A stretch of DNA of 64,000 bases from an uncultured Hormoscilla sp. (GCA_963921275.4 OZ001293.3:1376001-1440000), one strand, 5' to 3'; shown: positions 1-64,000, numbered from the stretch's first letter. Notes: a model not told the origin generated them from the letters alone. Numbers and translations are program-made.

Positions 1-200
1 AACAATGCTATAGCAACCAGCGGTAACATGGTGAAGAAAGTGCTAAAATAAGTAATTGCCGATTTGAAGAGAAAAGCCCTCACCTGGAAGAAAGTAAAAT
101 CCTCTATCATGGGCTGATAATTGAAGAGGATGGCGATCGCGCCAGGGATGAGTAATAAGAATACCCATAAGCGGTAACGCCAGCGGTTTCCTTTTTCGCA
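1..200 (-). pseudogene. Possible membrane-protein fragment running off the left edge
   Basis: The frame of ORF 201..428 continues past TAG (201-203) as CEKGNRWRYRLWVFLLLIPGAIAILF...FFTMLPLVAIAL, which is hydrophobic and TM-like. Family not recognised. Confidence 0.3.
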
Positions 201-402
201 CTACCCGGGGGACACAGATTGCTGATGGCGGTAGCAAGGAAATTCGAGAGTCGAGGGTATTGCCCGGATTATAAATTTATTTGCTAAATGAAGCCTTTCC
301 CATGAGTCGGAGGATGAATCAAACTCAAGTATATTCTTGGTTGTTAACCCAATTTCAACAATAGCACGATCGGGGCTGGTGGGCGATCGCCCACCAGCGC
401 AA

Positions 403-1293
403 CTAAGAACCACCTTCTCGATAAGCACGAATCATGGCCTGAGTTCTCAGTTCGCCACCGATACCGCCATCGAGTTCTTTAACTATCTGTAAAAAGCGAT
501 CGGCCATATCCATTCCGGGCAAAATCTGACCAGAAGACTGAAGACTTTCCCGTACCAACCTCAAGTCTTTAAGAAGATGCTTGATCGCGAAACCAGGTGC
601 TAAGTCAGCGTCGGCAATTTTCGGTCCCAAGTTTGACAGCGCCCAAGACCCAGCCGCACCTTTGCTACAAACTTCTACCATTAACATGGGGTCAATTTCC
701 TGTTGTTCTGCCAGTTTGAGCGCTTCGCATAAACTCATTATATTTACGGCACAAAGCACCTGATTGCAGAGTTTCACCGCCTGACCGCTACCTACTGGTC
801 CGCAAAGGCGAATTGTCTTTCCCATGATTTCAAATAAGGGCTTGCATTCGGTAAAATCTTGCTCATCGCCCCCTACCATAATTACCAGGGTGCCTTTTTG
901 CGCCCCGATGTCCCCCCCAGAAATTGGCGCATCCAAAAAGCGCAGTTGACGTTGTTGCAGTTCGGCGCCAATTTTCCGCGCTGCTACGGGCCCGATCGTA
1001 CTCATATCTACCACTAAAGTTCCCGGTTGGGCAAATGCCGCCGCCCCTTCCGGTCCGAGGATGACAGCTTCCATGTCGGGTACGTCCCCCACGCAGGTGA
1101 AAATTACCTCAGCGGACGACACCGCCTCCTGAATGGATGATACCACTTGCGCCCCCGCACTTGCAGCAACTTCCACTCCGGGCCGATCGCTCGTGCGATT
1201 CCAGGCCATTACCTGGAGACCGCTGCGTGCCAGATTAGCGGTCCGATGACCGCCCATCATGCCGAGTCCGAGAAATGCAATTTGTTTGTGCAT
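403..1293 (-). CDS. NAD(P)-dependent oxidoreductase, 3-hydroxyisobutyrate/tartronate-semialdehyde dehydrogenase family
   Basis: IAFLGLGMMG Rossmann motif, FLDAPISGG, GSGQAVKLCNQ catalytic Lys motif, GFAIKHLLKDL. Confidence 0.9.
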   Translation of the reverse strand: MHKQIAFLGLGMMGGHRTANLARSGLQVMAWNRTSDRPGVEVAASAGAQVVSSIQEAVSSAEVIFTCVGDVPDMEAVILGPEGAAAFAQPGTLVVDMSTIGPVAARKIGAELQQRQLRFLDAPISGGDIGAQKGTLVIMVGGDEQDFTECKPLFEIMGKTIRLCGPVGSGQAVKLCNQVLCAVNIMSLCEALKLAEQQEIDPMLMVEVCSKGAAGSWALSNLGPKIADADLAPGFAIKHLLKDLRLVRESLQSSGQILPGMDMADRFLQIVKELDGGIGGELRTQAMIRAYREGGS

Positions 1294-1412
1294 GCTATAA
1301 TTCCACTATGGACAACAATCTAGTTTATCAGCTAGATTTCCGACAAGTAATGACCGATGACACAATTTTGATTGATCATCGATCTAGAGAAGCTAAGACA
1401 AGGTGCTTGCAG

Positions 1413-1652
1413 ATGAACTCAACTAAAGAATTATTACACCATAGCATTGACCGATTGAGCGAAGCCGAAGCCCGACAAACTCTGGAGTTTGTCCAAAGTG
1501 TACAGCAAAGCAGCAACTTACTCCCAACTTTAAGGCGCTTAGCGCTAGATCCAGCGTTCAAGATTACTCCTGGAGGATTATCAGCTTTTCCCGTCGTCAA
1601 ACCCATCCAGGCTAAAGGGATCGCCGCCTCTAAATTATTGGTGGAGGAATGA
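1413..1652 (+). CDS. Putative type II antitoxin (VapB-like)
   Basis: Short ORF ending ...GIAASKLLVEE, ATGA-coupled to a downstream PIN-toxin remnant. Confidence 0.55.
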   Translation: MNSTKELLHHSIDRLSEAEARQTLEFVQSVQQSSNLLPTLRRLALDPAFKITPGGLSAFPVVKPIQAKGIAASKLLVEE

Positions 1653-1831
1653 CGGTGATTTTTTACTATATGGATGCTAGCGCCTGGGTAAAACGCTACC
1701 TTCAAGAAACTGGTCGGGCAGTCGAACAACTAACGTTCGTTACCTCCGATCGCGAGCTAAAGGATGCGGCCAGAGCGTCGGGTCTGGATGTTATCGATCC
1801 AGAAGAACAACAGCTCCCAACTTCACCATAG
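1649..1831 (+). pseudogene. PIN-domain (VapC) toxin with large internal in-frame deletion
   Basis: N-terminal YYMDASAWVKRY..ETG is joined directly to C-terminal LTFVTSDRELKDAARASGLDVIDP; only 60 aa, central helices missing. Confidence 0.7.
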
Positions 1832-1965
1832 CGAGACTTAGTTGACATATTGTACTATTAATAAGCTGGAGGCAGAGCCTCGAAAGCCCCGTTCCCAGCC
1901 AGAGACTGGGAACGAGAGTTAAAGCCCGCACAGGCGGGCTTTGTTCATGTAGCGATACCCTAAAG

Positions 1966-1996
1966 GGTATCGCGGTATCGCGGTATCGCGGTATCG
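1966..1996. repeat. Short tandem repeat (GGTATCGC)x~4
   Basis: ggtatcgc ggtatcgc ggtatcgc ggtatcg; HIP1-like octamer. Confidence 0.8.
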
Positions 1997-2088
1997 TAGC
2001 GCTTGCCTCGGGATGCAGCGATCGCGTGATTTGGGGAACAATATCCGAGCATACCATCTCTTACTATCATAACTTACAGAATAATTAC

Positions 2089-3534
2089 ATGCTCAATCTT
2101 AGATGCGCTCGGATTGTCTTAACAATCTGTATCTGGCAATTAACAGCGGTGCCATTTCTGGCTGCTGCTGCCAAGAGTCCCCAGCATACTGTGGCCCAAA
2201 ACCCATCCCTTTGTCCCGGTCAACTGGCTGCTGAAATTGATGCGATCGTCTCACGCCCCCAATTCCGCCGTCAGCGTTGGGGAATTTTAATCCGACCTTT
2301 ATTCTCGTCCCAGACTCTCTACAGTCGCGATGCGGAAAAATACTTTGTTCCCGCTTCTAATGCTAAACTGCTAATTACGGCCGCCGCCTTACATAAACTG
2401 GGTGCAGACTATCGGATTAGAACCTCAGTTTATCGGGACAGTTTAGGCGTCCGAGTCGTGGGCCGGGGAGACCCCAGTTTAGATCCTGCGCAATTACAAA
2501 GCTTAGCACAACAGCTCGACGGAATTCGCCGCATCAACCAACTCATTGGCGATGACTCTTACTTTCAAGAAGCTGCTATTAATCCTAGCTGGGAATGGTC
2601 AGACGTGCAAGCTGGCTATGGCACCGCAGTTAATAGCTTAATCGTCAATGAAAATGCGATCGCATTTACCCTGTTTCCCCAAGGGGTAGGGGAACCCTTG
2701 CGAGTCGAGTGGGACGATCCTGTGGAGGAGTTTGGCTGGAGAATTGAGAACAATTCCCGATCGGTTGCAGCCACAGAACCAGAATTTATCGCTGTCGGAC
2801 GAGATTTACGCAGTCGAGTCTTACGAGTCAGGGGACAACTGCGATCGGGGGCCCCATCAGAAGATGCAGCCGTAGCAGTAGTCGATCCAGCTAATAATTT
2901 TCTCCAGCATTTTCGCCGGGCCTTAGCCGCTGAAGGCATTGCCGTTCTCCGGACAGCAGTAACATCTAAAAGTCAACCCCCAACCCGAGAAATAGCAGCC
3001 GTAGAATCTCCACCATTATCAGAACTATTGCAAGAGATAAACCAATGGAGTAATAATCTCTATGCTGAGGCATTATTGCGAGTCCTGGGTGCCACAAATA
3101 AGCAAGAGAAAAACAGTCTCAAGGTGGTAAAACTCATCCTAACCGCATTGGGAGTTAACCCAGAAAGTTACATCCTTACGGACGCCGCTGGGTTATCCCG
3201 TCACAACCTCGTAACTCCAGAAGCATTGGTGCAAACTCTCCAGCTTATGGCCCGATCGCCGGCAGCAGCAGAGTATCGCGCCTCCCTCGCAGTTGCGGGT
3301 GGTAGAGAAGGTTCCCTCAGAAGTCGCTTTCGCGGGACTCCAGCGGAAGGGAGACTTCAGGGGAAAACAGGTTTGTTGAGTGGCGTCGCAGCTTTATCGG
3401 GATATCTGGATGTTCCCGGGTACGATCGCCTGGTTTTTAGCATCATTATCAATCAGTCCGATCTCTCTGGGGCCCAGTTGCGCCAGGCGATCGATGAGAT
3501 AATTGTACTGCTGACTCGCCTGCGACGCTGTTAA
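2089..3534 (+). CDS. dacB: D-alanyl-D-alanine carboxypeptidase/endopeptidase (PBP4, peptidase S13)
   Basis: PASNAK (SxxK), SNN (SxN), GKTG motifs and a signal peptide; ATG 2089 preferred. Confidence 0.92.
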   Translation: MLNLRCARIVLTICIWQLTAVPFLAAAAKSPQHTVAQNPSLCPGQLAAEIDAIVSRPQFRRQRWGILIRPLFSSQTLYSRDAEKYFVPASNAKLLITAAALHKLGADYRIRTSVYRDSLGVRVVGRGDPSLDPAQLQSLAQQLDGIRRINQLIGDDSYFQEAAINPSWEWSDVQAGYGTAVNSLIVNENAIAFTLFPQGVGEPLRVEWDDPVEEFGWRIENNSRSVAATEPEFIAVGRDLRSRVLRVRGQLRSGAPSEDAAVAVVDPANNFLQHFRRALAAEGIAVLRTAVTSKSQPPTREIAAVESPPLSELLQEINQWSNNLYAEALLRVLGATNKQEKNSLKVVKLILTALGVNPESYILTDAAGLSRHNLVTPEALVQTLQLMARSPAAAEYRASLAVAGGREGSLRSRFRGTPAEGRLQGKTGLLSGVAALSGYLDVPGYDRLVFSIIINQSDLSGAQLRQAIDEIIVLLTRLRRC

Positions 3535-3628
3535 TTGTTAATTTTCAATTGTTAATCGTTTTGTTAATTGCCAGGAAAGGAAGCAATTACACCACCTTCG
3601 CAATTTTTTATTTGCAATTAACAATTCC

Positions 3629-5122
3629 CTAACCTTTCACAAGTGCCACCTCATACCGCTTGCCGTTCTTTTTTAACTTTAAAGAACTACAATCCTGCAA
3701 AAAATTCATAAATTTGCTCCCTAGATTTAAGCTCTTCATAGTCTTAGTCACGGTATGATCATATCGCTTTTGGAATTCCGTTCCCACCTTGGAAATATTA
3801 ATATATGAGCCAGAAGATTGAATTGTTAAACTTTGGACAATATCAACCATTACCTTCTCCATATCTGCCCGGGAATTAATTTCCGAAACCTGCTTCTTCA
3901 CATCTTCTGCTTCCAACTTAATTCCCAAAAGACTCCGGAGTTGTAAGCTTTGGCAAGACTGCAAAAACTTGCTGACATAAGGCGCTAGCTTTAAGCGCTT
4001 AATAATTGCATTCGCAGATTCTCCGTAGACCTTATGCAATTCTTTACTGATGTTGACCACAGTTAGCTTCATGGGCGGTTGCTTGCGCAGCATTCCCTCA
4101 ATAGTTACGATCATTGCCTTTTCTAAATCTTCCCGGGAATCGATCTGAGTGGGTCCAGCAGTCAGTTCAGCAGTCGGTTCCGCTAAGGGCTGTGGTTCGA
4201 GAGCGATCGAGTAATTTGCCAGTTCCGAAGTATGCAAGCGGTGTCGTTCTTCAAACAGGTGAGCAACAGCAGACAACTGGCCGATGCGCTCATTAATAGA
4301 GGCATGTTCTGCGGCCAGCAGGTGCTCGACCTGTTGCACCAGCCCAGCAAAATCGGGAATTTCTGACTTCATAGATAGGGAATAGTGATTTTTCTCCCCA
4401 GTAAGTCGATTTTCCACAGTCAGATTCTTATTTTGCTTGCGCACCCGATAGACAGTCAAGCCTTGGGTTTGCAATTCATTACAGAGGTGGGTTAACAGCC
4501 AATCAGAAGAACAGACAAAGACTTCTTTCGCATCGGGATAATGGCGAGAGACCCCAGCCCCCATAGCCAGCATTTGCGCATCCGCACTATTCTTACCTAA
4601 GGGGACGTGAATCAGTTGATAGCCCTGTTCGTAGAATTCAGTATCTTTGTCAGCGGGCATTTTTCTCCAGTTAGCAAAAGCAATCTTCACTTGCAGGGGA
4701 TAGTTGCCGATCCCGCTCAAGAACTGCTCCAGATTAGCATCAAACTTGTTCAGGTTTTCCGCATCCAGCAGTAAAATAGCGATGCCTGACTCTGGTTGAG
4801 CTGGAGGTGGTGGCAACTGGGGCAAATTTTGCTGCCCTAATTGGGCGGCGGCGTCGCGAAACTCGTTACTATTCAGGGTTTCCAGCAGTACAGAAGCTAA
4901 AAGACTTAGCTTATCCCGGTCCTGGGGGACATCGGGCTGTGCCAGGACGGGCAAGGATACAGTTTCAGCAGCAGTCTCCTGGACCTCGTCAAGAACCCGC
5001 ACCAGTTCGGCTGATTTGGGATAGACGAAATTACGTCCGCAGTCTTTGCAGCGGTATCTCTGCCTGTCGCCAGCACGACCGTTTTTACGCAGGTTGGTGG
5101 ATTCACATTTGGGACATTGCAT
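3629..5122 (-). CDS. NYN-domain protein with N-terminal IS1-InsA-like zinc ribbon and two C-terminal OST-HTH/LOTUS-like repeats
   Basis: CPKC..CKDC zinc ribbon; NYN motifs LLLDAEN, GKNSADAQM, VCSSD; two similar C-terminal repeats (SREDLEK...SKFLQSCQSL / SRADMEK...MNFLQDCSSL). Confidence 0.75.
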   Translation of the reverse strand: MQCPKCESTNLRKNGRAGDRQRYRCKDCGRNFVYPKSAELVRVLDEVQETAAETVSLPVLAQPDVPQDRDKLSLLASVLLETLNSNEFRDAAAQLGQQNLPQLPPPPAQPESGIAILLLDAENLNKFDANLEQFLSGIGNYPLQVKIAFANWRKMPADKDTEFYEQGYQLIHVPLGKNSADAQMLAMGAGVSRHYPDAKEVFVCSSDWLLTHLCNELQTQGLTVYRVRKQNKNLTVENRLTGEKNHYSLSMKSEIPDFAGLVQQVEHLLAAEHASINERIGQLSAVAHLFEERHRLHTSELANYSIALEPQPLAEPTAELTAGPTQIDSREDLEKAMIVTIEGMLRKQPPMKLTVVNISKELHKVYGESANAIIKRLKLAPYVSKFLQSCQSLQLRSLLGIKLEAEDVKKQVSEINSRADMEKVMVDIVQSLTIQSSGSYINISKVGTEFQKRYDHTVTKTMKSLNLGSKFMNFLQDCSSLKLKKNGKRYEVALVKG

Positions 5123-5204
5123 GATATTGCTATTCAGATCGCATTAAATCTATAGTTGCTAACAGGGCATAATTAGATCGACAAGCTTTACAAATCTTAA
5201 AACA

Positions 5205-6716
5205 ATGGCGAGAGATTTACGGGGATTCATCCAGTTGCTGGAAGGGCGGGGACAACTGCTGCGGATAGACGCCTTGGTCGATCCTGACTTAGAAATTGCC
5301 GAGATTGCCAACCGGATGCTGCAACGGGGGGGACCCGGGTTGCTGTTTGAACGGGTCAAGGGCGCATCCTTTCCCGTTGCGGTCAACCTGATGGGGACCG
5401 TCGAGAGGATCTGCTGGGCGATGAACATGCAGCATCCCCAGGAGTTGGAGGAACTGGGAAAAAAGTTGGCGATGCTGCAACAACCGAAACCCCCAAAGCA
5501 GATTTCTCAGGCGATCGACTTTGGGAAGGTGTTGTTTGATGTAGTGAAAGCCAAACCAGGACGGGACTTTTTCCCCCTTTGTCAGCAGGTGGTAATCGGG
5601 GAAAATGAGTTAGACCTCAACCAGTTACCCCTGATCCGTCCCTATCCGGGAGATGCGGGCAAGATTATCCCCCTGGGTTTGGTCATCACTAAGGACTGCC
5701 AGACGAAAACTCCTAATGTCGGAGTCTATCGCTTGCAGTTGCAATCTCGCCATAGCATGACAGTACATTGGTTATCGGTGCGGGGTGGGGCCCGTCACCT
5801 ACGCAAAGCAGCAGAGAATGGCCAGCAGTTGGAAGTGGCGATCGCCCTGGGGGTGGACCCCCTAATTATCATGGCAGCGGCCACACCCATTCCGGTAGAC
5901 TTATCAGAATGGCTATTTGCTGGATTATACGGCGGTACGGGGGTCAAGTTAGCTAAATGCAAGACCGTAGATTTAGAAGTGCCCGCCGACTCTGAGTTTG
6001 TCTTAGAAGGGACAATTACCCCAGGGGAAGTCTTGCCAGATGGTCCCTTTGGCGATCATATGGGATATTATGGCGTCCTGGAAGATTCGCCCCTGATCCG
6101 CTTTCACTGCATGACCCATCGCCAAGATCCCATATATCTCACCACCTTCAGCGGGCGTCCCCCCAAAGAAGAAGCAATGATGGCGATCGCCCTCAACCGC
6201 ATCTACACCCCCATTTTACGGCAACAAGTTTCAGAAATCGTCGATTTCTTCCTCCCCATGGAAGCCCTGAGTTACAAGGCCGCGATCGTTTCCATAGACA
6301 AAGCCTATCCCGGACAAGCGCGACGGGCGGCCTTAGCCTTTTGGACGGCATTGCCCCAATTTACCTATACCAAATTTGTCATCGTCGTGGATAAAAATAT
6401 CAACGTGCGAGATCCGCACCAGGTCGTCTGGGCGATCGCCTCCAAAGTTGACCCCAGGCGGGATGTATTTATTTTACCGAATACGCCCTTTGACAGTTTA
6501 GACTTTGCGAGTGAGAAAATCGGCTTAGGGGGGCGCATGGGGATTGATGCTACCACGAAGATCCCCCCAGAAACGGAACATGAATGGGGCGCACCGCTGG
6601 AGTCCGATCCAGAGGTAGCAGCGATGGTAGAAAGACGCTGGCAAGAATATGGCTTAGATGATGTAGAGTTAACAGAGGAGGTTGACCCCAACCTGTTTGG
6701 CTATGATATGCGGTAA
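5205..6716 (+). CDS. ubiD: UbiD-family prFMN-dependent decarboxylase (plastoquinone pathway)
   Basis: NVGVYRLQ, EFVLEG, DGPFGDHMGYY, GRPPKEE, GIDATTK motifs. Confidence 0.92.
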   Translation: MARDLRGFIQLLEGRGQLLRIDALVDPDLEIAEIANRMLQRGGPGLLFERVKGASFPVAVNLMGTVERICWAMNMQHPQELEELGKKLAMLQQPKPPKQISQAIDFGKVLFDVVKAKPGRDFFPLCQQVVIGENELDLNQLPLIRPYPGDAGKIIPLGLVITKDCQTKTPNVGVYRLQLQSRHSMTVHWLSVRGGARHLRKAAENGQQLEVAIALGVDPLIIMAAATPIPVDLSEWLFAGLYGGTGVKLAKCKTVDLEVPADSEFVLEGTITPGEVLPDGPFGDHMGYYGVLEDSPLIRFHCMTHRQDPIYLTTFSGRPPKEEAMMAIALNRIYTPILRQQVSEIVDFFLPMEALSYKAAIVSIDKAYPGQARRAALAFWTALPQFTYTKFVIVVDKNINVRDPHQVVWAIASKVDPRRDVFILPNTPFDSLDFASEKIGLGGRMGIDATTKIPPETEHEWGAPLESDPEVAAMVERRWQEYGLDDVELTEEVDPNLFGYDMR

Positions 6717-6717
6717 A

Positions 6718-6810
6718 CTGAAAAATTGAAAATTGAAAATTGAAAATTTAGATTTTAGAATTGAAAACCAATAACTGACAACTGATAACTAACAACTGAT
6801 AATTGATAAG
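6718..6810. repeat. Heptamer short tandem repeats (STRR-like)
   Basis: (TGAAAAT)n then (AACTGAY/AACTAAC)n; similar tracts at about 8333-8383, 10690-10733, 55855-55900, 56319-56355 and 57789-57827. Confidence 0.75.
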
Positions 6811-6823
6811 TGGTGAATAATCA

Positions 6824-7225
6824 ATGTTAGAAAAAAAACCATCAGAACCCATTTACAACAAAAATGGTGTCCGAATCACCATAAATGTGCTCGATATTCA
6901 GGGCGATCGGTATCAAATTCGCTATATTGATAGTATTAAGACGAGCCAAAAAAATCCAAAAAAAAAACTAAAACTGAGGGTAATTTATTTGGGAGTTCTA
7001 GTAGTAATCTTGGGTGTATTAATCAGACGTGTAGAATTGGTCTTACTCGGTTTGTCATTGATTTATATGGGCAATTACAAGAATGAAAAACTGAAGTATC
7101 TGAAAAGCACCTACACAGTTAGTATGACGACAACGGTCGGCAAAGAACTCAGCTACAGTTGTTCAGACGGTGCGGAAATTCAAGAAATCCTAGCAGCTAT
7201 GGAAACAGCACTGAATCAATTGTAA
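6824..7225 (+). CDS. Small membrane protein (DUF6232-like)
   Basis: GVRIT...Y.IRYIDS N-terminus, two TM helices, C-terminal EILAAMETAL. Confidence 0.55.
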   Translation: MLEKKPSEPIYNKNGVRITINVLDIQGDRYQIRYIDSIKTSQKNPKKKLKLRVIYLGVLVVILGVLIRRVELVLLGLSLIYMGNYKNEKLKYLKSTYTVSMTTTVGKELSYSCSDGAEIQEILAAMETALNQL

Positions 7226-7314
7226 TAGATATTTACTTGTCCCGATCGGGCAGTTGGCTAATATCTCCGGACAGGCGACACGCCTGTCCGGACCAACTGA
7301 CTACATACTGTAAA

Positions 7315-8316
7315 CTAAACCAATAAATCCCGCCGGGGCTTGAACTCCTCGATCTGCCGCAAATTTTCATAAACTTCCCGTTCTTCTGGACTAATCTCCT
7401 TAGGAATAACAACCTGAATTTCCACAATTTGGTCGCCACGTCTGCCCCTGCTATCAGGATAACCCTTATTAGCAAGGCGTAAGCGTTGACCGGGGGAAAC
7501 TCCCGGCGGCACATTCATTTTCACCAACCCATCCAGAGTCGGCACTTCCATCGACCCCCCTAACACCGCTTCACAAGGAGTCACAGGTAGTTGACAGTAA
7601 ATATCAGAACCTTCCAACCCAAAGAACTCATGAGGTGCTACAGTAATTTTCAAGAACAGGTCACCACCGCCAAGACCTTGATTCCGCAGTCGGATCCGCT
7701 GCCCAGTTACCATCCCCGGCGGCATCTCTACCTCGATCGATCGCCCATCTTCCAGACGAATGCGCTCATTTCCGCCCCAAAAAGCCTTCTCCAAAGGTAT
7801 AGTCAGTCGCGCCTCCACATCCCGCCGAGCAGGAATTGTGTTATAAGTTTTCTTCGCACTGCGCCGATAAGAATCAGCAGAAGGATCCGTTACCCGATCG
7901 CGTTCCCCAGTCGGCGCACCCACCTTCACTTCCCGCCGACGGTTCAGCAAGCTGTCCAAAAAGCCATCAAAAGTGGAGAATTGCTTGAAATACTCCATCT
8001 CTTCGGCGGACAAGCGACTCGAACCTTTACCATAACGTCCGTTTTTAGGACGCAACTTCTGGTACTGCAAAAACCGACTGAACCTATCGTATTGCGATCG
8101 CCTATTTGGATCGGACAGAACCTCATAAGCTTCGTTAATATCCTTAAACCTTTCCTCCGCCTCTTTATCTCCCGGATTCAAATCTGGATGGTACTGCCTC
8201 GCCAATTTCCGGTATGCCTTTTTGATTTCCTCAACCGAAGCATCTCTAGGAACTCCCAGAATCTCATAGTAGTTCCGAAAGTTTTGCATAGTTAGTGGTA
8301 ATAGCTGCTTATTCAT
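7315..8316 (-). CDS. dnaJ: DnaJ-class co-chaperone (type II, no Zn finger)
   Basis: J-domain with HPD motif and DnaJ C-terminal domain; directly downstream of dnaK; ATG 8289 is an alternative start. Confidence 0.9.
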
Positions 8317-8469
8317 TCTCGCACCACATCAATTGTTAGTTGCTATTTGTTATTTGTCAGTTGTTATTTGTTAGTTGTTAGTTTTCTAAAGAACGAATTG
8401 CTGACTATGGACAGGCGAAACCCCGTCCTACGACTCGGACAGGCGTTTCGTCCGTCCTACGGCCTCTGA

Positions 8470-10494
8470 TTATAACCACTCATCATCATCATCCCAGTCC
8501 TTATTATCATTATAATTACTATACCTACTGCTATTGCTGCTATAGCGACTCGATCTGACAGCATCAGAAGGTCGGCGATAGGTTCTAGATGTTGTATAGC
8601 TATCTGAACGCCGATCGCGATCTCCCGAGAAAGTACGACGAATGGAACCAAACAAATCATCATCATCTTCCTCACTCAAGCGCAGACGTATTTCTCGGTT
8701 CAGGTCATAGAGGACATCTTGCAAATCAGCGCCCACCCGGTCTATGCCCCGATCTTCATTCCTTCTGAGGCTATCCCGCAATTCCTCAATTAAGGGGTCA
8801 ATTTGGCGACGATATTGATTAGCAAACTGCATGCCAAAATCCAGAGTCGCTTCTCTGAGTTGCCGTTCTGCCCGGACTATCAAAGCTTCAGCGCGATTAC
8901 GCTTTTCGAGCCGTTCCCGCCGTTCTCGGTCAACTTGAGCATATTGTTCCGCCTCGCGGATCATGCGATTAACTTCATCTTGAGATAGAGTCGAAGCCCC
9001 TTGAATAGTAATACTTTGCTCCCGACCTGTAGTTCTATCCAAAGCCGTTACCTGCAATATGCCATTAGCATCGATATCAAAGGACACCTGAATCTGAGGG
9101 ACGCCTCTCGGGGCCGGGGGAATCCCAGTCAACTTAAACCGTCCCAGAGACTTATTATTCCCTGCCATCTCGCGTTCGCCTTGAAGCGCATGGACTTCCA
9201 CCAAAGTTTGATTATCCTGTGCCGTCGAGAAAATATCAGAACGCCGCACTGGTATAGTAGTGTTGCGAGGAATCAGCTTCTTCATCACCCCATTAGCCGT
9301 TTCCAGTCCCAGGGATAGGGGCGTCACATCCAACAACAGCACATCTTTAACCATACCCAAGAGGATGCTAGCTTGAATTGCCGCACCAACAGCTACCACT
9401 TCATCGGGATTGACATTTTGATTGGGTTCTTTATCGATGAAGCTACGCACCAACTGTTGCACCCAAGGAATCCTCGTCGAACCGCCAACCAGAACCACTT
9501 CATCTATTTCCACCGGACTCAAATCAGCATCCTGTAAAGCTTGCTTAATCGGTCTTCTCAGGCGACTCACCAGGTCACCGCATAAATCTTCAAACTGAGA
9601 ACGGGTCAGCCTGGTTTCTAAATGCTTAGGACCGTCAGCCGTAGCAGTAATAAAGGGGAGATTGATGTCTGTCACGCTGACCCCAGATAGTTCAATCTTA
9701 GCCTTTTCCGCAGCTTCCAGCAAGCGTTGCAAAGCTTGGCGATCGTGACGTCTCAAGTCTATACCTTCCGCTTCCATAAACTGCTCGGCCAGCCAGTCAA
9801 CAATCCTTTTATCAAAATCATTGCCTCCGAGTTGGGTGTCGCCGCTAGTAGCCTTCACCTCAAACACCCCATCCCCAACATCCAAGATCGAGACATCAAA
9901 CGTACCCCCACCCAAATCGAACACCAGAATAGTCTGATAATCCCGGCGTTCCAATCCATAGGCCAAAGATGCAGCAGTCGGTTCATTCAGAATCCGCTTC
10001 ACCTCTAAACCAGCAATCCGTCCAGCATCTCGTGTCGCCTGCCGCTGGGAGTCATTAAAGTAAGCAGGGACGGTAATCACCGCACCGGTCACTGGTTCTC
10101 CCAGATAACGACTGGCATCATCTGCCAACTTCCGCAGAATCATGGCCGAGATTTCTTCCGAGACAAAGTCCTTCTTCAGGCGGGGACATTTAATTTTAAT
10201 ATTGCCCACCTCATCCCGACGGATAGTATAGGGAACACGCTTGGACTCTGGACTGAGTTCCGAGTACCTGCGACCAATAAATCGCTTCACTGCGTAGAAA
10301 GTATTTTCAGGATTGAGTACCGTCTGCCGCCGTGCCATTTGTCCGACAACTAACTCCCGATCCTTGCTAAAGCCAACCACTGAGGGGGTAGTCCGCATCC
10401 CTTCTGCATTGGCAATTACCAATGGTTTGCCGCCTTCCATCACGGCTATCACTGAGTTAGTTGTCCCTAAGTCAATGCCGACTACTTTGCCCAT
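8470..10494 (-). CDS. dnaK: Hsp70 chaperone DnaK (cyanobacterial DnaK3-like paralogue)
   Basis: [29 protein letters not shown]; acidic tail ...WDDDDEWL. Confidence 0.97.
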
Positions 10495-10733
10495 CTATCA
10501 CTTTTCTCCTCGCGTATCTTAATCTAATCTTGTTCCTTGCGTAGGACGGGCGGATCCCCTGTCCGTCTGGTAAGGCTGGCCAGAACGCCTGCCCGTTGTC
10601 AGCGCGTCGCTGATGCCCAGAAGCATTGCTGGACTTATTCTATCTTGTTCCTGCCGATGTATGACTGACAATATTCAAAATTCAAAATTAACCGCCAACA
10701 ACTAACCGCCAATAACTGACCGCCAACAACTGA

Positions 10734-11438
10734 TCACTGGTCACCGTCTACCACTTCTGAAAGTTTGCCCCCCAGTAGATAGGTAGTCATTTGGCCTTTA
10801 CCTTTGATATTGATTGGTCTGCGTACCGTCAACTGATACTTATCCCGCAGCAGTTCATAGGTAGAAGCCGTGAGTTGGATAGTTCCCGATATGCCATGAG
10901 ATTCCATGCGGCTAGCGGTGTTCACGGTATCGCCCCACAGGTCGTAAATGAACTTTTTGGTGCCAATCACCCCTGCTACCACCGGTCCGCTGTTAATGCC
11001 GATGCGGATCTGCAATGCTTCGCCAGTTTTAGCATTAAATTCTGAAAGCCCCCGTTGCATATCCAGGGCCATTTCGGCGATCGCCTCGGCGTGGTCACTG
11101 CGAGGTACAGGCAAACCACCCACTACCATATAGGCATCCCGATCGTCTTAATTTTCTCCAACCCATGCAGTTCACTGAGTTGATCGAACTTCGAGAAAAT
11201 CAGATTCAGGAGTTCTACCAGTTCCGTCGGCGATCGCCGAGCCGAAATTTCTGTAAAGTCTACGATATCAGCAAACATCACCGTCACATCATCAAAGCTT
11301 TCCGCGATCGCGCTTTGAGCTTTTTTCAGGCGTTCGGCAATTCTCGCTGGCAATATATTATGTAATAATCGTTCCGTTTGCAGCTTTTGATAACGCAGGG
11401 CCGCATTCATTTGCTTGCGTTCAGTTATGTTGATCGCC
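10734..11438 (-). pseudogene. Class III adenylate/guanylate cyclase, 3' remnant
   Basis: VTVMFADIVDFT, KIKTIG|DAYMVVGG (1-bp frameshift near 11138), YDLWGDTVNTASRMES; upstream PAS-exit motif NITERKQ is cut by an antisense intron at 11439. Confidence 0.88.
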
Positions 11439-11996
11439 GTGCGATGAGTTCTAGCCTAACGTGTAAACACGGAACGCTAGCCTAGGAAACTAGGAACTCT
11501 GGTATTCATGGGGGTTAAATTCCCGTGCGATGAGTTCCAGCCTAACGTAGTCATATACGGAACGCTGGCCTAGGAAACTAGGAACTCTGGTAATCATGGG
11601 GGTTTAATTCCCCCTCCCCAGGTACAGGGGTAACCGCGTGAGGTGCTGCGAAGTAACATCATCGTGGTGCCAAGCGAGGACTCAAATGTAGGATAACTGG
11701 CGGCGAAATAAGGCTATATGCGCCGGACCAAAATGGTGACGTAGTTAGTACTAACGGTAGCGATTCGTCTTTTTCGTACTCAGATAACTACCGGGGTATA
11801 GTAGGAACCTAAAAGCGTCGCCCTCCGGATACTAGGGAACGAAGTAACCTCTCGTGAGCTGTCCAATAGGACCAGTCAGATGTGAAGCGCAAGCCACGGG
11901 TGGGAAAGATGGCCTCAGAAGCTAATGCCCAGGGTAATGTCTGTGGATAGGCTGACGTCGGTCGGTGATAGTAGGAAGTCTCGGGCAAAAGTAGCT
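11439..11996 (+). mobile_element. Deleted copy of the group II twintron (outer 5' end, inner 5' end, outer domain I-III part)
   Basis: GTGCG at 11439 and 11525; 11439-11701 matches 52599-52861 and 11702-11996 matches 53761-54055; lacks domains V/VI. Confidence 0.9.
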
Positions 11997-12493
11997 AAAT
12001 CTGCAAATATTTGATCCACGTTAGCACCCGTCTTTGCCGACGTCGGAAATATCCCTAGCACTTGTTCTCGATCGGCAAATTTGTTGGCTTGCAATATTTT
12101 TTCCATTTTTTCTGAATCAATCAGGTCTGCTTTATTCAAAGCAATTATCATGAACCTTTTCTGATTGACTGATAAAAATAGCTTAATATGCTCTGGCAGA
12201 CTTTCTATCGTTTGCGGGCGACTGACATCAACAACTATGATTGCCCCCTTAGCCCCCAGCAAATAACTAGGAGCGATCGCCTTAAATTTTGTCTGACCTT
12301 CTATATCCCATATTAGCATCTGCAAATTTTTCTGCTCTCCTTTTTCACTGGTTACTTCTACCTCCTTCCGGGATATTTTCACCCCCACCGTTGACAGATA
12401 CTTATCACTAAACTGGCGGTCTACAAACCTGCGAATCAGGCTCGTCTTTCCCACACTAAAGTCACCTATCATACATATTTTTTTAGATATCAT
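11915..12493 (-). CDS. Small Ras/Rab-like GTPase; native C-terminus replaced by antisense intron sequence
   Basis: G1 GDFSVGKTS, G2 STVG, G3 WDIEG, G4 NKAD, G5 SAK; residues after ...IFADLA are read from intron DNA (11915-11996). Confidence 0.88.
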   Translation of the reverse strand: MISKKICMIGDFSVGKTSLIRRFVDRQFSDKYLSTVGVKISRKEVEVTSEKGEQKNLQMLIWDIEGQTKFKAIAPSYLLGAKGAIIVVDVSRPQTIESLPEHIKLFLSVNQKRFMIIALNKADLIDSEKMEKILQANKFADREQVLGIFPTSAKTGANVDQIFADLATFARDFLLSPTDVSLSTDITLGISF

Positions 12494-12500
12494 CCTTTAC

Positions 12501-15500
12501 CTACTCTCCTTTCCCTACTGGCATAAACATTTCAAATCTAACACATCTACTCAACTCTGGCGGTGAAGAATCCTTCACATCCGGCGGTGATTTTGCCGTT
12601 CCAAAAACTTGCAATCGCCGTGGATCCACCCCCATACTTTCCAGAGCCCTTTTCACGACGAGCGCCCGCTGGAGAGACAACTGCTGGTTTTTCGCCCGAG
12701 AACCAATTTTATCACTATGACCTATCACCATCAGATGGATTTCTGGATATTCATCCATAAACTCCTTAATCTTCACCAGTTTGCCAGACCGCGATCCTGG
12801 GTGTAACTCTGCTGAGCCCAAATCAAAGTATAGCCGGCTATCAAGGGGATTTACCTTTAATTTTAACGTGCTGAAGACACTGCTCACCCCGGGAATTTCC
12901 TCAAGTGCCTGAGGAATTTGCTGAGCATCTTCCACCTCAAACACCCTTCCCTGCACCGTCACATTCTCCGCCTCGTAAAGGGTTGAAATCGAGACCCCCT
13001 CCCTTTGATTGAGCATTTTTGTCACCCGTTCCACTTCTTTCGCTGCCAACACCGGGTCTGGCGGCACCTCTACAGCGATTATTTGATTGTCCACCTCCAC
13101 CGCTGGCACCTGATTTTTGGCGATCACCTCTGCTTTTAAGCGCAGATACTGATTTGGCACTCGTCCTTTCAGGATCAAAGTTTCTTTTGAAGCGGATGCC
13201 GCGATGTTATATACGGATAATTCCGGTGCTGAGGCTAATGCCGCCGTCGTTTGCTCCTCTAGAAGCCGGTCTATACTGGAGCGATGCTGATGAATTCCCC
13301 AAGGTAGTAGCACCGCACTCAATACTGCTACTCCTATCACCAGTAATGTCGTAGGAGGTTTAAATGCTTTATCTTTTGAGCCAGTTTGCAGTAGTTTTTC
13401 TATAAGCTGCACTACTTGCTCTGGTATTGTAGCCGGACCTCCATCAAATTCAGAAACCTGTTTACCGTAACGCTGTACAATTGTGCCCAGTGTTTGCCTG
13501 ATCTGAACGAGCAACTGCTTAGAGGGTTCGCCCTTAACTACTACTGCCAGGTATGAGTATCCCGCCACTTCCAAGATAATTTTCGATTCTCCATAGTCGA
13601 TCGCATCCAGTTCCGACATTTCCCCCGACTGCACGATACAATCGTTGACAAAACTGCGGATCTCCGTCAGCATTCCCGCCACCATTTCCGACTCCATTCT
13701 CTGTTCTGATTCCGGTTGCGCTTCTGCTATCACTAGACCTGATTCTTTGTGAATTAAAAATACCGCCTGAGTCGCAAATGCTTTTGACTCTTGAAGAATC
13801 AATTCCGCTTCTGATACTCCTTGCATCGTCGCCCTAATCTTGTGCTTAATTCCCTCTGGAGATAGAGCGTTTTCCACATTTTCATTAATAGAGCAAATTA
13901 CGTCTGCCATGTATTTAGAAATCGTGCTGCCTATCACCGGATATAGAGCATCCACCATCGAGTCTCGTTCTAGTTCTATTTGGGCTTTTATGGCCCTACC
14001 CATCTCGGGGGCTAGCACTTCTGAGATCGAGTCTCGCTGAATTCTCATCTGTTCTTTGATGGCAGCACTCATTTCCGGCCCGATCGCCTTCGCTATTTCC
14101 TCTGGAGAGTTTTGGATCTGTTTAGAAATTGCTCCTGGCAGTAAATCTGCCAGAGCCGCACTCATTGCTTCCCTGTCCTCTCTACTTCGTTGCTCAATTA
14201 CCTTATCTATTATCGGTACAATTACCCGAATACTTTCTTCTTGGGATATGGTCAGATCCATGCCCACCAGTTCAGACACCAAAGGCATCAATGGATTTAT
14301 TACCCCTGTTTGACGCTCAACATCTGCCAATTTTTGTTCTATCTTGGCAATTACTGCACGCAAATCATCCGATTCTAACCCTGCTATAGTTCCTAGGGAA
14401 CTTGCTGCGGTCTTAACTAAACTCTCTACTTCTGGTTCTGCTGGTTGACTTTCGGATATCTCCTCCGAGGATATCCCTGGCCTTTCAGCCGCATTTTCGC
14501 TTGCGACCGATATCTCTGCTGCTTGCGGTGAGCGAAGTCGAACCGATGAATCTCCTTCTGATTCGGACTGCTGTCTTTCTGATACCTCCTCTATCTCGCT
14601 TGCCACCGATCTACTTACTGCTTTTTCTACCTTTTGTTTTGTTCCTGGCTCTTGTGATGGTTGTTTTTCTTGTTTGGGACGCCCAGTTAATAGGTTTCCT
14701 AGAGCTTCCAGGGAAGCCGCTAAATTTTCGACATTTTCTACATCATACTCTGAGCTAACTTGGGAAGCAGATCGATCCTCTGAGCGTTCATCTGACTCTC
14801 TTATGGGAGTCCTCTGGGAATATGGCCTCACTAATTGCTCCTCCGTCACCAATATTTCCGAGGCCACTTCTGGTGATGACCAACTTTTACGGCGATGTGG
14901 GACTGATGCACTTTCCAATTCCGCCTGCATCACCAGTAATTCTTCTGAGGATACTGTATCCGTAGACTGACTGCCACTTTTTTCTACCTGCTGGTGCTGC
15001 GGGGTAGTTTGGGTCGTGCCCAATAACAGACTGCTTAAAGCTTCCAGGGCTTTAACTGCCTCATTATCTCCGGGATGTTGAGAATAGCTCGATCCTGTTG
15101 CCCCCGCCTGATGGACTGAATTATCTGGACTAGCAGTTGAGCGCTGTCGATCTGGCTGTTTTTCCCCTTTACGGGCCTCTGTCCCATATCCTACATAACT
15201 GCTCCGGAATCGCACAGCCCGATCGTCTGTGCCCAACTGCCATAATTTTTCGGACCGCCCCGTTGCGTATGAGCCAGTTCCTACCCCCTTTTCTGTCCTA
15301 GGTCTGTCCCGATTGGACTTTAACATCCCATCATATGGCGATCGCCCTGCTTGCGAGCTAGCTGAGTACTGGTCTGACGACTCTTTTGCCGATGATGACT
15401 GCCGCTCAGTAAATTCCAAGCCCAGCAACAAACTCACCAAACCTTCCAGCTGAGCTGCTGCCTTCCGATCCGACAGCAACCCATCCTGTTGACTCAAGCT

Positions 15501-15527
15501 TGCCTGATTTTGTTTTGAGGTCGCCAT
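12501..15527 (-). CDS. Large membrane protein: disordered N-terminus, helical repeats, roadblock/longin-like domain, TM, BON, OmpA-like C-terminal domain
   Basis: OmpA motifs LYFDLGS..L, VIGHSDKIGS...NQQLSLQRA; BON-like LILKGRVPN and VTVQGRV; TM LLVIGVAVLSAVLLPWG; VFLIHKESGLVIA...VAGMLTEIRSF. Confidence 0.8.
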   Translation of the reverse strand: MATSKQNQASLSQQDGLLSDRKAAAQLEGLVSLLLGLEFTERQSSSAKESSDQYSASSQAGRSPYDGMLKSNRDRPRTEKGVGTGSYATGRSEKLWQLGTDDRAVRFRSSYVGYGTEARKGEKQPDRQRSTASPDNSVHQAGATGSSYSQHPGDNEAVKALEALSSLLLGTTQTTPQHQQVEKSGSQSTDTVSSEELLVMQAELESASVPHRRKSWSSPEVASEILVTEEQLVRPYSQRTPIRESDERSEDRSASQVSSEYDVENVENLAASLEALGNLLTGRPKQEKQPSQEPGTKQKVEKAVSRSVASEIEEVSERQQSESEGDSSVRLRSPQAAEISVASENAAERPGISSEEISESQPAEPEVESLVKTAASSLGTIAGLESDDLRAVIAKIEQKLADVERQTGVINPLMPLVSELVGMDLTISQEESIRVIVPIIDKVIEQRSREDREAMSAALADLLPGAISKQIQNSPEEIAKAIGPEMSAAIKEQMRIQRDSISEVLAPEMGRAIKAQIELERDSMVDALYPVIGSTISKYMADVICSINENVENALSPEGIKHKIRATMQGVSEAELILQESKAFATQAVFLIHKESGLVIAEAQPESEQRMESEMVAGMLTEIRSFVNDCIVQSGEMSELDAIDYGESKIILEVAGYSYLAVVVKGEPSKQLLVQIRQTLGTIVQRYGKQVSEFDGGPATIPEQVVQLIEKLLQTGSKDKAFKPPTTLLVIGVAVLSAVLLPWGIHQHRSSIDRLLEEQTTAALASAPELSVYNIAASASKETLILKGRVPNQYLRLKAEVIAKNQVPAVEVDNQIIAVEVPPDPVLAAKEVERVTKMLNQREGVSISTLYEAENVTVQGRVFEVEDAQQIPQALEEIPGVSSVFSTLKLKVNPLDSRLYFDLGSAELHPGSRSGKLVKIKEFMDEYPEIHLMVIGHSDKIGSRAKNQQLSLQRALVVKRALESMGVDPRRLQVFGTAKSPPDVKDSSPPELSRCVRFEMFMPVGKGE

Positions 15528-15629
15528 AAGCCGCCATCCCTACCCTTGGGTTGTTCAATCAACCATTATAGCAACATTGGTTCCACTTGTGTCACCTTGC
15601 CACCAGAAGAGTGAAAGTCCCCCATGGGT

Positions 15630-16235
15630 TTATTTTTGTTCTGGTAACAATAAATCTGCTTTCACATTATAATTTCCTGACCCTTCCAGTTCCGGGAGAA
15701 ATTCATTTTTCTTTACCCGCATACACAGCTCAAACAGTATTTCTGCCATATCGTCTCGTCCCACCTTGCTTTCTTTTAAACTAGACAAGCGTTTTTCCAG
15801 TTTATCGGCAATTTCATTCCTCAGACTCTGAATATCTTTTTCTAGCTTTTCTTGCGCTTGATTTACTTCCCCCTTCACCGAGTTAATCTGAGAGCCAATC
15901 AGCTTATTTAGGGAATCGATACTCTCTGATACATTCTTGTCCTTCCCTTCTAGATCTTGCCTCATATCAGTGAGTTCTTCATTAGTCGTTATGCTGATAT
16001 ACTGGATTTTTTTCTCCAGAGAATACATAGTTGACCGCAGTTCTGTCGAGAGAGTATCGTTGAGTTGATTCAGGCGATCGCGCATTTCCTGCTGGAGAGC
16101 CGACAAGCTTGACTCTAGCTTATTCAGGCGAGTTTCATAGTCTCGCTGCTGCTTACCGAACAGCAAATCGCGAATTTGGTCAACATTTCCCAGTCTATCT
16201 CGCATTTCGTCTTGTGAGATATTATCACTCATCAA
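15630..16235 (-). CDS. Coiled-coil protein, first gene of the OmpA/GTPase operon
   Basis: LGNVDQIRDLLFG N-terminal motif, heptad-rich, co-oriented with the two downstream genes. Confidence 0.7.
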   Translation of the reverse strand: MMSDNISQDEMRDRLGNVDQIRDLLFGKQQRDYETRLNKLESSLSALQQEMRDRLNQLNDTLSTELRSTMYSLEKKIQYISITTNEELTDMRQDLEGKDKNVSESIDSLNKLIGSQINSVKGEVNQAQEKLEKDIQSLRNEIADKLEKRLSSLKESKVGRDDMAEILFELCMRVKKNEFLPELEGSGNYNVKADLLLPEQK

Positions 16236-16276
16236 TTTACCTCCCTGGTAGTCAAGTCAAAACTCAGTTGTCCGTT

Positions 16277-16366
16277 GCCTAGCGTGTAGGACGGGCAGAT
16301 CGCCTGTCCGTCAGTTGTTTTTTAGCCTAGCGTGTAGGACGGGCAGATCGCCTGTCCGTCAGTTGT
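16277..16366. repeat. Tandem pair of GTAG-tagged REP-like palindromes
   Basis: 42-bp unit gcctagcgtGTAGGACGGGCagatcGCCTGTCCgtcagttgt twice; related copies at about 7269, 8409-8460, 10541, 27540-27670 and 44552. Confidence 0.8.
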
Positions 16367-16607
16367 CCGTTGTCAGGAATTGTTGGGCATAAATGCTCAC
16401 AGAGTAAGGGGTTAAGCAAATTTTACGACTACAGAGCGCTCAAAACTTATGTATGACTACTTAATCACTGCTCGCGAACCCCGCCCTTGGATTAGTCCAG
16501 CCAGAGAGCGTACCAGTAAATCACTCAAGTTCTCTTTTAGATTTAAAATGCCAAATCAGTTCCAGGGGTTGGGAAGATTTCTCACCACTAGACCAAGGAT
16601 AATGTAG

Positions 16608-17765
16608 TCAAACACTCATCAAGGGCTGGATCTGCCCCGCCTGGACCAAAAGAATTTGGCAATTTTGCAGCCACGCTGCATCAAATGCCCCCAGGTGGGT
16701 TGTAGTAATCAGGGTTTGAAAGCGATCGCCAATCGCCTCCAGCAGCTGATTTTGCCGGTTTAAGTCCAATTCAGCTAGCACGTCATCCAGCAACAGCAGG
16801 GGTGACTCACCTGCTACCTCTGAAATCAGTTTCAGTTCTGCCAGTTTCAAAGCCAGCACCAGGGTCCGTTGTTGCCCTTGGGAACCATATTGCCGCGCCT
16901 TAGAATCGTCTATCGTCAACTCTAATTCGTCGCGGTGAGGACCAACGAGGGATGTCCCCTGGTACTTTTCCGCCATAGCCCTTTGCTGAATTTCCTCCAA
17001 AAAAGCTTGCTGTACTTCTGCTGGAGGGGAACGGGAGTCTCCTGGCCAGGGGACATTGGGAGCGTACTGCACCTTCAGAACCTCTTGAGAACCGCTGATA
17101 TCGGAGTGCCACGCAACAGCAATGGGGGCTAGCCGTTCTATTACCCTCGCGCGACGCCGCATCAAGCGAGAACCAATAGTTGCCAGTTGAGCATCCCAAA
17201 TCGCCAATTCTGAGTGGTTGGTCAAATCAGGGGACTGCTGAAAATTTTTCAACAGTTTGTTGCGCTGGCGCAAGACTTGGTTGTATTGTGCCAAAAAATG
17301 GGCATAGACTGGTTCCAGCTGGGTCAACAAAGTATCCAGCATGGTGCGACGCCGTTCAGGGCTACCGCGCACCAGTTCCAGATCGAGGCTAGAGAATTGT
17401 ACCACATTCAGGACGCCCAAGAAATCCAGCTGTCGCCGCGGGGATTCGTCATTGAGGGCAACAGTTCGGCATCCGTTGCTGCGGAGGAGGAGTTTGAGGT
17501 CCACTGAGCCTGTCTCTCGCTCCAAACTGCCGGTTATTTGCCCGCTAGCAGACTGGGAACCTTTATCCTGGGAGTGCCAGATCAAGTCCCGATCGCGAGA
17601 TGTTCGGTGAGATCTGAGAGTTGAGAGTAATTCCACAGCTTCCAGGAGATTCGACTTTCCCTGAGCATTATCCCCCACTAAGATAATTTTGGCAGCGTCA
17701 AAGCCGACTTGTTGATCCAGGTAGTTACGAAAATGTCTGAGGTGCAGCGTTTTCAGGTACATCAA
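16608..17765 (-). CDS. recF: DNA replication/repair protein RecF
   Basis: GDNAQGKSNLLEA, GPHRDE, GSQGQQR, LLLLDDVLAELD. Confidence 0.96.
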   Translation of the reverse strand: MMYLKTLHLRHFRNYLDQQVGFDAAKIILVGDNAQGKSNLLEAVELLSTLRSHRTSRDRDLIWHSQDKGSQSASGQITGSLERETGSVDLKLLLRSNGCRTVALNDESPRRQLDFLGVLNVVQFSSLDLELVRGSPERRRTMLDTLLTQLEPVYAHFLAQYNQVLRQRNKLLKNFQQSPDLTNHSELAIWDAQLATIGSRLMRRRARVIERLAPIAVAWHSDISGSQEVLKVQYAPNVPWPGDSRSPPAEVQQAFLEEIQQRAMAEKYQGTSLVGPHRDELELTIDDSKARQYGSQGQQRTLVLALKLAELKLISEVAGESPLLLLDDVLAELDLNRQNQLLEAIGDRFQTLITTTHLGAFDAAWLQNCQILLVQAGQIQPLMSV

Positions 17766-17818
17766 AAGCTATGGGTATAGGGCCTGGGACAACAACTTTT
17801 TGTCGCGTCCGAGCGCAA

Positions 17819-18700
17819 TTACGATCTCGAACTGGGGACTAAAACTGGTAAAATATCAGGAATGACTCGGAAGTGGGCTGGAGTTTTAGTAGTAATTTCA
17901 CCATCTGTATTGATAGAAATAGGCTTCTGAGTTAAAACTTCCATTTCTGTGCCTTCTAGAGTCAAGACTTTAGATATATTCCCCAGACGTCCTTGCCTTA
18001 AAGCAGGCAGTAAGGTAAACATTTCCCACCAGTGGTTAATCCCCAGACTGTAAAGGTCCAAACGCTGGTCGTCGATCGCCGCATCGGAGGCGATCGCCAT
18101 GCCTCCCCCATAATATAGGCCGTTCCCTACGGCAATTTGCACGGTTTTCACCTGGATAGACTGGCCATTACAGCGAATTTCGGCTCGAAAATGGCGAGAT
18201 CGGACCAGTACCCCTATAGCGGCGATCACATAGGCCAGAACTCCCCAGCGTCGCTTGACTTGTTTATTCAGACGGCGGGTGATGTTTACAGACAGCCCCA
18301 TACTGGCCACATTAAAGTAATGCTTTCCATTTACCCAACCCAAGTCTATATAATGTCGTTTACCCGCAGCGATCGTCTGGCAAGCTGCCTGTATAGACAG
18401 AGGAATCTTTAAGGTCCGGGCCAGGTCATTAGCAGTTCCCATCGGCAAAATGCCCAAGGGCAGCTGGGTATCAACCAGAGCATCTACAGCCGTATTCATG
18501 GTACCATCGCCACCACCAATAATCACCAAATCTACCTTATCCTGGTGCTGACGAATCACTTCCGGGATTTCCCCGGGGTGATAGACCGGTTCCTCCACCA
18601 GTTCAAAGCCGTATCGCCGCAGGTGGACGATCGCCTCTATGCGGTTTTTCCTGCCTTGGCGAGAGAGACGATTGACAAAAAACAGTGCTCGCTGGTTCAT
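17819..18700 (-). CDS. Lipid kinase, diacylglycerol kinase (YegS/BmrU) family
   Basis: GGGDGT, LPMGTANDLAR, NGLYYGGG, TDGE motifs. Confidence 0.9.
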   Translation of the reverse strand: MNQRALFFVNRLSRQGRKNRIEAIVHLRRYGFELVEEPVYHPGEIPEVIRQHQDKVDLVIIGGGDGTMNTAVDALVDTQLPLGILPMGTANDLARTLKIPLSIQAACQTIAAGKRHYIDLGWVNGKHYFNVASMGLSVNITRRLNKQVKRRWGVLAYVIAAIGVLVRSRHFRAEIRCNGQSIQVKTVQIAVGNGLYYGGGMAIASDAAIDDQRLDLYSLGINHWWEMFTLLPALRQGRLGNISKVLTLEGTEMEVLTQKPISINTDGEITTKTPAHFRVIPDILPVLVPSSRS

Positions 18701-18850
18701 ATTATAGAGACATGCTCTCGGCATGGAAATCGCCACTACCATCGCGGCGATCGCCCTAGCGGTCTTCTATATTTTATCTTGTTGAACGAGATGTTAACCA
18801 GGGTCAACCCATCCGGTGGTTTGTAGTAAGGACTTTAGTCCTTACCACCA

Positions 18851-20638
18851 TTACATCCTCTCCAAAACCGAAATTCCCAACAAAGATAACCCCAACTTCA
18901 GGGTTCTCGCCGTCAGGTCGCACAGCAGCAAGCGGGAATTCCGCTCTCGGTCAGCCGCCTTCAGTACTGGACAGCGATCATAAAACCGATTAAACTTCCC
19001 AGAGAGCACAAACAAATATTGACACAGGCGGTTAGGCATTAAATCAGCTTCCACAGCAAAGATAACTTCCGACAGTTGCAACAAATGCTTCGCCAGCACC
19101 AACTCAGTCGGTTCTGACAATAGAAAATTCGTTTTCCTATCCTCACCCAGTTGGGAAAAATCAATCTCACCCTTACGACTAATCCCCTGAATCCGGACAT
19201 AGGCATAAAGTAGATAAGGTGCCGTATTTCCTTGCAGGGAGAGCATCTTGTCGTAGCTAAAGATGTAATTGCTAGTGCGGTTCTGACTCAGATCGGCGTA
19301 TTTAACTGCACTCATGCCCACTACTTTGGCCACCTGAGCTTTGAACTCCTCAGTTTCGGTGCGTTCGCGTAGCGTGCGCGCAGCGCAATCTTCTGCCGCT
19401 AGTCTAGATTCTAGGTCAGCCCCAGCCCGGGCGATCGCCTCATCCAGCAAATCCCGCAGTCGCACAGTTTCCCCGGAACGAGTTTTCAGCTTCTTACCAT
19501 CTTCTCCCTGGACGAGACCAAAAGGAACATGAACCACATCTACCTGTTCCGTCAGCCAATTAGCACGTCGTGCTACCTGAAACACCTGAGAAAAGTGAGC
19601 AGCCTGACCAGCATCTGTAACATAGATAATCCTATCAGCTCCGTCCTCGCCTATCCGATAGCGTAAGGCTGCCAAATCTGTAGTAGCGTAATTATAGCCT
19701 CCATCAGACTTTTGGACGATCAAAGGTAATGGCGAGCCAGCCTTATTAGTAAAGCCTTCCAGAAAAACGCACTGGGCACCAGCATCCTCTTCAAGCAAAC
19801 CCAGCCGATCCAGGTCCGCCACGACAGCTGGTAAAAACGGATTATAGAAAGACTCTCCCCGTTCCGTCAGTTGCACCCCGAGGCGATCGTAAATCACCTG
19901 AAACTCCCGTCGGGACTGATCGCAGAGCAACTGCCAGGCCCGACGGGTATCTTCTGCACCAGCTTGCAGCTGCACCACTTCCTGCTGGGAAGTTTCCTTA
20001 AATGCTGCATCGGCGTCGAACCGGTGCTTCGCCTGTTTGTAAAAGGTAACTAAATCTCCCAAGTCCAGGGCGTCAGCGGTAGTCAGGGCCTGTGGGTAAG
20101 CTTCTCGCAGATAAGAGATCAGCATCCCGAACTGAGTTCCCCAGTCTCCGACATGATTGAGTCGCAGAACCTCGTGACCGCGAAATTCCAAAATCCTGGC
20201 AATGCAATCTCCAATAATAGTAGATCGCAGGTGACCGACATGCATCTCCTTAGCAATATTGGGGCTAGAAAAATCCACGATCGCCCGCTGGGGCTTTTTC
20301 ACCGGTGCCACCCCCAGTCGTGCATCTATATATATAGTATTCAGCTGGGCTTCCAAGTAGGCCGGTTGGAGAGTGAGATTAATAAAACCGGGGCCCGCGA
20401 TTTCTGCTGGTGCGCACAAATCGGAAATCTCTAGATGTTCTACTAGCTTTTGGGCGATATTTCTGGGCTTTTGCTGCAGTTGCTTCGTCAGAGACATGGC
20501 CACATTCGACTGGTAATCGCCAAACTTCGGATTACTGGCCAGTACTACCATTGGGTCACATCCTGCCAATTCTTCACCAAAAGCAGTAACCAAAGCCTGC
20601 TCAAATCTAGTTTTCAGCAATTCGATCGTCGAGTTCAT
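18851..20638 (-). CDS. argS: Arginine--tRNA ligase
   Basis: [23 protein letters not shown] (HIGH), [21 protein letters not shown]-terminal ERM. Confidence 0.97.
19364..19387. mobile_element. 24-bp small dispersed repeat inserted in-frame in argS at a HIP1-like GCG|ATC site
   Basis: gcg[ttcgcgtagcgtgcgcgcagcgca]atc; removal restores ...AAEDRTETEEF. Confidence 0.7.
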
Positions 20639-20783
20639 AGTTCTAGCGCTCCTGCGTCGCGCACTGCGTATCGGGCCTCACCTCCGGAACCAGAGTAACA
20701 TTGCTCACACCGTCGGTCACCCTAAAGCCTGCGGCACCCCCCAGAGGGGGACGAGGTTCGCTACGGCGCGTAGCGCTGCTGGA

Positions 20784-21650
20784 TCAGGAAAGCCGCATAC
20801 TCAAATCTAGCCAACTGGAGCGAGTAATCGGAGCACTGCTAGAAATGTAGTCTACCCCAGTTTCGGCCATAGCGCGGATATTTTCCAGAGTGACGTTGCC
20901 CGAAGCTTCGATTTTAATTCGGTCATCCCCCTTATGAATAAGCTGCACTGCCTGACGCATCATATCTACTGGCATATTGTCCAGCATGATGATATCCACT
21001 TGCTGGTGCAAAGCCTCTTCCGCCTGTTCCAATGTTTGCGTCTCTACTTCTATAGTCAAGGGAAAGGGGATTTGAGCACGAATGCGATCGATCGCCTCTG
21101 TTATACTACCGGCAGCTGCAATATGATTATCCTTAATCATCACAGCATCATCCAGACCCATGCGATGATTCCTGGCCCCACCTACGGCTGTAGCATATTT
21201 TTCGAGCACCCTCAACCCTGGCGTTGTTTTGCGGGTATCGACTAGCATCGCCAGTAGGTCGGCTATTTCCTCCACATACTGGCGGGTAAGGGTCGCAATG
21301 CCACTCAAGCGCATCACCAGATTCAAGGCCACCCGTTCTCCCATTAATAATGCCTCTAATCCACCGGACAGGCAGGCGATCGCCTCTCCTGGAGAGCACC
21401 GGTCACCCTCAGCTACTATTGCCTCAAACCTGACATCCTGGTCCAAAAGCTGGAACACCCGCTCCGCTACCGGCAATCCTGCGATCGTTCCTGATGCTTT
21501 CGCCACCCACTCCCCTCGGGCCACCACCATTTCTGGTCCCTTGAGCGCCGAAGTCGTGCGATCGCCCCTTCCAATATCCTCCAGCAACCATGATTGCAGC
21601 AGAGGGTCTAAGCCGATCCAAGGAGGTATTACTGGCGATAAATCGAGCAT
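20784..21650 (-). CDS. nadC: Nicotinate-nucleotide pyrophosphorylase (carboxylating)
   Basis: EDIGRGDRT, ERVALN, DTRKTTPG, HRMGLDDAVMIKDNH, IMLDN, EASG. Confidence 0.95.
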   Translation of the reverse strand: MLDLSPVIPPWIGLDPLLQSWLLEDIGRGDRTTSALKGPEMVVARGEWVAKASGTIAGLPVAERVFQLLDQDVRFEAIVAEGDRCSPGEAIACLSGGLEALLMGERVALNLVMRLSGIATLTRQYVEEIADLLAMLVDTRKTTPGLRVLEKYATAVGGARNHRMGLDDAVMIKDNHIAAAGSITEAIDRIRAQIPFPLTIEVETQTLEQAEEALHQQVDIIMLDNMPVDMMRQAVQLIHKGDDRIKIEASGNVTLENIRAMAETGVDYISSSAPITRSSWLDLSMRLS

Positions 21651-21739
21651 TTCAACTGCCTCCAGAACTTTTTTGGCTTTTTTCTGAATAATTTTATCGC
21701 CTCAAATCCTTACCTGTAAAGCTTTTCAGAGTTATAACC

Positions 21740-22090
21740 CACCAGACAGGCGAGCGATCGCCCGTCCCAGAGAGCACCGGTCTTCCTCAGCACATACCGG
21801 TCCAGAAGCTAGAACAATTGCAACACCACCGGCAATCATGAGAGCTTTTCTGGTGTTTTCACCAGCCACTTAGTTCGGGCCACCAGCATTTCTGGTCCCT
21901 CGATCGCCGAATTTATGCGTTATTACCTACTAACATCCTCCAGCAACCATGATTTCAGGAGAGGCTCCAAGCCTCGCCAAGTGGTTATCACCGGCGATTT
22001 ATCCAGGATTTCAACCGCCTCGGGAACTTTTTTCGCTTTTTTTCAGAAAAAATTTATCTGCTCAAACCCTTACCCAGAATGCATTTCAGA
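21740..22090 (-). pseudogene. Diverged tandem copy of nadC 5' end and upstream region
   Basis: Aligns by eye with 21361-21730 (gagagcaccggtc, caccggcaatc, atttctggtccc, tcctccagcaaccatgatt, gaacttttt). Confidence 0.75.
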
Positions 22091-22130
22091 CTTTGTAAAA
22101 AAAAAGTTTCCCAAAAACCTTAAAAAGGGG

Positions 22131-22159
22131 TTGACACTTGGAAATATAGTTGTTAAATT
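22131..22159 (+). promoter_or_regulatory. rRNA-operon sigma70 promoter (orphan copy)
   Basis: TTGACA-17 bp-TAAATT with upstream A-tracts; near-identical to 39229-39257. Confidence 0.8.
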
Positions 22160-22338
22160 AGATAATTGCCTGAAAGAGAGGTCGCTGAGCAAGCGGCGCT
22201 CCCAAGGCGGACCGAACCTAGAAAAGAAAATAGTTTGAAAGCTAAGAAGCTTAAGTACCTCGTCAAAGAAAATCAAGTTTCCGGGGAAACCTAGGAACTA
22301 TAGTAAGTCAAAGAGCCGCAAACGGCTTCGGAATTATC

Positions 22339-22417
<79 letters not shown>

Positions 22418-22480
22418 GCATAAAAGTAAAGGCAAACTCTGAAGTAATACTTAGAAACTGAAAATCATCGATTTTGTAGT

Positions 22481-22984
22481 TTGCAGACACACCCTAGTTC
22501 AGTTCATTTTACCGCTATAGAAAAAATAAAAATTTTCTTTCCCCAGAGTTTTAATAGTGTAACTGGCGAAGTTAAAATTCAAACTCCAGCTATAGTAGAT
22601 ATTCCCGAAATTATCAAGCTCATGAATTCTTCTCCAGAGGTGGCTTTTTGTGAATGGGAAGATTTCTTTCTTTTAGAAAGAACAATTTTTGAAAATCATT
22701 CTGTGAACTTAATAGCTAAGAAGGGAGTCGAATTAATATGAGTCTTAATAGGAGGTTCTTTTGGTGTCCGGGGGACAATCAGTCACCTGGTAGTTGCTGA
22801 AAAATATAGGTGTCAAGGGATAGGTCGTGCCTTAGTTGAGCGAGATTTAGAAGGATTCAAGTCTGCTGGAATTAAAAGAATATTTCTCTTCACTATAGAT
22901 GAGACTCTGGTTGGTTCTAAGTTTTGGAAAGCAATGGGATTTAAAGGGGTAGAAGGTGAAACAACCTTTGAACTCGACATTTAA
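22481..22984 (+). pseudogene. GNAT acetyltransferase with internal TGA
   Basis: Read through TGA 22739-41: ...ISHLVVAEKYRCQGIGRALV...FWKAMGF (acetyl-CoA motif). Confidence 0.8.
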
Positions 22985-23033
22985 AGAACAACAAGCAAAT
23001 TGTGCATTTAACTTATACAAAGAAGGTGAATTT

Positions 23034-23489
23034 ATGGCTATTAAAGTTGGCAGTAATTTTCAATCAATGATAGAAAAGCAGGGCTATATCACTGCCTCTG
23101 CAGCACAGTGTAAATTATCTGTAGATGAACAAGAAGCTTTTAGTGAACTCCAAAAATGTTGGAATAACCTTGAGTTAGATAAGTATTACGGAGAAGCGCA
23201 TCCTTCTAACTATCGTATTCGACGTTACAGTGACTTTATTTATGTACCAACTACAGGAGAGTTACACCCCAAGGAACATGTGGCATACTATCAAAGCGAA
23301 CGCCAAAACTCTTATGCGGGCGGTAAAACACGTCACTTTGGCGATATTTTGCCCGAAACTTACGAAAACACTTTTCTCCAAGACCTGGTTAAATATGACT
23401 TCAATCAGTTTCCAATTCCGGAAGAATACCTCGATCAGGATTGGATTTGCCAAATTCATATGATTCGCATTGTCGTAGGTCATAATTAA
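23034..23489 (+). pseudogene. 2OG-Fe(II) dioxygenase (2OG-Fe_Oxy_2/BsmA-like), truncated before the HxD motif
   Basis: LELDKYY...YRIRRYSDF, YYQS..NSYAGGKTRHF, QIHMIRI; ends just before a metH-derived fragment. Confidence 0.7.
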
Positions 23490-23492
23490 AGT

Positions 23493-23603
23493 GGCGCATT
23501 ATAAAATGACCCCCCTAGAATTTAAAACTTCCATGTCTCAATTCATTGCGGAACATGGGGTTCAGATTGTCGGTGGTTGCTGCGGTACGCGCCCAGAACA
23601 TAT
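23493..23603 (+). repeat. 111-bp exact duplicate of an internal metH segment (35255-35365)
   Basis: ggcgcattataaaatgaccccc...gcccagaacatat is identical at both loci. Confidence 0.92.
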
Positions 23604-23959
23604 CCCGCTTCCCAGGTTAAAGCGCTAGGGTTGGGTGAGGTTGTATGGGATACCAAATAATTGGGACATGAGCCCCATAACCCTTGAATTGTAGTTAAAA
23701 ATGGATCGCTGCGCGACTACGGATTCAGGAGGGCCTTAAATTACTCCTTATTTTAGGGTAATTAACCGGATTTGATATAAACTAGGCTTTTAGCATTCAA
23801 CAATCTGAACAAAAGCTAATAAAGCTTGGCTCAAGTCAAGAAGTTTGCTATTATTTCAGAGTGTTGATAACTAAAGTATGATTTCCAGGAATTTTATATA
23901 TTTTTCCGGAAATATATTCTCGCGCGTGGTATAATATTGATAGTGCAAACAAAAACATC

Positions 23960-24547
23960 ATGAGATATGCCACACCGAGAGAAGCGTCACAAGTCCTTCA
24001 GGTCTCGGAAAAAACACTCCGAAACTGGGATAGAGACGGAAAAATACAGACAATTAGAACTCCCGCTGGTCATCGACGATACGACATCGACTCCGTCATT
24101 AATCCAGACGGCTCCCCAAGAATCAGAATCCTCTACGCCAGAGTCAGTTCATATAAGCAAAAGTCAGACCTTGAACGGCAAGCCGACTATTTGCAATCCT
24201 TGTTCACAGACGGAAAACTTGTCAAGGAAATCGGATCAGGACTCAACTACAAACGCAAAGGGTTTTTATCCATTCTGGGACAAGTCATGTCAGGAGATGT
24301 CAAAGAAGTTGTGGTCTGCCACAAAGACAGACTTGTCAGGTTTGGACTTGACCTTATCGAGTGGCTCTGTCAACAAAAAGATTGCCAACTCATGGTTCTC
24401 AACCGAAGTGACCTATCTCCAGAACGAGAAATGGTTGAGGATATCCTTGCCATCGTCCATGTCTTCAGTTGCAGACTCTATGGACTCAGGAAGTACAAAT
24501 CTGCTATCAAAGAAGATTCGAGTTTACCCAGAAACGGCATTAGCTAA
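23960..24547 (+). CDS. tnpA: IS607 serine-recombinase transposase TnpA
   Basis: MerR-like HTH, RTPAGHRRY, YARVSS, EIGSGLNYKRKG, HKDRLVRFG, FSCRLYGLR. Confidence 0.93.
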   Translation: MRYATPREASQVLQVSEKTLRNWDRDGKIQTIRTPAGHRRYDIDSVINPDGSPRIRILYARVSSYKQKSDLERQADYLQSLFTDGKLVKEIGSGLNYKRKGFLSILGQVMSGDVKEVVVCHKDRLVRFGLDLIEWLCQQKDCQLMVLNRSDLSPEREMVEDILAIVHVFSCRLYGLRKYKSAIKEDSSLPRNGIS

Positions 24548-25657
24548 AACCTGGTTTCAATGGATATCAGCAGCCAGATGGTGCTTCAATCAAGCCATTG
24601 CTATACTCAAAAATCAGAAGATTGGCAAATATGACCTACGCAAAACGGTCATGGATATGGCTCCATCTTGGGTAAGTCAAACCCCATATAGCCCACGCCA
24701 ATTGGCGGTATTTCAGGCTTATGAGGCACACAAAGCAGCAAGAAAATCAGGAGGAGATGCTAAATTTTGCTCAGTACGTGAATCTGTTAAGTCCATCGGT
24801 TTCAGAAAAATAACTGGAAAAAAGGAAATTTTTATCCAACACAGACCAAAGGATTAAGGTTCAAAGCAAGTGAGCCAATTATAGACAAAATGCACCATGA
24901 GCCTACATTGGTACTAGACAGAGGACGTTGGTTTATCTGTTATGCCATAGACGTGCCTAAACTGGAACCATTAAACAGTGAGCTAGCCATCGCCCTTGAT
25001 CCAGGTGTCAGGACATTTCTAACTGGGTTTGACGGTCAAGAAATTTGGGAGGTTGGCAAGTCTGATATGGGTCGTATCTATCGGTTAGCCAGTCATCTCG
25101 ATCGGCTAATGTCTCGAATCGGCTTATCTAAAGGACGCCAATTTAAGCGGCTACGGCACTGCCTGCGAAAGGCGGCACAAAAGATTCGGGTTAAGATTCG
25201 TAACTTGGTTGATGAACTGCATAAGAAAGCAGCCAACTATCTATGCACCAAGTACAAAGTCATATTTTTGCCTACATTTGAGGTTAAAAATATGGTCAAA
25301 CGAGGCAAGCGACGGTTGTCAACTAAGACAGCACGTAAAATGGTTACATGGTCTCATTACCGTTTTAAGCAAACGTTGAAGCATCAAGCAGCTAAATACG
25401 GCTGTGTTGTAGTAGACGTGACGGAAGAGTACACCAGCAAAACTTGCTCAAAATGTGGGCACATTCACATAAAGTTAGGAGGCAACAAACGATTTATTTG
25501 TCCCTCATGTGGTCACACTATTAGTCGTGATATTAATGGCGCTTTCAACATTTTGTTGAAGGCTTTGAGAGATACCTCCGCATCTGGCCTGATAGCTTCA
25601 TTCCAGATTGTGCCATACTCAGAAATTTCCGGCAATTACAAGATTTTTTCGGGTTAA
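24480..25657 (+). pseudogene. tnpB: IS607 TnpB nuclease (pro-Fanzor-like), frameshifted near 24800
   Basis: KKIRVYP..AARWCFN N-terminus; RuvC ALDPG, IFLPTF, VTEEYTSKTCSKCG, CPSCG, RDINGAFNI. Confidence 0.85.
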
Positions 25658-25753
25658 ATGTATCTGCTTAGTAGTTCAGCTAAACTTGGCCGTTACGTGT
25701 GAAAATATCTGCCGACTACATTTGGGAAAGCTTTTGTTTTTAGGAGTATTCTC

Positions 25754-27482
25754 ATGGAAAGAAGAAAGAGTGGATATCCCTACGAGCTAAAGAAAGTAAA
25801 GAAAGAGACATGGAGAGATTCACCTGCTCAAATGAATGAAGATGGGAATCTTATTATTCAGGGACGGTCAGTTATGGAAGGCTGGCAGAAAGATTATATG
25901 GCAGAGTTTGCCAAAGTAGTTACTCAGAATGGAGGAAAAATATTAGAAGTAGGATTTGGAATGGGTTTATCTGCATCGTTTATTCAACAGTATGATAACT
26001 CAAGTTGCGACCTATAAAAATTGGATACAAAAAGCTATGATAAAGAGAATTATTTTCAACTCTAATCCCTTAGATGTAACAGCATGAATTGACTTGGGAA
26101 CAAATTGGTGATTCGACTAAAACAGGTTTCAACTTGTTTTCTTGTTACTTTTTGTATATATTCAAAACAAGAATATTCTTTTCTTTTTGAGTTCTTTTTT
26201 CGCAAAGGTTTTAACATTATACTTGACGACTCTTTTAGTAAATCCTCTAATTGATAATCATTATAAGCTTTATCTCCATAAACTATTGAATTTGATGGTA
26301 AGTCAAAGCCAAAAGATTGCAAAACTTTAACATCATTATAACTACCAGGATCTAGATAAAATTCTATTGGCTTTCCATTTTTGTTTACCAACATATGAAC
26401 TCTTAATCCATAAAAATAACGTTTTTTACTGGCAATATACCCTCGATATTCTTCCTTGTTATAAATTTGGCATCTATCAATCCTAATATTATCACATACT
26501 GGCACCGGGAAACTATCAAGAATATATTCTTGACCCGGATTGAGCTCTTTAAATGTTTGAGCTATAACTTGGAAGAAAAACATCCAAATTGGTTCGTCAA
26601 TATTGTGTAATCGACGATTGAACCTACTTTTACTTAACAGATTTTTTATATACTTGTGTTGGACCATAAATTGACAAGAGCGATCGTGGTGTCCTCCGAA
26701 AAAATATGCAGCAACTAATCCGACTGTCATCACTTCGGCATTGTTCATTTTTACTTGTGGATCTTCTTTTATATTTAACGCTTTTAGTAGCTCGTCACAA
26801 AGAACAAAAATTGTTGTAATCATATCTTCCATCATCTACATCCCCCAGCAATTAACTATTATTTTAGTACATTATAACCTATAAACAGCCAACCCGCCGT
26901 TTAGCACAAAAAAAATATAATTTTGTATCAAAAGCTACGAAATATCCCAAATATCTGTAAAGTCTAAGTGGGTAATTCATATTTTTTTTAATAGGTCGCA
27001 ACTTAGGTTATGATATTACTGAGCACATCATAATTGAACCCAATGATGATGTTTATAGAAATCTAGAGTCATTTGCGAGAAATGCAAAAAACAAGGTTAG
27101 CCCTGTTTATGGTATGTGGCAAGATGTAATCAAGGATATCGAAAAGTTTTCTGATGAGACGTATGATGGTATTTTCTTTGATGGCTCCCCTTTTGATGAA
27201 ATTGAACTACATCATCGTCAATTCCATTTTGGTAAACATGCCCATAGGTTGCTTAAAAAGGGTGGAATTTATAGTTATTGCAACTTGTGCTCGATAGGAG
27301 TCCTGAAAGATAATTACGATAGTTGGGAAAAGCTGTTCGAAGAGACACAAATACCTTACTTAAAGGAAATAGGGTTTGAGTCGAGCGAAATAGGTTTTAA
27401 AATCATGAATGTCAGGCCTTCTGATAATCATCCAAAGTACTCGCATTTGACGGCTATTATTCCATGGTTAGTAAAGACCTAA
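25754..27482 (+). pseudogene. Guanidinoacetate N-methyltransferase-like (GAMT/RMT2-type) SAM methyltransferase split by IS982
   Basis: VMEGWQKDYM, ILEVGFGMG; removing the IS and one TSD gives YDITEHIIIEPNDDVY...GMWQDV...YDGIFFD..RLLKKGGIYSYCNL...FEETQIP. Confidence 0.85.
25998..27008 (-). mobile_element. IS982-family insertion sequence, copy 1 (transposase frameshifted near 26099)
   Basis: IRs ACTCAAGTTGCGACCTAT / ATAGGTCGCAACTTAGGT; 7-bp TSD TATGATA; DDE motifs LDSFP, GDKAY, RKQVET. Confidence 0.92.
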
Positions 27483-27499
27483 GAATTTGTTTGGGAATA

Positions 27500-27715
27500 A
27501 TATCAAATCCGGTTAATTAACCTAAAAAAAAATCCTCCCGTAGGACGGGCGTCCCGCCTGTCCGTCAGCCTGGATAAGGACAGGCGGGACGCCCGTCCTA
27601 CGGGGGGTTACAAATTTTTGTATAGGTATTTAATCAGCCTGGATAAGGACAGGCGGGACGCCCGTCCTACGGGGGGTTACAAGTTTTTGTATGGGTATTT
27701 AACCGGATTCGATAT
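27500..27715. mobile_element. MITE with internal REP-like hairpins and about 69-bp tandem duplication
   Basis: TIR atatcaaatccggttaa / ttaaccggattcgatat; a solo right end also occurs near 23760-23779. Confidence 0.7.
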
Positions 27716-27945
27716 AAGCACCTAGAAGGTATCTATATTGAGGGTCGTCATAAACTAAAGCCTGACTGTGTCTATGTGTAGCGTCCCCAAGACGAAAAAC
27801 TAGATAGATGGGGATGGTATTCAGCGACAAGTTCCCTAAGGACTCCCTTTCCGGCCTTAGATTGATTATAGACTCTTGCCTATAATCTCAGGCATTACGG
27901 GATTTAGAGATGTTTTGATACACAATAAAAACTTGAAACAATTCT

Positions 27946-28107
27946 GGCTCTATCGTCCAAGCTATGCTGTTGGGCTTCAGAATCGCCTGTCACCGTTGCA
28001 GGCAAGAGATTTCAGGTTTTTGTTAGAATTAAATTGATGAATCCCTTGCCATGCAAGGGTTCTCATTTAGTTCCTAGTTCCCTTTGCATACTCCAGACGA
28101 TAGAGCC
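27946..28107. mobile_element. MITE with GGCTCT termini (ISL3-like)
   Basis: TIR GGCTCTATCGTC / GACGATAGAGCC; imperfect 8-bp flanking repeat acaattct/acaatctt. Confidence 0.65.
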
Positions 28108-28164
28108 ACAATCTTTCATATTAAATTTTTACTCAATTCTGCATTTTTTCAGGCAAAGCTAGGA

Positions 28165-29298
28165 ATGGATGTAAATCAATCACAAGAGATAGCTGATTTA
28201 ACCCAAGGGAGTCCTGAAGGCGAAGCAACAATAATCGCCAGTCTTCTTTCAGTCTTAAAGGCATTGATTTTAGCAATTGCTGCGGGATATCTCTGCACAT
28301 ACGTTGGAATTCCAGTGGGATGGATGATTGGCCCCTTAATTGTTGGTGTAATGCTTGCATCTTTCGATGTTAATTCAAGACCTCTGCCAGTTGTACTTTT
28401 TACACTCAGTCAAGTTATCATCGGTCTTACTTCTGCAGTCAGATTCTCCCCAGAAACCCTAACTTTAGTTAAGAGCTTTATTCTTCCTATCACACTATGT
28501 ATTCTAGCAACAGTTGTCTGTAGCATGTTTAGTGGTTTTTTGCTATGGCGCTTATCAGGTTTAGATCTTCCAACCAGTCTTTTAGCCTCCATTCCAGGAG
28601 CTTCTTCAGGCATCATTGCAATGAGTGAAGAGTATGGAGCTGAAGTTACTATAGTTGCCATTTTGCAGTACATTCGGGTGATAATGTTAATTATAATAGT
28701 ACCTGAAGTCGGTGAATGGCTAGTTTCAATTCAAGACACTAACACACTTTTTTTTAGTGTAGATATGCCATTGCATGAGTATGAATATTCCTATCCAATA
28801 ATAAATTGGTCGCTGCTAATAGTTTGTGGTTTCCTTGGAACTTTACTGGGAAGAATTATACGGTTTCCAGCTCCCGCTTTTATAGGAAGTTTTTCTCTAG
28901 GTCTGATCGTATTTTTGAGCTTTCCTCACCACTTTTATATGCCTGACTTTGGATTTATTAGTGGCTTGATTTTACTAGGACTAGCTACTGGATTGAAGTT
29001 TGAATGGCATACTATAAAATATATTCAGCGAGCTATTTTTATAGAAATTATCTTAGTCATTGCTTTAATTGCCATTTGCTTGTCAATTGGCTATGATTTT
29101 CATTTAATAACTCAAGTTGATACTATGACATCTCTGTTAGGGTTTATGCCTGGAGCGATCGATGCGATGGTAGCAATAGTAACTCAACTGGGAGGAGATA
29201 CCGGGGCAGTAGTTGCAATTCACATGACTCGGCAATTCCTAATTCTCTTAGTAGTGAATTTTCTGAATGTTCTATACATTCGCCAAATGAAGAGCTAG
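28165..29298 (+). CDS. AbrB-family duplicated membrane protein (putative transporter/regulator)
   Basis: Two repeats of GIPVGWMIGP/RFPAPAFIG, SIPGASSG/FMPGAIDAM, LQYIRV/IHMTRQ; many TM helices. Confidence 0.85.
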   Translation: MDVNQSQEIADLTQGSPEGEATIIASLLSVLKALILAIAAGYLCTYVGIPVGWMIGPLIVGVMLASFDVNSRPLPVVLFTLSQVIIGLTSAVRFSPETLTLVKSFILPITLCILATVVCSMFSGFLLWRLSGLDLPTSLLASIPGASSGIIAMSEEYGAEVTIVAILQYIRVIMLIIIVPEVGEWLVSIQDTNTLFFSVDMPLHEYEYSYPIINWSLLIVCGFLGTLLGRIIRFPAPAFIGSFSLGLIVFLSFPHHFYMPDFGFISGLILLGLATGLKFEWHTIKYIQRAIFIEIILVIALIAICLSIGYDFHLITQVDTMTSLLGFMPGAIDAMVAIVTQLGGDTGAVVAIHMTRQFLILLVVNFLNVLYIRQMKS

Positions 29299-30200
29299 GG
29301 ATTGGATTAAGTGTTAGCGAATAGTCTTGTAGAGGTCATTAACAATAGTGTACAGATCGCAAGTACGATCGCTCTCGTAGGGTGGCGCGATTCGTGCTCC
29401 TGTGTCGCAAAAGATTTCTATCCGAGCTAAAAGCCTTTGCCTGCTGCGTTTTAAGGCTTGTTGCCATCTCAAATCAAAATATTTGTCTGCTGCGTTTGAG
29501 CTTCTCTGTTGCGTAGATTAACATCCCAAGTCTGCTTCGCCTGAAGTTTTGGTAGAGCTGTTTGGTTTGTGGTCAATTTCATCACAAGTCTTAAGTTGTG
29601 CAAATGAGATGTAGTTAAGATTAGTCGAGTCTGCTATGGTTTGTAGAACTTGTGTATAGAAGTCTTGAATTTGGTTGCTTCAACACGCCACAGGAGCGGA
29701 TGCTTAGGGGATAGCGTCTGGTTTTCCCGAAGCTTGGTCTCGTGCCGCTCAGTTCAACCGTTAACATCCCTATTCCCAGGTTAAAGCGGTGGAGGTGGGT
29801 GGCAGAGCGATCGTGATGTTGCATTGGTGGGCGATCGTTCCAGTGCGATCAAATGATCTTGTAGGATGCGTTAGCGGCAGCGTAATGCATCGCAAATTTA
29901 CTCACATTATCCTCGACTTTTCTGTGTCTAACCAGGGTAATGCACCAGACAGCTTGGCAATCTACTGCCCTGACACAGTTAAAATAGTGCATTAGATTTT
30001 AACTCAAATCCATAACTAATCTAGGCTATAGCGATTTTCTAATGCACTAAATTAGCTGTGCCACGCTACTACTTGGTTCTTACCCAACAAATCCATAGCC
30101 GTCGGTGGGCACGATCGTTAGGTAGGATAATCTTCTATTTAAGTTTTTGGGTAAAATTATAGATTAGTATCTGATCTGGTAGATTGAGAGGTAAGCCTAG

Positions 30201-30764
30201 ATGGTACAAACACCATACAAACTGCTTACATTAGCAGAGTTTCTGAAATTGCCAGAAATAGAGCCTGCAAATGAATATATTGATGGACAGATTATCCAGA
30301 AACCAATGCCCCAAGGGAAACACAGTGCAATTCAAGGGGAATTTGTTCCTGCCATCAACAGTACAGTCAAAACTAAGCGTATTGCTCGCGCCTTTCCTGA
30401 GCTACGTTGTACCTTTGGTGGTCGTTCAACTGTTCCTGATATTGGTGTTTTTACTTGGGATCGGATTCCCCGTGATGAGAACGGGGAGATTGCCAATGCC
30501 TTCAACATAGCACCAGATTGGACAATTGAAATCTTGTCTCCCGATCAAAATCAGACAAAAGTCACAAAAAATATTTTGCACTGTCTGAAGCATGGAACTC
30601 AGATGGGTTGGTTAATCGATCCAAGTGAACAGACTGTGTTTGTCTATCGTCCTGGCCAAGAAATTGAAGTATTCGACCAGCCAGATTCGATTCTTCCAAT
30701 GCCGCCCTTTGTTAGTGCTCTATGCCTTACAGTTAAGGATTTATTTTCTTGGTTATTGGAGTAA
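30201..30764 (+). CDS. Uma2-family (DUF820) putative endonuclease
   Basis: EYIDGQIIQKPMP, VPDI, APDWTIEILSPDQ, GWLIDP. Confidence 0.92.
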   Translation: MVQTPYKLLTLAEFLKLPEIEPANEYIDGQIIQKPMPQGKHSAIQGEFVPAINSTVKTKRIARAFPELRCTFGGRSTVPDIGVFTWDRIPRDENGEIANAFNIAPDWTIEILSPDQNQTKVTKNILHCLKHGTQMGWLIDPSEQTVFVYRPGQEIEVFDQPDSILPMPPFVSALCLTVKDLFSWLLE

Positions 30765-31157
30765 GATGAGATCCCAGGACAGGCTGACGCCATAGAATTC
30801 CAAGTCCGATCGCTGCCACGACCAACTCAATCACAGTTGCCATCAGCAAACTATTAGAGGGCACTCCATCCAGGGACAGACCCACCAAACGCGAGAGGCC
30901 GAACGAGCCGTAAACCAGGACAGTCAGCATTAGAGCCATCGATCGCAGATTGTGACGAAAGGCTCCGGCCAGGATAAGCAGAGCACTGGTCGCCAGCAAC
31001 CCGCCGGGGGCGCGGATTCTGAGAGCAGGTTGGGGTCATTCCCCAGGATAATCCCGTCACTGGCGTAGAAGGCATGGGGAACAAACAAGATGGTGCCGCC
31101 AATGGCTAGCAGCAGTAAGCCAGATACAGAAAGAAAAGTGATCGTCAAAGGTTTCAT
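30733..31157 (-). pseudogene. DUF4345-like membrane protein, frameshifted near 31015
   Basis: DPNLLSE.. continues in another frame as ...YGSFGLSRLVGLSLDGVPS...ELVVAAIG. Confidence 0.7.
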
Positions 31158-32023
31158 GCAACGTTCCTCCAGGTCGTCAGGTTTGCGAACTCACGGGCAA
31201 AATCAGCAAAATCTTTGGGTGGATGCCCCAGCGATCGCTGCACTCCATCCGCTACATAGGCGTTACGGCCATCCAACACCGTGCCAAACAGATGGTCCAT
31301 CAGCCAGACCATATGCTTAGGTGCCCCGGATTCTGCGACTGCGGTTAGGAAAACCTCGTGGGGAATCTGCTGATACTCAAGGGTGCGGCCCAACACCTGG
31401 GAAAGTTCCGCCGCTACTTCTGCAAAGGTCAGCAGACGAGGACCCGTGACGTCATAAATTTCGCCCCCGTGTTGGGGTTGGGTTAGGGCCGCGACGGCCA
31501 CATCGGCAATATCGTCAATGTCCACAAACGGTTCTGGAATATTACCCGCCGGAAGGGTGATGCAACCCGCCTGCACCATGTCTGCAAACGCCCCCTCCGA
31601 AAAGTTCTGGCAAAACCAACTGGCGCGAATGATGGTCCACTCCAGGCCGCTGCGCTGGATTATCGCTTCCCAGTCATGGGCGTCGGCTTCACCACGGCCG
31701 GTCAGCAACACCAACCGACGAACCCCATGGCGCTTGGCGGTGTCTACAAAAGCAGCGATGGTATCGTTGGAGCCGGGGAGCGGGAGATCCGACGGATAGT
31801 TGAGATAAACAGAAGTAACCGCTTCGAGACAGGCATCTTAACGGGTTGGTTGGGTCCAGTCAAAGGCGGGGGTGGCATTACGAGAACCCAGGCGAATGGG
31901 CTGGTTCAGAAGTTGGAGGCGGGAGGTCACCCGCTGTCCGGTTTTGCCCGTGGCGCCAAGGATCAGGGTCAGCCCTTCCGGCGGATGACGTTTCGGATCT
32001 CTTTTTGGATCTATGTTGTTCAT
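31154..32023 (-). pseudogene. NmrA-like NAD(P)H-binding SDR, frameshifted near 31840
   Basis: LILGATGKTGQRV, PAFDW, IIRASWFCQNFSEG, FVDIDDIADVA, YDVTGPRLLT; divergent from the AraC gene. Confidence 0.8.
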
Positions 32024-32070
32024 GGCTTTCTCCTTTTGGGTTCTGGGGCGACTTTGGTTCTGAGGCGACC

Positions 32071-32205
32071 CAATACTGTTCGGTTTAGTCAATCTCCCCC
32101 TCTTGGGAGGGGGCTGGGGGGTGGGTTTGTAGGCATTGAGGCATGGTAAACCCACCCCTAACCCCTCCCAAGAGGGGAACCGAAATGTTTAACCGAACAG
32201 TATTG
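32071..32205. mobile_element. MITE with nested GC-rich hairpin
   Basis: 15-bp TIR CAATACTGTTCGGTT / AACCGAACAGTATTG; diverged 10-bp flanks tgaggcgacc/tggggcaacc. Confidence 0.75.
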
Positions 32206-32344
32206 TGGGGCAACCCATATGACCTTCTGCCGCCTCAATTGAGATCTATAATGGAGCTATTATCCTGGATGAACAATGATAATAAATCCTGGATTATTGA
32301 CTAATCGTCCAGAGTGCTTGGACGAACAGATCAATCAATGGGCA

Positions 32345-33328
32345 ATGACGACTTCCGAAACGGCTTATCCCACCCCCAGCCCCCTGCCGCCACGGGATCC
32401 CCTGGGCGAAGTGTTCCACATGCTGCGCCTGACCGGCACCCTGCACTGTCGGGCCGAGTTGACCGCACCATGGGGTCTTGATGTTCCTCAGATCGACGGG
32501 TGCATGGTTCTCGAAATTGTCAATGCCGGTCGTTGCTGGATTGAGATAGAAGGGGAAGACCCATGGGAAGTGCGCGAAGGCAGCCTGATCCTGATGCCCC
32601 ACGGAATAGCCCACACCCTACGCAGCGATCGGGAGGTGGTGGCTGAGCCTCTTTTTGATATCCCGGTGGAGAAGATTAGCGATCGCTACGAAATCATGCG
32701 CCATGGTGGCGGCGGTGACTTCACCCAGATCACTGCTGGGGTTGTTCAGGTTGATCGCTCGGCTGTCGGCAATCTGTTGGACCTGTTCCCAAAAGTGTTG
32801 CAGATTGATGCCTGGGATGACGAGAGTGGCTGGCTGCAAAGCACCCTCCGTTTCATTAGCCAAGAGGCTCGGGATTTGAAGCCGGGGGGAGAAACCATCA
32901 TTACACGGCTCACGGATGTGCTGATTATTCAACTGATCCGCACGTGGGTGGACTCGGTATCTGGCGCAAACCAGGGTTGGCTCGCGGCTCTTCGGGACGA
33001 GCAAATCGGCCAAGCTCTGGTCTTAATGCATCAAGAGCCCCAGCATCCATGGACGGTAGCCTCACTGGCCCAGACGGTGAACCTGTCGCGCTCCGCATTC
33101 TCCGCCCGATTCACGGAACTGGTGGGCCAGCCAGCGATGAGCTACCTGACAGGATGGCGGATGCAGCTTGCCCACGATCTGATTCGTGAGACGACGTTAC
33201 CCCTTGGGGCGATCGCAGACCGGGTCGGGTATGACTCGGAAGCGGCATTTTCGAGAGCCTTCAAACGGATCTATGATGTCCCACCTGGGAGCAAACGAAG
33301 GATAAGCAAACCGTTAGGCCATATTTAA
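32345..33328 (+). CDS. AraC-family regulator with Cupin_6-type sensor domain
   Basis: APWG, GWLAALRD, WTVASLA..SRSAFSARF, VGYDSEAAFSRAFKR. Confidence 0.92.
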   Translation: MTTSETAYPTPSPLPPRDPLGEVFHMLRLTGTLHCRAELTAPWGLDVPQIDGCMVLEIVNAGRCWIEIEGEDPWEVREGSLILMPHGIAHTLRSDREVVAEPLFDIPVEKISDRYEIMRHGGGGDFTQITAGVVQVDRSAVGNLLDLFPKVLQIDAWDDESGWLQSTLRFISQEARDLKPGGETIITRLTDVLIIQLIRTWVDSVSGANQGWLAALRDEQIGQALVLMHQEPQHPWTVASLAQTVNLSRSAFSARFTELVGQPAMSYLTGWRMQLAHDLIRETTLPLGAIADRVGYDSEAAFSRAFKRIYDVPPGSKRRISKPLGHI

Positions 33329-33473
33329 CCAGCTAAAGACTTGACTGACGGTAAGAGTCAAGTCCAGATCAGGAAGAACCGGAATAACTTGCTCTCCACG
33401 ACACAACACGGGCTGTTGTTGAGGCAATAAGAGCAGCGTGCGCATCTTTTCGACTTTTTTGTGCTATTTTAAA

Positions 33474-33496
33474 TTGAGAATAATAATCATTCTCAA
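33474..33496. promoter_or_regulatory. Fur-family (Fur/Zur) operator upstream of metH
   Basis: Palindrome TTGAGAAT-AATAATC-ATTCTCAA; the core GAGAATAATAATCATTCTC matches 16 of 19 positions of the Fur consensus GATAATGATAATCATTATC. Confidence 0.6.
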
Positions 33497-33761
33497 AATC
33501 ACCCTCCTCAGCCTTCCAAGCTGACTGGCTTTGGGGGGTAAAAATAAAAAAGTTGCAGGAGAAGTCCGAGACCCACTATGACCATTACGACGCCTACGCT
33601 AAGTACTGAAACTCTGAAACCTCAGTTAAATAGCTCATTTCTCCAACGGCTCCAGAGTCCAGATCGTCCAGTGATAATCTTTGATGGCACGATGGGAACT
33701 AACCTGCAATCCCAAAACTTGACCGCCGAGGATTTTGGTGGAGCGGAATATGAAGGTTGTA

Positions 33762-34596
<835 letters not shown>

Positions 34597-37152
34597 ATGA
34601 ATATTTAGTTATCACTAAGCCAGAGGCAGTGGCAAAGGTCCATCGTGATTTTCTCGCAGCGGGGGCAGATGTTGTCGAGACCGATAGCTTTGGCTCTAGC
34701 CCCTTAGTCCTCGCAGAGTACGATCTAGCCGATCGCGCCTACGAGCTAAGTAGAAAGGCGGCAGAGTTGGCGCGCAGTTGTGCGGATGAGTTGACGACTC
34801 CGGAGAAACCAAGATTTGTCGCAGGTTCCATCGGTCCAGGAACCAAGCTACCCACCCTCGGTCATATTACCTATGATGAATTGAAAGCGAGCTTCATGGT
34901 GCCTGCAGTTGGTCTCTATGACGGGGGAGCCGATCTTTTCATCGTGGAAACCTGTCAAGATGTTCTGCAAATTAAGGCGGCATTGAGTGCCTTTGAGGCG
35001 GTGTTTGCGAAAAAAGGTTCGCGACTCCCCTTAATGGTGTCCGTGACCATGGAAATCCAGGGAACCATGTTGGTGGGGACGGATATATCTGGGGTACTGG
35101 CAATTCTGGAACCCTTCCCCATTGATGTTTTGGGGCTAAATTGTGCGACAGGTCCGGATTTGATGACTGCTCATATTAAGTATCTGTCAGAAAATTCGCC
35201 GTTCCCCATTTCCTGTATTCCCAATGCGGGGCTACCAGAAAATATTGGCGGTCGGGCGCATTATAAAATGACCCCCCTAGAATTTAAAACTTCCATGTCT
35301 CAATTCATTGCGGAACATGGGGTTCAGATTGTCGGTGGTTGCTGCGGTACGCGCCCAGAACATATTAAAGCTTTAGCCGATGCTGTGGAACAGACCCCAC
35401 TAAAAGAGCGATCGGTGCGAAAAAATGCCGTGGGTGAGATTCGATCGCCTCTCTCCTATACGCCAGCAGCAGCTTCCATTTATTCCGCCCAAACCTATCA
35501 GCAGGATAATTCTTTTTTAATCGTTGGCGAGCAATTAAATGCCAGTGGTTCTAAGAAAGTCCGCAAGCTTTTGAATGAAGATGATTGGGATGGGTTATTG
35601 GCGATCGCTAAATCCCAGGTCAAAGAAGGCGCGCATATGCCCAACGTAAACGTAGATTACGTTGGGCGCGATGGAGAACGGGATATGCGAGAACTGGTAT
35701 CGACTGGTGACCAATACGACCCTCCCACTGATGCTCGACTCCACCGAGTGGACAAAAATGGAAGCGGGTCTCAAGGTCGCCGGGGGCAAATGTTTGCTCA
35801 ATTCCACCAACTATGAAGATGGGGAGGAGCGATTTTTTAAAGTGTTGCAATTGGCAAAAGAATATGGTGCAGGGGTTGTCATCGGCTGTATCGATGAAGA
35901 GGGAATGGCTCGAACCGCCCAGAAAAAATTCGAGATTGCCCAACGGGCTTATCAGGATGCGCTCAAGTTTGGGATTCCACCCCATGAAATTTTCTATGAC
36001 ACCTTAGCCCTACCGATTTCAACTGGGATTGAGGAGGATCGGGAAAATGCCAAAGCAACGATCGAATCAATTCGACTGATTCGGGAAAATCTACCCGGTG
36101 TCCATTTTATGCTGGGGGTCTCTAACATTTCTTTTGGCTTGAGTCCAGCCTCTCGCATCACCTTAAATTCGATCTTCCTGAATGAAGCGATGAAAGCTGG
36201 GATGGATGGGGCGATTGTCTCGGCTGCCAAGATTTTGCCGTTATCGAAGATTGCCGAAGAACATCAACAGGTCTGTCGCGATTTGATTTATGACAATCGC
36301 GGATTTGAAGGGAATATTTGCACTTACGATCCGTTGACGAAGCTGACGGAAATTTTTGCGGGTGTGAGTACAAAGGATGCTAGAGCGGGTTCTTCCTTAG
36401 CAGATTTGCCCATCGACCAACGCTTGAAGCAACATATTATTGATGGTGAGCGGATTGGATTGGAGGATGCGTTAAAGGTTGCTTTAGATGCAGGTCATAA
36501 AGCACTGGAGATTATCAATACTTTCTTGTTGGATGGGATGAAGGTTGTGGGCGAACTGTTTTGCTCTGGTCAAATGCAATTGCCCTTCGTGTTGCAGTCA
36601 GCCGAAACCATGAAATCTGCCGTGGCTTTCCTCGAACCCTACATGGAAAAAATCGAAGGAGAGGACGAAGATCGCGGTAAAGGGAAATTCCTGATTGCTA
36701 CCGTTAAAGGCGATGTCCATGATATCGGGAAGAATCTGGTGGATATCATCTTGACCAATAATGGCTACAAGGTCATCAATCTGGGCATTAAACAAGCCAT
36801 TGAGGCAATCGTCGAAGCCTATGAGCAGCATCAGCCTGATTGTATTGCCATGAGTGGCTTGCTGGTGAAGTCCACAGCATTTATGAAAGAAAATCTCGCA
36901 GCATTTAATGCTAAAGGCATTACAGTCCCAGTGATTTTAGGCGGTGCGGCACTCACCCCAAAATTTGTCTATGGGGATTGTCAAGAGACTTACCAAGGGC
37001 AGGTCATTTACGGTAAAGATGCTTTTGCCGATTTGACCTTTATGGATCGGCTGATGCCCGCCAAAGAGCAGCAATGCTGGGTGGATACCGAAGGCTTTAC
37101 AGGGGAATTTGCTCAGTTTAACCAAAAGGGACGCAAGGCGATTGAAGATTTA

Positions 37153-37224
37153 GATCGAGAACTCAATGGTGATGGGCAGAAATCCGATCGAGAACTCAAT
37201 GGTGATGAGCAGAAATCCGATCGA
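37153..37224 (+). repeat. 33-bp in-frame tandem duplication in the metH linker
   Basis: [24 protein letters not shown]. Confidence 0.85.
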
Positions 37225-38230
37225 CCCACTGTCATCGATACCGAACGCTCGACAGCGGTAGCGATTGATATCGAACGTCCTGCGCCGCCTTTCTGGGGGA
37301 CGAAAATTCTTCAGAGTGGGGCTCTAGAGTTAGAAGAACTGTTCTGGTACATGGATTTGCAGGCACTGTTCGCTGGCCAATGGCAATTCCGTAAACCGAA
37401 AGACCAATCTCGCGAGGAATATGATTAATTCCTGGCATCGAAGGTTTATCCGATCTTGGAAGAATGGAAGCAAAAAATTCGCACGGAACAATGGTTGGAG
37501 CCCACTCTAGTTTATGGTTATTTCCCCTGTGCAGCCATAGGCAATTCCGTTCATGTTTACGAGCCAAGTGTCATTGAGCAGGGCTTAACACCCACAACAG
37601 CAACCCCGTTTGTCACTTGGACATTCCCCCGTCAGAAATCCATGCGTCGGCTGTGCATTGCTGATTTCATCCGCCCCCTCGAACACAATCAATTTGATGT
37701 CTTGCCTATGCAGGCAGTCACTATGGAAGAAATTGCCACCCAGAAAGCACAGGAACTTTATCGAGACAACAAGTACACCGATTATCTCTATTTCCACGGG
37801 ATGGCGGTGCAGTTGGCGGAAGCCTTGGCAGAATGGAGTCATGCCAGGATTCGGCGGGAATTAGGTTATGGAGATTTAGAGCCAGATAACATTCGCGATG
37901 TATTAGCCCAAAGGTATCAGGGTTCTCGGTATAGTTTTGGCTATCCAGCTTGTCCGGTGGTCATCGATCAAGTGCCACAGTTGCAATTATTGGGATGCGA
38001 TCGCATTGGGGTATCGATCGATGAGAGCGAACAGCTTTATCCAGAGCAATCGACCACTGCGTTTGTCATCTATCATCCTGTCGCTAGATATTTTAGTGCT
38101 TAGATCGATCGGCAATGGGGTCGCGTTGAAATCCAGGCGACCTCTAATTTTTCTTGATAATTGCTAGGCATCGGCATAGCTCCTTTAGCCTAAATTTCAA
38201 CTGGATTGGCTTTCAAAATAGAGGTCTCTA

Positions 38231-38701
38231 ATGAGTGAAACAAACGATGGATCGAATTGGCATCAAGATTTTATTGCCAGTAATTTGTTGGTCATTGGCT
38301 ATAATGCTTGGGCTGGTCATCTCAGTCAGAAGCGCGGCGCGATTGTTTGTAGCACAAATTCTCCAACAGTGGGGATTGGCGGAGAATCATTCAAAACCCA
38401 TTTTGTCGGACGTTCTCGCCTTGCGCCGTTCCTGAATACCTGGTTAGCGGCTCCTGACACTGCAATTTTGCCCCATCACTTTATGATTGCTCACATCTTG
38501 GAAGTTGTCGATAATTATTCTCCAACCACAGAGGTTGTATTGTTGCTGGAGTCTTTCGATCGAGCAACGTTCTTTTACTTGAAAAACCTACCCATTACAC
38601 CACCTCAATGCTACGAGCAAGTCCGTAAGACCTGGGATGAATTCCAGCCAGGAGTTAGTGCTTGGCAAGATGAACAACTTCCAACAATCTGTCAGAACTG
38701 A
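38231..38701 (+). CDS. Hypothetical protein
   Basis: 156-aa ORF with RBS-like GAGG; no family recognised with certainty. Confidence 0.6.
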   Translation: MSETNDGSNWHQDFIASNLLVIGYNAWAGHLSQKRGAIVCSTNSPTVGIGGESFKTHFVGRSRLAPFLNTWLAAPDTAILPHHFMIAHILEVVDNYSPTTEVVLLLESFDRATFFYLKNLPITPPQCYEQVRKTWDEFQPGVSAWQDEQLPTICQN

Positions 38702-38869
38702 GATCTCGATAAACTGGGGCTGCCATTGGTCGTTAACCCCGCGAGTGCGATGCAATGTATGAATCCCGCCGCATGGAACTGCTCTTAAATCGCTGTATTC
38801 TTTACAAGCGCTCGATTTTATCTTTCAGACTTATTGACCATCCGAAGGCCCTCGCCCCGACGGTGCTCT

Positions 38870-39190
38870 CACCGGTCTGACTCAGAGCACATACCGGTCC
38901 AGAAGCTATAACAATCCCATCACCACCGGCAATCAGAGGAGTTTTTCTCGTCTTTTCACCGGCTACTTACCTCGGACCACCGGCATCAATGCTCTCTCCA
39001 ACGCCGAATTCGTGCGTTATTACCTACTAAAATCCTCGATCAAGCATGATTTCCGGCTCCGATCCAAGCCTCGCCAAGGGGTGTTCGCCGGCGATATCGC
39101 CAAGATTTACACCGCCTCGGGAACTTTTTTCGCTTTTTTTCAAAAAAAAATTATCGGTTCAAACCCTTACCCAGAAAGCATTTACGACTT
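38870..39190 (-). pseudogene. Second diverged nadC 5' remnant upstream of the rrn promoter
   Basis: Aligns with 21775-22090 (gcacataccggtccagaagcta, gcgttattacctactaa, accgcctcgggaactttttt). Confidence 0.7.
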
Positions 39191-39228
39191 TGCTCGCCAA
39201 AAAATTTTCCAAAAACTTGAAAAAGGGG

Positions 39229-39257
39229 TTGACACTGGGAAATATAGTTGTTAGATT
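39229..39257 (+). promoter_or_regulatory. rRNA operon promoter
   Basis: TTGACA-17 bp-TAGATT. Confidence 0.82.
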
Positions 39258-39435
39258 AGAGAAGTGCCTGAAAGAGAGGTCGCACTGAAGCGGCGCTCCC
39301 AAGGCAGACCGAACCTAGAAAAGAAAATAGTTTGAAAGCTAAGAAGCTTAAGTACCTCGTCAAAGAAAATTAAGTTTCCGGGGAAACCTAGGAACTATAG
39401 TAAGTCAAAGAGCCGCAAACGGCGACGTGATGATC

Positions 39436-40922
<1,487 letters not shown>

Positions 40923-41044
40923 GAGGGAGACCAACTTGCATCACACCTGTAGCAACAGTAGAATAGGGTGAGGAGGCAAGCAATCCCAGGTCGGTCGAGG
41001 TCAAAAACAGCATTAGCTTTCAAACTAGGTCAGGTTCGGTTCGG

Positions 41045-41118
41045 GGGCTATTAGCTCAGGTGGTCAGAGCGCACCCCTGATAAGGGTGAGGTCCCTGGTT
41101 CAAGTCCAGGATGGCCCA
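41045..41118 (+). tRNA. trnI: tRNA-Ile(GAT)
   Basis: GGGCTATTAGCTCAG...CTGATAA...GTTCAAGTCC...ATGGCCCA in the ITS. Confidence 0.97.
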
Positions 41119-41173
41119 GCTGAAAAAGGAAAAAGGCAAAATTCAAAATTGGCAAATTTTGAATTGAAGAAGT

Positions 41174-41246
41174 GGGGGTATAGCTCAGTTGGTAGAGCGC
41201 TGCTTTTGCAAGGCAGAAGCCAGCGGTTCGAGTCCGCTTACCTCCA
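41174..41246 (+). tRNA. trnA: tRNA-Ala(TGC)
   Basis: GGGGGTATAGCTCAG...TTTGCAA...GTTCGAGTCC...CCTCCA. Confidence 0.97.
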
Positions 41247-41406
41247 CTAACATAGGACAGGGGATCCGCTCGTCCTCAGCAAAAGAATTCAGCAACTCAT
41301 ATGCGCGTGCTCGCGAGTGAGCCTGCTGGATGTACAATCCAGTACAGAACCTTGAAAACTGCATAGCAACAAGCCAGGTAGAGAAATCTATCACAGACAT
41401 AAGCGA

Positions 41407-44291
<2,885 letters not shown>

Positions 44292-44358
44292 GGTAAAAAT
44301 GTCAGATGTGGGTTGTTGCTATGCAGTCTTGAGGGTTCCGACAGACCCAAAAAAGCAT

Positions 44359-44475
44359 TCCTGGTGCTATGGCGCGGTGGAACCACGCCGAACCATCTCG
44401 AACTCGGAGGTGAAACATCGCAGCGGCGACGATACTCTCGGGGTGACCCGACGGGAAAATAGCTCGGTGCCAGGA
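44359..44475 (+). rRNA. rrf: 5S rRNA
   Basis: TCCTGGTG...CGAACTCGGAGGTGAAAC...GCCAGGA terminal stem. Confidence 0.95.
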
Positions 44476-44488
44476 TAATTATTCAAAA

Positions 44489-44540
44489 CAGCAATCAGCT
44501 CTCTTGCGTGTTTTCAGCAGGGGGGCTGTATTGCTTTTTA
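44489..44540 (+). terminator. Intrinsic terminator of the rrn operon
   Basis: Hairpin agcaatcagctctcttgc / gcaggggggctgtattgct followed by a T-tract. Confidence 0.75.
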
Positions 44541-44635
44541 AAATTACGAACGGACAGGCGATCCGCCCGTCCTACGCAACTGACAACTGTTAAAATGAGT
44601 GACAAAGATGAAAAAATAGGAAAACTGTAGCTGCT

Positions 44636-45802
44636 ATGGGTCGTGTTGGGGTTTTACTACTAAATTTAGGGGGACCGGAGAAACTGGAGGACGTGGGTCC
44701 CTTTCTTTTCAATCTGTTCTCCGATCCGGAAATTATTCGCTTGCCGTTTCGCTGGTTGCAAAGGCCGCTGGCGTGGATGATTTCTACTATGCGAGCGAAA
44801 AAATCTCAGAAAAATTACCAGGAAATAGGTGGTGGCTCTCCCTTACGTAGAATAACAGAAGCGCAGGCGAAAGCGATCGAAGCATGTTTAGGGGTCAAAG
44901 GGGTAGAGGCAAATGTCTATGTGGGTATGCGTTACTGGCATCCTTTCACAGAGGAGGCGTTAGCCTCGATCAAGAGCGACCAGATTTCACAGCTAGTGAT
45001 TTTGCCATTGTATCCCCAATTCTCGATTAGCACCAGTGGTTCGAGCTTCCGATTGTTAGAAAAACTGTGGCAAGAGGACCCCACTCTGGAAAAGCAGATG
45101 GAATACACGGTTGTTACTTCCTGGTATCATCGTCCGGGTTACTTGCAAGCGATGGCGGATCTGATTGCTCGAGAACTCGATAGGTGCTCGCGACCTGATG
45201 AAGTGCATATTTTCTTTAGCGCCCACGGGGTGCCCCTGAGTTATGTTGAAGAGGCGGGAGACCCGTACCAGCAGGAGATCGAGGACTGCACTGCCCGGAT
45301 CGTGAAGACCCTGAATCGACCGAATGCTCATACCTTAGCATATCAGAGTCGGGTAGGACCAGTGGAATGGCTCCAACCCTATACAGAAGATGCGATCGTG
45401 GAATTGGGGTCTGAAGGGGTGAAAGATTTGCTAGTAGTTCCGATTAGCTTTGTATCAGAACATATCGAGACTTTACAGGAAATTGACATAGAGTATCGAG
45501 AGCTTGCTGAAGCATCGGGGATTGAAAACTTTCACCGGGTGCCAGCCCTGGATACCCATTCTGGGTTTATTAATGATTTAGCGGATCTAGTGGTAGAATC
45601 TCAAGAGAATCCTCCTGTGAAGCTATCCCAGGTAATGCATCCGAAGAAGAATGTAAAGATGTACCCGCAGGAGCGTTGGCAGTGGGGTATGACCACGGCG
45701 GCAGAAGTTTGGAATGGGCGTCTGGCGATGATTGGTTTTATCGCCCTGTTAGTGGAACTGATTAGTGGCAAAGGACTGCTGCATTTTGTGGGACTAATGT
45801 AA
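44636..45802 (+). CDS. hemH: Ferrochelatase with C-terminal CAB/HLIP domain
   Basis: [48 protein letters not shown]. Confidence 0.97.
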
Positions 45803-46126
45803 TTAGGAATTTTGGAGTTGCAGAAGGGAGATCCAAAAAATAAATTACCCAATTTCTATCGCTGTACCAACTGGTGCATCTAGACTACTTAGAGGATTAT
45901 TTACTTGGACTTCCCCAAGGTCAGAATGTAGTTTGCCAATTGTTGAAACTGGAAAATGAAAAAGGTAAAAAATGTTTCATTAAACAATTAACTCAGAACA
46001 ATCAACCTTCCTCTGCCCATATTATCCCCTCCTTGTGCAACGCCGTAATTTTAAGGTAATGTGTTATGGGACAAGGATAGCACAAAAGCTTTAAGAGTCA
46101 CCAATCACATTTGGTCTAGTTAGGGA

Positions 46127-46729
46127 TTAATCGGGATTACGTTTGTGACAGCGCGGATCGCCCCGCTCGCCCCTACTACGCTGTTGTACGTACCACCGAT
46201 ACCAATCTTTAGAGCTGCGAATTGCTAGCCACAGCAGTAGTAGAGCTATTATCCCTCCTTGCTGGGGAGCATCAAAAGCAAAGAGGACTAGGGAAATGCA
46301 GAGGCCATCTTGGATCGGGATCGCCCAGGGGGGCAAACCCCTTAGTCGATAGAACCAGCCTGCTTGTACCAATTGCAGTACCAGGGCTAGCAGACCGCCC
46401 ACCAAACCAATAATCCCCATCAGCCAAGGGGTGGGGTCTTCTGTGGTTGCTTGGGCGATCGCCAAGCCCATGATCGCTCCCACGATCGGGCTAAACAAAA
46501 GCTGGATCAGAAGCAGTACACGTTGTCCCAACAGCCTTTTGGAAGCAAACAGCTCAAATAAGGACCAGCTGACTAGGAATCCCAGAACTATTTGTGGGTG
46601 GATGCTGGACAAAATCGGCACGCGGGACCAGAGACTATCCCCATGCAACAGACCAATTAACAACAGGGGCAGGGCGATTCTCATTCCTCCTGCTGCTGAG
46701 GCTGAGAGTGCGGCTAGAAGCTCAATCAT
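46127..46729 (-). CDS. DUF4126-like membrane protein
   Basis: SAAGGMRIALPLL N-terminus, multiple TM helices. Confidence 0.7.
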   Translation of the reverse strand: MIELLAALSASAAGGMRIALPLLLIGLLHGDSLWSRVPILSSIHPQIVLGFLVSWSLFELFASKRLLGQRVLLLIQLLFSPIVGAIMGLAIAQATTEDPTPWLMGIIGLVGGLLALVLQLVQAGWFYRLRGLPPWAIPIQDGLCISLVLFAFDAPQQGGIIALLLLWLAIRSSKDWYRWYVQQRSRGERGDPRCHKRNPD

Positions 46730-47073
46730 AGTGACAATTTAGCCTACTTGCTCGAGCAGCTATAGCTGCTAGCAGTAAGTTTGACATCAATCCTCCCATA
46801 GATTAATAAACAGTTTGAAGTCCAGGACTTCCTCTTCTATTATTACCGATCGCAGATTTGTGGTGACATATATTGTCTGTCCAACAGTTCCACCCCAGAC
46901 CCCGATCGCCATCCTTTCCTCAACTACATAACGGGTTATCTTAGATAATAACCTATTTTCATCTGAGTGAGATTATGCTTTAGGAAAAATTTATCATTAT
47001 GTTTTGCTGACAACAGTTGTAGCGACAAAATGTGATATAATAATTAAAATCTACTGCGAGCACCCTACTAGAT

Positions 47074-47907
47074 ATGTCCAGTCAGTCCCAAACCAAAATG
47101 CCGACGCCTGATGATGAAGCATTGAAAGCAATGAGACAACTGATTGAGGTAGTTGCCTCATTGCGATCGCCGGATGGGGGATGTCCCTGGGATTTAGCCC
47201 AAACGCCCCAAACACTGAAGCCTTACATTATTGAAGAAGCATATGAAGTCGTCCACGCGATCGAGAGTGGAGATAAAGATGCTATCTGTGAAGAATTGGG
47301 AGATTTACTTCTGCAAGTGGTACTGCAAGCTCAAATTGCTAGTGAGTACGGTCAATTTAGCATGAGTAAAATTGCCACGGGAATTGCTGAAAAGCTAATC
47401 AGACGACATCCTCATGTATTTGCAGATGTGCAAGTAAACAGTGTGGAGGAAGTCCGCCAAAACTGGGACGAAATTAAGGCAGTAGAAAAAGGTAAAACCG
47501 ATCCGAAGCATGAGTTGACCGATAAACTCAGTCGCTATGCTAGTACTCTCCCGCCGCTGATGGGGGCAATGAAAATGTCCAAAAAGGCGGCTGGTGCTGG
47601 TTTCGAGTGGGAGGATGTCAGGGGAGTGTGGGATAAGTTTGAGGAGGAATTGGCAGAATTGAAATACGCATTGAAACATGAGGATAAAGCGCGGCAACAA
47701 GCAGAGTTGGGAGATTTACTGTTTACTATAATCAATATTGCCCGTTGGCACGAATTAGATCCGTCAGCAGGTTTGCAGCTCACTAATCAGCGGTTTGTTG
47801 CTAGGTTGAGGAAGATGGAGGAGATAGCCTCACGCCCCCTTGATGATTACAGTCTGGAGGAGTTGGAAGAACTCTGGCAGCAGGCAAAAACTCAGCTAGC
47901 AGTGTAA
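47074..47907 (+). CDS. mazG: Nucleoside triphosphate pyrophosphohydrolase MazG
   Basis: GGCPWD, IEEAYEV, EELGDLLLQ, KLIRRHPHVF, second domain ELGDLLF. Confidence 0.95.
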   Translation: MSSQSQTKMPTPDDEALKAMRQLIEVVASLRSPDGGCPWDLAQTPQTLKPYIIEEAYEVVHAIESGDKDAICEELGDLLLQVVLQAQIASEYGQFSMSKIATGIAEKLIRRHPHVFADVQVNSVEEVRQNWDEIKAVEKGKTDPKHELTDKLSRYASTLPPLMGAMKMSKKAAGAGFEWEDVRGVWDKFEEELAELKYALKHEDKARQQAELGDLLFTIINIARWHELDPSAGLQLTNQRFVARLRKMEEIASRPLDDYSLEELEELWQQAKTQLAV

Positions 47908-47956
47908 TATCAGTTGTCAAAAAAATGTTATTAAAAGGATGAAGAATAAATAACTA

Positions 47957-48158
47957 GGGCTTGCTGAAAAAGGCTACAGGGCGAATCTAGACGCCACACA
48001 GCTTACTACACCGTCGGTCTATCACTCAGCTCCAAGCAGTAACCCCCCACCAAATGCTCCGATTTTGGGGACTCGGAAAGCAAAACCTTACACAAGGCAA
48101 GTAAAAAAAACGCCAAAACCCTTACCTAGTCTGATTTACAGCTTTCCTCAGCAAGCCC
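47957..48158. mobile_element. 202-bp MITE
   Basis: TIR GGGCTTGCTGA / TCAGCAAGCCC; perfect 6-bp TSD TAACTA. Confidence 0.8.
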
Positions 48159-48257
48159 TAACTATCAATTTTCAATGAAATGGGATCGCGGCTGACTGTT
48201 GGAGAAGACAGTTTTTTTGCTAAAATTTGCTTGACAAGTATATTCAGATCTAGAACT

Positions 48258-49562
48258 ATGACAGCTACTCAAGTTGCTTCTCGTTCCCTAGTAGAAATTG
48301 CCCAGCTCACCCGACAAGCGGCCCGTAAACTGGCAGTCCTTTCTACGGCAGATAAGGATCGGGCGATCGAGGCGATCGCCCTGGCCCTAGAATCATCCGC
48401 CGCCGACATCATTGCTGCCAACGTCGCCGACTGCCAAGCTGCGGCAGCTATGGACTTTCCCAAACCCCTCTATAACCGGCTGAAACTGGACGAAACTAAA
48501 CTCAAAGCCAATATTGCTGGCGTGCGAGATGTCAAACGCCTAGCAGATCCAGTGGGTGTGGTGCAAATTCATCGCGAACTGGACAGGGGACTGATCCTGA
48601 AGCGGGTTACTTGTCCTCTGGGTGTCTTAGGGATTATTTTTGAAGCCCGTCCGGAAGCAGCAATTCAAATATCTTCCCTGGCAATTAAATCTGGTAATGG
48701 TGTTATTTTTAAAGGTGGTAAAGAAGCTACTCTCTCCTGTGAAGCAATAGTAAAAGCTATCCGTCAGGGATTAGCTCAAACAGCCGTTAACCCCGACGCA
48801 GTGCAACGGCTGACCACAAGATCGGAAACTCTGGAACTCTTGAAATTAGATGCATACGTTGACTTAATTATTCCCAGAGGTTCCAATTCATTCGTGCAGT
48901 TCGTGCAGGATAATACCCGTATTCCCGTACTAGGACATGCTGAGGGTATTTGTCACCTTTATGTAGATAGAGCGGCTGATATAAAAAAGGCTGTTGCTAT
49001 TACCGTCGATGCCAAAACTCAGTATCCAGCTGCTTGTAATGCGATGGAAACTCTCCTAGTTCACCAGGACATTGCCTCAGATTTTTTGCCCCTTGCAGCT
49101 AATGCTTTGCAAGCAGAACATGTTAAATTACTAGGAGACGATCGCACTTGCAATCTGCTCGACATTGCAGCAGCGACAGCAGCAGACTGGGCAACCGAAT
49201 ACAGCGATTCGATCCTCTCGATCAAAATTGTAGATTCTCTGGCAGAGGCAATTGACCACATCAATAGCTATGGTTCTAAGCATACCGATGCCATTGTCAC
49301 AGAAGACCAAGCTGCTGCTACGACCTTTGCCAATCAGGTTGATGCTGCTGGAGTATTTCATAACTGTTCTACTCGCTTCTCTGATGGCTTCCGCTACGGC
49401 TTTGGTGCAGAGGTGGGAATTAGCACCCAACAGATGCCTCCTCGCGGTCCTGTGGGGTTAGAAGGGCTAGTAACCTATAAATATCAGATCGCGGGTGACG
49501 GTCACATTGCTGCTACCTACACGGGGGCAAATGCTAAACCTTTTACCCATAAAGATTTGTGA
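48258..49562 (+). CDS. proA: Gamma-glutamyl phosphate reductase
   Basis: [54 protein letters not shown]. Confidence 0.96.
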
Positions 49563-49715
49563 TTCGTAGGGTGGGCGCCGCCCACCGATATCGGATTATA
49601 TTATTTAAAATATTTGTGGTTCGCAGAGTAATTAGGATGGTGTCCACCGCCCACCGATATGGAATTATATCCTGAAAAAGATTTTAAATTCGTATGGCAT
49701 CGCCCACCGATGTAG

Positions 49716-50741
49716 TTGATGTCAAAACATAAGCGAAAAATTAAGTTAGCAAGTAAAAGGGCACTGGTAAGGCTAGTAATTCTCGGTATCACGATCTCGT
49801 TTATAGTAGGAGGAGTTTGGTTCGTAATGATTAAAATGCCAGGGAAAATCTACGCTGGCGAGTTGCCACCACTGACGCCACAGGAAAAACTGTTGCAAGA
49901 GCAACTGCGCGTCTATGTTACCCAAATTGGCAACTCAGAACACAACTATGTGTTCTACGACAAGCTATTGGAAACCACTGACTTTCTGTCAAGTGAGTTG
50001 GCAGCAGCTGGCTATGAGGTAAACCGCCAGAGATATGAAGTTAATAAACAATTATTTGAGAACCTGGAAGCGGAACTTCCGGGCACGGATAAAGCTGATG
50101 AAATTATTGTTATTGGCGCTCATTATGACTCGGTAGTCGGGTCTCCAGGGGCTAATGATAACGGTACAGGGGCGGCGGCGGTATTGGCGCTGGCGAGGGC
50201 GTTTAGGCAGAAATCCACTTCCCGGACCCTGCGGTTTGTGGAGTTTGTGAATGAGGAACCGCTTTTTTTCTGGACGGAAAATATGGGCAGTCTGGTTTAT
50301 GCTAAAGGATGCCGCGACTCGGGAGACAATATTGTCGCTATGTTCAGCCTAGAAACGATGGGTTACTTCTCCGACGCGCCGGGAAGCCAAGCATACCCAT
50401 TTCCCTTAAACCTCACCTATCCCTTGACGGGAAATTTTATCGCTTTTGTCGGTAATATGGCTTCTGGTAAGCTGCTGCGCAATGCGATCGGAGCTTTCCG
50501 CCGCCATACCCAGTTTCCCTCTGAGGGTGCGGTTCTCCCTAATGCGCTTCCTGGTGTTGGCTAGTCAGACCACTGGTCGTTTTGGCAACAAGGTTATCCT
50601 GCTATCATGGTGACAGATACCGCTCCTTTCCGCTATCCTTACTACCATACCCTAGAAGATACCCCCGATCGGGTAGATTATGCTAGACTAGCACGAGTGG
50701 TGGCTGGTCTAGAGCGGGTCATCGCTGAACTAGGGTCTTAA
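49716..50741 (+). pseudogene. M28-family peptidase with premature TAG (TGG>TAG) at 50562
   Basis: GAHYDS, GANDNGTG, NEE; read-through gives G*SDHWSFWQQGYPA...YYHTLEDT. Confidence 0.88.
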
Positions 50742-51002
50742 TTTTTTCCAGCAGTAGAGAGGTGAGCTTCAGGGACGACATGAGCCCTCAAAAGCTTACT
50801 AGATAAGGCTTTGAGGCCAATAGGTTCGAACAAGATACAGTCGCATCAGTACCATCCTTTCATTTTCATGAAGCTCAAACCCTTATAACTACGTCGTCTG
50901 TCTGCCCAAAACAGCATGTATCTTGTTGAAGCTTATGGGCTGAAATTCTTACGCTCGTATGGATTTCAGCAGGCATGTCGCCCCCCCAGGAGAGGTGAGA
51001 AG

Positions 51003-52165
51003 TGTTTACTGAGCGTGTCTGTCAAAAATTTTCGTTGCTTCCAGGATTTCTCGATCGACTCCCTGGAGCGGGTAAACTTGATTGCTGGCAAAAAAAATGC
51101 GGGCAAGACGACGCTGCTAGAAGCCATATTTTTGCTGACAGCTGGAACAAATCCAGGTATCGTGGTGACACTGGCAGCTGGGCGTAGTGTCGAAAGGTTT
51201 AACTCATCAGCAGCGACGGAGTGGGTGCATCTCACTTTCCCACGGGCGAAGCCTTTGGATAGTAAAGTTGTCTATCTATGACTTAGATTGTCGTCCAAAG
51301 GCTTCGCCCCTACAGATATATTCGCAAATATGAGATGCACCCGACGGAGTTGCTATTCGCGCCTTTGTTCTCAAACTTTGATAATCAGAATCCTATTAAG
51401 ATCGGCAGCTTACAGATAAATGGCGATCGCCATTTAGTAGAATTATAGAGCGTTACCAGGAAATCGACCTGGTTGGTAGTTGAGGAGGGGATGAATTACA
51501 AGGTCGGAAATAACAATCATATCGAGGATTGCAACTTAAGTATACAAGTACATCTGGGAAAATTTTGTTAAGCAATATCTGGCAGGACGCGGAAGGGATA
51601 AAGGTCGAACAGCTGTCAAAAAAACCACCGTCAATTCCAGCATCATTTATAGCTGCTCGTGGGGCTCCAGCATCGGCAGCAGCACAATTAAGTTGCTTAG
51701 AAGTGGAAAAAGAGGAATATCATATTGTGGAAAGCTTAAGGATTGTCGAACCAAGACTCCAGCGGTTAACTACTGGATTGGTTGCAGGTATACCTGTAAT
51801 CTATGGCGATCTAGGTTTAGAACGGTTGCTGCCCTTGTCGATAATGGGAGAGGGATTGCAGCGCCTGACTTATACTGGCGATCGCGAGGCAGGAAAATGT
51901 TATAGTGTTAGTAGACGAAATCGACAATGGTTTCCAGGGCTCGATAATGGAAAAAATTTGGTATGCTATAGGTAAGGCTGCGCGTAAATTTGATACCCAA
52001 GTGATAGCAAAAACCCACAGCTACGAATGCATTCAAGCTGCTCATCAAGCTTTTACGGAAAGCGAAAATATGATTTTAGGTATCATCGATTTGGATCGTC
52101 TAGACGATTTTTATCGCGCTGTCACCTACGATAGGGAAGATTTGGAAGTTGCCATGAATACTGAA
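51003..52165 (+). pseudogene. AAA_15/AAA_21-type ABC ATPase, fragmented
   Basis: KNFRCF, Walker A GKKNAGKTT, signature MGEG, Walker B LVDEIDNG, THSYE; contains a MITE, stops and frameshifts. Confidence 0.8.
51223..51342. mobile_element. 120-bp MITE in the AAA gene
   Basis: 12-bp TIR GGGTGCATCTCA / TGAGATGCACCC; 8-bp TSD GACGGAGT; internal hairpin gggcgaagcctttgga / tccaaaggcttcgccc. Confidence 0.88.
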
Positions 52166-52598
52166 TTTGCGGCCCTTTTAAGACACATGCAAATAGAGGA
52201 TATTCAAGTTAAAATTACTGAGGGAGTAGATAAGTTAAAAGCATTTGTGAAGCCCTTATGTAAATCTAGGAATTTTCTAAGAGGAAAATCCCTAGTAATA
52301 GTCCGGGATGCCGACGATAATACGGCTAATAGATTTACCAGCGTTTGTAATAGAGAAATGTAAATGTAGCGGTTATCTGGGCAAATTTGCCAGTTCCCAA
52401 GGAACAGATAAGGCCGACAGGCGATCGACCGCAAGTAAGCGTTCAATTCTGCCAGATACCACAAGTCCAGGAACGTTAGAAACGCTGTGCTTGCGAACGG
52501 TTAGCGAAGACTCCGTGATGAGTTGTATCGAGGAATATTTCGACTGCGTGCAGCAACGGGTGGCCAAACCGCCCAAAAGTAAGGATATGGATAAAGCT

Positions 52599-54297
52599 GT
52601 GCGATGAGTTCTAGCCTAACGTGTAAACACGGAACGCTAGCCTAGGAAACTAGGAACTCTGGTATTCATGGGGGTTAAATTCCCGTGCGATGAGTTCCAG
52701 CCTAACGTAGTCATATACGGAACGCTGGCCTAGGAAACTAGGAACTCTGGTAATCATGGGGGTTTAATTCCCCCTCCCCAGGTACAGGGGTAACCGCGTG
52801 AGGTGCTGCGAAGTAACATCATCGTGGTGCCAAGCGAGGACTCAAATGTAGGATAACTGGCAGCCCAAGCCGGTGACTCTGCTAGGAAAGATGTCCATGG
52901 CTAGAACAAGCGAACCTATGTAAACCTCGTTAAACCCAACCAGCGAAATAAGGCTTAATGCGCTGGAACAAAAGTTAATGCAGTTAGTGTTAATTAGGGA
53001 ATTGGCTAACATTGTACCCAAATAACTGCCGGGGAAAAGTAGGGGCCTAAAGGCATCGTGAAATGATACCAGGGAACGAAGTAACCTCAGCGAGGCTGTC
53101 CATTGGACAAGTTAGATGTAAAGCGCAAGCCCGCCGGGGAGGGATGTCCTAAGAAGCCAATGCCCAGGGTAATGCCTGTGGATATGCAGACGTAGGACGG
53201 ATATGGTAAGAAGCCTTGGGGAAAAGTAGCCGATCATGTCATAAACTCAAGGAGCAATCCTGAAGGATGAATGATGGACTAAAATCCTAGCCGGGTAAAA
53301 TTCAGTACCCCGAGTAAAAGTTAATGGGGAACATGTTAGCAAAGAGCGGCTAGTGTGGTTGGCTGGTTATCTCCCGCGAACCTTCCGGCGCTCGGTACTA
53401 TAACGGTCTGTTGACTGACCATAAGGGGCAAAATTTCATGGGGCAAGGGACAACGGGGGTAACCCCTAGTAATTCTGCTAATGACAAGAGCTTACCAACC
53501 AGTAGCCGTGTGCGATGAAAGTCGCTCTTCAGGTTCCGAAAGGGAGGGTTGGGAAGTGATTCCCAGCTCGACCCCGACCTCTCCCCAGGTACGGGGGGTC
53601 GAGGGTACTACCGGTCCTCACTGCTGCGGAATAACATCACCGTGGTGGCGAGCGAGGACTTAAATGTAGGATAGCTGGTAGCCTAAACTGGTGACTCCGC
53701 GCTTGTTAGACGCTCATGGTTAGAACAGGCAAATCTATGCAAGCCTCGTAAACATAAACCGGCGAAATAAGGCTATATGCGCCGGACCAAAATGGTGACG
53801 TAGTTAGTACTAACGGTAGCGATTCGTCTTTTTCGTACTCAGATAACTACCGGGGTATAGTAGGAACCTAAAAGCGTCGCCCTCCGGATACTAGGGAACG
53901 AAGTAACCTCTCGTGAGCTGTCCAATAGGACCAGTCAGATGTGAAGCGCAAGCCACGGGTGGGAAAGATGGCCTCAGAAGCTAATGCCCAGGGTAATGTC
54001 TGTGGATAGGCTGACGTCGGTCGGTGATAGTAGGAAGTCTCGGGCAAAAGTAGCTCTAAGTATGTTATAAGCCCGTCGCTGATGTGATAGCGAAAACTAG
54101 TCGGTGATTGAGGAATAAATTACTGGTAAAACACCAACCAGTAAAGGAGTCAAATCGCGTGAGACAAGGGACAACGGGAGTAATCCAAAAGTTACCGGCC
54201 ATTGACAACGGGCCTACTACCCAGTAGCCGGATGCGGTAAAGAGAGTCCGGTTCCGAACGGGAGGGTACCGAAGCGATTCCTAGGGAGACCCCTAAT
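52599..54297 (+). ncRNA. Outer ORF-less group II intron of a twintron
   Basis: GTGCG 52599 to GACCCCTAAT 54297; removal restores GCT|AAA in frame; domain V partly deleted. Confidence 0.9.
52685..53579 (+). ncRNA. Inner ORF-less group II intron nested in domain I of the outer intron
   Basis: Second GTGCG after ...AAATTCCC; own domains V/VI ending GACCCCGACC; removal restores attccc|tctccccagg as in sister introns. Confidence 0.9.
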
Positions 54298-54448
54298 AAA
54301 GTGAAGGTGTTTTTGGCTTCAAGAGAGGATCCGACATTACTGCTGGGACAAGCGGCTCAGCGTAAATACTGGAATTGGGATCGCCCAGCCCTCTCTCCAG
54401 TAAAATAATTTATACAAGCACTATAGATGAAAATCGAGTTAAAGTATC

Positions 54449-54541
54449 GTGGATGGCATTCATATGACAGGTATTAGCTGTTATGGTTACACAGGTCTAT
54501 TGCCGGAAGAACGGATGCTGGGATAATGGTTTGAGGTAGAC
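54449..54541 (+). pseudogene. Diverged duplicate of the folB 5' end
   Basis: VDGIHMTGISCYGYTGLLPEERMLG*WFEVD versus MDCIHVTGIRCYGYTGLFPEEQVLGQWFEVD. Confidence 0.8.
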
Positions 54542-54579
54542 TCTACCACATTAGAGATTAAGTCTGGAGTCAAAAGCTG

Positions 54580-54969
54580 ATGGATTGTATTCACGTGACA
54601 GGCATTCGCTGCTATGGTTACACCGGTCTATTCCCAGAAGAGCAGGTCCTGGGACAATGGTTTGAAGTAGACTTGACCTTATGGTTGGATTTGTCTCCAG
54701 CTGGTGAAAGTGACGCGATCGCAGATACGATAGATTACGGCAAAGCAGTGGAGACGGTAAAGCAGTTGGTGAAGACATCCAAATTTGCTTTGATAGAACG
54801 GTTGGCAAAGGCGATCGCAGATGCTATCATAGAAATGGAGGCACATCCGGACCAGCAGATCCGTCTAGAGCAAGTAAAAGTCCGCTTAACTAAAGTATCG
54901 CCCCCGATACCGGACTTTGGCGGTCACGTCAGTATTGAACTGACAAGGGTAAATCCGAAATTGTCCTAA
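54580..54969 (+). CDS. folB: Dihydroneopterin aldolase
   Basis: YGYTG..EE..LGQWFEVD, DTIDY, LIERLA, K..PPI. Confidence 0.93.
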   Translation: MDCIHVTGIRCYGYTGLFPEEQVLGQWFEVDLTLWLDLSPAGESDAIADTIDYGKAVETVKQLVKTSKFALIERLAKAIADAIIEMEAHPDQQIRLEQVKVRLTKVSPPIPDFGGHVSIELTRVNPKLS

Positions 54970-55202
54970 AGTACCCAAGGCTTTGCTACAAGGGGGATTG
55001 AACCTCCTCCGGTCTGCACGATGGTGAGAAAAGCCGCAAGTGGTAGTACGGTTGCACCCACTTGACTGGAAAGGTTTAGTTGTTAGATTAAGTGTACATG
55101 GTTAACCACCTAAAAGGTGCAACTGCAACTACAATAGACCAAGGGCGGCTTCAACCAGAACGGTAGGAGACCGCTGCCGCAAAAATGTATGGAGTTACTA
55201 AG

Positions 55203-55559
55203 ATGAACAACCAAGGAGATCGCAACCCAGAATTCTTTGAAAGCGAGGCTGAGTCCAACAATAACAACAATAACATACTATGGCAGTATGTCCAGTCTCT
55301 CAGTCCAGAAACGGTGGCGCAGCTGTCAAAACCGACATCTCAAGAAGTTTTTCAGGTGATGGAGCACAATATTGTTGGCTTGCTAGGTCACTTGCCTTCA
55401 GAACACTTCGGTGTAACGGTGACTACAAATCGTGAAAACCTAGGTAGATTATTAGCTTCGGCGATGATGAGTGGGTACTTTATACGTAATGCAGAGCAGC
55501 GCCTGACTTTTGAAAAGTCTTTGCAAATGGCCCCGACTAATACTCCTGAAAATGAATAG
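55203..55559 (+). CDS. DUF760-family protein
   Basis: LWQYVQSL, ENLGRLLASAMMSGYFIRNAEQR. Confidence 0.85.
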   Translation: MNNQGDRNPEFFESEAESNNNNNNILWQYVQSLSPETVAQLSKPTSQEVFQVMEHNIVGLLGHLPSEHFGVTVTTNRENLGRLLASAMMSGYFIRNAEQRLTFEKSLQMAPTNTPENE

Positions 55560-55898
55560 GTAGCCAGTTGTCAAACTCGCCGAGGTAGAGTCTCGGCAGA
55601 CTAAACTAAAGTCTGCCGACTTTATCATTTGTAAGTTGTTAGTGTTCAGTTGTAAGTTGTGATATCAAGTCTGGATGATTAACCATAATAAAAAAGATAT
55701 CTTGGCCTTGGTTGAGTAGAGCTAAGTGCGAAACCCAAGTTTGAAGTGCGCATAGCGCTACAGGGATTACGAAGGTTGGGTTTCGTGCCTCTAACCAACC
55801 TACGGGTGATGAAATTTTATGGATGGGTATTAATCGGACAATGATATTAGTGGTCAGTTGTAAGTTGTCAATTTTGAATTGTAAATTGTGAATTGTGA

Positions 55899-56348
55899 AT
55901 GGGTGACACTTCTTCTTCTCTGCCTCATAAGTCGATCGGGGTTGCTGCGATCTGGAACGCTGATGAACAAATTCTGATCGATCGGCGACGTCAGTCAGGG
56001 TCGCTGGGAGGTCTTTGGGAGTTCCCAGGTGGTAAACTGGATGCGGGTGAAACATTCCCAGAATGCATTAAACGAGAAATATTAGAAGAGTTGGCAATCG
56101 AAATTGAAGTGGGCGATCGCCTAATTACCATCGACCACAGTTACAGGGACTTCCACGTCACCCTAAATGTATATCACTGTCGTCACATTAGCGGGGTTCC
56201 TCAGACAATCGAATGCGATGAGGTTCGCTGGATAACCTTAGATGAAATTGACCAGTTTACTTTTCCGGAGGCCAATTTGCAGATTATTGATGCCCTACGG
56301 GAATATGTTAGGAAGAGAGAGAATGGAGAATTGAGAATGGAGAATTGA
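55899..56348 (+). CDS. mutT: Nudix hydrolase, 8-oxo-dGTP diphosphatase
   Basis: WEFPGGKLDAGETFPECIKREILEELAI Nudix box; FPEAN. Confidence 0.88.
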   Translation: MGDTSSSLPHKSIGVAAIWNADEQILIDRRRQSGSLGGLWEFPGGKLDAGETFPECIKREILEELAIEIEVGDRLITIDHSYRDFHVTLNVYHCRHISGVPQTIECDEVRWITLDEIDQFTFPEANLQIIDALREYVRKRENGELRMEN

Positions 56349-56359
56349 GAATTGAGCAA

Positions 56360-57674
56360 TTAAAAATTATGATATAATACTTCGTAAGTTTCGACAGATT
56401 TTTTCTTGCCTTTAACTGTGACGGTGCCAAGCTTGTTAAATTTAAATATATCTTTGGTGACATGGTAAACGGACTGGGAACAGAGAAGCAGTATAGTCCA
56501 AGTGCTGGGACGAACCAATATTATCAACAACTATTTCGCCAGCACTAATGCCAATCCCTGTGGCAAAATTATCCCTAATCCAAGGGACTGCGATTGTGGC
56601 AATTCGTCGCTGCATGTCAATGGCCGCCGCGATCGCCCTTTTTTCTTGTTCTACAAGTGGGTAGGGAGCGCCAAACATAGCTACAATCATATCGCCGACG
56701 AATTTATTCACCGTGCCTTGGTGACTGAAAATCACTGATACCATCTGGGTAAAATATTCATTCAAGTACATCACTATCTTTTCAGGGGCTAATTCTTCTG
56801 GTAGGGTTGAGAGAAATTGCTCCTTTTTCGGAGATCGCTGCTTGCACGACTTGGGGAGACAGATATCTTTCTAGATTACTCTTAATCCGTTCTTCCCGTA
56901 ATTTATTTTCATGCAACAGCGCGTTCTCTATCGCTGCTGCTGCTTGTGATCTCAGTGCCGTGAATAGTTTCAAATCCTGATACTCAACGGGGTTGGTACT
57001 GCTAATATTAATTACACCAATCATTCCTGACTGGATTGTTAAAGGCGCACAGATCGGTGAATGAATCATATTTTCTCCCTGCTGGATATATCGGGGGTCC
57101 GACTGCACATCATTCACTATTTCTGCTTTGCCCTCCTGCAATACGTGACCGGCTATCCTTTCACCTGATCGCATCAATATTTTCTGCCTGTATTCTTTCC
57201 CCCAGGCCGCAATTATCTCAAGTGTTTTTATTTCCTCATTCAGCAAGATTACTGAAGCACTTGTTGCCTTGATCGGTTTTATGACTTCATCAAGCACTAT
57301 TTTGTTACTTCCTTAACTCCCAGACAGCTAGCTATTTTGCCCGAAATGTCGTACAAACAATTTATTTCTTCATACTTTTCTAACGCATCTGTTGCCAGAA
57401 TCTTTTTTTCATACTCTTTGCTAGCAATGTAACCGAGCATCTCAGCTACAGAAGCTGCTTGAGTACCTCCCACTACCCAGCCAATTACTTCCGAAGCTGC
57501 CTTTACAGCATATCTATTTGAGTGGAAATGACTGCGATCTCCTATAAGGATAGCGCCCTCGGCATCCTGAATAGCAATATTTCCATCTAAAGCAGCGATC
57601 GTGCCCTTAACAACTGAAGCCAGACCCTGCTTGGTCATCAGCTTCTTGAAATTGATGGAAACCATGATGCCCAC
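56360..57674 (-). pseudogene. GAF + class III adenylate cyclase, fragmented
   Basis: ORFs 57297-57674, 56782-57297 and 56442-56774 are successive pieces: GAF, LERYLSPQV, NKFVGD, DYTA, VKGK; the GD.VN.ASR segment is missing. Confidence 0.8.
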
Positions 57675-57815
57675 CTCTACTAACTACATGGTATCATAGC
57701 ATTTATACTACATATCCGCCGCTCCCGCAGAGATTAACATATTTGCTATTATCAGCTCTTCTCATATCCGGGATTATTCGTCTAGTCACAACTGACCGCT
57801 AACAACCGCTGACAA

Positions 57816-58610
57816 CTAACCACTAACAGCGATCTCAACCGTTCGCTCTGCCACTTTCATCTCCAGAGTATGAGAATAGTCTTTGAGTTGTTCGTACAGC
57901 AGCGCATTTTTGATCGCCGCCGCTGCTGGTGTTGTTAGCGCCGCGAACATTTTCAAATCCTCTGCTGTATAATTTACAGGGTAGGTGTTGCTGATTTTAA
58001 TTACGCCAATGGTTTCGTTCCCGATTGTCGTACAAATCAGCGAACTGATCTCGTTTTCTCCCTCCTGGATATATCTGGAATCTGACAGGTGGCCAGCTAT
58101 TCCCTCACCCGGTCGAATTACTATTTTCTGGTTGGACTCTGCACCCCGTGCCGCGATCGCCTCCATGGCTCCTGTTTTCTCATTCAGCAACATTACAAAA
58201 ACTTGGGTGGCATTAATCAGTTTCTTCGTTTCCGAAATTACCAATTCCGTCACTGACTGAATTCCCTTACAACTAGCTATTAACCTTGCAAATTCGTACA
58301 AAAAGTTAATCTCTTCGTACTTACTTAAGGTCTCCTGAGCCAAAGTCTTTTTCTCTAGCTCGGTTTTGGCTATATAACTGAGCATCTCGGCCAGAAAAAC
58401 TGCCCGAGCAGATCCTGTTACCCAGCCAATTACTTCCGATGCTGCGGAGATCGGATACTTTGGTGAGACCAACTGACTGTCCGTACCTAACAGAATCATA
58501 CCCTTGGCATCCCGAATAGTGATATTCTCATCTAAAGCAGAGATCGCACCGGAGACCACTGACGTTACATCCTTCTTGGAAATCAGCTTCTTGAGATTTA
58601 TTTTAACCAT
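57816..58610 (-). pseudogene. GAF-domain signalling protein, paralogous N-terminus, truncated before the output domain
   Basis: Similar to the 57297-57674 N-terminus; ends at YSHTLEMKVAERT and runs into heptamer repeats. Confidence 0.65.
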
Positions 58611-58631
58611 ATACTTGTTTATCTATTAATC

Positions 58632-60449
58632 ATTAGGGGTCGAGCTGGAAATCGCTTTCCAACCCTCCCGTTCGGAACCGTGCATGCGACTTTCACCGCA
58701 CACGGCTACTGGGTATCAGGCCCAAATCATGGGTAGATAACTTTTGGATTACTCCCGTTGTCCCTTACTACTTGTATGTTTGCCCCTTTCCTGGTTAGTT
58801 ACCAGTGATTCATTCCTCGATCCGATGGCTCGCTTGCGCTATTGTTGCGAACGGGCTTATGACGTTTTAAGGCTACTTATACCAGTAGTTTCCTGATATC
58901 ACCGACCGACGTCAGCATATCCACAGGCATTACCCTGGGCATTAGCTTCTTAGGCCATCTCTCCCACTCGTGGCATACGCTTCACATCTGACTGGTCCTA
59001 TTGGACAGCTCACGAGGGGTTACTTCGTTCCCTGATATCATTTCACGAGGCTTTTAGGTCTCTCCTGTATACCGGCAGTCCTGAGCGGGTACGATATTAA
59101 TGAGTAAATAACATTAACTCAAGTTGCGACCTATAAAAATTGGATACAAAAAGCTATGATAAAGAGAATTATTTTCAACTCTAATCCCTTAGATGTAACA
59201 GCATGAATTGACTTGGGAAACAAATTGGTGATTCGACTAAAACAGGTTTCAACTTGTTTTCTTGTTACTTTTTGTATATATTCAAAACAAGAATATTCTT
59301 TTCTTTTTGAGTTCTTTTTTCGCAAAGGTTTTAACATTATACTTGACGACTCTTTTAGTAAATCCTCTAATTGATAATCATTATAAGCTTTATCTCCATA
59401 AACTATTGAATTTGATGGTAAGTCAAAGCCAAAAGATTGCAAAACTTTAACATCATTATAACTACCAGGATCTAGATAAAATTCTATTGGCTTTCCATTT
59501 TTGTTTACCAACATATGAACTCTTAATCCATAAAAATAACGTTTTTTACTGGCAATATACCCTCGATATTCTTCCTTGTTATAAATTTGGCATCTATCAA
59601 TCCTAATATTATCACATACTGGCACCGGGAAACTATCAAGAATATATTCTTGACCCGGATTGAGCTCTTTAAATGTTTGAGCTATAACTTGGAAGAAAAA
59701 CATCTAAATTGGTTCGTCAATATTGTGTAATCGACGATTGAACCTACTTTTACTTAACAGATTTTTTATATACTTGTGTTGGACCATAAATTGACAAGAG
59801 CGATCGTGGTGTCCTCCGAAAAAATATGCAGCAACTAATCCGACTGTCATCACTTCGGCATTGTTCATTTTTACTTGTGGATCTTCTTTTATATTTAACG
59901 CTTTTAGTAGCTCGTCACAAAGAACAAAAATTGTTGTAATCATATCTTCCATCATCTACATCCCCCAGCAATTAACTATTATTTTAGTACATTATAACCT
60001 ATAAACAGCCAACCCGCCGTCTAGCACAAAAAAAATATAATTTTGTATCAAAAGCTACGAAATATCCCAAATATCTGTAAAGTCTAAGTGGGTAATTCAT
60101 ATTTTTTTTAATAGGTCGCAACTTAGGTTAACATTAATACGCGAACTGCTTTCCCTTTTGGGCCAGCGTAATCAGCATTTTCGCTGGATGGTGTTGACGA
60201 TACTTACAGAGATTTGCTTGTTCTAACCATGAGCCTCTTTCCTAGCGGAGTCGCTGGCCTAGGCTGCCAGCTATCCTACATTTAAGTCCTCGCTCAGCAC
60301 CACGGCGATGTGCTCCGCAGCACCTCCGACCGGTGTCACCCCCGCACCTGGGGGAAGGGAATTTAACCCCTATGATGATCAGAGTTATCTGGCAAATGAA
60401 ACCAGACCAGACTTTCGCCATTGCTGGCTTACGCCCGAACGAATCGCAC
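58632..60449 (-). ncRNA. ORF-less group II intron disrupted by IS982
   Basis: Minus strand GTGCGATTCG at 60449; intact domain V AGCCGTGTGCGGTGAAAGTCGCATGCACGGTT; end GACCCCTAAT at 58632. Confidence 0.9.
59117..60128 (-). mobile_element. IS982-family insertion sequence, copy 2 (TGG>TAG at 59704-06)
   Basis: Near-identical to 25998-27008; 8-bp TSD TAACATTA. Confidence 0.92.
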
Positions 60450-60532
60450 AAATACTCTACACCCCCTTGGGCGCAATTACACCAGCTGCAACGTCAGCTG
60501 TAAGTTGTTATTTGCTTTGTCCGTATAGCCTG

Positions 60533-63249
60533 TCAGCACCATCGGTTATAGCAGCTCAAAACTCTCTGGAGTTCCGCTGATCGCTCCTGGGCCTGAACGA
60601 GTAATTTTCCTTGTTGTAGGGCTACTCCCAGCTGCAGGGCAATTTTGCTAGCAAACTCAATTTCTCTGGACTGCCATTGGCGCGGTGCCGAACATTGGTG
60701 AATGCACAGCAGGCACCAAAGCTCATTCCCTTTTAATAAAGGTATAACTAGGTTGGCTCTGTGCGATTCGTTCCGGTATAAGCCAGTATGGTGAAAATCG
60801 GGTCTGGTTCCATTAGCCAGATAACTCTGGTAATCATGGGGGTTAAATTCCCCTCCCCCAGGTGCGGGGGTGACACCGGTCGGAGGTGCTGCGGAGCCAC
60901 ATCACCGTGGTGCTAAGCGAGGACTCAAATGAGGATAGCTGGCAGCCTAAGCTGGCAACTCCACTAGGAAAGAGGCTCATGGTCAGAACAAACAAATCTC
61001 CGTAAGTATCGTTACATAGAACCAGCGAAAAGGCTGATTGCGCTGGCCCAAAAGGGAAAGCAGTTCGCGTATCAATGCTGTGGCCTCATTGATATCGTAC
61101 CCGCTCAGGACTGCCGGTATAGAGGAGAGACCTAAAAGCCTCGCGAAATGATACCAGGGAACGAAGTAACCCTTCGTGTGCTGTCCTAAAGGACCAGTCA
61201 GATGTGAAGCGCAAGCCGCGAGTGGGAAAGATGGCCTAAGAAGCAAATGCCCGGAGTAACGCCTGGGATATGCAGACGTCGGTCGGTGATAGTTGGAAGT
61301 CTTGGGTAAAAGTAGCCCTAAATATGCCTACAGCTCGGGGGAAACCTGTCAGAGATGGATAAGCTCAAGGGGCCAAATCTCATGAGACGAGGGACAACGG
61401 GAGTAATCCCGAAGTTACCTACCAGTGACAAGGACCAACTACCCAGTAGCCGTGTGCGGTGAAAGTCGCATGCACGGTTCCGAACGGGAGGGTTGTCCCG
61501 CGAGGGACAGCTCGACCCCTAATCACCTGAAAACGTGCGAGGATAGCAATATGGCAATCGCTCAGCCGAGCGTCATATATGTCATTGACTGCAAAAAAAT
61601 GACCGCGCTGAGATCTTTGTGCATACTCTTCTCCAAAGCAGTGGTCCTCTACCTTTGCCGCCAGTGCCGAGTCAAACTCTGGCAGCACATCTTCTGAGAC
61701 AATGGAGCCCTCATTCCAGCCCGAGTCTGGCGCGAAGCGAAATACAGCGACTCGATCGGCGTTCAGTAGTTTACGGACTTCTGTCGCTGCGGTTTGGAAA
61801 ATGCGGTCCAGGTTTAAAGTACGGCGAATTTTCTCGATCACCTCTGCTAAAGCTCTCTCCCGCTGAGCTTCTCTGGCTAACTCTTCTGCTCGTTGTCGCA
61901 ATTGAGAATACAGAGCCGTTTCCAGTTCCTCTTTTCGCTGCTCTGTCTGGGCTAGTAATTCCGCTTGTCGGACTGCCACTCCTAGTTGAGCGCTAATTTG
62001 AACTAGTGAAGTTTACCTCGACTTTTTCCCAATGGCGGGGTCCGGAATTTTGAAAAGCTGCTAGCAGTCCCCAGAGCTTTTGACCTTGATAAATCGCCAC
62101 AATGGCATAAGCTCTCCCTTTATAACTTTCTAGGGCCTGAATGTAGCAGGTAGAAAAGCCTGCCTCGTAAATATCATCGCAGACCCGGAACACCTCACCC
62201 CGACTGAAGGAACCTCCTTCAGTCTCTTGCAAGTAGGTATCTGCTATGGGAGAGTTTGCCAAATTTTTCAGGCTACATTCGCTGATGTTCTGGCACAGTT
62301 CTGGATGTTCCAACTGCTCCTGCATGAGAGAAGTCCATCCCGAAGCTACTGACTCCACAACGAATTGGCCACTCCAGTCTGGATGAAAGCGATAGATCGC
62401 CACCCGATCGGCTTTCAGCAGTTGCCTAGCTTCTTCTACCGTTGTCTTGAAAATGATATTGATATCGAGAGACCTGCGAATTTTATCAATGATGGTGGCC
62501 ACTGCTTTTTCTCGTTCTACTGCTTGGGCCACTGCTATTGCCAGTTCCTCTGCATGTCTCCGTTGCCGCGCTAAAGCCTCCGCTTGCTGTACGGCCACAC
62601 CCAAATGACCGGCAATTTGGCCGACAAACTCAATTTCTTTCTCTTGCCATTTGCGGGGCCCCGAACATTGGTGAACCGTCAGCAACCCCCAGAGCATGGG
62701 TGCTGTCCCCACCGCCGTTCCTTTGAGCAGCGGCATCACTAGGTTGGCCCTAAATCCCAACCCTGCTAGGATTGACTTCATGCAATCTTGCATTTCTATT
62801 TCATCGAAGTCGTCAACTACCCAACACCTACCCCGCTGATAATAGATGCCGTACTCTCCTGCAAAACAGCGGTCGCGGATCTTCAGTCCCATAATTGAGT
62901 TATAAGGGGGCCGCACGTCCTCCGAGACAAATTCACCCTCCTCCCAGCTAGAGTCTGGCTCGAACCGATATATTCCTACCCGATCGGCCTCCAGCAGTTG
63001 GCGAACCTCACGGGCTGTTGATTGAAAGATTGTCTCTAGATCCAGGGACTCGCGGATTTTGGCAATTACCGCGAACAGGGCTTTTTGCTGGGCCAGTTCC
63101 AGAATTTGCGGCGATAACTCTGTCTCTAGATATATGACTCTTTTCTTTAGTTCTGATACTTCTTGCTGGAGCGACTCGTAAATGGAAGTTTCTATGGTGA
63201 GATAATTGTCAGAGAACAGATAGGACAAAGCACGCCTTAATTTTTTCAT
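60533..63249 (-). pseudogene. Triple-GAF cyanobacteriochrome-type photoreceptor, broken
   Basis: GAF1 DRCF, GAF2 NISECS..DTYLQET..CY, GAF3 DHCF..CH; frameshift near 61995; antisense intron; no output domain. Confidence 0.8.
60761..61523 (+). ncRNA. ORF-less group II intron, antisense within GAF3
   Basis: GTGCG to GACCCCTAAT with intact domains V/VI; removal restores LARFQV|RANLVIPLL on the minus strand. Confidence 0.93.
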
Positions 63250-63466
63250 TTTTCTTCTTATGGTAAGTTTTTGGGTTACGCATTATCTTAATCCTAACAT
63301 ATCCGCCTCATAGATGTCAATACACCTCCGCTCTGATGCGGTCTATCTCCTCTGCCGGTGGCGAACAGGGGTCACCAATGTTACCCTCGTTACCAGAAAC
63401 GAGTAAGGTGTATTTGTAGCATAAATATGATCTGATACTATTTCTCAAGATATATTATCGTGTGAG

Positions 63467-63917
63467 ATGACGATTCCAGAGTTTGATGAGAATGGTAACC
63501 TGCCACCAGGAGTACATTGGACTGAATGGTCCGAATTTCAAGAGCGATTTGGTACTACACGGAAACGACAACGCATGATAGAAGGGCTCGCTCAAGCAAT
63601 GGAGGAATTAAAAGCCGCTGAAGGTCGAACCATCTATATCAATGGTAGCTTTGTTACTAGCGAACCTAATCCTAATGATTTTGATGCCTGTTGGGACAGA
63701 GACGATGTCGATCTAGAATACCTCAGGACTAATGCTCCCACTTTACTTAACTTGACTGACAAGCGTGCCGCACAGAAAGCTAAGTACAAAGGAGCTTTTT
63801 CCTTCCGATCAGCCAGTAGATAATTATGGTACAATATCGATAGACTTTTTCCAGCGCGACAGATTGCAAAACAAAAAGGGTATTATCGCCATAGACTTCG
63901 TGAGGTGGTCACAATGA
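63467..63917 (+). pseudogene. DUF6932-like nucleotidyltransferase-fold protein, frameshifted near 63795
   Basis: GNLPPGVH, YINGSFVT..PNDFD; the alternative frame continues LFPSDQ...FFQRDR..KKGIIAID. Confidence 0.7.
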
Positions 63918-64000
63918 TCAAGAACGAGCTAGAGTACGAAGTAACCAAAGAGCACAAGCATAATTTTGAGCAAGCATTGGCAGTATTGGAACGAGATGAA
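63914..64000 (+). CDS. Probable partner (HTH-type) protein, partial
   Basis: MIKNELEYEVTK..., ATGA-coupled to the upstream gene; runs off the window. Confidence 0.5.
   Translation, partial: MIKNELEYEVTKEHKHNFEQALAVLERDE

Follow-up and report, generated by a model that had tools for sequence, protein, structure and literature searches.

How one group II intron came to lie within another, and whether the inner intron belongs to a lineage that homes into its own relatives, are the questions raised by a locus of an uncultured Hormoscilla sp. The locus occupies positions 52,599 to 54,297 of a 64,000-nt stretch of DNA (GCA_963921275.4 OZ001293.3:1376001-1440000), which is called the window below. 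The first-pass annotation of this locus proposed a twintron whose inner intron is programmed to insert into sister introns, as a hyperparasitic ribozyme which finds a safe harbour there and uses a reverse transcriptase (RT) or maturase supplied in trans.

Nested Arrangement and Boundaries

A complete ORF-less group II intron lies within a sister intron that is likewise ORF-less, and removal of the inner intron restores the outer intron (Table 1). Without the inner intron, the outer intron is colinear with the sister introns, with no gap and no overlap in the alignments. With nhmmer, profile positions 1-90 matched 52599-52684, positions 1-825 matched 52685-53577, and positions 89-827 matched 53578-54297. 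Both introns start with GTGCG, which fits the group II consensus GUGYG, and the 3' ends of the inner (GACCCCGACC) and the outer intron (GACCCCTAAT) are aligned with the ends of sister introns. The intron boundaries are confirmed by the frame of metH around sister intron A and by the frame of the DUF3226-family gene around the outer intron; excision of 52599-54297 joins positions 164 and 166 of the DUF3226 profile in frame. No reading frame longer than 60 aa is present anywhere within 52599-54297. The locus is therefore a true twintron, with an 895-nt ORF-less intron in a domain I hairpin of an ORF-less outer intron. The coordinates and sequences of the first-pass annotation were correct in this respect, as was its observation that GGGAATT is an exact 7/7 complement of the flanking AATTCCC.

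Table 1. Coordinates of the twintron, its guide and target sequences, and related features in the 64-kb window.
Feature	Position	Strand	Remark
Outer ORF-less intron	52599-52684 + 53580-54297 (804 nt)	+	Group II; sister of the inner intron
Outer intron, 5' segment	52599-52684 (86 nt)	+	Starts with GTGCG, includes the basal-stem insertion of domain I, and stops after the first three C on the 3' strand of the first domain I hairpin
Outer intron, 3' segment	53580-54297 (718 nt)	+	Remainder of the first hairpin, then domains I-VI; end CCCCTAAT
Inner ORF-less group II intron	52685-53579 (895 nt)	+	Start GTGCGATGAG, end GACCCCGACC
Target hairpin of outer intron	52670-52684	+	GGGGG-TTAAATT-CCC, helix 4 of the domain I model; insertion point after 52684
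IBS2 GGGTT	52672-52676	+	In the target hairpin of the outer intron
IBS1 AATTCCC	52678-52684	+	In the target hairpin of the outer intron; exact complement of inner EBS1
Target hairpin of inner intron itself	52758-52774	+	GGGGGTTTAATTCCCCC; conserved site at 52758-52772; unoccupied; IBS1 and IBS2 same as target, +1 C instead of T
EBS2 AACCC of inner intron	52933-52937	+	5/5 pairs with GGGTT at -9 to -13; columns and register as in L001, L003 and L004
Id3-type hairpin of inner intron	52980-53029	+	Helices 15 and 16; EBS1 in terminal loop
EBS1 GGGAATT of inner intron	52997-53003	+	Entirely in the terminal loop of helix 16
Candidate EBS3 (A) of inner intron	53037	+	Last of three bulged bases in subdomain Id; opposite T 53580
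D5 of inner intron	53503-53536 (34 nt)	+	Three mispairs in lower helix
D5 remnant of outer intron	54225-54254 (30 nt)	+	4-nt deletion and substitutions; upper helix absent
5' exon, DUF3226-family gene	52308-52598	+	Profile positions 80-164
3' exon, DUF3226-family gene	54298-54408	+	Profile positions 166-199, then stop
Second twintron copy	11439-11996	+	Outer 1-86, inner 1 to about 180, 899-nt internal deletion, then a stretch equal to 53760-54055
Sister intron A	33762-34596	+	In metH-like gene; canonical D5
Target site in sister intron A	33838-33852	+	GGGGGTTAGATTCCC; unoccupied; G for A at -7
Sister intron B	60761-61523	+	Canonical D5
Target site in sister intron B	60838-60852	+	Unoccupied; +1 is C
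Sister intron C	58632-60449	-	EBS1 loop interrupted by a 1018-bp IS (59114-60131)
Target site in sister intron C	60357-60371 (13-position match at 60356-60369)	-	Unoccupied; 13/13 positions match

Domain I Model and the Position of EBS1

The Rfam models for D1-D4, with which the first-pass annotation proposed to locate the EBS1 loop, gave no usable match. The sole match was group-II-D1D4-2 (17.8 bits, E = 1.1), straddling the inner/outer junction, and the intact sister intron A showed zero matches at E up to 1. Because these models do not recognise the introns of this family, covariation among the family's own copies was used instead. Ten copies of domain I were aligned, three from the window and seven from related Hormoscilla loci. 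The outer intron and sister intron C, which would have needed joining, and L002 and L007, which have a deletion in subdomain Id, were left out of the alignment. The names Ia, Ib, Id3 and alpha follow the usual nomenclature of domain I.

The RNAalifold consensus of the ten copies has 94 pairs. In this model, 96.8% of cells are paired and 39 pairs are changed on both sides, against 40-47% and 3-8 pairs when the partners are slid by one to three columns; the structure was derived from the tested sequences, which biases the comparison with the slid controls in its favour, but the margin is still large. The observed values were reached by 0 of 500 shuffles. The model shows the architecture of group II domain I, with a basal stem, branches, and an Id3 hairpin carrying EBS1 in its loop.

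The site occupied by the inner intron is helix 4, the first hairpin past the basal stem. This hairpin has 5 bp and a 7-nt loop; all of its cells (100%) are paired, and two pairs are changed on both sides, as compensatory changes in L008b. In the stem of helix 16, which bears the GGGAATT loop, six of the nine pairs are changed on both sides. Pairing between the second hairpin's loop and the internal loop on the 3' side of this stem is kept in 50/50 cells, compared with 18-54% in slid controls. In the inner intron, this internal loop contains the alpha' strand GTACC. The pairing follows the pattern of the alpha-alpha' contact which marks Ib and Id3, and its retention in every cell fixes the EBS1 hairpin as Id3. 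GGGAATT is thus the EBS1 loop of an Id3-type hairpin, as had been suspected, on the evidence of the covariation model, the alpha-alpha' pairing and the register of EBS. EBS1 is also placed in the ID3 stem-loop in the available text of PMC3866642.

The family agrees with the features of subgroup IIB (B2-like) given in the available text of PMC4649490, namely the 5' sequence GUGCGAUUC, an insertion in the basal stem, an EBS2 without a stem, and EBS3, which is a candidate here. The 5' start is GTGCGATTCG in 12 of the 14 aligned copies, if L008b (GTGCGAGACG) is loosely included, and both the inner and the outer intron have GTGCGATGAG. The basal-stem insertion is about 45-95 nt long and lies between helices 1 and 3. 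EBS2 is located in a junction and has no stem of its own. For the delta-delta' pairing, no convincing partner was seen by eye in the alignment of the inner intron. This intron has A directly before EBS1 on the 5' side, where all seven sisters read have U, and the bulge reads AAA.

Guide Sequences and Their Fit to the Occupied Site

To score the guides, six EBS1 columns were compared with exon positions -1 to -6, and five EBS2 columns with positions -9 to -13. Eleven intron/flank pairs were scored, without the orthologous duplicates L005, L007, L008a and L009, and for the outer intron the flank at 11439 was used. The scores with the own exon were 11, 10, 8, 9, 5, 11, 10, 11, 10, 10 and 10 of 11, with a mean of 9.5. 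The score was at least 10/11 in eight of the 11 introns, compared with a mean of 4.9 and a maximum of 9 for non-cognate pairs. The score of 5 belongs to sister intron C, whose EBS1 loop is broken by an IS. Imperfect own flanks are also seen for sister introns A (8/11) and B (9/11), and for the outer intron at 52599 (8/11).

The inner intron scores 11/11 with its own flank in the EBS1 and EBS2 columns, and position -7 pairs too, making EBS1 7/7. For EBS3, one column can pair with position +1 of the 3' exon in all nine introns, eight by Watson-Crick pairs and one by a G-U pair, with 6/9 for the next best column; since about 1100 columns were tested and the sequences are related, this assignment is tentative. 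The inner intron therefore has 13/13 guide pairs with the occupied site, seven from EBS1, five from EBS2 and one from the candidate EBS3. The matches of EBS2 and EBS3 had gone unnoticed in the first-pass annotation. The EBS columns were set beforehand from sister introns, so the match of the inner intron is not a product of scanning. The chance of 7 + 5 + 1 Watson-Crick pairs in fixed columns is about 4^-13. A 13/13 match in pre-defined columns indicates that the insertion was guided by intron RNA, and was due neither to chance nor to recombination between repeats.

Conservation and Occupancy of the Target Site

Every family copy in the window, namely A, B, C and the inner intron, carries the target site, in agreement with the earlier claim that an (A/G)ATTCCC site is conserved in all of them. 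The EBS of the inner intron are thus complementary to a site conserved in sister introns. In the 64-kb window, all seven matches to GGGTTNAATTCCCT with at most one mismatch lie within family introns. Beyond the family introns there are only two matches, each with two mismatches, where 1.85 are expected by chance. In a genome of a few Mb, chance would give fewer than one occurrence of a 13-nt target, so an intron with these guides would target sister introns only. A group II intron must pair with its own 5' flank to splice. The donor of the inner intron therefore probably also resided inside an intron with a matching flank.

Five matching sites in the window are empty. They are those of A, B and C, and the inner intron's own site in its two copies. 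A genome-contig scan with the site motif found at least nine loci (L001-L009), and the matches listed were all from three Hormoscilla assemblies, the source genome not being among them. IBS1 and IBS2 of the target are present in all nine listed loci, and the sites are empty in 9/9. EBS1 GGGAAU was found in none of the seven distinct introns read among these loci. In the window and the nine listed Hormoscilla loci, one insertion event was found and not several independent ones. Among the matches listed, the closest to the element come from sponge-associated Hormoscilla assemblies.

ORF-less introns of group II are dense in this DNA, with six copies or fragments in the 64-kb window. Family fragments, inverted junctions and deletions are also seen. 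The window includes one rRNA operon. The octamer GCGATCGC, a mark of cyanobacteria, occurs 36 times in the window against an expectation of 0.69. No RT or maturase domain was found among 37 ORFs of the 64-kb window or among 24 frames of at least 150 aa in L001-L009 (about 45 kb). A comparison of the inner intron with plasmids (blastn, distant mode) gave 11 matching records, none of which covered more than 16% of the query. The best-annotated of the plasmid matches, from Oscillatoria acuminata, is merely a 3' intron remnant beside an HNH fragment. A search of a protein collection with a 60-aa frame over the inner/outer 3' junction (53481-53660) gave no candidate and did not return the query itself, and is uninformative. 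A search of one literature collection found no paper naming Hormoscilla together with introns.

The Second Copy and the History of the Composite

A second copy of the twintron, overlooked in the first-pass annotation, is present at 11439-11996. It is identical to the full twintron over 263 + 296 nt, in the inner and outer parts alike. Since the two copies share the junction and are identical, they represent one insertion event after which the composite was copied, and not a second insertion. The second copy is truncated at its 3' side and lacks everything 3' of composite position 1457, D5 included. Its 899-nt deletion occurred at a GGC microhomology and joins non-homologous positions. Homologous recombination, which a deletion as long as the inner intron would suggest, was considered and rejected, as 899 nt and not 895 nt are missing and the ends are non-homologous. 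The copy at 11439 is antisense to adjoining cyclase and Roc-GTPase genes.

The guides of the outer intron are EBS1 AGCGAT and EBS2 ACATA. They pair with the flank at 11439 in 5/6 + 5/5 positions, and with the flank at 52599 in 4/6 + 4/5 positions. Because of this better fit, the 11439-type site looks like the better home of the outer intron, and 52599 looks like an ectopic site.

Very recent movement of the composite is one possible reading of the identity of the two copies, but it is at odds with an outer ribozyme that is dead. On another reading, the composite was copied before the D5 lesion arose. The order of copying and lesion is not readable from the second copy because it has no D5. Because the hairpin's 3' strand is interrupted after its third base, the loop remains joined to three base pairs on the upstream side of the inner intron. 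It might be speculated that a compactly folded inner intron was tolerated as an appendage, which could explain the movement of the composite.

Decay of the Nested Introns and the Host Gene

Both nested introns have defects in D5, a point missed in the first-pass annotation. D5-D6 of the inner intron reaches 23.1 bits with Rfam Intron_gpII (RF00029), against a gathering score of 40, and its D5 folds with -9.8 kcal/mol, compared with -14.3 to -17.7 kcal/mol in five sister copies. In the outer intron, the 3' strand of D6 next to D5 is altered as well, and its D5 has no Rfam match even at E up to 10. Only A (46.6 bits), B (43.9 bits) and C (45.7 bits) score above the gathering score for D5-D6 in the window. 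As the sisters pass the Rfam D5 model and the nested pair fails, the nested copies are degenerate members of a bona fide family. As far as base pairing and Rfam score can tell, present activity is unlikely for the inner intron, with its mispaired D5, and for the outer intron, which lacks the upper helix of D5. The lesions predict that neither the removal of the inner intron nor the subsequent splicing of the outer one now takes place. Some degenerate organellar introns still splice with the help of proteins.

Further upstream, profile positions 15-80 of the DUF3226 domain lie in another frame, in the ORF at 51905-52363, and the host gene is therefore frameshifted. Several other genes in the window are also split or frameshifted. 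These split genes could partly be indel errors of the assembly, and if so, the argument from the frameshifted host gene is weaker. The 4-nt deletion and the several substitutions in D5 are less easily ascribed to assembly indels. The locus as it stands is a decayed relic in a decayed gene, and shows no sign of a cellular role.

Origin of the Twintron

It is likely that the locus is a twintron relic, formed by RNA-guided insertion of an ORF-less IIB-type intron into a sister intron, after which the composite was copied again and decayed. An ORF-less group IIB-type intron would have entered a sister intron's DNA by reverse splicing and been copied in by a retrohoming-type route, as the complementarity suggests, presumably with a reverse transcriptase encoded elsewhere. 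Guided by its own EBS1, EBS2 and EBS3, the intron would have separated base three from base four in the 3' strand of the first hairpin after the basal stem of domain I (by position, subdomain Ia), and the donor copy was probably also resident in a sister intron. The composite would then have been copied at least once more, giving the copies at 11439 and 52599. Later decay would have mispaired D5 of the inner intron, removed the upper helix of D5 and part of D6 from the outer intron, deleted one copy internally and truncated it at the 3' side, and frameshifted the host DUF3226 gene.

The same 13/13 pairing to a site common to every family copy is also what would be expected of an active ORF-less lineage specialised for the Ia hairpins of sister introns, with many sites genome-wide and mobilised by the RT/maturase of another intron. 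The donor probably needed a matching flank to splice, the twintron junction occurs twice in 64 kb, and ORF-less introns mobilised in trans target a conserved sister-intron site in Thermosynechococcus elongatus, as described in the available text of PMC2882425. However, both junction copies are identical inside and out, which indicates one event. The five matching sites in the window are empty, the 13/13 site of C among them, as are all nine listed Hormoscilla sites, where GGGAAU is absent from the seven introns read; D5 of the inner intron has three mispairs; and no RT was found in the 37 window ORFs or the 24 frames of the listed loci. An active specialist is therefore considered unlikely, and the description of the inner intron as programmed and specialised is not supported.

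Two other origins would make the guide match secondary. If the inner intron had inserted ectopically at a partly matching site, its EBS could have changed later to fit the flank; EBS/IBS pairs do co-vary across the family, and A, B and the outer intron at 52599 do lie at imperfect sites. To reach 13/13, such a history would require coordinated change at several positions across three separate EBS elements, while the three disruptive changes acquired meanwhile in D5 argue against selection for splicing, and it is regarded as very improbable. A DNA rearrangement or an assembly artefact between repeated introns, with a coincidental EBS match, may be imagined in a family that is repeated and rearranged into fragments, inverted junctions and deletions. 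The breakpoints are, however, the exact first and last bases of a complete intron and lie at non-homologous positions of both partners, the same junction is found at two loci with different flanks, and a 13-position match by chance has a probability of about 4^-13, so this origin is hardly credible.

Beyond the relic itself, a lineage whose three EBS are fixed on a ribozyme-core hairpin of its own family, and which lives only inside other introns of an intron-dense host, is conceivable though rather doubtful. If it existed, every sister intron would be a homing site for it and, with one mismatch at +1, so would every copy of the lineage. With domain I as the target instead of domain IV, folding of the outer intron would depend on removal of the inner intron or on its compact folding. 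The relation would then be that of a parasite on a parasite, with a direct cost to the outer ribozyme. The host is possibly the wider point, as a cyanobacterial genome packed with ORF-less group II introns.

Comparison with Known Systems

Thermosynechococcus and Methanosarcina already provide described cases of introns that home into a conserved site of their sisters, and the present case is a further member of this kind. The idea of a safe harbour is not new either; it is already stated, in the available texts, for T. elongatus (PMC2882425) and Methanosarcina acetivorans (PMC4424553).

In T. elongatus, the ORF-less F3 introns TeI3a-e lie inside the F1 introns TeI4a-e, and the authors name insertion into sister introns as a mechanism of proliferation, with other mobile elements as harmless sites (Mohr, Ghanem & Lambowitz 2010, PMC2882425, as far as the available text goes). 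As in Hormoscilla, the host is a cyanobacterium with a multiplied IIB-type family, whose ORF-less members enter a conserved sister-intron site by EBS/IBS pairing. The T. elongatus site is, however, in domain IV, where it separates the first ATG of the intron ORF from the second, whereas the site here is in the core of domain I. Five diverged outer introns hold identical inner copies there, compared with one event here. The outer introns of T. elongatus encode the reverse transcriptases, and mobility was measured in that system, whereas both introns of the Hormoscilla twintron are ORF-less, with no RT in the window.

In M. acetivorans, the available text reports repeated site-specific homing into related group II introns as "a perpetual homing site" (PMC4424553). 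The likeness lies in the homing into related introns, and deletions by recombination are reported there too (PMC4424553, PMC2882425). Arrays in M. acetivorans reach up to five nested introns, in contrast to the single nesting in a domain I hairpin here. The targets of the nested introns in M. acetivorans, which Dai and Zimmerly are said to have described in 2003, are reportedly sequences of intron ORFs.

In the Tery_4732 twintron of Trichodesmium erythraeum, the inner intron lies within domain I of the host intron (Pfreundt & Hess 2015, PMC4649490). The host intron there shares with the present family the 5' GUGCGAUUC, the basal-stem insertion, the stem-less EBS2 and EBS3. In contrast, both Trichodesmium introns have ORFs for intron-encoded proteins (IEP) and belong to different subgroups (B2 host, B1 inner), and the site adjoins theta. 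Sequential splicing was shown experimentally for that twintron. The available text of PMC4649490 describes no conserved family-wide target.

The mitochondria of Lycopodiaceae contain zombie twintrons and the self-invading cox1i1149g2 (Zumkeller, Gerke & Knoop 2020, PMC7049729). In the available account, the insertion is also into a close relative, in that case the intron itself, and the inner intron is likewise fossilised, there by lesions around domains V/VI and weakened EBS-IBS pairing. That case is organellar, with its site in domain IV, and splicing of its outer intron still proceeds while the inner intron stays in place. In Hormoscilla, by contrast, the EBS-IBS pairing is intact, D5 is damaged, and the outer intron also looks dead. 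In the plastid mat1f twintrons of Porphyridium purpureum (Perrineau et al. 2015, PMC4476101, available text), one inner intron occurs in two related outer introns at the same site within a single IIB family, which resembles the arrangement here. The Porphyridium twintrons are those of a plastid, with domain IV as the place of insertion and an IEP encoded by the inner intron.

The Hormoscilla twintron is a clean bacterial example in which all three guides of an ORF-less intron match a conserved hairpin of its sister introns. If more copies exist, they would offer a natural system for the ordered folding and splicing of nested ribozymes, and for the way in which intron populations make their own target sites. 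What is distinctive is that the family-wide target lies in the catalytic core of domain I, and not in the tolerant domain IV that is used in the Thermosynechococcus, Porphyridium and lycophyte cases as described in the available texts.

Similarity between the inner and outer introns

In the twintron, an inner ORF-less group II intron lies within an outer sister intron, and the two are unevenly similar. Over their initial 86 nt (outer intron, 52599-52684) and 88 nt (inner intron, 52685-52772), they agree in 78/88 columns (89% identity), compared with 497/698 columns (71%) in the remainder. At positions 8-10, GAG is found in both introns, as opposed to TTC in the 12 other aligned copies (GAC in L008b). 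In the domain I model, this variant disrupts two basal-helix pairs of the inner intron. The higher identity at the 5' ends, together with the common GAG, may point to gene conversion between these adjacent repeats.

The window also contains a shortened second copy of the twintron, with an internal deletion of 899 nt and a 3' truncation. The end of the neighboring GTPase ORF runs into this fragment.

Further nesting and insertions in related introns

Nesting is observed at another position in the family. In L005, one of the family-intron loci (L001-L009) from three Hormoscilla assemblies, among the matches listed by the site-motif scan, a second nested intron insertion is found at 1120/1121, at a different domain I site. 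The inserted intron, which is cut short before its own EBS elements, begins with GTGCG. It directly follows CAAATCTCTGTA in a sister intron that is truncated at its 5' end, at a point slightly upstream of the EBS2 region.

Other sequences have also entered the introns. Intron C, a sister intron on the minus strand, carries an IS, of which further copies are listed in the table. The partial copy from GUM202 adjoins an intron fragment that ends abruptly in the loop of the Ia hairpin, the first domain I hairpin after the basal stem and the one interrupted by the inner intron in the twintron. Immediately upstream of the second window copy is a TnpB-type ORF (24890-25657) with OrfB_IS605 and Cas12f1-like TNB domains. 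Short GC-rich palindromic insertions are present in introns of L001, L006, and L007.

Features associated with the introns (window coordinates unless a locus is named)
Feature	Position	Strand	Remarks
IS, 1018 bp, DDE_Tnp_1-type transposase	59114-60131		precisely in EBS1 loop of intron C
Second copy of IS	25996-27010		99.7% identity
Partial copy of IS	L007 1-711 (Hormoscilla sp. GUM202 contig)		96.9% identity
Palindromic insertion, ~120 nt	L001 intron	minus	splits D5
Palindromic insertions, ~22 and 40 nt	L006 copy and L007 fragment		in domain I
Shortened twintron copy	11439-11996		antisense to flanking minus-strand ORFs
Roc/Ras-type GTPase ORF	11915-12493	minus	flanks shortened twintron copy
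Adenylate/guanylate cyclase domain, split	10734-11410	minus	other flank of shortened twintron copy
metH	33562-38103		frames split even aside from intron A
AAA ATPase and DUF3226 partner	50916-52607		split frames

Interrupted genes in the window

On the minus strand, a series of ORFs with GAF domains (57816-63249) is broken by intron C and intron B. The IS-bearing intron C is on the same strand as the ORFs. Intron B is in the opposite orientation and thus is not spliceable from their transcript. The metH gene, the cyclase domain, and the AAA ATPase/DUF3226 pair are each divided into two or three frames. These split genes represent either widespread pseudogenes or assembly indel errors.

Reverse transcriptase and ORF-less introns

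No reverse transcriptase was found in 37 ORFs of the window or in 24 frames (at least 150 aa) of L001-L009, and our search for literature on Hormoscilla together with introns found none. Group II introns that lack an ORF are called rare in bacteria in a passage of a review (PMC4424553).
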